From the sequence record NZ_CP024179.1: a DNA stretch of 42,981 nucleotides, one strand, 5' to 3'. The position numbers and the translations under genes were made by a program. Positions 1 through 42,981 of this stretch are shown here, piece by piece (the first letter of the stretch is position 1; each line of letters begins with the position of its first letter). A model generated the notes under the pieces. The model was given only the letters and a program-made list of their open reading frames with translations. It was not told the DNA's origin and did no database searches. Source of the stretch: a plasmid.

Positions 1-13
1 CCTTGACAAAAAG

Positions 14-205
14 TTACAGATAGCTGATTGGCAAGGCAAGCAACTCTGTCTTGCCGGTATGATTGAGCATGAACAACATCGGCTCAGCACTTGCTCGTGC
101 CAATTGTAGTGGGTCTTCAAAGTTGATGTATTGATAATATTTACTTTGACTCTGTGCAATATGCTTGAGCAAGGTTAATTTACCGAATTGTCTGGCGCCT
201 GTCAT
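14..205 (-). pseudogene. N-terminal fragment of an AAA/DUF4143-type ATPase (degenerate Walker A GARQFGKLT), terminated after 63 codons
   Basis: The translation (GARQFGKLTLLKHIAQ...YINFEDPLQLA...) resembles the N-terminus of DUF4143-family ATP-binding proteins. The Walker A motif has L in place of T/S and the ORF stops after 63 aa at the window edge. Confidence 0.35.
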
Positions 206-350
206 TATAATGGCAGGGCATTGAGTGATAAGTGTGGCTAAGACTGAATGAAGATGATTGGGATATACATAAGGAAATCATTCTAAATTTAGTTCAATTT
301 CATATTGTAAATGAAATTGAACTTAAAATGACTTAATAAAAAAATATGAC

Positions 351-367
351 TGTGGCAATTTGCCACA
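351..367. promoter_or_regulatory. 17-bp perfect palindrome TGTGGCAATTTGCCACA, copy 1 of 4; candidate parS/centromere-like ParB site or par operator
   Basis: This is an exact palindrome with 8-bp arms around a single central base. It is repeated at 2235, 2281 and 3310, always with conserved flanks aaACTGTGGCAA(A/T)TTGCCACACTTT, and it lies just upstream of parA. Confidence 0.5.
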
Positions 368-448
368 CTTTTTTATTTGGAAATAATCGCTATTTGTTGC
401 CTAATCTTATATACTATCATACACGTTTTTGAATGGTATCGAACACAA

Positions 449-1291
449 ATGATAAATAAAAACACTAAGATAATAGCCGTTGCTAACCATAAGGGCGGCT
501 GTGGCAAAACGACGACCGTGGTTAATCTTGCAGCAGAACTCGCTAAACTCGGTTCATCCGTGCTTGTCATTGATCTTGACCCACAAGCTAACGCTAGCCT
601 ACACATCGGAAAAGAACACCCTAGTGAAGTCAGTGTGACTATTGCAGAATTACTATTGTCAGAGCCCGAGAAGTTACCCCTTGCGATTCATGAAGATACT
701 TATCTTGAAGGGGTATCTTTAATTTACGGTTCTTTAGCACTGGGCATGACAGAAGATAAGCTAAAAGAAGACACACCGCGTCCTTCTGAAGAATTGCGTG
801 ACAAAATATCACCACTTATAGGTTTGTATGATGTTATTTTGATTGATTGTCCACCCAGTCTTAAACTTTTGACCAGTAATGCTTTAGCAGCTGCGACCGA
901 TTTAATTATACCGATAGAATCGGGATCACAGTACGGTATGTATGGCGTGACTGACTTAACACGTCATCTACAAAAGATTCATCGCATAAATCCTAATCTG
1001 AACTTACTGGGTGCATTACTGATTCGTCATGATGAACGTCAAACCGTCTGTAAACTGATTGAAAGCTCAGCCAAAGAACAAATTGGAAAGCTTATTCCAG
1101 TTAAGATTCCAACCAGTACCAAAATTAACCAAGCTGCCATGGCGCAGACCAGCATTCAGAAAATCGACCGTTCATCCAAAGTTGCCCGCGAATTTCGTAA
1201 ATTAGCGGTTTGGGTAGCAAATGAGTTATACCTCAAAACAGATAATTCTGATGTAGAACTCCAGGCTACTGAAGGAGTTGATGATGAGTAA
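449..1291 (+). CDS. parA: ParA-family partition ATPase
   Basis: It has the deviant Walker A motif KIIAVANHKGGCGKTTT followed by LVIDLDPQANAS. It overlaps parB by 14 nt. I chose the internal ATG at 449 rather than the ORF-track start at 377, because that ORF's leader has no homology. Confidence 0.9.
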   Translation: MINKNTKIIAVANHKGGCGKTTTVVNLAAELAKLGSSVLVIDLDPQANASLHIGKEHPSEVSVTIAELLLSEPEKLPLAIHEDTYLEGVSLIYGSLALGMTEDKLKEDTPRPSEELRDKISPLIGLYDVILIDCPPSLKLLTSNALAAATDLIIPIESGSQYGMYGVTDLTRHLQKIHRINPNLNLLGALLIRHDERQTVCKLIESSAKEQIGKLIPVKIPTSTKINQAAMAQTSIQKIDRSSKVAREFRKLAVWVANELYLKTDNSDVELQATEGVDDE

Positions 1292-2210
1292 AGATATAAA
1301 AACATTATTGGCTCAAAAATTAGCTGATAACAACGCCCGTCATGCCAATGCCAACCAATCGACCTATTTAGAGGTCGGTAATGAGTTAAAACGATTACCA
1401 CTTGATAAAATCAAGTCTAATCCTTTTCAACCCAGAACAGTATTTGATGAAACAGAAATCGCCAATCTTGCAGAGTCCATCAAAGAAATGGGACTGCTAC
1501 AACCCATTACCGTACGAGAAACAGGCTTAGGCGATTATGAGCTGATTGCAGGGGAACGCCGTTTTAAGGCTCACGAACTTCTTGGCAAAACCCATATCGA
1601 TGCGATTGTGTCACGAGCAAGCGATAGCGAGATTGCCATTTTAGCACTCGCCGAAAATGCCAGTCGTGAAGATTTGTGCGATTATGAAATCGCTCAAGCA
1701 CTCCGTAATATCGAGAAACATTTTCCCAATAAATCTCGTCTTGCTGAAGCTGTCGGTCTTGATCGTAAGGAAATGTACCGCTATCTTGCCTATCACGATT
1801 TACCAACATCATTTTTGGATAAAGTCGCTACCAAGCCAAAATTATTGTCTCGCTCGGCAGCGTATGACATTAAGCAGGTATTGAGTCAATTCAAGTTTTC
1901 TGAACAACAAACTGATGAAGTTCTAAGTCGTGTTTGGGAGTTATTAGAGTTAGGTAAGTTGGAGCAAGGCAGAATTGCAGAATTTATTCAAAGCGAGTCT
2001 TTAAAAGAACTTAAATCACAAATTTATTATCCACCAGTTGCCGCGCCTGACATCAAACCGATTTTGTCAGGAGGTAAACCCATTGGAAAATTTCATCATA
2101 AAGGCAAAAAGTATGTGGTCGAAATCAATGCCAAAGATTTAGATGAACAACAACGCATTGAGATTGAACAATTTATCGAAACGTTAATGACAAAAAATAT
2201 GTCATCTTAA
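1278..2210 (+). CDS. parB: ParB/Spo0J-family partition protein
   Basis: It carries the ParB box motifs PFQPR...LLQPITVRE...GERRFKA. It is translationally coupled to parA. Confidence 0.9.
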   Translation: MMMSKDIKTLLAQKLADNNARHANANQSTYLEVGNELKRLPLDKIKSNPFQPRTVFDETEIANLAESIKEMGLLQPITVRETGLGDYELIAGERRFKAHELLGKTHIDAIVSRASDSEIAILALAENASREDLCDYEIAQALRNIEKHFPNKSRLAEAVGLDRKEMYRYLAYHDLPTSFLDKVATKPKLLSRSAAYDIKQVLSQFKFSEQQTDEVLSRVWELLELGKLEQGRIAEFIQSESLKELKSQIYYPPVAAPDIKPILSGGKPIGKFHHKGKKYVVEINAKDLDEQQRIEIEQFIETLMTKNMSS

Positions 2211-2234
2211 ACTTTCTATCCAAAAAAGAAAAAC

Positions 2235-2251
2235 TGTGGCAAATTGCCACA
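2235..2251. promoter_or_regulatory. parS-like palindrome TGTGGCAAATTGCCACA, copy 2
   Basis: This is the same 17-bp palindrome, here with a central A, in the conserved context aaactgtggcaaattgccacacttt. Confidence 0.5.
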
Positions 2252-2280
2252 CTTTTTAACTAATCATGAAAAATCGAAAC

Positions 2281-2297
2281 TGTGGCAATTTGCCACA
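2281..2297. promoter_or_regulatory. parS-like palindrome TGTGGCAATTTGCCACA, copy 3
   Basis: This copy is identical to copy 1 and lies 46 bp from copy 2, downstream of parB. Confidence 0.5.
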
Positions 2298-2322
2298 CTT
2301 TCCAAACAAGAGAAAATTATCA

Positions 2323-3306
2323 ATGTCTTTAACCGCGCAAACCAGCAAATAGAGCTACCAAGACTGGCTCAATTAGCTCAAAACACAGATTCGCTCATCT
2401 CAACAATGAGCCATACTTGCGGTTAATCAAGAACTGGTGATGTTATATTGGCAAATCGGACAAAACATCCTACAACGTCAAGACCAACAAGGTTGAGGTG
2501 CAAAAGTTATTGACAGACTATCCAAAGACCTATCCGCCGAATTCCCAGAAATCAAAGGCTTTTCTACTCGCAACCTAAAATATATGCGTAAGTTTGCCGA
2601 AGCATGGCAAGATAAGCAAATAGTGCAGCAGGCTGTTGCACTATTACCATGGGGTCATAATCTTATATTATTGGATAAATTTTCTGACAATGAAACAAGA
2701 CTATGGTACGCCCAAAAAGCCATTAAACATGATTGGTCACGCAATGTCTTAGTCCATCAAATAGAAAGCGGTTTACTAGAACGCACAGGACAAGCCGTTA
2801 ATAATTTTTCGCAGACATTGCCAGAGATACAGTCAGATTTGGCGACTCAAACTTTCAAAGATCCTTATATTTTTGACTTTCTCAGCTTAGGCGAAGCCTA
2901 TCATGAACGAGAATTAGAAACCGCTTTAACTCAGCATATTATGGCATTTTTACTTGAGTTAGGGACAGGTTTTGCGTTTGTTGGCAAACAGCGGCATATT
3001 GAAGTTGGTGGTGACGACTTTTATATCGATTTGCTTTTCTATCATCTGCAACTTCGCTGTTACGTTGTCATCGAATTGAAAACAGGCGATTTTAAACCTG
3101 AGCATATCGGGCAACTCAATTTATACGTGACTGCAGTCGATAGGCAACTCAAAACCGAACATGACACACCAACAATAGGCTTGTTACTTTCTAAAAGTCG
3201 TAACGAAGTCGTGGTTGAATATGCACTCAATCAGACCCCCCAGCCGATTGGCGTTGCAGTTTATCAATTAGAAAAAATGTTGAATGAGTTAGAATTAGGC
3301 AAATAA
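2323..3306 (+). pseudogene. YhcG/DUF1016-like PD-(D/E)XK nuclease gene with four in-frame stop codons (TAG 2350, TAG 2374, TGA 2407, TGA 2494) and no frameshift
   Basis: A single frame reads MSLTAQTSK*SYQDWLN*LKTQIRSSQQ*AILAVNQELVMLYWQIGQNILQRQDQQG*GAKVIDRLSKDLSAEFPEIKGFSTRNLKYMRKFAEAW and continues into the 240-aa ORF at 2584..3306 (ELKTGDF, YHERELE). It matches the DUF1016 architecture end to end. An SD-like sequence aagagaaaa precedes the ATG at 2323. Confidence 0.75.
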
Positions 3307-3309
3307 AAC

Positions 3310-3326
3310 TGTGGCAAATTGCCACA
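3310..3326. promoter_or_regulatory. parS-like palindrome TGTGGCAAATTGCCACA, copy 4
   Basis: This is the same palindrome again. It lies between the DUF1016 pseudogene and the hsdR remnant. Confidence 0.5.
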
Positions 3327-3363
3327 CTTTCCCAAAACTTAAAAAACAGAAACGGATGTTCCT

Positions 3364-5858
3364 ATGAGTGAAATCTACGAATCTGACATCGAACAAATAG
3401 CTATCGAACAACTCCAAGCCATCGGCTATCGCCACGTTTAAGGCGTCGATATCGAACCCTACGGCATAAAACCGCTACGAGCCTATAGCCAAGTTTTGCT
3501 CCAAGACAATGTCCTGCAAGCTATCGCTACCATCAACCCACAACTTACCCCAGAACAATGACTTGAAGCCTATTAGCGTATCAGCCAAAATAACCAACTC
3601 ACCACACCCAATAATGTCAGCAATAATTTAGCCTTATGTCAATGGTGTTCTACACAGGCAAAATCGTGCTTGCCATGAATAACCCAACCGTGGTTATATT
3701 GACCGACCGTAACGACTTAGACGACTAGCTTTTTACTACATTCTCGGCATCGGTTGAATTGCTTAGGCAATCTCCAAAACAAGCCGGAGATCGAGAGCAG
3801 CTCAAAGAACTACTTAAAGTCAATTCTGGCGGTGTCATTTTTACCACCATTCAAAAATTCCAGCCAGAAGACGGTAGCAATGTCTATGACACGCTGTCCG
3901 AACGCCATAACATCATCGTCATCGCCGACGAAGCACACCGCTCGCAATATGGCTTTACCGCCAAAGAAGTCGATGTCAAAAACGATGCTGGTGACGTGAC
4001 AGGCAAACGCACGGTTTATGGTTTTGCCAAATATTTGCGTGATGCCTTGCCCAATGCCACTTATCTAGGCTTTACAGGCACACCGATTGAAAAAAACGAC
4101 GTCAACACCCCAGCGGTGTTTGGTGATTATGTTGATATTTACGACATCTCCCAAGCCGTTGAAGATGGGGCAACGGTGCGGATTTTCTATGAATCACGGC
4201 TTGCCAAAGTGGCGGTTAGTGACGAAGGCAAAAAATTGATAGCCGACTTTGATGAAGAATTTAACGAAGACGAACTCACCGCCACCCAACAAGCACGAGC
4301 CAAATGGGTCAAAGCCGAAGCCTTAATCGGTAGCCATGACCGTATCCAAGCGGTCGCTGCCGACATCGTACAACATTTTGAACAACGCCTATTTGCCAAT
4401 GCCAACCAAGGTAAAGGCATGATTGTTGCCATGTCTCGGCGGATTGCAGTGGATTTGTACAATGCGATAATTGCATTACGCCCAGCGTGGAGCGGTGGTG
4501 ATTTATACGACGGCGTCATCAAAGTGATTATGACCTCATCGGCAGCAGATGGGGCAGCTCTTGCCAAGCATCATACAACGAAAAAAGACCGCCAAATTTT
4601 AGCCAACCGTATGAAATACCCAGAGGATAAGCTCAAACTGGTTATCGTGCGGGATATGTGGCTAACAGGCTTTGACGCTCCCAGTATGCACACGCTTTAC
4701 ATCGATAAACCGATGAAAGGTCATAACTTAATGCAAGCGATTGCCCGTGTCAATCGGGTGTACAAGGATAAAGCAGGGGGCTTGATCGTTGATTATCTGG
4801 GTATTGCTGCCGATCTGAAAGAAGCCTTGAGCTTTTACTCAGATGCTGGCGGTAAGGGCGACCCAGCCGTGGTGCAAGATGAAGCCGTCATTATCATGAA
4901 AGAAAAACTGGAAGTGTTAGACGGCATTATGCACGGTTACGACTATCACAAATACTTTACCTCAGACACCGCTGAAAAACTCAAAATCATTCTCGAATCC
5001 GAAGATTTTATCTTAGGCATTGAGCAAGGGGAAGGAAAGACCCGTTTTATTCGTGCCGTAAGCTCGCTCAGTCAATCTTTCGCCCTAGCCGTACCCCATC
5101 CTACCGCAATGGAAAATGCACCTCTTGTAGCGTATTTCCAAGCGGTTAAAGCATGTCTTGCCAAATTTGACGAAAATTCACCCAATCCAATAGGGATTAG
5201 CGACACCGAATTAGAAACCAGAGTCAGACAAACAATCGACCAAGCCTTGGTCAGTGAAAAGGTCGTCGATATCTTTGATGCCGCTGGTATTCAAAAACCC
5301 GACATCTCTATCTTATCTGATGAATTCATGGAAGAAATGCGAGATTATGAACACAAAAACATCGCTCTAGAAACTCTTAAAAAACTACTGAATGATGAAA
5401 TAAAAGTACGAGAGCAACACAGCGTTACCCAAGGCAAAAAACTCATGGAGATGCTCAACAACGCTATCAAAGGTTATCAAAATAAAGTACTTACCGCTGC
5501 AGAGGTCATCGAAGAACTTATCAAATTAGCAAAAGAAATCAAGGAATCTGATAGTTTGGCTAATGAACTTAAACTCACTGATTTTGAATATGCGTTTTAC
5601 TCTGCGGTTGCCGAAAATGACAGTGCCAAAGAACTCATGGGTAAAGATAAATTGCGAGAACTCGCCATTGTTTTAACATCAACCATTCGTAATAACATAA
5701 GTGTTGATTGGACAATCAAAGAATCTGCAAGGGCTAAAATTCGTACTGTAGTCAAAAGATTACTAAGAAAATATGGCTATCCGCCTGATATGGAGCTTTT
5801 AGCTACAGAACTCGTATTACATCAAGCAGAGGTAATTGCTGATCAATTAGTTAGCTAA
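3364..5858 (+). pseudogene. hsdR: Type I restriction enzyme R subunit (HsdR) remnant with at least six in-frame stops, a frame change and a probable internal deletion of the endonuclease domain; the C-terminal 699 codons (3759..5858) remain intact
   Basis: The N-terminus MSEIYESDIEQIAIEQLQAIGYRHV*GVDIEP...LTPEQ*LEAY*RISQ is HsdR-like, with stops at 3439, 3559 and 3574. After a frame switch near 3600 the reading is [44 protein letters not shown], with stops at 3612, 3624 and 3726. This is followed by the DEAHRSQYG (motif II) and LGFTGTP (motif III) motifs, then the C-terminal helical domain. The Walker A GSGKS is replaced by scrambled AT-rich sequence (caataatgtcagcaataattta). There is no room for the PD-(D/E)XK domain between residue ~75 and HTQ. 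Confidence 0.8.
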
Positions 5859-5896
5859 AAAAGCTCTATATTTTATTTACTGTTTTTGATAAAAAA

Positions 5897-6282
5897 ATAA
5901 GACGACGTTTCATTACCTCACTATTTTAATGAGAAAAGTAGGTTTTTAATGTTTTTAAATACTTTTAATAGTTTTTAAATAAGCCGCAAGTCGCCTACAC
6001 CAAGGCTTATATAAGATATTAGACGACGTTTAGTTACCTATAAGACGACGTTTAGTTACCTATAAGACGACGTTTAGTTACCTATAAGACGACATTTAAT
6101 TACCCATAAGACGACGTTTAGTTACCCATAAGACGACGTTTAGTTACCTTAAATAAAGATATCTAAATATATATTATTAGACGACATTTAGTTACCTTAA
6201 AATTTTTAAAATAATAGGACGACAAATTGTTACCTCAGGATTGATTCAGATAAATTTATTATAAGACGACATTTTATTACCA
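5897..6282 (+). repeat. Extended iteron/oriV region including outlying degenerate iterons (5897, 6176, 6214, 6261) and AT-rich tracts
   Basis: Degenerate copies are aTAAGACGACGTTTcaTTACCT, attAGACGACaTTTAGTTACCT, ataGGACGACaaaTtGTTACCT and ATAAGACGACaTTTtaTTACCa. AT-rich sequence with repeated gtttttaa lies at 5860-6000. Confidence 0.7.
6018..6149 (+). repeat. Six tandem 22-bp iterons (consensus ATAAGACGACGTTTAGTTACCT), the core of the plasmid replication origin
   Basis: The direct repeats sit at 6018, 6040, 6062, 6084, 6106 and 6128. Four are identical and two carry 2-3 substitutions. They lie immediately upstream of a Rep_3 initiator gene. Confidence 0.9.
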
Positions 6283-6324
6283 ATTTAATTCCTAATGATT
6301 CATATAAAACGCATAATATATCTG

Positions 6325-6360
6325 TTGCGTTTAAACGACATAAAAAATATAATCGTCTTA
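6325..6360 (+). promoter_or_regulatory. Putative rep promoter (TTGCGT-17 bp-TATAAT) overlapped by an inverted half-iteron AATCGTCTTA (candidate autoregulation operator)
   Basis: The -35 is at 6325-6330 and the -10 at 6348-6353 with a 17-bp spacer. The reverse complement of the iteron core TAAGACGATT overlaps the -10/+1 at 6351-6360. This lies ~30 bp upstream of the rep ATG. Confidence 0.45.
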
Positions 6361-6384
6361 AATAAGTTTTTAAAATAAACTCAA

Positions 6385-7341
6385 ATGTCTAAATCTTCAA
6401 CTCAAAAAGATATAGTCGTTAAGTCTAATAGACTTAATTCTGCACTTCAAAATTTAAGCCTAGCTGAAATACGAATTATCCAATTAGCGATTGTAGATGC
6501 TCGTGAAAGTGGAAAAGGTCTAGATCCATCTACGCCTTTAACAATTAGTGCGTCACGCTATGTAGAGGTATTTGAAACTACGCGACAAAATGCCTATATG
6601 AGGATTAAAGAAACTGAAGAGACATTGTTTAATCGCCGATTTAGCTTTATTGATGAAGATGGTCTACTGGTAAAAAGTCGTTGGTTGTCTCAAGTGCGGT
6701 ATTTAGATAACCAAGGTGAAATTGAATTATCTTTTACGCCAGCGGTAGTCAAGGGAATTAGCAGAATTGATGGTGCAGTTGATTTTTTTACTCAGTATTC
6801 TTTACAACAAACATCTGGTTTGGATAGCGCTTATTCAACTCGGTTATATGAATTACTTGTTCAATGGAAAGCGGCAAAAAAGACCCCTTTATTTGAATTA
6901 GAAACATTTAGAGCGCAGTTAGGATTGCAAGAAAACGAATATGCTAGGATGTTTGATTTTAAAAAACGTGTCTTAGATATGGCGGTTAATGAAATTAATA
7001 AAGTGACTGACTTAAAAGTGTCCTACCAACAAATTAAAGAGGGACGGAGTATCATAGGATTTATTTTTACGGTAACTTTAAAAAATAAAGAAGCACCATT
7101 AAAGGATGTAAAACGTGATACCAATACCCTCGATATGTTCGTGCCAATGACCGATAGTCAGCGTTACCATTTTGCAAAAAAGTTATCCAAGCTTCATGAA
7201 TTATCTTACCTTGCTAAAGGGGAGGCAGGTCGAAACTATGACGTGTTTGCCGAACAAATTGCCAATGAGCTTTCAGATCCTGAGCGAGTTAAGTTTTATG
7301 AAAAGTACTTAGTGCAAGTAGGATTTAAAAAATCAATTTGA
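6385..7341 (+). CDS. repB: Rep_3-family plasmid replication initiator (RepB-like, iteron-binding)
   Basis: It carries the N-terminal Rep_3 signature VVKSNRLNSALQNLSLAEIRIIQLAI and sits adjacent to the iterons. Confidence 0.9.
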   Translation: MSKSSTQKDIVVKSNRLNSALQNLSLAEIRIIQLAIVDARESGKGLDPSTPLTISASRYVEVFETTRQNAYMRIKETEETLFNRRFSFIDEDGLLVKSRWLSQVRYLDNQGEIELSFTPAVVKGISRIDGAVDFFTQYSLQQTSGLDSAYSTRLYELLVQWKAAKKTPLFELETFRAQLGLQENEYARMFDFKKRVLDMAVNEINKVTDLKVSYQQIKEGRSIIGFIFTVTLKNKEAPLKDVKRDTNTLDMFVPMTDSQRYHFAKKLSKLHELSYLAKGEAGRNYDVFAEQIANELSDPERVKFYEKYLVQVGFKKSI

Positions 7342-7399
7342 AATTTAGGATTAATGAAATTAGCATAGTCATACCAATTATCAATATGACGAACCTATT

Positions 7400-7852
7400 A
7401 TGACCGTCACCATCCTTCACCGACTCGAAGCCCAAAGCTACCAACCCATTCCTTTGTTTTTAGAACCCATTCCAGCAGGATTTCCCTCACCTGCTGAAGG
7501 CTATGTTGAAGAATGTGTGGATTTAAATGACTTGTGTATCGATCATCCTAATGCCACTTTCTTAGTCAGAGTCGATGGATTGTCGATGATTGATGCCGGT
7601 ATCTATCCCAATGACTTGCTGGTGGTGGATCGGAGTCTTGAGCCCCAACATGGCGACATTATCGTCGCTCGCTTATTTAACGAATTCACCGTTAAAGAGC
7701 TCAATCTTTATCCTTATCCAAGTTTAATTGCCCATAACGAATCCTTTGAAGACATTACCTTAGTCGGTGAAGTTGATTTTGAAGTATTTGGTGTGGTCAC
7801 TAATGTCATTCGCCCCATTGGTCGCGGCACTAAACGTCCTATCTACAAGTAA
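7400..7852 (+). CDS. umuD: UmuD-like S24 peptidase (translesion polymerase V accessory subunit)
   Basis: The LexA/UmuD C-terminal domain is present (VDGLSMIDAGIYPNDLLVVDRS...GDIIVA). It lies upstream of umuC. Confidence 0.85.
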   Translation: MTVTILHRLEAQSYQPIPLFLEPIPAGFPSPAEGYVEECVDLNDLCIDHPNATFLVRVDGLSMIDAGIYPNDLLVVDRSLEPQHGDIIVARLFNEFTVKELNLYPYPSLIAHNESFEDITLVGEVDFEVFGVVTNVIRPIGRGTKRPIYK

Positions 7853-7992
7853 GTTTTCATTTCATCTAATTTCTTATCGCTGTTTACAATTCACACGACG
7901 GTCATTGTCGTTTAGTCGTCATTTGTCATTTTGATGACTTGTCTTTTTGCCTAAACTAGTCTTAATTCTTTTTGCCATTGTTATGAACCCTT

Positions 7993-9312
7993 ATGTACGC
8001 CTTAATTGATTGCAATAGCTTTTATGCGTCTTGCGAAAAGCTGTTTCGTCCTGATTTAAAACGTCGACCGGTAGTTGTGTTATCCAATAACGATGGCTGT
8101 GTGGTGGCTAGATCCGCGGAGGCTAAAGCATTGGGGATTAAGATGGGCATCCCTTACTTTCAGATCAAAGACTTTCTACAGCAGCATCGTGTTGCAGTAT
8201 TTAGCTCCAATTACGCCTTGTATGCTGATATGTCAGCGCGGGTGATGAATACACTTGAACAGCTGTGTCCTGACGTGGAAGTGTATTCCATTGATGAAGC
8301 GTTTTTATACCTAGGTCGCTATCCAGCGGCGCTTAACGATTTAACAGCTTACGCCAAGCTCATTAAAACTACCGTTGAGCGTCATACTGGCATTCCAGTA
8401 GGGGTTGGGGTAGGGAAGACCAAGACCTTGGCGAAACTGGCCAATTACGCCGCTAAAAAGTATCCAGCGACGCAAGGGATTTGTGTGTTAGACAAGGAAA
8501 GCTGGATTGAGCGGCTGATGGCTATCACACCGGTTGAAGAGGTATGGGGGATTGGTCGTCAGCATACCAAAAAGCTTCACAGTCTAGGTATTACCACGGT
8601 TGAGCAGTTTGCCGCGATGCCACATAGCTTAGTGCGTCAGCATTTTAGTGTGGTCATGGAGCGGACCAATTTAGAATTGAATGGGGTGATGTGTTTAGGT
8701 TTAGAAGCGGCAATGGCTAAACAAGAGATTGTGTCATCGCGTTCGTTTTCTAAAAAAATCAGCGAACTTGAAGATTTAAGCCAAGCGGTGATGGGTCATG
8801 TGTCTAAAGCGGCCGTTAAACTGCGTAAGCAGCAAAGCGTGTGTAAGATACTGGTGGTGTTTGCCAAGACCAGTGCCTTTAACCCCAATGAGCCTTACCA
8901 AAGTATTCGTGGTCAATATCAGTTTATTAATGCCACCTGTGATACCCGGGTGATGATTGCTGGCGCTAGACAAGTACTAGAGCGGATTTATAAACCTAAT
9001 TTAAAGTATGCCAAAGCCGGTGTCATGCTGTGTGCGATTCAAGATCAGGCTACCATCGTTGATGATTTGTTTGAGAAGCCTGACCTCTTAAAACAGCAGC
9101 AATCACAAAAGCTAATGGCAATGATGGATGCCATTAATCAGCAGATGGCGCACCAGAGCAAAGCTCAAGCCAAAGGTTCATCTAAAGGCAATGGTGGCCG
9201 ATTGTATATTGCCAGTACCGGCATAGCCAAGCAGCAAGACTGGCAGATGAATCGAGCGTTTTTAAGCCCAAGCTATACCACCAAACTGTCTGATTTATTA
9301 ACTGTGCATTAA
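7993..9312 (+). CDS. umuC: Y-family DNA polymerase, UmuC-like (Pol V catalytic subunit)
   Basis: The N-terminus [41 protein letters not shown] is the classic UmuC/DinB palm sequence. Confidence 0.9.
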
Positions 9313-9332
9313 TTTAACCAAGAGAATCCTGT

Positions 9333-10013
9333 ATGTGTGCCAACTTTCAACCGATTACCCAAGCGCAAGCGTCACGCTTTACCAATCAGCAGTTAAGCTT
9401 TGACTTTAAAGACGATATCTATCCGGGTTACGAGGCACCGATACTATTTGCCAATATCGGTGACCCAGCAGAGTGGCGATCTGCGATGTTTGGTATGATT
9501 CCTAAATGGGCCAAAGACACCAGCTTTGCTAAACACACCTACAATGCCCGTAGTGAAACCGTTGCCGGTAAACCAAGTTTTAAACACGCTTGGTACAATA
9601 ACCAGTTTGCGTTAATTCCGGTACAAACCATCTATGAGCCTAAATACATTAATGGTAAAGCACATCGCTATGGCATTCACCGCGAAGATAATGAACCTTT
9701 TACCGTGGCTGGGTTATATGAGATGGTAAAAATTGGCGATCAATTGATTCGCTCTATGACTATGCTCACTATTAATGCCGATCAGCATCCGTTTATGTCC
9801 CAGTTTCATAAACCTGAAGATGAAAAACGCTCGATTGTGGTGATTGAACCTGAGCATCGAACGGATTGGCTTAACATGACGCATGAGAACGCATTTGAGC
9901 TTTTGTTACCAATGGGAGAGGGATATACAGCCGAATACCGTCCAAAGCCGTCAAAAACGCATGACAGTGCGCCTAATGAAGATTTATTGGATTTACTGTT
10001 GCCTAAGTCGTAA
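9333..10013 (+). CDS. yedK: SOS-response-associated peptidase (SRAP/YedK, abasic-site DNA-protein crosslinking)
   Basis: It starts Met-Cys (catalytic Cys2) and carries SRAP motifs (FGMIPKWA, NARSET, FTVAGLYE). There is a 20-bp gap after umuC. Confidence 0.85.
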   Translation: MCANFQPITQAQASRFTNQQLSFDFKDDIYPGYEAPILFANIGDPAEWRSAMFGMIPKWAKDTSFAKHTYNARSETVAGKPSFKHAWYNNQFALIPVQTIYEPKYINGKAHRYGIHREDNEPFTVAGLYEMVKIGDQLIRSMTMLTINADQHPFMSQFHKPEDEKRSIVVIEPEHRTDWLNMTHENAFELLLPMGEGYTAEYRPKPSKTHDSAPNEDLLDLLLPKS

Positions 10014-10019
10014 TAAAAT

Positions 10020-10673
10020 ATGGGGATAGACGATTTAAACCATCAGCAGCAAATGAGTGGCTTGGCTAATAAACAACCCATCAGTCATTTGACCAAAGAT
10101 GAGCAGATTGCCGTCATCTTTGATCGGGTAGCTGCCTATAACCAAACACATGACACCAGCAAACCATTATTCTTTGATACCGAAACGACCGGAGGCGGCA
10201 GGGAAGACCAAATCATCGAAATTGCGTTTTGTGATAGTGATAGAAATCTGATTATCGATACGCTAATCTACACAGATAGACCTTCAAGTACAGGCGCATT
10301 TAAGGTGCATGGTATTTATCCTCATGAGCTGATAGGTAAACCTACCTTTATTGATATTCAACCCGCGATTGTACAATTGCTCAAAGGACGCACCTTGTAT
10401 GCCTATAACGCAAACTTTGATATTCGTATGATGGGACAATCTGGGCATAAACTTCGCTTGCAGCAAGCTGAAGTAAAATGCCTGTGTAAGCAGTTTGCTG
10501 ATTTTATCGGGCAATACTCACCGTATTTTAAAGCCAATCGCTATTTTAGCCTAAGCAAGGCTATGGCCCACTTTGGGGTAGAGCATAGCAATGCGCACCG
10601 AGCAGCAGCCGATGCGTTAGCCTGTGTTACGGTATGGCAGGGGATGGTGAAAAGTCATCATTGGGATTATTGA
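10020..10673 (+). CDS. DEDDh 3'-5' exonuclease (DnaQ/epsilon-like)
   Basis: It has Exo I FFDTETTG, Exo II YNANFDIRMM and Exo III HRAAADALA. It lies 6 bp after the SRAP gene, so the two are probably in one operon. Confidence 0.8.
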   Translation: MGIDDLNHQQQMSGLANKQPISHLTKDEQIAVIFDRVAAYNQTHDTSKPLFFDTETTGGGREDQIIEIAFCDSDRNLIIDTLIYTDRPSSTGAFKVHGIYPHELIGKPTFIDIQPAIVQLLKGRTLYAYNANFDIRMMGQSGHKLRLQQAEVKCLCKQFADFIGQYSPYFKANRYFSLSKAMAHFGVEHSNAHRAAADALACVTVWQGMVKSHHWDY

Positions 10674-10725
10674 ATGGCGTATGATACTGAAATACAGCTA
10701 TGTAGTAGGGAACAGAGCAACCTAA

Positions 10726-10965
10726 TTAATAGGGTTGCTCTTTTTTATTGTGCTGGGATTCGTCATCATCTACATACAAAATAATATCACCTGGTGCGCA
10801 ATCTAAATACTTACATAATTTATCAATGGCATCGATATCAATTTTTATCACATCATTGTTATACAAACGATAAAGGGTCGAACGACTTATATCCAAATCT
10901 CTATCAATATCGGCAACTTTAAGACCACGTTGTGCCAATAAAACAGGCAAATTTATCTTTATCAC
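10726..10965 (-). CDS. Small XRE/Cro-type HTH transcriptional regulator (HTH_26, YozG-like)
   Basis: The HTH reads LLAQRGLKVADIDRDLDISRSTLYRLYNN...LCKYLDCAPGDI. It is divergent from two small unknown ORFs. Confidence 0.75.
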   Translation of the reverse strand: MIKINLPVLLAQRGLKVADIDRDLDISRSTLYRLYNNDVIKIDIDAIDKLCKYLDCAPGDIILYVDDDESQHNKKEQPY

Positions 10966-10969
10966 AATA

Positions 10970-11070
10970 AAATCCCTAAAAATGAAAATAAATACTTGAT
11001 TTAGGAATAAAATAATATTAACATAGTTCCTAAATTAGGGAATAAATTTTATTTTTAGATATAAATTCCC
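10970..11070. promoter_or_regulatory. Divergent promoter/operator region with nested inverted repeats (TCCCTAA...TTAGGGA; TTTAGGAA...TTCCTAAA)
   Basis: atccctaaaaat ... tttaggaataaaataatattaacatagttcctaaattagggaataaa is a symmetric arrangement between the XRE gene and ORF 11141. Confidence 0.4.
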
Positions 11071-11140
11071 AATTTCAACTATTATCCCATACTTGAGATA
11101 ATTTTCCAATCGAACAACAAAAAATTCAAGGAGCACAAAA

Positions 11141-11425
11141 ATGCACCCGAACCCCGTCATCCAACACATCTATGACCAACTTGACCAAAGAAAGAACCGC
11201 CTACAGCAAATTAATAAGCTTACAAGCCAACTAATCAAAGAACAGCGGATACAACCAGGTAACAACCTTTACCTGTTTCTAGGACTCATCAAACGCTGCA
11301 ACAACACCCAAGCCATTCAAACATGGATTTCAGAAATATTAGACGACATAGACGTAAACGACGACCAAGAAAAATACCAACAGCTTGAACATAAATTTCT
11401 AAAACTTATGCCAGAAATAGCATAG
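11141..11425 (+). CDS. Hypothetical protein (94 aa), no recognisable domain
   Basis: A clean ORF preceded by aaggagca (SD-like). It is divergent from the XRE regulator. Confidence 0.5.
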   Translation: MHPNPVIQHIYDQLDQRKNRLQQINKLTSQLIKEQRIQPGNNLYLFLGLIKRCNNTQAIQTWISEILDDIDVNDDQEKYQQLEHKFLKLMPEIA

Positions 11426-11484
11426 AACAAGTCCCCTTAACAACCGCTAAAACCACAAGCCTAACCTAAAGAAAGGAAAATCAT

Positions 11485-11850
11485 ATGGACTACAAATACC
11501 TCGCAAAAAATCACATCAGTGAACAACAAACCATCATTGTGCGTGACTACTTTGAAACCCCACTAGAGACTCACGGCAATCATTTAGATCACATCACACA
11601 TATCTGTCAGTATTACAACATCAGTGCACCGTTACTTAGCGAAATGGTCAGCCATTTCAAAATCTATGACACCCAAACCCACTGTAGAGAGTGCAACATC
11701 ATGCGACAAATCTACGAACCAACCTATAACTATCAGAACCAGAAATTCAATTGGATATGCGATGACTGTCATCAATTCATTCAACAGCGATCCAATCGCA
11801 GTTTTTCATTGGCGCAATATTATAATGAAGACGATGACTGTCCCTTCTAA
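11485..11850 (+). CDS. Hypothetical protein (121 aa) with a CxxC-x20-CxxC zinc-ribbon and an His-rich segment
   Basis: CRECN...(20 aa)...CDDCH; HGNHLDHITH. SD aaaggaaa lies 7 nt upstream. Confidence 0.5.
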   Translation: MDYKYLAKNHISEQQTIIVRDYFETPLETHGNHLDHITHICQYYNISAPLLSEMVSHFKIYDTQTHCRECNIMRQIYEPTYNYQNQKFNWICDDCHQFIQQRSNRSFSLAQYYNEDDDCPF

Positions 11851-11912
11851 AATCTTATCCGCCCAAATCATTTTATGAATGCCATCATAAAAAACATAAA
11901 GATCCTGCTTAA

Positions 11913-11958
11913 AAAAGACAGCTAACGAAAATGAACTGGCTGTCTTTTTCAAAAGAAC
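11913..11958. terminator. Candidate bidirectional hairpin terminator (aaaaaagacagc ... gctgtcttttt)
   Basis: A 12-bp stem is flanked by A-run and T-run. The loop is long (~16 nt), so confidence is modest. Confidence 0.3.
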
Positions 11959-12289
11959 CATCTCAAAAATATTTAACCCACAACAGACCCACACTAAAGA
12001 TTCCACCAAAAAGATTGTACCGATCCAACCAAATTCACTAAAAATTTCTACTATCTTTAGCAAATCATACTCTCTTTCAAATAATTAAAAGAATAGGGGT
12101 GGATTTATCGAAAACAAATTTATCCTACATAGAAAGTCTCACAACTCATCAAAGAACTATCACCAACTCAGATACAGAACCGCATCAATTTCATGAGATG
12201 ACAACCAAAAATTAGTATGCTAACCTAATCAATATAAAGGTTCGGAAATCGACATAGCCAGCACATGCAGAGACACCAAATTTACTAAC

Positions 12290-12420
12290 GTAAATTGACT
12301 GTCTCTGCGTCCTGGCAAAGGGGGCTTGCCCCCTTTTGAAACCCCCAGCACCCATTTATCGCTTCACATAGTTGCGATTAAAATGGGTGCTTATTGGGGA
12401 GACCCCAAACCCCCTTTAAC
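12290..12420 (+). other. oriT: oriT-like region: GC-rich nested stem-loops upstream of mbeC/mbeA; possible ColE1-type nic motif CTGG|C at 12312-12316
   Basis: There is a hairpin aaaggggg-cttg-cccccttt (12319-12338). There is an 11-bp inverted repeat agcacccattt/aaatgggtgct enclosing atcgc...gcgat. This lies immediately 5' of the mob genes. Confidence 0.45.
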
Positions 12421-12458
12421 CAAAAATGGACTTCATAAAAAATAGATAGGCACTAAAA

Positions 12459-12977
12459 ATGGCACAACAATCAGCCGAAAAAAAGCAAAGCCAGGACAAA
12501 GTATCGGTAAAAAAATCATCAAAAAAACTACGAGATAAGCGGCTTAACATTCGCTTTAGTGACGAAGAATTTTCTATGCTCGAAGCCAAAGCTGAAGGGA
12601 TAAGTTTGGCTCGCTATGCTCGTGCAATTTTAACTAAGGGAAAGGTGACAAGACGTGAACGGGATTTTCCGACGATTGACCCAAGACTATTACAACAACT
12701 GCACGCTATGGGTAAAAATTTAAATCAACTCGTCCGTTATACCCATGAGCAAGCCAATGCCAAACGTCCGATTGATACCCTAAATTTAGCACTAGCCATT
12801 GATAATATGGCTGAACAATTGGCTAGGTTAAAAGCTCAGTACCAAGTGCCAGAAAATTATTTTAGGGCAGTTGAAGATGAGGATGTTGCGACTGAAGCAA
12901 ATGACTCTGCCACGGATAACCCAATAGAAAGTTCACCCATAAACAATGGCAATCTAAATAATCATGTGATTGGATGA
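12459..12977 (+). CDS. mbeC: MobC/MbeC-family relaxosome accessory protein
   Basis: RLNIRFSDEEFSMLEAKAEGISLARYARAILTKG matches the MobC (PF05713) motif. It overlaps the relaxase start. Confidence 0.8.
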   Translation: MAQQSAEKKQSQDKVSVKKSSKKLRDKRLNIRFSDEEFSMLEAKAEGISLARYARAILTKGKVTRRERDFPTIDPRLLQQLHAMGKNLNQLVRYTHEQANAKRPIDTLNLALAIDNMAEQLARLKAQYQVPENYFRAVEDEDVATEANDSATDNPIESSPINNGNLNNHVIG

Positions 12978-13992
12978 TGAAATGCTGCTAAAGTTTTTCA
13001 AGCGAGGGGGCACCGATGATGATAGACGCACCTTAGGTGGCAGTGCCGTTAAAAATTATCTACTGGGTACCAACGATCAACCTCGTAAAAAAGCGCGTTT
13101 ACTATTGGGTGATGCTGATGAAGTCACTGAGATTATTAATGGCTTGCCATTTGCCAAAGTTTATACCTCAGGCTGTCTAAGCTTTCATGAAGATGACAAA
13201 CTCGCCGAAGCTCAAAAGTTTGACATCATGGCCGACTTTGAAGCCATGATGTTTGTTGGTCTTGAACCGCATCAATACACCAGTTATTGGGTTGAACATA
13301 CCGATAAAGGTCGGGTCGAGCTTAACTTTGTCTTTCCGAATGTCGAGTTGGTATCGGGCAATCATCTACAAGTCTATTATCACAATCGTGATTTGAACCT
13401 TGTTAATAGCTGGAAAAATTTGACCAATGATAAGTATGGTTTTATCAATCCTTCTGATTTAGAAAACCGTCGGGATGTGACTCCCAGTATTGGTCCAAAT
13501 CTGTTGAAAGACTGGGATCAGTCGAATAAGCAAAAAATTATCGATAAGCTCAAACACTACCAAAGCATTGAGGATTTTAAACAACAACTCACCGATGTGG
13601 TACTAACTCAAGCGGCATTGCGACAACAAACCGATGAGCCTTTAACCTGTCAAGATGACGTTGCAAAATTGCTTGAAGACTTTGGTTTCGAAATCTCTCG
13701 CAGAGGCAAAGACAGTATCAGTATTAAAAACCCTGATCCCACGAAAAAAAATATTAAACTAAAAGGTGTGATTTATGAGCGAGACGCCACCGAATCCGTT
13801 ATTCGATATGTTGCAGAACGCAAAGGCGCAGACCCAGCAGCAAATCAAATCTCAGCAGATGACCGAGCAAAACAGCTTAGACAAGCAGCAGCAACTTTTT
13901 CAAGCGAGCTTGAAAAACGTCGAGAACGACATTATGGGGTCAGCACAGAATTCGGACCATATAGGGCGGTAAGGAATTTTGTCGAGTTTTAA
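12970..13992 (+). CDS. mbeA: ColE1 MbeA-like (MOB_HEN/MOBP5) relaxase, truncated at the 3' end by the Tn3-family insertion; the last ~19 codons are encoded by the transposon IR
   Basis: The N-terminus MLLKFFKRGGTDDDRRTLGGSAVKNYLLG...LPFAKVYTSGCLSFHEDD resembles MbeA (MIVKFH.RG.GGG.G.VDYLLG...FAKKYTSGVLSF). The ORF reads into the IR at 13936 (GVSTEFGPYRAVRNFVEF). Confidence 0.75.
   Translation: MDDEMLLKFFKRGGTDDDRRTLGGSAVKNYLLGTNDQPRKKARLLLGDADEVTEIINGLPFAKVYTSGCLSFHEDDKLAEAQKFDIMADFEAMMFVGLEPHQYTSYWVEHTDKGRVELNFVFPNVELVSGNHLQVYYHNRDLNLVNSWKNLTNDKYGFINPSDLENRRDVTPSIGPNLLKDWDQSNKQKIIDKLKHYQSIEDFKQQLTDVVLTQAALRQQTDEPLTCQDDVAKLLEDFGFEISRRGKDSISIKNPDPTKKNIKLKGVIYERDATESVIRYVAERKGADPAANQISADDRAKQLRQAAATFSSELEKRRERHYGVSTEFGPYRAVRNFVEF
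13775..13972 (+). CDS. Possible overlapping mob accessory ORF within mbeA (MbeB/MbeD-like arrangement), also truncated by the transposon
   Basis: A 65-aa ORF sits in an alternative frame inside the relaxase gene, as in ColE1 mbeB/mbeD. It has no recognisable motif and is Q-rich. Confidence 0.2.
   Translation: MSETPPNPLFDMLQNAKAQTQQQIKSQQMTEQNSLDKQQQLFQASLKNVENDIMGSAQNSDHIGR
13936..13973 (+). repeat. Tn3-family 38-bp terminal inverted repeat (left)
   Basis: This is the GGGG-initiated IR; its exact reverse complement is at 17879..17916. Confidence 0.9.
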
Positions 13993-14049
13993 TTCATTTT
14001 AAAACAATCACTTATCCAGATGCAATACTGTAAAGCTAGATTAAGCACG

Positions 14050-17007
14050 CTAAAGCCGTCTTAGTGGTCTAAACTTCCCATTTCCGATTCTCGCATTACT
14101 TTTCCAAAGGTAATCACCTGTCAAATTGATATGCTCCCAACCTAGGGGTGACAAGTACTGAAGATGGTCAGTATTAATTTCTTGTCCTTGCTCTCGCAAC
14201 GCATTTACTGCCCGCTCAATATACACCGTATTCCACAGCACAATCGCTGCTGTCAGCAGATTTAAGCCACTGGCTCGATAACGTTGCTGCTCAAAGCCAC
14301 GGTCACGAATCTCTCCTAAGCGATTAAAGAACACCACACGGGCTAACGCATTACGGGCTTCACCTTTATTTAACCCTGCTTGTACCCGCCGACGCAGTTC
14401 CTTGCTTTGTAGCCATTGTAAAATAAACAGCGTGCGTTCAATCCGTCCGACTTCTCGTAATGCCAATGCCAAACTATTTTGCCTTGGATAGCTACCCAGT
14501 TTTTTAATCAATAATGAAGCAGTGGCTGTCCCTTGTTTAATGGATGTGGCTAACCGCAAGACATCCGACCAATTGTCTTCAATCACCTTGGTGTTGATTG
14601 TACCACCAATCAAAGGTTTGAGTGCTTGATAAGGATTATGACCTTTTGGGATAAATAGCTTGGTTTCACCCAAATCTTTAATACGAGGGGCAAACTTAAA
14701 TCCAAGTAAGTGCATCAAGGCAAACACATGGTCGGTAAAGCCTGCTGTGTCGGTATAATGCTCTTCAACTTTTAAATCTGATTCATGATACAGCAAGCCA
14801 TCTAGCACATAGGTCGATTCTCGAATACCCACGTTAATCAATTTGCTATGAAATGGGCTATATTGGTCAGAAACATGGGTATAAATTAACCGCCCAGGCT
14901 CTGAACCGTACTTTGGATTGATGTGTCCTGTACTCTCGGCTCTACCACCTGCTTTAAAGCGTTGCCCATCTGAAGATGAGGTTGTGCCATCGCCCCAATG
15001 TCTAGCAAAATCGTTGGTAAATTGGGTATTGGTTAATACACCCAGTGCTGACGCATAGGTTTCATCTCGGATATGCCAAGCTTGCAATCGGGTCAATTTT
15101 GAGTAAGTTGTGCCAGGGCAGGACTCTGCCATCTTCCTAAGCCCTAGGTTAATCCCATCACTTAAAATGGTGGTAAGTAGCAAGTGCTTGTCTTTGGTAG
15201 TCTCATCGGTTTTCAGATGGGTAAATTCATCGCTAAAGCCCGTCCAATCATCGACTTCAAGTAGTAATTCGGTTATTTTGATGTGGGGTAGCATACTGGC
15301 GACTTGCGTAATCAAGGCTTGGGCTGATTCAGGCATTACCGCATCAAGTGGGGTAATTTTTAGTCCTGTAGTCGCTGTAATAGTGGCTTCGGGTAATTTA
15401 TCCGCTTTGGCAAGCTTATTGGTTTGTTTAAGCTCAGTACCTAGCAAGTTTAAACGGCTTTGCAAATAGGTTTGGCAGTCCGCATCAACGGCAATTGGCA
15501 ATGCTTGGGTTTGTATAAGGGATTGGAAGCTGTCTTTAGGTAGCAAGTACTCGTCAAAGGCTTTAAATTGTCGTGAGCCTTGCACCCAAATATCGCCTGA
15601 GCGTAGGGCGTTTTTAAGTTCTGATAGTACGCACAGCTCGTAGTATTTCATATCGATGCCATCATCGGTATAGATAAGCTTATGCCAGCGTGGTTTGATA
15701 AACTGCGTTGGCGGATTGTCAGGCAGTTTACGAGCATTATTTTGGTACATTTCACGCAATACATTGATGGCTTGTAATAGGCTATCTGTGCCACTGGTTG
15801 CATAAAATGGCAGTATTTCTAGCATGGCAGGGGCATACAGACGGACGGTTCTATAGCTGTTATTGATTCGGGGTAAGAAGTCAAAGTCAGGTTGTACGAG
15901 ATTTTCAACTTCAGTAACACTCTGAGCTAGGGTTTCCCATGATATTGCCTGTTCAATCGCCTCCGATAGGTCAAGCTGATTATCCTTGGCTTCAAGCAAC
16001 GCTCGCCCCATGTTCCGAAATAGATACAACATTTCGTTGATGGACTTGCCCGAGTCATGAAATGCCTGTCGATGTTTGTTTCTAGCTTGGTTAAAGATTC
16101 TACCAATGATACGGTTATGCAGTTCGATGATTTCATCAATGATGGTGGCTTTACTCTCGACAACAATTGCAACCAAAGTTGCATAGCGACGATTCGGCTC
16201 AAATTTGGCAAGGTCGGTGGCTTGCATTTGACCGCCTTCACGGGCGATTTTCAAAAGGCGGTTTTGGTGAATCCGCCGTTCGATACCGTAAGGCAAGTCA
16301 AAGGATAGGCAGTATTGTAGCCTATCGATATGAGCATTCATATGACGAGAGTTAGGCTTTAATGGCGATTGGCTTAACCATGCAAGGTGGGTGAGCTTTG
16401 TGCCATCTTTGAGACAGAGTAATTCGTCAAGTTTTGCTAAATGTGTTTGGGTTAAGTCGGCAGTGAGCCGTTCATAGATGATTTTGTTGGCACGGGTGAT
16501 AGCTTCAGCACAGATTTTTTCAATAACAAGTGGCGTTGGTAGTAGGATATGAGTATTTCGTAAATGGCTAATCAGTTGCTGGGCTAAAACAATACCTCTA
16601 TCAGTTTCGACCGCAAGTTGGCTGATGTATTCTACATATCCAGCGTAATTGTTGCGTGAAAAGGTTTGATAGCCAAACAGTTGCTGTAATTCTAGCAAGT
16701 GCTCTCGGCGGGTTTTTTCTCGAAAGCCATAGTCTTCCCAGCTTTGGGGAGAAACTTTAAGCTGTTTGGCAATAAATTTGAGTAGATAGGGGTCAGGTAT
16801 TTCTTTCACGCCTAGGATAATACCTGGATACCGCATATAACAAAGCTGGATGGCAAATCCTAATCGATTGGTATCGCCTCGTTTTTGTTTAATCAGCGAT
16901 AGGTCGGTTTCGCTTAAACTGTAGTGACGAATAAAATCAGTTTGGTTGTCAGGCAATGCCACTAACGACTGCCTTTCTTGGGCAGTTAAAATAGAGCGAC
17001 GAGCCAT
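14050..17007 (-). CDS. tnpA: Tn3-family DDE transposase
   Basis: It is 985 aa. The N-terminus [44 protein letters not shown] is typical of TnpA(Tn3). The C-terminus abuts the left IR. Confidence 0.95.
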
Positions 17008-17070
17008 GGGATTCCTTATTGGTAAAGGTGGCTAGTTAAAAAATGGTGAGCTGAGAATGAATGAAAATCG

Positions 17071-17682
17071 TTAAGGGCTGGTAATGCCAAGCAGTTGTCT
17101 GCCCAGCTGCTTGAGTTCGCCTTTGCCTGTGACATATTGATACAGCGTGCTCACAGCCATATCATCAAGTTCTTTGCAGATATCGGGAATACTACGGGTT
17201 TGGTCGCTCATCAGATGCTGGGCATAACGCAATTTCTCGGCGGTCATCACTCGGGGTCTTCCGCCTTTTCGTCCACGAGCTCTGGCAGCAGCGAGTCCTT
17301 CTTGTACCCGCTGGCGAATGATATTGCGTTCCATTTCAGCAAACGCCGCTTGGATTTGTAAGAAGGCTCTCCCTGTTGGGGTGGTGGTATCCATAGGGGA
17401 GTTGATAGCTTTAAAGCCAATGTCTTTACTGGCTAAATCATCAATCAAGATAATCAGGTCTTTGGCTAATCGCCCCAGTCTATCCAAATCCAGCACGACT
17501 AGCACATCATCAGGTCGTAGGTAAGCCAAGCATTCAGCAAGCCCTGGTCGTTCTGTGTTGCTCCCTGATGCCTTGTCAGTAAAAATCTTCTGACAGCCAA
17601 TCTCGTTTAACGCATCCAGTTGACGGTCAAGCAATTGTTTATCTTCTGCGGTTGAAACTCGGGCATAGCCTATCAAGCTCAT
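17071..17682 (-). CDS. tnpR: Serine recombinase (Tn3-family resolvase TnpR)
   Basis: It has MSLIGYARVSTAEDKQ (catalytic Ser10) and a C-terminal HTH. It is co-directional with and upstream of tnpA. Confidence 0.9.
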   Translation of the reverse strand: MSLIGYARVSTAEDKQLLDRQLDALNEIGCQKIFTDKASGSNTERPGLAECLAYLRPDDVLVVLDLDRLGRLAKDLIILIDDLASKDIGFKAINSPMDTTTPTGRAFLQIQAAFAEMERNIIRQRVQEGLAAARARGRKGGRPRVMTAEKLRYAQHLMSDQTRSIPDICKELDDMAVSTLYQYVTGKGELKQLGRQLLGITSP

Positions 17683-17878
17683 GGTGAAATCCTACATCAA
17701 ACCTAGTTTTTAACATTTCATCATAACTTGATTATATTGGTTTTAATAGATAGCAAAAAGCTGATAAACAGGCAGAAATTTTGGGCATTAAAAAACCTAT
17801 GGCAAACATGTGTTTTCCATAGGTCGTTCCAATGATGAGTTTTACCTATCACAGTAATTTAAATACTAAACAAATGTA
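17683..17878. promoter_or_regulatory. res: Putative res site region, with a 28-bp imperfect palindrome CCTATGGCAAACATGTGTTTTCCATAGG at 17796..17823
   Basis: It is located between the tnpR start and the right IR, the expected res position for a res-tnpR-tnpA arrangement. The palindrome arms match 11/13. Confidence 0.45.
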
Positions 17879-17916
17879 CTTACCGCCCTATATGGTCCGA
17901 ATTCTGTGCTGACCCC
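17879..17916 (-). repeat. Tn3-family 38-bp terminal inverted repeat (right)
   Basis: It is the exact reverse complement of 13936..13973. Confidence 0.9.
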
Positions 17917-17954
17917 TTAAAGTAAAAACTTGGGCTAGCCGATATCATAGGCGA

Positions 17955-18260
17955 CTAATGCGTTTCTGCCAAATCAGTCAACATGGCCTGTCTTAAAATA
18001 GCATTTATCCGAGTTTGATAACCCTTGCCTTGAGATTTGAGCCACAGTAATACATCGCTATCCAAACGCACCGTAGCGATTTGTTTGGTTGGCTTATACA
18101 GCGGATTGCTAACAGCGTTTGCCCAAAAATCATCCTTTAATGGTGGGATATCAGAATAGTCAATCTCTGCCTCATTTAGTTTAGCAAGACGAGCCTTTGC
18201 TTCTTTGCTTAATTTAGGCGGATTGGTTAAATCAATACTTCGAGTAACGATTTTGCTCAT
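17955..18260 (-). CDS. brnA: BrnA-family antitoxin (type II TA)
   Basis: MSKIVTRSIDLTNPPKL...DYSDIPPLKDDFWANA...TVRLDSDVLLWLKSQGKGYQTRINAILRQAM matches BrnA. The start is at the internal Met of the ORF-track ORF, and the ATG overlaps the brnT stop. Confidence 0.8.
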   Translation of the reverse strand: MSKIVTRSIDLTNPPKLSKEAKARLAKLNEAEIDYSDIPPLKDDFWANAVSNPLYKPTKQIATVRLDSDVLLWLKSQGKGYQTRINAILRQAMLTDLAETH

Positions 18261-18528
18261 AACGTTTCCTTTCCTTCTTATCTGCAGGACGGGCTGAGAT
18301 AATACGGATATACTCCTCACCGTCCTTATCATGCCAAGTATGGGAAACCAAGATAACAGCAATGCCTTCAATTTCTCCAATACTCTGCCATCGCATCTCA
18401 CCATTCTCGATTCAATCTTGGCTCATCAAAAGAAACGGGTCAGCAAATACGAGCATGGCTTCATCGAAACTAATGCCATGTTTTTCAAGATTACTGGCAG
18501 CCTTGTTCTCATCCCAACAGAAATTCAT
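18231..18528 (-). pseudogene. brnT: BrnT-family toxin gene with a single in-frame TGA (18412..18414), otherwise full length
   Basis: MNFCWDENKAASNLEKHGISFDEAMLVFADPFLLMSQD*IENGEMRWQSIGEIEGIAVILVSHTWHDKDGEEYIRIISARPADKKERKRYE aligns to BrnT (including IRIISAR) in one frame, with TGA where Arg/Asp is expected. Confidence 0.7.
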
Positions 18529-18634
18529 TTAAGCCTACTTTAAATCAATCTATTTAGTATTGTAAATACATTTTTGTAAAAAATAACAATAAGATCCCCA
18601 GTCGTCAAGATAACTTGCTCATGCTTACTGATAA

Positions 18635-19240
18635 TTATTCATGTGCTAACAAATCTAACCCTGCCTTTTTAAGCTCTCCTTTCGCCGTCACATAGTGGTA
18701 CAGCGTACTGCTGGGAATATCACCCAGCTCCCTGCAAATCGCAGGAATACTTTTGGTTTGGTCTTGCATCAGATGCTGAGCATAACGAAGTTTCTCAGCC
18801 GTCATAATTCTAGGTCTGCCGCCTTTACGCCCCCGAGCCCTAGCAGCCGCAATCCCCTCTTTCACCCGTTGACGAATGATATTACGCTCCATCTCGGCAA
18901 ACGCCGCTTGAATTTGTAAAAACGCCCGACCTGCAGGGGTTGTGGTATCCATCGGTGAATTGATGGCTTTAAAGCCAATGTCTTTTTCAGCGAGTTCATC
19001 AATCAACTTTATAAGATCACTGGCTAATCGCCCTAACCTATCCAAATCCAAAACAACAAGCACATCCCCTTTTCGCAAATAGTTGAGACAATCATCCAAT
19101 CCTTTACGTTGGGAATTACTGCCTGATGCCTTGTCTTCAAAAATTCGTTCACAGCCAATTTCTTTTAACGCATCAACTTGACGATCGAGTAACTGCTTCC
19201 CTTCAGAAGTTGACACTCGGGCATAACCAATTAAACTCAT
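18635..19240 (-). CDS. Serine recombinase (resolvase/invertase family), intact paralog
   Basis: MSLIGYARVSTSEGKQLLDRQ...VLVVLDLDRLGRL. It is ~75% aa identical to TnpR at 17071 and ~95% aa identical to the disrupted copy at 42215. Confidence 0.9.
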   Translation of the reverse strand: MSLIGYARVSTSEGKQLLDRQVDALKEIGCERIFEDKASGSNSQRKGLDDCLNYLRKGDVLVVLDLDRLGRLASDLIKLIDELAEKDIGFKAINSPMDTTTPAGRAFLQIQAAFAEMERNIIRQRVKEGIAAARARGRKGGRPRIMTAEKLRYAQHLMQDQTKSIPAICRELGDIPSSTLYHYVTAKGELKKAGLDLLAHE

Positions 19241-19300
19241 GGTAAAATTCTCACGATAAAAGATAATTACCCAATCTTATCATATTTAGATAACTATGGC

Positions 19301-19325
19301 TTTATCATGAAATAAACATGATAAA
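19301..19325. promoter_or_regulatory. Palindrome TTTATCATG-N7-CATGATAAA upstream of the recombinase at 18635 (candidate crossover/res subsite)
   Basis: It has 9-bp perfect arms and lies 60 bp upstream of the recombinase start. It is related to the 25-bp palindrome at 42863. Confidence 0.35.
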
Positions 19326-19344
19326 AAAGCGCCGAATTGGCGCT
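19321..19344 (-). terminator. Rho-independent terminator for fic (hairpin AGCGCC-aattc-GGCGCT followed by a U-run on the minus strand)
   Basis: A 6-bp GC stem with a 5-nt loop sits 30 bp downstream of the fic stop and is followed by TTTTTTAT on the coding (minus) strand. Confidence 0.5.
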
Positions 19345-19373
19345 GATATACAAAATCACGAAAAACAATTATT

Positions 19374-20510
19374 TTAACTATCAGCGTGAGAGCTTAGCTC
19401 ATAGCTTTGACTACGCCCAGACGCTGCAGATTTAATCAGTACGCCCTTATCGACCAAATCATTAATATCTCTTAGTGCTGTATCTGCTGATGTTTTGGTC
19501 ATCATTGCCCATTTCTTGGTGGTCAATTTACCAAAGAAGTCGCCCCATAATCGATTAATCATCATCACTTGGCGTTCATTAAACGTTGTATTCCGATGAC
19601 GATGCCAAAATTGGGCTTTATCAACCGTTCTTTGGGTACGAGTGAGTGCCATCGTTAAAGCCTGTCCTAGCGTTTGTAAAAACCAAACTAACCAGTCTGT
19701 CACTGACGTTAAGCCTTTTTGAGTGGATTCCAAAATCTTATAATACTCTGACCGAGTTGCTAAAATTTGCGCTGACATACTATAGAAACGCCTGGCACTG
19801 CCATCGCTTTTAGCGAGCATACGCTCGGTAATCGCCCGAGTTAAACGCCCATTGCCATCTTCAAAGGGGTGCAGGGTCACAAACCATAAATGTGCAATAC
19901 CGGCTTTTAAGGTTAAATCTAAATCTGATTGCTCCTCATTATACCAAGCAATAAATTTAGCCAATTCATCTGGCAATAGTTGTGCTGCTGGTGCTTCAAA
20001 ATGCACTTTAGTGCGACCATAGCCTCCTGATACCACTTGCATGGCACCTGTACGATCATCTCGAAGTCTGCCCGCTTGTATTTTATATAGCCCACTAAAA
20101 CCCGTGGGAAATAACGCCCGATGCCAAGCAAAGATTTCATCGAGCGTCAGTGGTTGGTTAAAATAAAAACTGGCTCTTAACATCATCTCTACAATAGCAT
20201 CGATTTCTCGAGTGGGTGTTACCAGGGTATCCGGGTTGTATCGGTGTTCAATACCTAAATGCCGAGCAACCGATGAGCGTACCTGCTCATTATTGAGTAT
20301 CTCCCCTTCTATCTCAGACGTTTTAATCACTTCAAGCGTCACAGCGTCCAATTGGGCTTCAAGCGGCAACTCAAAACCCAAGCTTTGCATTTGACCAAGT
20401 AGTTTACCTTGTAATAGACGCACATTAGCGACCAATGGTAATAACTGATTATTATCAATTTGCCAATCGGTCCAATTAGGATAGTCGTGAATGTATTTTT
20501 TATACAGCAT
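19374..20510 (-). CDS. fic: Fic/Doc-family protein (AMPylase-type motif HPFEDGNGRLTR) with a C-terminal winged-helix
   Basis: The canonical Fic motif HPFxDGNGRxxR is present. It is 378 aa. Confidence 0.85.
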   Translation of the reverse strand: MLYKKYIHDYPNWTDWQIDNNQLLPLVANVRLLQGKLLGQMQSLGFELPLEAQLDAVTLEVIKTSEIEGEILNNEQVRSSVARHLGIEHRYNPDTLVTPTREIDAIVEMMLRASFYFNQPLTLDEIFAWHRALFPTGFSGLYKIQAGRLRDDRTGAMQVVSGGYGRTKVHFEAPAAQLLPDELAKFIAWYNEEQSDLDLTLKAGIAHLWFVTLHPFEDGNGRLTRAITERMLAKSDGSARRFYSMSAQILATRSEYYKILESTQKGLTSVTDWLVWFLQTLGQALTMALTRTQRTVDKAQFWHRHRNTTFNERQVMMINRLWGDFFGKLTTKKWAMMTKTSADTALRDINDLVDKGVLIKSAASGRSQSYELSSHADS

Positions 20511-20605
20511 TTATAAATAGCAATAAAAAGTAGATGCGGTAATTATAGCAAACAATCACCGCAAAATATGCAGAGAATATCTATTTTATATTAGTTGATT
20601 TTTGT

Positions 20606-21805
20606 TTATTCATCAGATTCCAACAACCAATCCACAATATAAATCAGTGGAATACCGTCAATTTGGCGACGCTCATCATATTTTCCTGTAATAACTATCT
20701 TTTTATGATTATCTCGAATATGTAATAAATTATCCGTTTCATGGGTATTCTCTGGGATTTGATAAGTCACTTGCACATATAGCAATTCATCTGCCCTGCG
20801 AGCCACAAAATCAATTTCTTTACTGTCTAAACGACCCACATCTAAGGTATAGCCCCGTCTTAATAGCTCCAAAAATACAATATTTTCCAACCGATTGGCA
20901 TAATTTGCCTCTTTTTTACCAATTGCATGACGCCTTAAGCCATTATCGACAATAAAGTACTTAGCATTCGTCTTAAGATACCCCTTACCTCGAATATCAT
21001 ATTGCTGCACCTTATAGAACAAAAACGCATTTTCTAATAACTCAAGATATTTATTAATGGTATGATTCGAGGTTGGCACTCGCTCACTGGTCAATGTGTT
21101 ACTAATTTTGCTTGGATTAACTAACTGCCCGACATTATCAGCTAAAAATAAAATTACGCTTTTTAAAATATGGGTATCTTTCACCCCTGCCCGATGCGCA
21201 ATATCATTGAGCACAATCGAATCAAAAATTCCTGATAAAATAGTATCCTTCAAAGGCTCATCTGCCATAACAACACTGGGAAACCCGCCGTATTGTTCAT
21301 ACTCAAGATAATATTTATCAACCAACCTAGAATCCACAGGTACTTGCTTAGCTAACAGATACTCTCTAAAGGACAAGGGATAAATCTTAATCGCCACATA
21401 ACGACCGCTTAATAAAGTCGCCAATTCCCCAGAGAGTAAATTCGCATTAGAGCCTGTAATCACAATATCAGTGTTAAAGCTAACTCGGACGGCATTAATA
21501 ATTTTTTGCCAACCGTCTACAAATTGGATTTCATCAAATAACAAATAAACCTTATTTTCACTGCCTTTAAGTTTCTCATTGATTAATTGGCTAAAATCAT
21601 CCGCATTTTTGACCCACTGGTAATCAAAACTCTCAAAATTCAGATAAATAATATTTTCTGCACTAATTTGTTGAGACAGCAAATAATCTCGATATTGCAT
21701 CAATAAAACAGATTTGCCAGAACGGCGAACCCCGGTTATCACTTTTATAAAATCTGAATCTTTAAATTGAATCAGTTGCTGTAAATATTTTTCTCGAGAA
21801 ATCAT
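20606..21805 (-). CDS. AAA+ ATP-binding protein with a DUF4143 C-terminal domain
   Basis: It has Walker A GVRRSGKSVLL and Walker B LLFDEIQ. It is 399 aa, 95 bp upstream of and co-directional with fic. Confidence 0.85.
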   Translation of the reverse strand: MISREKYLQQLIQFKDSDFIKVITGVRRSGKSVLLMQYRDYLLSQQISAENIIYLNFESFDYQWVKNADDFSQLINEKLKGSENKVYLLFDEIQFVDGWQKIINAVRVSFNTDIVITGSNANLLSGELATLLSGRYVAIKIYPLSFREYLLAKQVPVDSRLVDKYYLEYEQYGGFPSVVMADEPLKDTILSGIFDSIVLNDIAHRAGVKDTHILKSVILFLADNVGQLVNPSKISNTLTSERVPTSNHTINKYLELLENAFLFYKVQQYDIRGKGYLKTNAKYFIVDNGLRRHAIGKKEANYANRLENIVFLELLRRGYTLDVGRLDSKEIDFVARRADELLYVQVTYQIPENTHETDNLLHIRDNHKKIVITGKYDERRQIDGIPLIYIVDWLLESDE

Positions 21806-22380
21806 TCATTATCCAATTTAGTATTTTATTTCCAATTTTAGCAAAATTAACAAAACATTGGAAACTAATTTCCAATTAATTCTATAAATTCTAATTAATG
21901 GAAAATAAAAGCATTCTTTTAGAAAAATATACATTATTTGAAGCGTATTTCATTTTATCTAGTTTTTACAGATTTTTTAGAATAAATAATCAATTTATTA
22001 CCAAAGAACAAACTCATAAATAAATGTTATAGATTTTATTCAAATGTCAATTCAACAAAAACACCTGTTATTATTGAATAAATCAAGGCGAGCAATTTTA
22101 ATTGTTTTTACCCCAGTTTTATTCAATAATATTGCCTATTATTTATTTCAATGAAAACCTATCAATGATATTAGGCTATTCAGTTTTATTGTAATTATTG
22201 TATTGACAATAATATTTTTATTCTAAATTTTAATTTATGCTTTTTAGATATTATCTCTTATGTTTGGATAACTTTTAGTTATGTTTATGAGTTAAGTTAA
22301 ATTAGTCGATATTTTCCGTAGAGTAAATATTTGTTCATTATTTTGTTGCTGCGTGTTTGGCTATTTTTTAGGAGGCTATT
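21806..22380. other. 575-bp very AT-rich non-coding region with several inverted repeats (TTATTGAATAAA/TTTATTCAATAA at 22070/22113; ATTATTGT-attg-ACAATAAT at ~22190 containing TTGACA)
   Basis: There is no ORF over 60 aa. A strong SD (AGGAGG) at its 3' end serves the invertase TTG start. Inverted repeats were read directly from the sequence. Confidence 0.3.
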
Positions 22381-22947
22381 TTGACGGTTCAGGTAATTGG
22401 TTATGCTCGGGTATCAACCAAGGAGCAAGATTTGTCTTTGCAGTTGGATGCTTTAAGCAAATACGGCTGTGATCGAATTTTTACCGATAAGATGAGTAGT
22501 GTGAAAGAACGCCAAGGGTTAACGGATGCGTTAGGCTATTTACGTGAAGGTGATACGTTGGTGGTTTGGAAGTTAGACCGGTTGTGTCGTTCCCTACCCG
22601 ATTTGATTAAGATTAGTGAGCAGATTCGGATGACGGGTGCACAGCTTGTGAGTATTACTGAGAGTATCGATACGAGTACGCCAGCCGGTCGGTTGTATTT
22701 TAATATTTTAGGAGCACTGGGGCAGATGGAGCGTGAGTTGATTCAAGAACGGGTAAAGGCGGGTCTTGCGGCAGCGCGTCGCCGTGGTAAAGTCCCGGGT
22801 AAGCCTAGGGTTAGTGAGGAGAAGTTGGAACTGGCTCGTCGGGAGTTGTCTGCTGGACGGACGTATCCTGAGGTGGCAAGAATTCTAGGGGTGCATCCGC
22901 AGACGTTGTATCGGCTGGTGCCTGTTAAGTCTCTCAATATTGCTTAA
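22381..22947 (+). CDS. Hin/Gin/Pin-type DNA invertase (serine recombinase), TTG start
   Basis: VIGYARVSTKEQDLSLQ...GDTLVVWKLDRLCRSL...GRLYFNILGALGQMERELIQERVKAGL is Hin-like. It is higher in GC than its surroundings and has an AGGAGG SD. Confidence 0.9.
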   Translation: MTVQVIGYARVSTKEQDLSLQLDALSKYGCDRIFTDKMSSVKERQGLTDALGYLREGDTLVVWKLDRLCRSLPDLIKISEQIRMTGAQLVSITESIDTSTPAGRLYFNILGALGQMERELIQERVKAGLAAARRRGKVPGKPRVSEEKLELARRELSAGRTYPEVARILGVHPQTLYRLVPVKSLNIA

Positions 22948-23068
22948 TACAATGTAGCTGTTATTATGTAGATTAAATGATGACAAAAGTTGTTTCCATT
23001 AGTTTAATTCTATAATATTACAACTGCATTTATTATAGAGGTTTTCTACTGCCATCTATCTGAATAGC

Positions 23069-23322
23069 CACCGATTTTGTAGACACCTTAAAGTTAGATA
23101 AAATGACTAATTTATGAGGTGATTATGAGCGGTAAACGATACCCTGAAGAATTCAAAATAGAAGCAGTTAAACAAGTGACAGAGAAAGGCTATAGTATAG
23201 CAGAAGTAGCTACACGTTTAGGTACGACCACCCATAGCCTTTATGCTTGGATTGAAAGATACGATCAAGGGCAATCCAAAGCAACCAAAGACAAGGATTC
23301 AAGTGTCGAACTTGCTAGGCTC
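23069..23322 (+). mobile_element. IS3-family insertion sequence remnant: left end (TGAATAGCCACCGA...) plus the first 68 codons of orfA, truncated at the 28-bp motif
   Basis: MSGKRYPEEFKIEAVKQVTEKGYSIAEVATRLGTTTHSLYAWIERY is an IS3/IS911-type OrfA HTH. The ORF-track ORF 23119..23367 departs from OrfA homology after ...ELARLKK, exactly where the motif begins. Confidence 0.6.
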
Positions 23323-23350
23323 AAAAAACGGTCGTTTTATAGATATCTCA
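23323..23350 (+). repeat. 28-bp near-palindromic motif copy A (AAAAAACGGTCGTTTTATAGATATCTCA); candidate site-specific recombination crossover site
   Basis: It is 27/28 identical to 41353..41380 on the same strand. The core AAAAAACG-GT-CGTTTTTT is an 8-bp-arm palindrome around an asymmetric GT, followed by the palindromic TAGATATCTA. Confidence 0.6.
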
Positions 23351-23384
23351 CCCATTATCATTTTTAAAAATACTCGACTAAATT

Positions 23385-23422
23385 CCTTAGTGTGCTATTT
23401 TTCCGTTTTCTGTGGTGACCCC
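23385..23422 (-). repeat. Tn3-family-like 38-bp terminal IR (GGGGTCACCACAGAAAACGGAAAAATAGCACACTAAGG) with its outer end at 23422, facing away from the catabolic segment
   Basis: It shares GGGGTCA.CACAGAA with the IR of the intact Tn at 13936 and 30/38 with the IR at 41276. It is followed inward by GTCGAgTATTTTTAA, as is its partner. Confidence 0.65.
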
Positions 23423-23468
23423 TAAGTGTATAGCTTATTTGGCTTACCAGTAAATATTAACAGTGGTC

Positions 23469-24842
23469 TTAATTCATTAACGCCACTACCGATTGATTAT
23501 GATTTTTGATAATATCAGTCAAGGATAATGTCATTAGATGCCCATCTTTTACTACCACTTTGCCATTAATAATGGATAAATCCACGTTGGAAGGTGTGCA
23601 GAATACTAGTGAGGCGACTGGGTCGTGAATCGCACCGCCTGCCATGGCTAAGGTATCAGTACGAAATGCGATTATATCCGCACTCATACCTGCTTGTATT
23701 ATCCCGATATCGTCACGGTCTAGGACATCTGCACCGCCACGTGTTGCCATGCGAAGCACTTCTCGAGCAGTTAATGCATCAGGTGCATCAATCACTCGAC
23801 CCAATAGCATTGCTTGTCTAGCTTCTCCTAATAAATTACCACAGTCATTAGAAGCAGAGCCATCTACCCCTAATCCGACTGGTACATGTGCATTGAGCAT
23901 TTTTTTGATAGGGGCAATACCTGATGCCAGTCGCATATTGGAGCATGGACAGTGAGCAACGCCAGTCTTAGTACGAGAAAATAAATCAATACCGTGATTG
24001 TCAAGTTTTACACAGTGGGCGTGCCACACATCCTGTCCCACCCAACCTAATGATTCGGCATACTCAGCAGGTGTCATACCAAAGTTTGCAATGCTGTACG
24101 CCACGTCATTATCACTTTCTGCTAGATGAGTATGCATACAAACATGATATTCTCTAGCAAGTAGAGCAGTTTGTTTCATCAATTCTTGACTAACGCTAAA
24201 TGGTGAGCAAGGGGCTAATGCAACCCGAGTCATCGCATGGCGATTAGCATTGTGAAACTGTTCGATAAGTCGCACACTATCTTTGAGCACAGCGTCTTCA
24301 GTTTCAACCAAGTTATCAGGTGGCAAGCCTCCTTTGCTTTCACCAACTGTCATACTGCCACGACAGGCATGAAAGCGCATACCAATGGCGTGCGATGCTT
24401 CGATACTATCATCTAGACGTGAGCCATTGGGGTAAAGATACAGATGGTCGCTAGTTGTCGTGCAACCAGAAAAGATAAGCTCAGCCATCGCTGTTAATGT
24501 GGAATTGTAAATCATTCGTGGTTCTAAATTTCGCCAAATTGGGTAGAGGGTTTGCAACCAACCAAATAATTCGGCATTTTGTCCTTTTGGTACGGCTCTC
24601 GTTAGACTTTGGAACATATGATGATGAGTATTAACCAAGCCAGGCAAGACCACATGATGTGTTAAATCAATCTCTTCATCAACCTCTATATAATTATCGT
24701 GGATATGTTTAACAATCTCAGTGGTTGTTCCTACCGCAGTGATTACATTATCGGTAATTAAAATGGAGGCATTGGCAATCTCACGCCCTTCATCGTCCAT
24801 AGTAGCTAACATTTCGATGTTTTTTAATAACTTACAAACCAT
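23469..24842 (-). CDS. Amidohydrolase of the chlorohydrolase/guanine- or 8-oxoguanine-deaminase type
   Basis: It has the metal-binding HHH motif (VNTHHHMFQ) and later HxH...D signatures typical of this superfamily. The start was taken at the internal MVCK with an AAGAGGA SD. Confidence 0.75.
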   Translation of the reverse strand: MVCKLLKNIEMLATMDDEGREIANASILITDNVITAVGTTTEIVKHIHDNYIEVDEEIDLTHHVVLPGLVNTHHHMFQSLTRAVPKGQNAELFGWLQTLYPIWRNLEPRMIYNSTLTAMAELIFSGCTTTSDHLYLYPNGSRLDDSIEASHAIGMRFHACRGSMTVGESKGGLPPDNLVETEDAVLKDSVRLIEQFHNANRHAMTRVALAPCSPFSVSQELMKQTALLAREYHVCMHTHLAESDNDVAYSIANFGMTPAEYAESLGWVGQDVWHAHCVKLDNHGIDLFSRTKTGVAHCPCSNMRLASGIAPIKKMLNAHVPVGLGVDGSASNDCGNLLGEARQAMLLGRVIDAPDALTAREVLRMATRGGADVLDRDDIGIIQAGMSADIIAFRTDTLAMAGGAIHDPVASLVFCTPSNVDLSIINGKVVVKDGHLMTLSLTDIIKNHNQSVVALMN

Positions 24843-25059
24843 GATTATTCCTCTTTTATATTTTTCAATTGTGATAACACACCTTTCATAACTCCTAAAA
24901 ATCATTTTGCAAATTTTATACCAGTATACAAAATATAATCATTAATTGAAAAATATGTATACAAAAATATTTATAAAAAGTTAAATGGCATATAAAATGC
25001 AAATTTAGTTCTATTGCTAATAAATAACTAATAAATGAACCAAAACTGTGAGTATAATC

Positions 25060-26565
25060 ATGTTTCCTGCTAATTCAGTTCAGCATAATCGCCCTGTTCG
25101 CTTTTATTTTCGTCAAGAGATATGTGAAATCATACCTAGTCATACCACTCAAACAGTTTTACAATTTGTGCGAGAAAGTTGTCGAGCTACAGGAACAAAG
25201 GAAGGCTGTGGTGAAGGCGATTGTGGAGCTTGTACGGTTGTTATTGGCAAGCTCGATGAACAAAATCAATTGCACTTAGAAGCGGTTAATGCTTGTATCC
25301 AATTTTTACCAACGCTAGATGGATGTGCTTTATTTACCATTGAAGATTTGCAAAATTTATCAGATGACTTTCACCCAATTCAACATGCGATGATTACGGC
25401 TCATGGCTCTCAGTGTGGATTTTGCACACCAGGTATTATCATGTCGTTGTGGGCAATGTACGAAAATAGTGCAAGTTGCCCAAATGAGGAACAAATACTA
25501 GATGCGTTATCGGGTAATTTATGCCGTTGTACGGGTTATCGACCGATAATTGATGCGGTTAAATTAGCGTATGAGTCGCCAAGAGTCACATTTGATAAAG
25601 CAAAAATCATTGATGCTTTACAGTCTTTACAGGCTTTACCATCATTAGTATTGATGGTTAAAGACCAGCAATTTTTTATCCCCAAAACTCTTGAAGCATT
25701 GGCTGAATTATATAAGACCTATCCAAACGCTAGATTGCTCTCAGGTAGTACGGATATCGGGTTGTGGGTAACCAAACAACATCGACAGCTTGATAATTTA
25801 ATTTTTATCAATCATATCCCAGCACTAAAAACTATTAATAACACAGCCGATTATGTGGAAATTGGGGCAGGAGTGAGCTTACAAGATGCGTTTACGGCAT
25901 TGATAGCACAAAATAGCGGTTGGCAAGAATTGGCTCGTCGATTTGCATCTAGACAAATTAAAAATGCAGGTACATTAGGCGGTAATATTGCGAATGGCTC
26001 GCCGATTGGTGATAGTATGCCTGCTTTAATTGCTCAATCCGCAAAGCTTGTATTACGCTGTGGTGAACAGGTTCGCACATTAGCTTTGGACGAATTCTAT
26101 ATTGCTTATCAAAAAAATGCGTTGCAACCGAGTGAGTTTATTACCGCCATTCAAGTGCCGAATCACCAAAATTTACCTGATGAATCAAGTTATTTTGCTA
26201 CTTATAAAGTTGCAAAACGCTTTGATGCCGATATTTCAGCGGTATGTGGGGCATATTTTGTGAAGTTAGATAAACAAAATAAAGTAAGTGAAATCCGAAT
26301 TGTTTATGGCGGTATGGCAGAAATTCCTAAACGAGCCAAACATTTAGAAGCGGCATTACACAATCAAGAATGGCTGGAAGCGAATATTGACAATGCTTTG
26401 TCTGGGATTGAACAAGATTTCAGCCCATTGACCGACGGTAGAGCTAGTGCACATTATCGTTTATTGGTTGCCAAAAACTTATTGAAACGCTTTTATTTTG
26501 AGTCTCAAGTAACAGCTGGGACTACAAACGAACCAAAGCTCATTCGTTTAACTCAAATCGCATAA
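25060..26565 (+). CDS. xdhA: Xanthine dehydrogenase small subunit XdhA ([2Fe-2S] + FAD-binding)
   Basis: It has GTKEGCGEGDCGACTV and CGFCTPG iron-sulfur motifs plus a FAD-binding domain. The start is uncertain (ORF-track GTG at 25048 or ATG at 25060). Confidence 0.85.
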   Translation: MFPANSVQHNRPVRFYFRQEICEIIPSHTTQTVLQFVRESCRATGTKEGCGEGDCGACTVVIGKLDEQNQLHLEAVNACIQFLPTLDGCALFTIEDLQNLSDDFHPIQHAMITAHGSQCGFCTPGIIMSLWAMYENSASCPNEEQILDALSGNLCRCTGYRPIIDAVKLAYESPRVTFDKAKIIDALQSLQALPSLVLMVKDQQFFIPKTLEALAELYKTYPNARLLSGSTDIGLWVTKQHRQLDNLIFINHIPALKTINNTADYVEIGAGVSLQDAFTALIAQNSGWQELARRFASRQIKNAGTLGGNIANGSPIGDSMPALIAQSAKLVLRCGEQVRTLALDEFYIAYQKNALQPSEFITAIQVPNHQNLPDESSYFATYKVAKRFDADISAVCGAYFVKLDKQNKVSEIRIVYGGMAEIPKRAKHLEAALHNQEWLEANIDNALSGIEQDFSPLTDGRASAHYRLLVAKNLLKRFYFESQVTAGTTNEPKLIRLTQIA

Positions 26566-26607
26566 CAAAATCAAAAAATACAAGAAGGCCAAGAGAGAAT
26601 AACCGCA

Positions 26608-29040
26608 ATGAATGATATGACAGTCACCCAAAAAAATACCTATGTGGGCAGATCTATCACCCATGAAAGTGCCCATTTACATGTGTCTGGCAAAGCTAAT
26701 TATGTGGATGATATTCCCGAAATTGAGGGCACATTGTATGCAGGATTGGGCTTGGCAGAAATAGCTCATGGTAAGATTATCAACATGGATTTGTCAGCAG
26801 TCTGGCAAGCCGAAGGTGTCGTGAGCGTGCTGACAGGCACAGAATTATTACACAATAATTGTGGTCCAGTGGTCGCTGATGAGCCGATTATTGCAACCGA
26901 TATGGTTAGCTTTTTTGGACAGGTGATTTTTGTAGTGGTGGCAAAAACCTATCAACAGGCTCAGCAAGCAAGCCGATTGGCGAAAGTGGCCTATGAAGCG
27001 TTAGAACCTATTTTGACTATTGAGCAGGCAATAGCACGACAATCTTGGATACTGCCACCTGTACAACTCACCGCAGGCGATGCCAATGCAAAACTTGCCG
27101 TTGCTCCTTATCGATTACGAGGGATGGCCCAAGTCGGCGGACAAGAGCATTTTTATCTCGAAGGGCAAATTTGCTATGCCTACCCAAAAGAAGAGGATAT
27201 GCTTCAAGTGCTATGCTCAACCCAACATCCCACCGAAATGCAATTACTGATTAGCGAGGCTGTCGGCTATGGCATGCACCAAGTCAGTGTTGAAGTGCGA
27301 CGCATGGGCGGAGGATTTGGGGGGAAAGAATCGCAATCAGCTCAATGGGCGTGTATTACAGCAATTTTGTCAGTTAAATTGAAACGTCCTGTGAAGCTAC
27401 GACTTGACCGTGATACTGACATGATAGTCACAGGTAAACGCCATGGCTTTGCTTATCAATGGGACGTGGGTTTTGATGAGCAAGGGATGATTCTAGGCTT
27501 ATATATTCAGTTAGCCTCTAATTGTGGCTCATCAACAGATTTATCAGGACCAGTAAATGATAGGGCGATTTGCCACGTTGACAATGGCTATTATCTCGAT
27601 GCGGTCACCATTGACAGTCTACGCTGTAAAACCAATACCGTCTCTAATACGGCCTTTCGAGGCTTTGGTGGTCCACAAGGCATGTTCCCGATAGAGTACA
27701 TCATGGATGATATTGGATATGCGTTAGATATTGATCCCCTCATTATACGTCAACGTAATTTCTATACCGCTATGTCTGAGCAAGCGGGTATTGATTTTTC
27801 TGCAGAAAATATCGACGAAATTGCCCCACGCTCCAAAACCCCTTACGGCACTTATGTCAAAGATAATATTTTACCTGACTTGGTGAGTAAACTTGCTGAG
27901 CATTGCGATTATTTCACTAGACGAGAAACTATCAAGAGCTTTAACGAGCAAAGCCCGATTATCAAAAAGGGCTTGGCATTAACGCCTGTAAAATTTGGTA
28001 TTTCGTTTAATGCGACACTGTTTAATCAAGCAGGGGCATTGGTGCATATTTATACCGATGGTACAATCTTGGTGAATCATGGTGGCACCGAGATGGGGCA
28101 GGGACTATATAGCAAAATCCGCCAAATTGTCGCCCATGAATTTAGCCTTGATTTATCAAAAATTAGATTGTCAGCGACTGACACTGCCAAAGTACCTAAT
28201 ACTTCAGCTACTGCTGCGTCTAGTGGTACAGATTTAAATGGTAAAGCAGCCCAAGCCGCCTGTATTAATATTCGCAATCGCTTAAAAACATTTGCCGCCG
28301 AATTAGCGAATACTAAGCCTAATCAAGTGCAGTTTAAAGATGGATATATTTATGCAAGTGGACAATCTTGGCAATTTGCTGAATTTATCAAACTCGCTTA
28401 TCAAGCTCGGATACAACTGTGGGATAGTGGTTTTTATAAAACGCCTGATATCCATTGGAATCCCGTGTTACGTTATGGCAGACCATTTTTTTATTTTGCC
28501 TATGGAGCGGCAGCGAGCGAAGTAGCCATAGATACTTTAACAGGAGAAAGTAAAGTGTTACGAGTCGATATTTTACATGATGTCGGTAACTCGATTAATC
28601 CTGCGATTGATATTGGACAAATTGAAGGAGGATTTATTCAAGGCATGGGGTGGTTAACGTCTGAAGAACTGTACTGGGTGCCAGAAGGACGCAAACAAGG
28701 ACATTTATTTACCCATGCACCATCCACTTATAAAATCCCAACTGCTACCGATATGCCGAAAATTTTTAATGTAAATTTGTACGGTAACCAAAACCTTGAA
28801 AATACTATCCATCGTTCAAAAGCAGTGGGCGAACCCCCTTTTATGTTGGCATTATCGGTATTTTCTGCACTACGTGAAGCGGTATCTGCAAATATAACTA
28901 CCCCAATATTGCAAAATGGTATTAAGGTTAAGCCTTTTTTATCTGCACCTGCGACGCCTGAAGCGATTTTGCAAGCCATTGTCAATGCCAAACAGCTTGT
29001 GAATAGTCAAACGCATTTATCAAATCTATCAAATCAATAA
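26608..29040 (+). CDS. xdhB: Xanthine dehydrogenase molybdopterin-binding large subunit XdhB
   Basis: 810 aa with aldehyde-oxidase/xanthine-dehydrogenase a/b hammerhead and MoCo-binding regions (GGGFGGK, FRGFGGPQG). Confidence 0.9.
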   Translation: MNDMTVTQKNTYVGRSITHESAHLHVSGKANYVDDIPEIEGTLYAGLGLAEIAHGKIINMDLSAVWQAEGVVSVLTGTELLHNNCGPVVADEPIIATDMVSFFGQVIFVVVAKTYQQAQQASRLAKVAYEALEPILTIEQAIARQSWILPPVQLTAGDANAKLAVAPYRLRGMAQVGGQEHFYLEGQICYAYPKEEDMLQVLCSTQHPTEMQLLISEAVGYGMHQVSVEVRRMGGGFGGKESQSAQWACITAILSVKLKRPVKLRLDRDTDMIVTGKRHGFAYQWDVGFDEQGMILGLYIQLASNCGSSTDLSGPVNDRAICHVDNGYYLDAVTIDSLRCKTNTVSNTAFRGFGGPQGMFPIEYIMDDIGYALDIDPLIIRQRNFYTAMSEQAGIDFSAENIDEIAPRSKTPYGTYVKDNILPDLVSKLAEHCDYFTRRETIKSFNEQSPIIKKGLALTPVKFGISFNATLFNQAGALVHIYTDGTILVNHGGTEMGQGLYSKIRQIVAHEFSLDLSKIRLSATDTAKVPNTSATAASSGTDLNGKAAQAACINIRNRLKTFAAELANTKPNQVQFKDGYIYASGQSWQFAEFIKLAYQARIQLWDSGFYKTPDIHWNPVLRYGRPFFYFAYGAAASEVAIDTLTGESKVLRVDILHDVGNSINPAIDIGQIEGGFIQGMGWLTSEELYWVPEGRKQGHLFTHAPSTYKIPTATDMPKIFNVNLYGNQNLENTIHRSKAVGEPPFMLALSVFSALREAVSANITTPILQNGIKVKPFLSAPATPEAILQAIVNAKQLVNSQTHLSNLSNQ

Positions 29041-29062
29041 TCTAAAGTTTATATAAATCAAT

Positions 29063-30088
29063 ATGATAAATGAATGGATAGACAAGCTTGCATTATGGCT
29101 CACACAGAATAGTGACTGTGTATTAGTCACTGTGATGTCAGTGATTGGCTCAGCACCTAGAGAAGTGGGTGCGAGTATGGTGGTACACCTTACAAATGAC
29201 CCTCAACAAACAATTGAGAGCGTTGGTAGCATTGGTGGGGGGCATTTAGAGTGGCAATCGCTTAATATCGCTCAGTCGATGTTGAGTAACCAAAGCGAAC
29301 CATCACTAATTATCGAACGATTTAATCTTGGTGCAAGATTAGGACAATGTTGTGGTGGTCGAGTTCTCGTATTATTTGAAAGAATTAGCCATTTAGATAT
29401 CGACTTTTTTAACAATTTTCTTTATCAAACCCAACACGGGCAAACGCTGTATCGTTATTTATCCTCAAGTGATAAGCATTCAACATGGCAAATCAAAAAA
29501 GCAATAGAGACCGAACAGTCTAAAACATGTTATGAGATTATGCATCAAGATGGCTCTTGTTTAAATAATAAAGAAAATAATTGGCAATTCTCTCAAATTA
29601 TTGAATCTACTCGCTTTCATGTATATCTATTTGGAGCAGGGCACATTGCTCAAGCATTAGTGAAACTGTTACTTCCACTTGCTGCGAAAGTACATTGGAT
29701 AGAAACACGAGAGTATCAAAATAGGATTGAGAATATTGATTTATCCCATGCTTACTTAGATTATCAAGAAACCCATATTCCTGAAAAACTTATCGAAACC
29801 GCTTTACCAAATAGTTTCTTTATTGTGATGACTCATGATCACGGCTTAGATTTTCAGCTTTGCCAAGCTATTCTCAAACGCCAAGTAAAACAACAAGATA
29901 TTCGCTACTTTGGCATGATAGGCTCAACCACCAAGCGAGCTAATTTTGAACGGCGTCTACTTGCTAGAGGTGTTTCACCAGAGACTTTAACTTCCTTAAT
30001 CTGTCCGATGGGAATTACGGGTATTCACAGTAAAGAGCCTAATCTCATTGCGATTGCTATTACCGCCCAGTTGTTGCAATACCCTTAA
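29063..30088 (+). CDS. xdhC: Xanthine dehydrogenase accessory/MoCo-insertion protein XdhC
   Basis: XdhC/CoxI family. It follows xdhB. Confidence 0.85.
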   Translation: MINEWIDKLALWLTQNSDCVLVTVMSVIGSAPREVGASMVVHLTNDPQQTIESVGSIGGGHLEWQSLNIAQSMLSNQSEPSLIIERFNLGARLGQCCGGRVLVLFERISHLDIDFFNNFLYQTQHGQTLYRYLSSSDKHSTWQIKKAIETEQSKTCYEIMHQDGSCLNNKENNWQFSQIIESTRFHVYLFGAGHIAQALVKLLLPLAAKVHWIETREYQNRIENIDLSHAYLDYQETHIPEKLIETALPNSFFIVMTHDHGLDFQLCQAILKRQVKQQDIRYFGMIGSTTKRANFERRLLARGVSPETLTSLICPMGITGIHSKEPNLIAIAITAQLLQYP

Positions 30089-30210
30089 TTAGTTATACCT
30101 AGTCATTAATATCTCCTTGCTTTAAATCTGCATTGGCACATAAATTGCTTTTCTATAAATACAATTATTTTTTTATATTGTATACAAATTATGTTAAATA
30201 AGGAGCATTT

Positions 30211-31380
30211 ATGAAAATTATTATTATTGGTGCAGGTATTGGTGGCTTGAGTGCGGGGATTGGACTCAAAAAACAAGGACACCAGGTTACTGTTTATGAG
30301 CGTGTGGAAAAGATTTTGCCAGTTGGAGCGGCTATTTCGGTTTGGTCAAACGGTGTTAAATGCTTAAACTATCTGGGATTAAACGAGGAAGTCAAAGCCT
30401 TGGGTGGTAACATGGCGAACCTAGCCTATATTGATGGTTTCACCAATTCGGTGATGACCCAATTTAGTCTACAGCCCTTGGTTGAAGAAGCAGGTCAAAA
30501 GCCATACCCCGTGTCTCGGGCTGAATTACAAGCAATGCTAATGGAAGCTTTTGGTAAAGAGGATGTCAAACTAGGCATCGGCTTAGTCAATATTGAGCAG
30601 AATCTAGCCCAAAAAGATAGCAAAGTGGCAGCGTATTTCTCCGATGGTTCGTCTGATACTGCTGATTTGTTAATTGGAGCGGACGGTACACATTCATTTA
30701 CTCGTAAATATATTCTTGGCAAAAAACTCGAGAGACGTTACGCAGGGTATGTGAATTGGAATGGTTTAGTGGAAATTGATGAATCCATCGCACCTGCTGA
30801 TCAATGGACGACATTTGTAGGTGAAGGAAAACGGGTATCACTCATGCCAATAGCAGGTGGACGGTTCTATTTCTTCTTCGACGTACCATTACCTGTTGGC
30901 CTACCCAATGAAAGATATAATTATAAAACGTTATTAAAACAATACTTTACAGGTTGGTGTGAGCCAGTACAAAAACTTATCGACAAAATTGACCCTGCCA
31001 AAACTAACCGTGTCGAAATCCATGATATTGAGCCATTTGATACTTGGGTAAAAGGTCGGGTCGTCTTATTAGGGGATTCTGCTCACGGTACAACCCCTGA
31101 TATTGGGCAAGGTGGCTGTCAAGCCTTAGAAGATTCGATTTATTTAACTCGTTCCTTAGCGATTAATACCAACAGTATTGACGATGCGTTGAAACGTTAT
31201 GTCGAAGTGCGAGCACCACGAGCCAATCATTTAGTAATGGTCGCTCGCAAACGTTGCGGCGTGACCCATGGGGAAGATCCAGCCGCAACTCAAGCATGGT
31301 ACGACGAACTTCGCCAAGAAGATGGCAAGCGAATATTACAAGGTATTCTCAATAATATTCAAGGCAATCCTTTAGATTAA
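30211..31380 (+). CDS. hpxO: FAD-dependent urate hydroxylase (HpxO type)
   Basis: It has an N-terminal GxGxxG ([13 protein letters not shown]), the flavin monooxygenase DG motif and GDSAHG, and sits in a urate-catabolism context. Confidence 0.85.
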
Positions 31381-31402
31381 AATTAAGAAATTCACTTCAA
31401 AA

Positions 31403-31430
31403 AAACCCTGTTTTAACAGGGTTTTTTTAT
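31403..31430 (+). terminator. Rho-independent terminator after hpxO (AAACCCTG-ttttaa-CAGGGTTT + T7)
   Basis: A perfect 8-bp stem followed by TTTTTTT. Confidence 0.7.
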
Positions 31431-31568
31431 GGTCAATGATTAAACAAAAAGAAAATTATAGATATTGTATACAATAAAATAATTATTTTATGAAAAATTG
31501 TAAAAACTGGCATACTAATTGCTATCCCTTAAAGTAGTAACTAAAGCAGATACCTAGGAAAATCAGAG

Positions 31569-32072
31569 ATGAATATAGCTGAATTTAATCAACTGCCGAT
31601 GCAACAAGCAACAGAAATCTTAAGAAATTGTGTACAAATATCATCTTGGGGCGAGAATATTGTTGTACATCGTCCATTTATTAATAGCGAGAATCTATAT
31701 AACTACGCTAAACAGCAAACAGAAACTTGGACATGGCAACAAATTAGCGAGGCGTTGGGCAATCATCCTCGAATTGGTGAGAAAAAAGCCATCCAATCCT
31801 TGAATGAAAGAGAACAACAATTCTCTAAAAACGAGCAAAGCAACGTTAACCTCACCAATGCAGTGCAGGATGCTCTATATAAAGGGAATGTAGATTATGA
31901 AAATAAATTTGGCTTTATTTTTTTAATTCGGGCATTAGGTCGAAGCACTGAAGAGATACTGGCTGAATTAAACCGTCGTCTTAACAATACGCCAGAGCAA
32001 GAACAACTTGAAGTTAAAGACCAACTTTCACAAATTGCACTTTTACGATTAAAACAGGAAGTAACTGCATGA
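31569..32072 (+). CDS. uraD: OHCU decarboxylase (UraD/PucL-type)
   Basis: It carries the OHCU decarboxylase signature (HPRIGEKK). It overlaps the HIU hydrolase start by 4 nt. Confidence 0.85.
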   Translation: MNIAEFNQLPMQQATEILRNCVQISSWGENIVVHRPFINSENLYNYAKQQTETWTWQQISEALGNHPRIGEKKAIQSLNEREQQFSKNEQSNVNLTNAVQDALYKGNVDYENKFGFIFLIRALGRSTEEILAELNRRLNNTPEQEQLEVKDQLSQIALLRLKQEVTA

Positions 32073-32416
32073 CTACATTAAGCACCCACATTTTAGACAC
32101 CACGCTTGGACTACCTGCAAGTAATGTTCAAGTGAGTTTATACCAACTGCAAAACGAAATGCCACAGCTACTCAGCCAAGGAATTACCGATGAATCAGGC
32201 AGAATCAAGCAGTTTGAATTATCCAGTGATAATCGAGCGTTAGCAATAGGTGAGTATCAATTAGTATTTGCGACAGCTGAGTATTTTGCCAAGAATAAAA
32301 GAGCGTGCTTTTATCCGAAAGTGACAATCGACTTTGTTCTTGATGGCACACAAGCGCATTGTCATGTGCCATTGCTGATTAGCTCTTATGGTTTTTCGAC
32401 TTATCGTGGCAGTTAG
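32069..32416 (+). CDS. uraH: 5-hydroxyisourate hydrolase (transthyretin-like)
   Basis: It has HILDTTLGLPA and the C-terminal YRGS signature. Confidence 0.9.
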   Translation: MTTLSTHILDTTLGLPASNVQVSLYQLQNEMPQLLSQGITDESGRIKQFELSSDNRALAIGEYQLVFATAEYFAKNKRACFYPKVTIDFVLDGTQAHCHVPLLISSYGFSTYRGS

Positions 32417-32454
32417 ACAAAATCTTTAAAAAAAATGAGAAATAAAAGGGGATT

Positions 32455-33837
32455 ATGATGACTATAAATACATTCACCACTATACGACCTGAAGACGAAC
32501 AACTCGGTCTGACTAAAAACGTGGCTTATGGCTTGCAACACGTTTTAACGATGTACGGCGGTATCATCGCAGTGCCACTTATTATTGGTTCGGCGGCGGG
32601 ATTAAAACCTGCCGAAATCGGAACACTTATCGCAGCAAGTTTATTTGTGGGGGGATTAGCTACGCTTTTACAAACCCTTGGTATTAAATACTTTGGGGCG
32701 AAACTACCTATTGTGCAAGGCGTGTCATTTGCCGGGGTAGCCACTATGCTGGCGATTATTACTACAGGTGGTAGTTTACCTATGGTATTTGGTGCGGTAA
32801 TGGTAGCATCAGTGGTTGGCTTAATTATCTCACCTTTCTTTTCTCGTTTATTAAGATTTTTTCCGCCTGTGGTGACAGGGTCGGTCATTACCATGATTGG
32901 CTTGTCTTTAATCCCCGTAAGTATTCGCTGGATAATGGGTGGTAATCCAAAAGCACCAACATGGGGTGACCCTGGTAATGTTGGGTTAGCATTAGCAACT
33001 TTGGGTGTTATTTTATTACTCAGTATCACTCGTAATCCTTTGGTGCGTCGCTTGGCTATTTTGATAGCAATGGCGGTTGGGACAATCATTGCTGCGATGT
33101 TTGGTATGGTTGATTTTTCCAAAGTAGGTACAGGAGCATTCTTTGCTATTCCCAATGTTTTCCAATTCGGTGCCCCTGTCTTTGATGTAGCTGCCATTAT
33201 CTCAATGTGTATTGTGACATTGGTCACCATGACAGAAACGACAGCAGACATTTTGGCAGTTGGTGAAATTGTGGGCACATCTGTTGATGAACGCCGTGTC
33301 GGTGACGGTCTGCGTGCAGATTTACTCTCTAGTGCGATTGCTCCAATGTTTGGTTCATTTATGCAAACGGCATTTGCTCAAAACGTTGGTTTAGTAGCTA
33401 TGACAGGAATTAAAAGTCGTTTTGTGGTGGCAACTGCGGGTGCAATTTTGGTGACTCTAGGTTTATTGCCTGTTTTAGGTCGTGTCGTGGCATCTATACC
33501 TATGCCAGTTTTGGGCGGTGCAGGAATCATTCTGTTTGGTAGCGTGGCAGCTAGCGGCATTCGTACGTTATCTAAAGTTAATTATGAAAATCAAAATAAT
33601 CTCATTATTGTAGCAACTGCCATCTCGATTGGTTTAATTCCTGTAGTGAGCCAAGATTTTTATGAGCATTTCCCAGCATGGGTAAAAACTCTGTTTCATT
33701 CTGGAATTAGTTCAACTTGCATCACTGCTATTTTGTTGAATTTATTATTTAACTCTAAATTGTTAGCAAGAAAATCGACTACACCATTAGCTGACACCGG
33801 AACGGCATCAACCTCATCAGCGGTGACTCATTATTAA
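32455..33837 (+). CDS. NCS2-family nucleobase (xanthine/uric acid) permease
   Basis: 460 aa, multi-TM, with NCS2 signature regions (QHVLTMYGG..., FAQNVGLVAMTG). Confidence 0.85.
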   Translation: MMTINTFTTIRPEDEQLGLTKNVAYGLQHVLTMYGGIIAVPLIIGSAAGLKPAEIGTLIAASLFVGGLATLLQTLGIKYFGAKLPIVQGVSFAGVATMLAIITTGGSLPMVFGAVMVASVVGLIISPFFSRLLRFFPPVVTGSVITMIGLSLIPVSIRWIMGGNPKAPTWGDPGNVGLALATLGVILLLSITRNPLVRRLAILIAMAVGTIIAAMFGMVDFSKVGTGAFFAIPNVFQFGAPVFDVAAIISMCIVTLVTMTETTADILAVGEIVGTSVDERRVGDGLRADLLSSAIAPMFGSFMQTAFAQNVGLVAMTGIKSRFVVATAGAILVTLGLLPVLGRVVASIPMPVLGGAGIILFGSVAASGIRTLSKVNYENQNNLIIVATAISIGLIPVVSQDFYEHFPAWVKTLFHSGISSTCITAILLNLLFNSKLLARKSTTPLADTGTASTSSAVTHY

Positions 33838-33877
33838 TTTTGAAAACTTTACACTTAATCATCTTTTGGAGGAAACA

Positions 33878-35203
33878 ATGCAACAAACTTATTTAAAACA
33901 CAAAAATTTATATTGGGCGATCTTAGTAGCTTTGGGATTACCGAGTATGGCGATTGCTACCCCTACCAACAATCCGCCTTTAACCCTAAATCATTTGTCA
34001 GGGTTGCAACAAGATTGCACCGTCAACAATAACTCAGTTGACAGTCTTGGTAAAGCCTTTAGCTGTGGTACTGTGAGTGGTGCAATCAAAACCGCCTATT
34101 ATTCTCTTAATAACGCATATTTTGGTGGAAAAAGCCAAGATACCGTTGCAACAGGCGGTTACATCCGCTATGAAACTGCCCCGTTTTATGGCGTACAAGC
34201 AGCCGTTGGTTACGACATCCAACGTAGGCTTGATGATGATAATGGACATGCCGAAGTTAGTGAATTTAAAAATGATAAAGATGGTCTTGCTGAAGCTTAT
34301 GTAAAATGGCAAAACGATAAAGCGCGTGTCACTGTGGGCAACCAGCGTTTGGATGTTCCATTTTTGGGGGATTACTCCGATTTTCGTATTTTGCAAAACC
34401 TGTATCAAGCCGCTGACGTCAAATTGGGTAACAATGATGACTTCATCCGAGCGACCAAAGTGAATAAATTCAAAAGCTATGGCGAAGACGAATTTTATAA
34501 AACCAGTCGTCAAAGTGCCATAAAAGAAACTGATGGTATGTGGTCAGTGGGTGCGGGCAAAAGTTACAAACTTGCCAATGGCAATCAGTTAAAAGGGCAA
34601 GTTTGGTATGAAGATTATGATGATTACACCAAACTGGCGTATGCACAAGGCAATTATGCGTTAGCCAATCATCCATTAAAGCCTGAGTTTGCCGTGCAAT
34701 ACATCACAGGCAAAGACCAAGGGAAAGCGTTAGCAGGCAACGTCGATAGCCAAATGTATGGGGCTATGCTTAGTCTAAAACCTACAAGCAATGCAACTGT
34801 CAAACTGGCGTATGACCGCATTCAACCACAAAGTGACGCTTATCGTAATGGAGCATTATTGACACCTTATAGCACAAACACTTCATCGAGTGTGATTTTT
34901 GCTCAGCCGTTTTTTACCAGTACCCAAGACTTGGGGGCAGGTAATGCTTATATGATTGGCGTGGATGGCAAATATGACGACCAAACCAACCTTGGGGCGA
35001 GATTGTCTTATATGGATTTAAAAGAAAGCAAAAACGTCGATAGCCGTGACCAAACTGAGTTGATGGTGTATGGCATCCATAATTTCTCAGGTAAATTAAA
35101 AGGGCTTAGTATCAGCAACTTTGCAGGGATTCAGCATTCACCCCGTTTTGATGGACGAGAAAACTTTTGGCAAAACCGTTTAATGTTGTCTGTGAAGTTT
35201 TAA
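33878..35203 (+). CDS. Outer-membrane porin, OprD-like (candidate substrate-specific channel for the pathway)
   Basis: It has a signal peptide (LYWAILVALGLPSMAIA), a beta-barrel-like alternating pattern and a C-terminal Phe. A GGAGG SD precedes the start. Confidence 0.7.
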   Translation: MQQTYLKHKNLYWAILVALGLPSMAIATPTNNPPLTLNHLSGLQQDCTVNNNSVDSLGKAFSCGTVSGAIKTAYYSLNNAYFGGKSQDTVATGGYIRYETAPFYGVQAAVGYDIQRRLDDDNGHAEVSEFKNDKDGLAEAYVKWQNDKARVTVGNQRLDVPFLGDYSDFRILQNLYQAADVKLGNNDDFIRATKVNKFKSYGEDEFYKTSRQSAIKETDGMWSVGAGKSYKLANGNQLKGQVWYEDYDDYTKLAYAQGNYALANHPLKPEFAVQYITGKDQGKALAGNVDSQMYGAMLSLKPTSNATVKLAYDRIQPQSDAYRNGALLTPYSTNTSSSVIFAQPFFTSTQDLGAGNAYMIGVDGKYDDQTNLGARLSYMDLKESKNVDSRDQTELMVYGIHNFSGKLKGLSISNFAGIQHSPRFDGRENFWQNRLMLSVKF

Positions 35204-35331
35204 ACAATTGATTGCCAAGGAGAGCTATTGGAATTCATGACATAGGGATATAACAATATTAGGAAATAACAATCATAGGATAATATTTCAAAACACTCAA
35301 ATAATAAAAAACTTTTATAACAATACTAAAA

Positions 35332-35368
35332 ACCCATTAAGTCTAAATTCTTAATGGGTATTATTTTT
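35332..35368 (+). terminator. Rho-independent terminator after the porin gene (ACCCATTAAG-tctaaatt-CTTAATGGGT + T-run)
   Basis: A 10-bp perfect stem followed by ATTATTTTT. Confidence 0.55.
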
Positions 35369-35451
35369 GATTAACCTTAGCAAAATAGGTATAAAAAAGG
35401 GCATATTTATCATGCTCTTTTTTCCTAAATTATTTTCTCATAACTGGGATA

Positions 35452-35988
35452 TTAAAATTCTACCTGCACTTGCCACTCATTAATATCCAATTCAATACAA
35501 TTTATGCCTTCACCACCCACTCTGTCGACCACTAAAAATTGACAAACTTGATTTAAAGCCAAAAGCGGATGATGCCATGTACCAGCATGATATTGCACCC
35601 CTTGGTAATGACGAGCATAAAATGCGTGTAACTCATCAGCCGATTTTGGCTCATCACCTGCTTTGGCAACTACAACCAAATAATCTTGTTTATCCAAGCT
35701 AAAAAAAGCTTGAGAACCAAACGGATGATATTCCATCACTGACAGTACCGCAGGCAATGCGCGTGGCTGTGCCAAAAAGATGCTAAGTCCAACACTCCCA
35801 CCATCATGGCTGACAGTGGCAAGTTGGTGATGACGCTCGGCAAAGCCTTGATTGATAGTAAAGCGATTTTGTGGTGTTGCTTCATTATCTTTATACAGCT
35901 CGATGACATCGCCAAACGGAGCAAAATCCGCTTTGGTCAACGGTTTGGCGGTTAGAGTAGTAGTTATATGTTTTGTCATATTATCCAT
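35452..35988 (-). CDS. allA: Ureidoglycolate lyase (AllA)
   Basis: Cupin-type ureidoglycolate lyase, 178 aa (FAPFGDVIE..., GTWHHP). Confidence 0.85.
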
Positions 35989-35993
35989 TACCT

Positions 35994-37022
35994 TTAAGCA
36001 ATTTTACCAAACAATTTAATTCGGCTAATCCCCCCGTCAGGAAAAATATTGACTCGTACATGAGTAATCGGTTTCTTCAGCACAATCTCGTTAAACTCAT
36101 GCATACTATCGGCACTCAATTGCTGAGACTCAAGCAAGGTTTCCCAAAACATACTTTGGGTAATAAGAGCTTGCCTGGGCAAATCGGGAGCATATACAGC
36201 TTGAATCGATACTTTGTCAGGGAAATTACCTTTAAAAAATGCGGTATCGACCATGATTTTATTGACAATACCTGCTTGTCCTAACTTTAGAATACACCAG
36301 TCATTCCCTGGCTCACGACGGCGACGAGTCTCCCAACCTTCACCCATGTTTGGGGCTTTATTGGGTAGTAACAGATTACTTGCTTTACCAAAGTGGGCGT
36401 CGTTCCACGCAATCGCTTGACCGCCATTTAACGCACTTACCAAATCAATATCGCCTTGAGAATCAGTTGTTTCGGCAAAGACAATTTCACCGTACACACG
36501 CAAACGAGCAACACCACCATCAGGATAAATGCTTAAGCGAATATGGGTAATTACACTGTCTGTGTTTTCACTTGCGATATAATGATGAGAATTACCTTGA
36601 AGGCTTACCATATTGGTGAGCGGTTGCCAGCTTTGTTGTGTCCAAAAATCTGCATTTTCATTATCATTAGCTTGTTCAAGCTTGATACCTTCAATTTGAC
36701 ATGCAGGCGGAAAGTTACCCGTAAAGTTGCTAGTATCAATGTCAAAACCCTGGATTTTGGCAGGTTTGGCAAGCTTAATTACCAAATAATCATTACCTAA
36801 ATGGCGTTTACGACGGGTCTCCCAACCGTCCATCCATTTACCATTTTCATCATATTTGCCGACGATAAATACTGCAGGTTCAGCATTTAAGATTCGTTCC
36901 TTAACCGCAAAAAACTCATCACTGGCAAATAACGCTTTTGCTCCAAGGCGGTCATCAGCAACGTTAGTCAGATTGGTAAAATCGGGTAAAACTGGGGTCT
37001 CAATTACAGAAGGTTCGCTCAT
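35994..37022 (-). CDS. alc: Allantoicase
   Basis: It has two allantoicase repeats (GWETRRKR and GWETRRRR). Confidence 0.9.
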
Positions 37023-37042
37023 TTATTAATCCTTGAAGTTCA

Positions 37043-38035
37043 TTAAAATAACCAATTAAATGTGTTTTCGCTAGTCGCTGGGTGCTGTTCGTACCAATGT
37101 TTGGCGATTTCATCACGACGACAAATCCATACATCAGGCTTACTGGTGATATAGTCGATGAATTTTTTAAGAGCGACAATACGTCCTGCACGACCAATCA
37201 TGCGACAATGTAAGCCAATCGATAGCATTTTTGGCGTTTCTTGTCCCTCTTCATACAGAGTATCAAAGCTATCTTTTAAATATTGATAAAACGGCTCAGC
37301 ATTGGTATAACCTGGGCTCGATGCAAAACGCATATCATTAGTTTCAAGCGAATAAGGAATAATAAGCTGTGGACGAGTGAAAATTTTGTCGCCTTCAGTC
37401 ACTCGCACATTGAGCCAGTAGGGAAGTTCATCAGCATATGAATCTGAGTCATATTGATAACCGCCTTGAGCCACTACTAATTCACGAGTATTGGGACTAT
37501 CTCGTCCTGTGTACCAACCGATTGGCTGAAGACCCATCATTTTTTTAAAAATTTCCGTCGCTTCACTGACATGGCGGGCTTCGGTCTGTCTGTCCATCAG
37601 CTGATGATTGACCCAACGCAAGCCGTGACTTGCCACTTCATGCCCATCTTGAAGCACTCTCTCAAGGATATGCGGGGTGCGAGCAACCGACATGGCACAC
37701 GAAAACGTCGTAAGTTTTAAGTCATGGGCTTTAAACAAATCCAGTACTCGCCACACCCCAACACGGCTACCGTATTCAAATGCTGACTCAACTGATTGAT
37801 GACGGTTTGGGAAAATCTGCGTGCCTAAAATATCGGATAAAAACATCTCAGAGCCAGCGTCACCGTGCATGACTGCATTTTCTGCCCCTTCTTCAAGGTT
37901 TAGCACAAACTGCACCGCAATTTTTGCCCCATTTTTCCAGTTGGCTTTGGGCGGATTGTCGCAATACCCCTTCAAATCTCGGGGATAATGCGGTAGGTCA
38001 ATGGGGGTAACGTGCTTAAATTGCGGTGTGGACAT
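37043..38035 (-). CDS. puuE: PuuE-type allantoinase (polysaccharide deacetylase fold)
   Basis: PuuE signature regions (AVQFVLNLEEGAE...; HGLRW). Confidence 0.85.
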   Translation of the reverse strand: MSTPQFKHVTPIDLPHYPRDLKGYCDNPPKANWKNGAKIAVQFVLNLEEGAENAVMHGDAGSEMFLSDILGTQIFPNRHQSVESAFEYGSRVGVWRVLDLFKAHDLKLTTFSCAMSVARTPHILERVLQDGHEVASHGLRWVNHQLMDRQTEARHVSEATEIFKKMMGLQPIGWYTGRDSPNTRELVVAQGGYQYDSDSYADELPYWLNVRVTEGDKIFTRPQLIIPYSLETNDMRFASSPGYTNAEPFYQYLKDSFDTLYEEGQETPKMLSIGLHCRMIGRAGRIVALKKFIDYITSKPDVWICRRDEIAKHWYEQHPATSENTFNWLF

Positions 38036-38064
38036 AGTCGCTCCTAATGATAAAAACTGCGAAT

Positions 38065-38757
38065 TTATTTATCGCCTAGTTTGTTAAATAATTCGTTAAA
38101 ATTTGGCGGTTGTTTGGGTTGTGGCTCAATCAGTAACTGCTCGGCAAGTTCGGATAAATGTTCTGCCATATCATTTTTAAGTAACGCTTTATCGGTCTGT
38201 TGTAGCAGTTTGATTAAATCAAAATGGCAATGATTATCACATTGCATGGTCGTCGGATTGCTATACATGGCAATGGCAAGCGATGTACGAGCGATAAGTT
38301 GCTCAATCAAGGTAATCAAAGTCACATTTTCGGTAAATTTGGCAATTTGAATGTGAAAATCGCCCGACAGCTTATTGGCAAGCCCATACTCAGCTTTGCG
38401 TAAGGCGGTCATTTCGGCATCGCAAAGCTTGGTTAAGCTAGTCACTTGGGCATCATTTAATGGCAAATTTAATAAATCAATAACCCCCAGTTCCAAAATT
38501 TTACGGGTGGTAAAAATTTCATTAACTTGCGGTTTGCCCATTGACGCCACAAAACAACCCCGATTCGGTAATTGCACCACTAACTGCTCATAAATCAATC
38601 GTTGTAGAATCTTACGCACTCGAGTACGGCTAACATTAAAACTTTTTGCTAATTCATCTTCAGGCAAATGCGTGTCAGGCTTGAGATAATGCTCGTGAAT
38701 CGCCCGAAATAGCATTTGGTACATTTGGTCATCAGTGGTTTTGGTTGAGTCGCTCAT
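38065..38757 (-). CDS. GntR-family (FadR/FCD subfamily) transcriptional regulator
   Basis: N-terminal GntR wHTH (LAKSFNVSRTRVRKILQRL) plus a C-terminal FCD domain. Confidence 0.85.
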   Translation of the reverse strand: MSDSTKTTDDQMYQMLFRAIHEHYLKPDTHLPEDELAKSFNVSRTRVRKILQRLIYEQLVVQLPNRGCFVASMGKPQVNEIFTTRKILELGVIDLLNLPLNDAQVTSLTKLCDAEMTALRKAEYGLANKLSGDFHIQIAKFTENVTLITLIEQLIARTSLAIAMYSNPTTMQCDNHCHFDLIKLLQQTDKALLKNDMAEHLSELAEQLLIEPQPKQPPNFNELFNKLGDK

Positions 38758-38803
38758 AATAATTGCCTTAAAAAGTGAAAAATCTAAGTCTGTTTAACCA
38801 CTA

Positions 38804-39526
38804 TTATGCACCGAAACGATGCAAGTCTCCCAAAAATGGCTTAGCAATTGGGAACGCCAAATCACCATGCTTACTGGTTTTTAAATTCATACCGACCATT
38901 GCTTCAATCAGTTTCACTGCACTTTTTACCCCATCAATCACAGGAATACCCACCGCTTGCTCAATCGTATCAGTCAAATGGGACATCCCACCACAGCCCA
39001 ACACAATCGCCCCTGCACCATTATCACGGGCTTGTATTGATTTGCTGATTATTGCTTTGAGTGCGGTGTCATCTTCTAAGGCGAGTACAGGCAAATCGAC
39101 TGCCAGTACTTGAGGGCAAAGATGTCTATAGCCGTATTGTTGAAGCAAATGTTTAGCGATAATTACGGTGCGTTGTAGGCTCGTTACTACGGCAAACTGC
39201 GTACTTATCATGCTTGCCATCACAAAGCCAGCTTGAGCAATGCCAATCACAGGCTTGTCGGTCAGCTCTCTCACTGCCCAGATGTTGGGGTCACCAAAAC
39301 ACGCCAAAATCATGCCGTCCGCCCCTTCGCTATCCGCCTTTCTTACTTCTTCAGCAACTCCGACAATGCTCATCGCTTCATCAAAATGCGACTCAATCGA
39401 CACAGCTCCATGTTTTGGCGTTCTACCGACGATTTCTGTGCTTGCATTAGCAACAGCTTGGGCACTCTCCTGCATTTGCTCGGTCATGTGTTGACTGGTG
39501 TTGGGGTTGATTAAATGGATTTTCAT
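38804..39526 (-). CDS. hpxA: Asp/Glu/hydantoin racemase family protein (candidate allantoin racemase HpxA)
   Basis: 240 aa with the two-domain racemase pattern (GILACFGDP..., VLGCGGMS). It sits in the allantoin cluster. Confidence 0.75.
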   Translation of the reverse strand: MKIHLINPNTSQHMTEQMQESAQAVANASTEIVGRTPKHGAVSIESHFDEAMSIVGVAEEVRKADSEGADGMILACFGDPNIWAVRELTDKPVIGIAQAGFVMASMISTQFAVVTSLQRTVIIAKHLLQQYGYRHLCPQVLAVDLPVLALEDDTALKAIISKSIQARDNGAGAIVLGCGGMSHLTDTIEQAVGIPVIDGVKSAVKLIEAMVGMNLKTSKHGDLAFPIAKPFLGDLHRFGA

Positions 39527-39767
39527 AGCAAACCTACGATTAAAATTTTTCAGTAATTGTATACAATAATATTTTATATTTCAAATTAATTATTTTATAT
39601 GTAGAAAAGCTTATTTCAATTTCTATGCCAAAAACAGCGTATTATCAACATTATAAAATATGTGGCATGAATATTGCTCGTTAAATTGTACGTTATGTAA
39701 TTTAATATTAGACTTTATTGTATACAAATAATCATTGAAGTTAGTGGCATCACAAAAGGAGTAAGTC

Positions 39768-41270
39768 ATGCTCGACAAATCTGCCATCATCGCCCAAACT
39801 CCATCTAGACCTATCATATCTCAGTATGGTACGGTGCATCAGTTACCAACTGGCTATAGCGACCGCTTATATAATGAAGACCTTGCTCCATTAGTGGCGG
39901 GTAAAGACCGAAGCAGTCGCCAAGATTGGAACTGGTACAACATCTTTGCCTTTTGGATGTCAGACGTGCATAGCGTGGGTGGTTATGTGTTTGCAGGTAG
40001 TTTGTTTGCGTTGGGGATTCAAAGTTGGCAAGTGCTGTTGGCATTAATTGTCGGCATCATGATTGTGCAAGTCCTGTGCAATCTAGTGGCAAAACCTAGC
40101 CAACAAGCGGGCGTACCATATCCAGTGGCATGTCGTATGCCGTTTGGGGTATTTGGGGCAAATTTGCCTGCGATTATTCGTGGTTTAATTGCGGTAGCAT
40201 GGTATGGGGTACAAACTTTTTTGGCTTCAAAATCACTAGAAATTATCTTGCTATGGGCAATGCCAAGCTTGAAAAGCTTAGAACAAACCAACTTGCTTGG
40301 GCTAAATTTGCTCGGTTGGCTCGCCTTCATGGTGATGTGGGTACTTCAAGCTTTGGTGTTTTGGCGAGGAATTGATACCATCAAAAAATTTATCGATTGG
40401 GCAGGACCTGCGGTGTATGTAGTGATGCTTGCGTTAATGTGTTGGATTGTCAATCGTGCAGGATTAGCAAATATCAATTTAAACTTAGCTGAAGTAAAAT
40501 ATCATGGCATGGATTCTATTTTACCAACGATTACGGCGATTGCCTTAGTGGTGTCGTACTTTTCAGGACCGATGCTCAATTTTGGAGATTTTGCTCGCTA
40601 TGGCAAAAGCTACGATGACGTCAAAAAAGGCAATTTTTGGGGCTTGCCGATTAACTTTACCTTATTTGCGTTGGTCACTGTGGTGATTACGTCTGGTACT
40701 ATTCCTGTATTCGGGAAAATGCTGACTGATCCGATTGATACCGTCGCCCGCATTGATAACGTGGCAGTTATGCTTTTAGGGGCGTTAACCTTTGTGACAG
40801 CGACAATTGGCATTAATATCGTGGCTAACTTTGTTGCCCCTGCGTTTGATTTTTCTAACGTATCACCCAAAAACATCAGCTTTCGCATGGGTGGCTTTAT
40901 TGCAGCGATTGGTGCAGTGTTTATCACGCCTTGGAACTTATTTAATTCACCACAAGTGATTCATTATACCCTTGATATTTTAGCTGCCTTTATCGGTCCA
41001 CTATTTGGGATTTTGCTGACTGATTTTTATCTCATCCGTAAACAAGAGATTAAAGTGGATGATTTATACACTACTGACCAAAGCGGTGCTTACTGGTATA
41101 GCAACGGCTGGAATCCTAAAGCGGTAATGGCTTTAATCCCTGCGGTAGTGGTGGGTGTGGCGATTACCTTGATGGGCTTAAAAGAGTTGGCGGATTTTAA
41201 TTGGTTTATTGGGTGTGGTCTAGGTGCAGTCATGTATTATATATTGATGCCAAAAACCAATAATCATTAA
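39768..41270 (+). CDS. NCS1-family permease (allantoin/purine-cytosine type)
   Basis: 500 aa with 12 TM segments typical of NCS1. It ends 5 bp before the right-hand IR. Confidence 0.85.
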   Translation: MLDKSAIIAQTPSRPIISQYGTVHQLPTGYSDRLYNEDLAPLVAGKDRSSRQDWNWYNIFAFWMSDVHSVGGYVFAGSLFALGIQSWQVLLALIVGIMIVQVLCNLVAKPSQQAGVPYPVACRMPFGVFGANLPAIIRGLIAVAWYGVQTFLASKSLEIILLWAMPSLKSLEQTNLLGLNLLGWLAFMVMWVLQALVFWRGIDTIKKFIDWAGPAVYVVMLALMCWIVNRAGLANINLNLAEVKYHGMDSILPTITAIALVVSYFSGPMLNFGDFARYGKSYDDVKKGNFWGLPINFTLFALVTVVITSGTIPVFGKMLTDPIDTVARIDNVAVMLLGALTFVTATIGINIVANFVAPAFDFSNVSPKNISFRMGGFIAAIGAVFITPWNLFNSPQVIHYTLDILAAFIGPLFGILLTDFYLIRKQEIKVDDLYTTDQSGAYWYSNGWNPKAVMALIPAVVVGVAITLMGLKELADFNWFIGCGLGAVMYYILMPKTNNH

Positions 41271-41275
41271 AAATT

Positions 41276-41313
41276 GAGATCAGCACAGAAAACGGAAAAA
41301 ATAGGACTGTCAG
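41276..41313 (+). repeat. Tn3-family-like 38-bp terminal IR (GAGATCAGCACAGAAAACGGAAAAAATAGGACTGTCAG) with its outer end at 41276, facing away from the catabolic segment
   Basis: It is the partner of 23385..23422 (30/38). It is followed inward by GTCGAtTATTTTTAA. The first 15 nt are related to the IR of the intact Tn3-family element. Confidence 0.65.
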
Positions 41314-41352
41314 GACTTTTGTCGATTATTTTTAACTATCTTTTACTTGTCT

Positions 41353-41380
41353 AAAAAACGGTCGTTTTTTAGATATCTCA
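41353..41380 (+). repeat. 28-bp near-palindromic motif copy B (AAAAAACGGTCGTTTTTTAGATATCTCA)
   Basis: It is 27/28 identical to copy A in the same orientation. It lies 39 bp inside IR_B; copy A lies 34 bp inside IR_A. Confidence 0.6.
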
Positions 41381-41472
41381 TTCTGGGCAAAAAATAAGAG
41401 CTTTTAGCCCCCATTCTTGTATAGCAAGTTGTCAATCAAACAAATGCTAACTATTCTTAACAGCAAAAGTTT

Positions 41473-41802
41473 TTAATGAGCAACGCGCAGTAGCACTTGG
41501 GGTTCAACTTTTGCGATTTTCAGCAGAACGCTAGCCGCTTTTGATGGATAGCGTTTTCCTTGCTCCCAAGCTTGTAAGGTTCGGACTGACACACCTAGAA
41601 TTTCAGCAAATTCTCGTTGTGATAGTCCCACATTCTGTCTGGCTTCAATGGCTTCGTTAACAATAGGTTGCTCACGTACCACACCTTGTCCGGCTTTAGC
41701 TTGTCGGACACTTTCAAGCAATAATGCCCCGAGCTCATCCCCGGTAAATTCATGGTTAGCCAAGTTAATAGTATCTAAGTCTTTCATGCTTTTTATTGCC
41801 AT
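41473..41802 (-). CDS. higA: XRE-family HTH antitoxin (partner of a HigB/RelE-like toxin)
   Basis: The C-terminal HTH is GLSQREFAEILGVSVRTLQAWEQGKRYPSKAA. The start overlaps the toxin stop (ATGGCAATAA). Confidence 0.75.
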   Translation of the reverse strand: MAIKSMKDLDTINLANHEFTGDELGALLLESVRQAKAGQGVVREQPIVNEAIEARQNVGLSQREFAEILGVSVRTLQAWEQGKRYPSKAASVLLKIAKVEPQVLLRVAH

Positions 41803-42122
41803 GTGTCTAACTCCTTTACCAAGTCTTTTAGTATATGAGCAGGAATATTTTCGGTTTTCGCCTTGGCATAAACCAATAGCATAAAGATTTTACCGTTTTA
41901 TAAGCGATTATAATAAATCACTCTAACACCACCGCTTTTACCACCACCTTGCCTAGCAAAACGCACTTTACGAACACCGCCACTTTTCGGAACGACATCA
42001 CCAATATCAGGATTTTGGCTAATCATGGTATGGAGTTCGCCCTGTTCTTCTTTAGTTAATAGGCTATCAACCATTTTTATATATAAAGGCGTTTCGACAA
42101 TGGTAAACATAAATAATCTCAC
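41793..42122 (-). pseudogene. higB: RelE/HigB-superfamily toxin gene (DUF1044-like) with a single in-frame TAA (41898..41900), otherwise full length
   Basis: ...GDVVPKSGGVRKVRFARQGGGKSGGVRVIYYNRL*NGKIFMLLVYAKAKTENIPAHILKDLVKELDTWQ reads in a single frame across the stop. The conserved IWLL.IYAK...IPAHIL C-terminal block follows the TAA. Confidence 0.65.
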
Positions 42123-42214
42123 ATACTACATTGTAGTAGTATAACAGACTATGCATTTAAAATTAACCTCAAAATTTAAATGCTATAGGCTTAAAAAAAC
42201 AGGTAATACGAAGG

Positions 42215-42820
42215 TTATTCAGAATTTAGCAAATCTACCCCTGCCTTTTTTAACTCCCCTTTCGCCGTCACATAGTGATATAGCGTACTACTGGGAATAT
42301 CGCCTAGTTCCCTGCAAATCGCTGGGATACTCTTGGTTTGGTCTTGCATGAGATGTTGGGCATAGCGAAGTTTCTCAGCGGTCATGATTCTAGGCCTGCC
42401 ACCTTTTCGACCACGAGCCCTTGCAGCCGCAATTCCCTCTTTCACTCGTTGGCGGATAATATTACGCTCCATCTCAGCAAAAGCGGCTTGAATCTGCAAA
42501 AAGGCTCGACCTGCAGGGGTTGTGGTATCCATCGGTGAATTAATCGCTTTAAAGCCAATGTCTTTTTCAGCGAGTTCATCAATCAACTTTATAAGCTCAC
42601 TGGCTAACCGCCCTAACCTATCCAAATCCAAAACAACCAGCACATCGCCTTTTCTTAAGTAATTGAGGCAATCATCTAAACCTTTACGCTGGGAATTACT
42701 GCCTGATGCCTTGTCGGTAAAAATTCGCTCACAGCCGATTTCTTTCAAAGCATCAACTTGACGATCCAATAATTGTTTCCCTTCAGATGTTTAAACCCGG
42801 GCATAACCGATGAAACCCAT
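42215..42820 (-). pseudogene. Serine recombinase paralog with TAA replacing the catalytic Ser10 codon (stop at 42791..42793)
   Basis: MGFIGYARV*TSEGKQLLDRQVDALKEIG... is collinear with the intact paralog at 18635, which has TCA at this codon. Confidence 0.75.
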
Positions 42821-42862
42821 GGTGTAATTCTCAAGATAAATTATAGGTTGTCATGAATAAAA

Positions 42863-42887
42863 TTTATCATAACTTAAAGTTATGATA
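42863..42887. promoter_or_regulatory. 25-bp perfect palindrome TTATCATAACTT-A-AAGTTATGATAA upstream of the disrupted recombinase (candidate crossover site/operator)
   Basis: It has 12-bp perfect arms around one central base. It lies ~45 bp upstream of the recombinase start and is related to the palindrome upstream of the paralog at 19301. Confidence 0.4.
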
Positions 42888-42981
42888 ATTCAAAATATTA
42901 GAAAATAAAAATTGCGAATAATAATTGACTTTCGTAATTTATCGATATCAGAAAAAAACTCAAAATTTACGCAAATGTTTA

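Follow-up and report, generated by a model that had tools for sequence, protein, structure and literature searches.

Pol V operons carried by plasmids are a source of damage-induced mutagenesis and are abundant beside plasmid leading regions. In mucAB (pKM101), impCAB (TP110) and rumAB (R391), the homologues of UmuD and UmuC are encoded between replication or transfer functions and the leading region, as LexA-regulated and translationally coupled operons, and none of the three is known to include an SRAP or exonuclease gene. Elsewhere, umuDC genes occur together with SRAP genes. This linkage is real and already known, the published gene neighbourhoods being the basis of the SRAP name (Aravind, Anand and Iyer 2013, PMC3765255).

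The order umuD–umuC–SRAP found here is also present on the Pseudomonas plasmid pQBR55, on plas1 of Pseudomonas sp. HS-18 and on Sulfuricella pSCD. These triads share with the present locus the same three genes in the same order, a plasmid location and a position near replication/partition genes. They differ in spacing, umuD and umuC overlapping by 4 bp in pQBR55 and pSCD and lying 7 bp apart in HS-18, whereas here a conserved spacer of 140 bp separates them. They also differ in what follows SRAP, which is nothing exonuclease-like on those plasmids and a DEDDh exonuclease gene here. In Acinetobacter the genes are permuted to SRAP–umuD–umuC, both on plasmids such as pNDM-32 and in a chromosomal island of A. 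baumannii. The Acinetobacter clusters belong to the same bacterial family and carry the same SRAP subfamily (48–58% identity), likewise linked to UmuD and UmuC, but SRAP leads the order, the plasmid versions encode a longer S24 protein, and a perfect UmuDAb operator is present in the A. baumannii copy. No exonuclease gene was found beside the Pseudomonas, Sulfuricella or Acinetobacter umuDC–SRAP triads.

Gene content and protein features

The DNA analysed (hereafter the window, a stretch of 42,981 nucleotides from NZ_CP024179.1) comes from a Moraxella osloensis plasmid with 99.9% identity to AP031473.1. A RepM gene of the Acinetobacter type lies directly upstream of four intact, co-oriented open reading frames on the + strand, namely umuD (7400–7852), umuC (7993–9312), SRAP (9333–10013) and an exonuclease gene (10020–10673), with gaps of 140, 20 and 6 bp between them. 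A preliminary description of this DNA had placed the four genes at these positions with gaps of 20 and 6 bp after umuC and SRAP, which proved exact, and catalytic residues are present in all four products. Profile searches, which it had proposed for the last two genes, were run, and PF00717, IMS, PF02586 and PF00929 each matched in the expected reading frame.

The umuD product (150 aa) is the autoproteolytic subunit of Pol V, with a peptidase S24 domain (PF00717, 1.3e-22; NF007621, 144.7 bits against a cutoff of 110), and its Ala26-Gly27 cleavage site and its Ser-Lys catalytic dyad, Ser62 and Lys99, correspond to C24-G25, S60 and K97 of the E. coli protein in an ungapped alignment. The umuC product (439 aa) is the Y-family catalytic subunit of Pol V (NF002955, 480.6 bits against a cutoff of 431), with matches to IMS (PF00817), IMS_C (PF11799) and DUF4113 (PF13438). 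Residues D6 and D101-E102 (E. coli numbering) are present, and the motifs IDCNSFYAS and SIDEAF align with the catalytic motifs of DinB.

The third protein (226 aa) belongs to the SRAP family (PF02586, 5.1e-29; 101.8 bits against a Pfam gathering score of 27.1), as had been suggested, but the identification as YedK was not upheld. An orthologue of YedK was rejected on the PRK09951 score (23 bits against a cutoff of 349) and on the best PDB match, the closest solved structure being 1zn6; phmmer recovered 1zn6 and 2f20 and not YedK. The plasmid protein shares the Pfam family and the aligned Cys2, Asn, Arg and Glu with YedK and HMCES, but falls into another, 1zn6-like subfamily with the N-terminus MCANF/MCSHY (MCANF in this protein). 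Cys2 is invariant in 14 homologues, and Asn71, Arg73 and Glu102, which align with N96, R98 and E127 of HMCES, are invariant as well. The canonical histidine (H160 in YedK, H210 in HMCES, and also a His in 2f20) falls on K165 in the ungapped profile alignment. His159, conserved in at least 90% of sequences, is its likely equivalent given an insertion of 5–6 residues, and an invariant H152 is also located just upstream.

The fourth gene encodes a standalone, epsilon-like DEDDh 3′–5′ exonuclease of 217 aa (RNase_T PF00929, 8.4e-19; TIGR00573, 76.5 bits against a cutoff of 71.5). All three Exo motifs read from it earlier are present, comprising D53 and E55 in Exo I, D134 in Exo II, and H193 and D198 in Exo III (Hx4D), with none of the catalytic residues missing. 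Among PDB entries, E. coli Pol III epsilon (DnaQ) is the closest by both sequence and structure. It has the same DnaQ fold and DEDDh residues, and an AF2 model of the plasmid protein (pLDDT 79) was nearest to it, with a target-normalised TM of 0.78. The exonuclease differs from DnaQ in that identity is only ~25% and in an N-terminal extension modelled with one helix. Furthermore, it ends 19 residues after Exo III, hence it lacks the C-terminal tail that binds Pol III alpha. A true Pol III epsilon was rejected on profile scores (NF004316, 56 bits against 196; TIGR01406, 46 bits against 222.7).

Transcription signals and the umuD–umuC spacer

Co-transcription of the four genes, as proposed earlier, is plausible given a conserved promoter-like site, the tiny gaps and a terminator that first appears at 10714–10741. 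The sigma-70-like promoter candidate for umuD (7338–7366, + strand; TTGAAA-17-TAGCAT) was found by consensus scan, and both of its hexamers are identical in a divergent copy of the locus, L030, where the intervening spacer and the downstream sequence differ. A terminator scan of the unit predicted none between the genes. The terminator-like hairpin at 10714–10741, with a 10-bp stem and a T-tract, marks the end of the + strand unit and overlaps the stop codon of a convergent HTH gene; its RNA fold of −25.4 kcal/mol (z = −3.54) was not equalled in stability by any of 200 shuffles. Within the unit the scan picked out, on the + strand, only two weak stems of 5–6 bp, in umuD and SRAP.

An inverted repeat, GTCATA-N11-TATGAC, is present just upstream of umuD (7368–7390), exact as previously noted and unique in the window. 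Its suggested role as an operator is not supported by comparison, as the repeat is decayed in the divergent intact copy (GCTGTA...AATGAT in L030), carries a mismatch in CP014235 and reads GTTATA in the related locus L001, hence it is probably not an operator. No LexA box (CTGT-N8-ACAG) was found in 7300–8000, which sets the locus apart from mucAB, impCAB and rumAB, the Moraxellaceae being without LexA. The same interval contained no UmuDAb box (TTGA-N4-GTWAC-N4-TCAA); as a positive control, that scan recovered the perfect box of the A. baumannii locus (L026).

The 140-bp spacer between umuD and umuC (7853–7992, + strand) has a conserved central core at ~7881–7957, and its conserved blocks stand well above the neutral identity of four-fold sites (0.41). 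It is specific to this lineage and is not a repeated element, and neither an ORF nor a significant RNA fold (z = −1.16) was detected within it. The reiterated GTCATT/GTCGT motifs described in this spacer are present at 7895–7940, and the view that they form a site for a non-LexA regulator stands in modified form, in that a conserved palindrome here, CGACG-GTCAT-TGTCG (7896–7910), matches the DdaA box consensus CGWCA-N5-TGWCG at 9 of 10 positions.

DdaA is a WYL-family DNA-damage activator of the LexA-less Moraxellaceae, whose box lies upstream of damage genes, ~50 bp before the transcription start site, and its control reportedly extends to some umuD genes (PMC12392091). The ddaA gene has reportedly been lost or replaced sporadically within the genus Moraxella. 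The present site resembles the DdaA regulon in its palindromic CGWCA-N5-TGWCG-type box and in its LexA-less family, but the candidate box is plasmid-borne and sits within an operon, in the umuD–umuC spacer. At the orthologous site in L030 and L031 the match is 10/10, these being the sole exact matches among 69 loci, and in L001 it is 8/10. As boxes with one mismatch are expected by chance about twice per window, the 9/10 match taken alone is at chance level, and support for a function comes from conservation well above neutral. The palindrome was singled out by its conservation before the DdaA motif entered the analysis.

A −10-like hexamer, TAAACT (7952–7957, + strand), starts 42 bp after the DdaA-like box and is a candidate −10 of a putative internal umuC promoter. 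Its counterpart in L030 and L001 is TACACT, and the hexamer lies within a conserved block, CTTG..TTTTTGCCTA.ACTA. The consensus scan gave no sigma-70 match in the spacer, where the candidate internal promoter has a poor −35 region. In L030 an 11-bp insertion changes the distance from box to −10 by one helical turn. Acinetobacter loci, too, have DdaA-like boxes, in the interval between SRAP and umuD. The spacer palindrome suggests a damage-inducible internal promoter that may serve umuC, SRAP and the exonuclease gene. A DdaA-type spacer between umuD and umuC would represent a LexA-less solution at a plasmid Pol V locus and, if confirmed, would add mobile Pol V genes of skin-associated Moraxella to the recently described DdaA regulon.

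Selection and descent of the exonuclease gene

The exonuclease clade is narrow, with phmmer scores falling from 363 to 121 bits, and is found only on M. osloensis-group plasmids. Close relatives were detected in three of 185,579 species genomes, all of the M. osloensis group or a likely contaminant. In PLSDB, SRAP and exonuclease genes are adjacent on 15 plasmids, and UmuC and exonuclease genes on four, all from Moraxella. There are at least two types of SRAP–exonuclease junction, the 6-bp gap seen here and another with a spacer of ~60–75 bp and a different exonuclease N-terminus. The proposed survey of genomic context gave a divided answer, as umuC, SRAP and the exonuclease gene are linked in the M. 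osloensis lineage, whereas the triads of other genera are without the exonuclease. Its adjacency to SRAP and umuC is confined to one M. osloensis plasmid lineage and is due to common descent.

Where the four genes are intact they are under purifying selection. This plasmid and L030 carry all four in the same order at a dS of at least 1.8 (synonymous divergence is saturated). The dN/dS values are 0.05 for umuD (against L030), 0.08 for umuC, 0.12–0.22 for SRAP and 0.07–0.15 for the exonuclease. Two four-gene lineages as deeply diverged as these are also what would be expected of a genuine four-gene unit. In a census of ~45 loci, we observed umuDC cut down to remnants (UmuC aa 317–439 or 406–439) beside an intact exonuclease gene, and SRAP broken by frameshifts at several distinct sites, again with an intact exonuclease gene. 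In ~20 related loci umuDC is deleted, SRAP is often frameshifted and the exonuclease gene is intact, and dN/dS of the exonuclease in copies with decayed umuDC/SRAP is 0.09–0.15 (~0.1). As the gene stays intact and constrained after umuDC loss and SRAP decay, these substitution patterns indicate that it is selected on its own rather than as an obligate fourth component.

Our preferred explanation, to which we give a probability of roughly 0.6, is that a plasmid Pol V operon and its known SRAP companion share a transcription unit with a plasmid-backbone exonuclease gene that became joined to it, with DdaA-type control in the spacer. Transcription of umuD would be driven by the conserved promoter at 7338–7366. 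The 140-bp spacer would be an inserted regulatory region, whose box recruits DdaA, the LexA replacement, to the internal promoter with its −10 at 7952, and this promoter would raise transcription of umuC, SRAP and the exonuclease gene after damage, terminating at 10714–10741. UmuD would be cut at Ala26-Gly27, stimulated by RecA, to give UmuD′2C for lesion bypass, and Cys2 of SRAP would crosslink abasic sites in single-stranded DNA and so shield them. Without the Pol III-binding tail, the fourth protein would act as a free 3′–5′ DNA exonuclease. Its main and independently selected role would be in the plasmid backbone (3′-end processing in replication, repair or transfer), and editing of Pol V products would be an optional extra, not the reason why the gene is retained. 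Read like this, the locus separates a functional association (umuDC–SRAP) from an inherited one (the exonuclease), a caution against inferring modules from a single genome, and the exonuclease is a conserved, selected plasmid-backbone gene whose role is easily tested.

The preliminary description had instead suggested that all four genes form one coordinated damage-tolerance module. In such a module the exonuclease would be dedicated to Pol V and SRAP, either removing mismatched primer termini left by error-prone insertion or trimming 3′ ends where abasic sites are shielded. The umuDC–SRAP part of that proposal is borne out, but an exonuclease that is kept without umuDC does not behave as an obligate partner, and we regard the four-gene module as unlikely. 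It would account for the co-orientation, the gaps of 20 and 6 bp and the single strong terminator after the exonuclease gene, for the putative damage-inducible box upstream of the last three genes, for the structural model being nearest to a proofreading subunit, and for the intact, constrained state of all four genes in two deeply diverged lineages. It sits poorly, however, with the constraint on the exonuclease after umuDC loss and SRAP pseudogenisation, with the Pseudomonas, Sulfuricella and Acinetobacter triads that have no such gene, with the absence of SRAP–exonuclease or UmuC–exonuclease adjacency on any non-Moraxella plasmid in PLSDB, and with a 6-bp junction that is just one of at least two types.

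A related and quite doubtful proposal is that the M. osloensis plasmid lineage has put together a self-contained operon for bypass, shielding and editing under LexA-independent DdaA control, with the exonuclease as a dedicated trans-acting editor or 3′-end processor for plasmid Pol V and for abasic sites protected by SRAP. If this were true, the exonuclease would limit the mutagenic cost of plasmid translesion synthesis, and a second, moonlighting role would explain why it survives in decayed copies.

Downstream neighbours and a possible leading-region island

The exonuclease gene is followed on the − strand by an HTH_26 (Cro/C1-type) regulator (10726–10965; PF13443, 1.4e-18), which together with the genes hyp94 and hyp121 forms a constant set of downstream companions, and this synteny is kept in nearly all related loci with the exonuclease. 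The TTAGGRAAT operator-like repeats of the HTH gene (10972–11075) do not recur near umuD. The full order is umuDC–SRAP–exonuclease–HTH–hyp94–hyp121–oriT-like core–NikA-like gene–relaxase, the conserved oriT-like core being located at ~12240–12345, upstream of the NikA-like gene and the relaxase.

Samuel et al. 2024 describe leading-region islands that are flanked by oriT at one end and by umuCD homologues at the other, and the exonuclease region occupies this position between the oriT-like core and umuDC. The exonuclease, HTH, hyp94 and hyp121 genes could accordingly be read as a leading-region establishment or anti-defence island unrelated to translesion synthesis, with the exonuclease acting in recipient cells on nucleic acids that enter or compete. 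The gene order from umuDC to the oriT-like core and relaxase matches such islands, the exonuclease is always found together with the HTH/hyp94 block, and generic DEDDh matches were obtained in PADLOC. We nevertheless consider this reading quite improbable: the PADLOC and PHROG matches reflect the common DEDDh fold only, and the analysis turned up no known anti-defence protein of this kind. Furthermore, the sequence does not fix the nick strand and hence not the polarity of transfer, the relaxase here is cut short by a Tn3-family transposon, and some MOBP subtypes are without leading-region enrichment (Samuel et al. 2024).

That the adjacency is meaningless, a decaying relic hitchhiking beside the replication origin and only transiently intact, is very improbable. 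In its favour, most related loci carry deletions, frameshifts or IS/transposon truncations in umuD, umuC, SRAP or the exonuclease gene. Against it, all four genes, where intact, are under strong purifying selection (dN/dS of 0.05–0.22) across lineages with saturated dS, and conservation of the spacer blocks and promoter hexamers clearly exceeds the neutral level.

A plasmid Pol V–SRAP triad with two lineage-specific gains

We favour reading this region as an already described plasmid Pol V–SRAP triad with two lineage-specific gains, a spacer between umuD and umuC and an exonuclease gene downstream. The spacer is a candidate, and judged by its sequence a probable, DdaA-type, damage-responsive regulatory region, while the epsilon-like exonuclease is best read, from comparison of related loci, as a plasmid-backbone gene under selection of its own. 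The four-gene cassette reported in the preliminary description was itself confirmed: umuD (7400–7852), umuC (7993–9312), the SRAP gene (9333–10013) and the exonuclease gene (10020–10673) are co-oriented on the + strand, exactly where they had been placed, with gaps of 140, 20 and 6 bp.

Profile searches bore out the assignment of all four products, as UmuD (NF007621, 144.7 bits, cutoff 110), UmuC (NF002955, 480.6 bits, cutoff 431, with IMS, IMS_C and DUF4113 domains), SRAP (PF02586, 5.1e-29) and an RNase_T/DnaQ-type exonuclease (PF00929, 8.4e-19; TIGR00573, 76.5 bits, cutoff 71.5). Residues A26-G27, S62 and K99 are in place in UmuD, as are D6 and D101-E102 in UmuC, and C2, N71, R73 and E102 in SRAP. 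The SRAP protein had been equated with YedK, of which it is no orthologue (PRK09951, 23 bits vs a cutoff of 349); it is a member of the 1zn6-like subfamily, in which the position of the canonical His is ambiguous. The exonuclease carries its Exo motifs with no loss of catalytic residues (D53, E55, D134, H193 and D198 are present), as originally described. The nearest structure to its AlphaFold model (pLDDT 79) is the exonuclease domain of E. coli Pol III epsilon (target-normalised TM 0.76–0.78), but the protein scores far under the epsilon equivalog cutoffs and ends 19 residues past Exo III, hence it is without the Pol III-binding tail.

The link between umuDC and SRAP is real and already known. 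The SRAP family takes its name from its proximity to genes for UmuC-UmuD and further mutagenic polymerases (PMC3765255), and a 2026 survey again linked UmuC-like polymerases to SRAP-like proteins. A fused UmuD+UmuC+SRAP query recovered the triad with its gene order unchanged on Sulfuricella pSCD and on Pseudomonas plasmids, pQBR55 and HS-18 plas1 among them. The permuted order SRAP-umuD-umuC occurs on many Acinetobacter plasmids and one A. baumannii chromosomal island. No exonuclease gene lies beside umuDC-SRAP in the Pseudomonas, Sulfuricella and Acinetobacter loci, where umuD and umuC overlap or are 7–14 bp apart, whereas the lineage of the window has the 140-bp spacer.

Distribution and retention of the exonuclease

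The proposal that the four genes form a coordinated module survived the genomic survey in part: the umuDC-SRAP linkage held, but the distribution and retention of the exonuclease, as read from the compared sequences, argue that it is not an obligate member. Its clade is very narrow, with phmmer scores falling from 363 to ≤121 bits in an exhaustive search, and a check of 185,579 species genomes gave close relatives in M. osloensis, in Enhydrobacter sp. 8BJ, on a contig labelled Streptomyces cinereus and nowhere else. SRAP and exonuclease genes are adjacent on 15 PLSDB plasmids and, with a redesigned query, UmuC and exonuclease genes on four, all from Moraxella. An earlier count of 103 apparent UmuC–exonuclease co-occurrences was an artefact of the fused query, in which single UmuC alignments extended into the exonuclease part. 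More distant plasmid 3'-5' exonucleases (IncI, IncC, IncP and Burkholderia; ~3,000 records) are longer proteins with unrelated neighbours, none with umuC or SRAP nearby, and PADLOC and PHROG matches reflect only the generic DEDDh fold. No paper linking umuC with a DnaQ-like exonuclease in one operon was found in the literature, which for M. osloensis plasmids consists of genome announcements only.

A census of ~45 related loci points to a single ancestral order (rep, umuD, umuC, SRAP, exonuclease, HTH on the opposite strand, hyp94, hyp121, mob) followed by stepwise decay. Here HTH is an HTH_26 (Cro/C1-type) regulator gene (10726–10965, − strand), and hyp94 and hyp121 are small ORFs beyond it. 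Four intact genes (class A) are found in the window, CP014235, L037, L038, L046, L047 and the divergent copies L030/L031, with damaged class A copies in L016, L017, L018 and L055. Class B loci keep only UmuD residues 81–103 and UmuC residues 317–439 before SRAP and the exonuclease; class C loci keep only UmuC residues 406–439, with SRAP frameshifted at several positions and the exonuclease mostly intact. A full SRAP gene is missing from L011, with an IS upstream of the exonuclease, and from L050, where only the SRAP 3' end is left. The exonuclease has a dN/dS of 0.07–0.15, class C and L050 included, and umuD, umuC and SRAP have 0.05–0.22 where intact. It is always accompanied by the HTH/hyp94 block, also in Faucicola atlantae. 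Because the SRAP–exonuclease junction comes in two or more forms, the 6-bp gap is the trait of one sublineage.

A dedicated editing role of the exonuclease is a possible but less likely reading. All four genes are kept in both the window and L030 despite saturated dS, therefore the intact lineage has truly maintained them together over the long term; the editing role itself, however, finds no support in the distribution or retention patterns.

Three individual loci deserve mention. In L016 (CP024448, pNP7-5), ~121 bp at 4786–4908 interrupt umuC between codons 31 and 32. Identical IS3 copies flank umuC and a SRAP fragment in L018 (CP135139, Moraxella sp. DOX410), where the spacer is now 5 kb away. 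The Streptomyces cinereus JCM 3040 contig (L035, BMPS01000065.1; 4.8 kb) carries UmuC/SRAP remnants, an exonuclease gene that is 85% identical and an HTH gene that is 100% identical; these Moraxella-type plasmid genes are probably contamination of that assembly.

Candidate regulatory sites

Members of the Acinetobacter/Moraxella/Psychrobacter clade are without LexA and instead possess the WYL-family activator DdaA, which binds CGWCA-N5-TGWCG ~50 bp upstream of transcription start sites; some UmuD genes are reported to be DdaA-regulated (2025, PMC12392091). Two sites had been put forward as operators of a non-LexA regulator, and of these the spacer (7853–7992), with a conserved, putative DdaA-like palindrome, holds up in altered form as a candidate, and the GTCATA-N11-TATGAC repeat upstream of umuD probably does not. 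The spacer palindrome, ACGAC-N7-GTCGT, was flagged before any motif was known. The DdaA-like box reads CGACG-GTCAT-TGTCG in the window (9/10), CGACA-GTCAT-TGTCG in L030/L031 (10/10, the sole exact matches in 69 loci) and CGACG-ACCAT-CGTCG in CP014235 (8/10). A one-mismatch match in the window is at chance level on its own; we propose a DdaA box because of conservation at the orthologous site. The spacer core is conserved far beyond the neutral identity of 0.41, and the box is followed, 42 bp downstream, by a conserved TAAACT/TACACT, with an 11-bp insertion, equal to one helical turn, between the two in L030.

Other readings of the spacer were rejected. One 8-mer, CGTTTAGT, is common to it and the 22-bp repM iterons, but L030 does not preserve it; nor does L030 preserve ACGACG, which iteron and spacer also have in common. 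It is present on only five Moraxella plasmids, which speaks against a mobile element, and it yielded neither a structured RNA (z = −1.16) nor a small ORF.

The GTCATA-N11-TATGAC repeat is exact in the window, differs at one position in CP014235 and is no better preserved than neutral sequence in L030, and because it is not conserved it is probably no operator. Its half-sites look like those of DdaA, at a spacing of N15, and the −35 and −10 hexamers beside it are perfectly conserved in the L030 comparison. Box scans found neither a UmuDAb nor a LexA box near umuD or in the spacer. Four to five inverted copies of TTAGGRAAT (10972, 11000, 11027, 11035 and 11065), plausibly operators of the HTH protein, lie in the divergent HTH_26/hyp94 promoter region (10966–11140); control of umuD by this protein was rejected, there being no copy near umuD and only chance-level matches window-wide.

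In Acinetobacter, the region between SRAP and umuD holds a DdaA-like box with one mismatch (5130–5144 in L009/L010). The A. baumannii chromosomal SRAP-umuD-umuC copy (L026) has such a box (5673–5687) and, ~75 bp downstream of it, a perfect UmuDAb operator (5748–5768), whose recovery served as positive control of the scan, and this arrangement suggests dual control by both sites.

The surrounding plasmid

The window comes from a Moraxella osloensis plasmid and matches AP031473.1 at 99.9% identity across the query. Its gene order starts with ParA and ParB, followed by an N-truncated YhcG-type PDDEXK nuclease (2584–3306, +; PADLOC candidate PDC-S02) and an N-truncated type I restriction subunit HsdR (3759–5858, +; SWI2_SNF2 profile from position 73, TTG start), both upstream of repM. 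L030/L031 likewise have the HsdR remnant. Six tandem 22-bp iterons, TATAAGACGACGTTTAGTTACC (6017–6149), precede repM and mark a typical Rep3 origin. After RepM come the four cassette genes, with a promoter-like site (TTGAAA-17-TAGCAT, 7338–7366) before umuD and the only strong terminator-like hairpin (10714–10741, z = −3.54) after the exonuclease gene, then HTH (−), hyp94 (94 aa, 11141–11425) and hyp121 (121 aa, 11485–11850). Neither of these conserved small ORFs matched a family; nearly every related plasmid has both of them together with the exonuclease and HTH genes, and hyp121 has a CxxC...CxxC zinc-ribbon-like motif.

The order ends with an oriT-like core (12240–12345), a NikA-like gene and a MOBP-type relaxase (12970–13992, +) of 340 aa, whereas related plasmids encode one of >800 aa. 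The truncation coincides with the start of a Tn3-family transposase (985 aa) and resolvase (14050–17682, −), hence the plasmid may no longer be mobilisable. The oriT-like core comprises AGCCAGCA, the inverted repeat GCAGAGACA/TGTCTCTGC, GGGGGC-TT-GCCCCC and CCCCCTYTTGAMACCCC, and is conserved across mob lineages with only ~36–40% protein identity.
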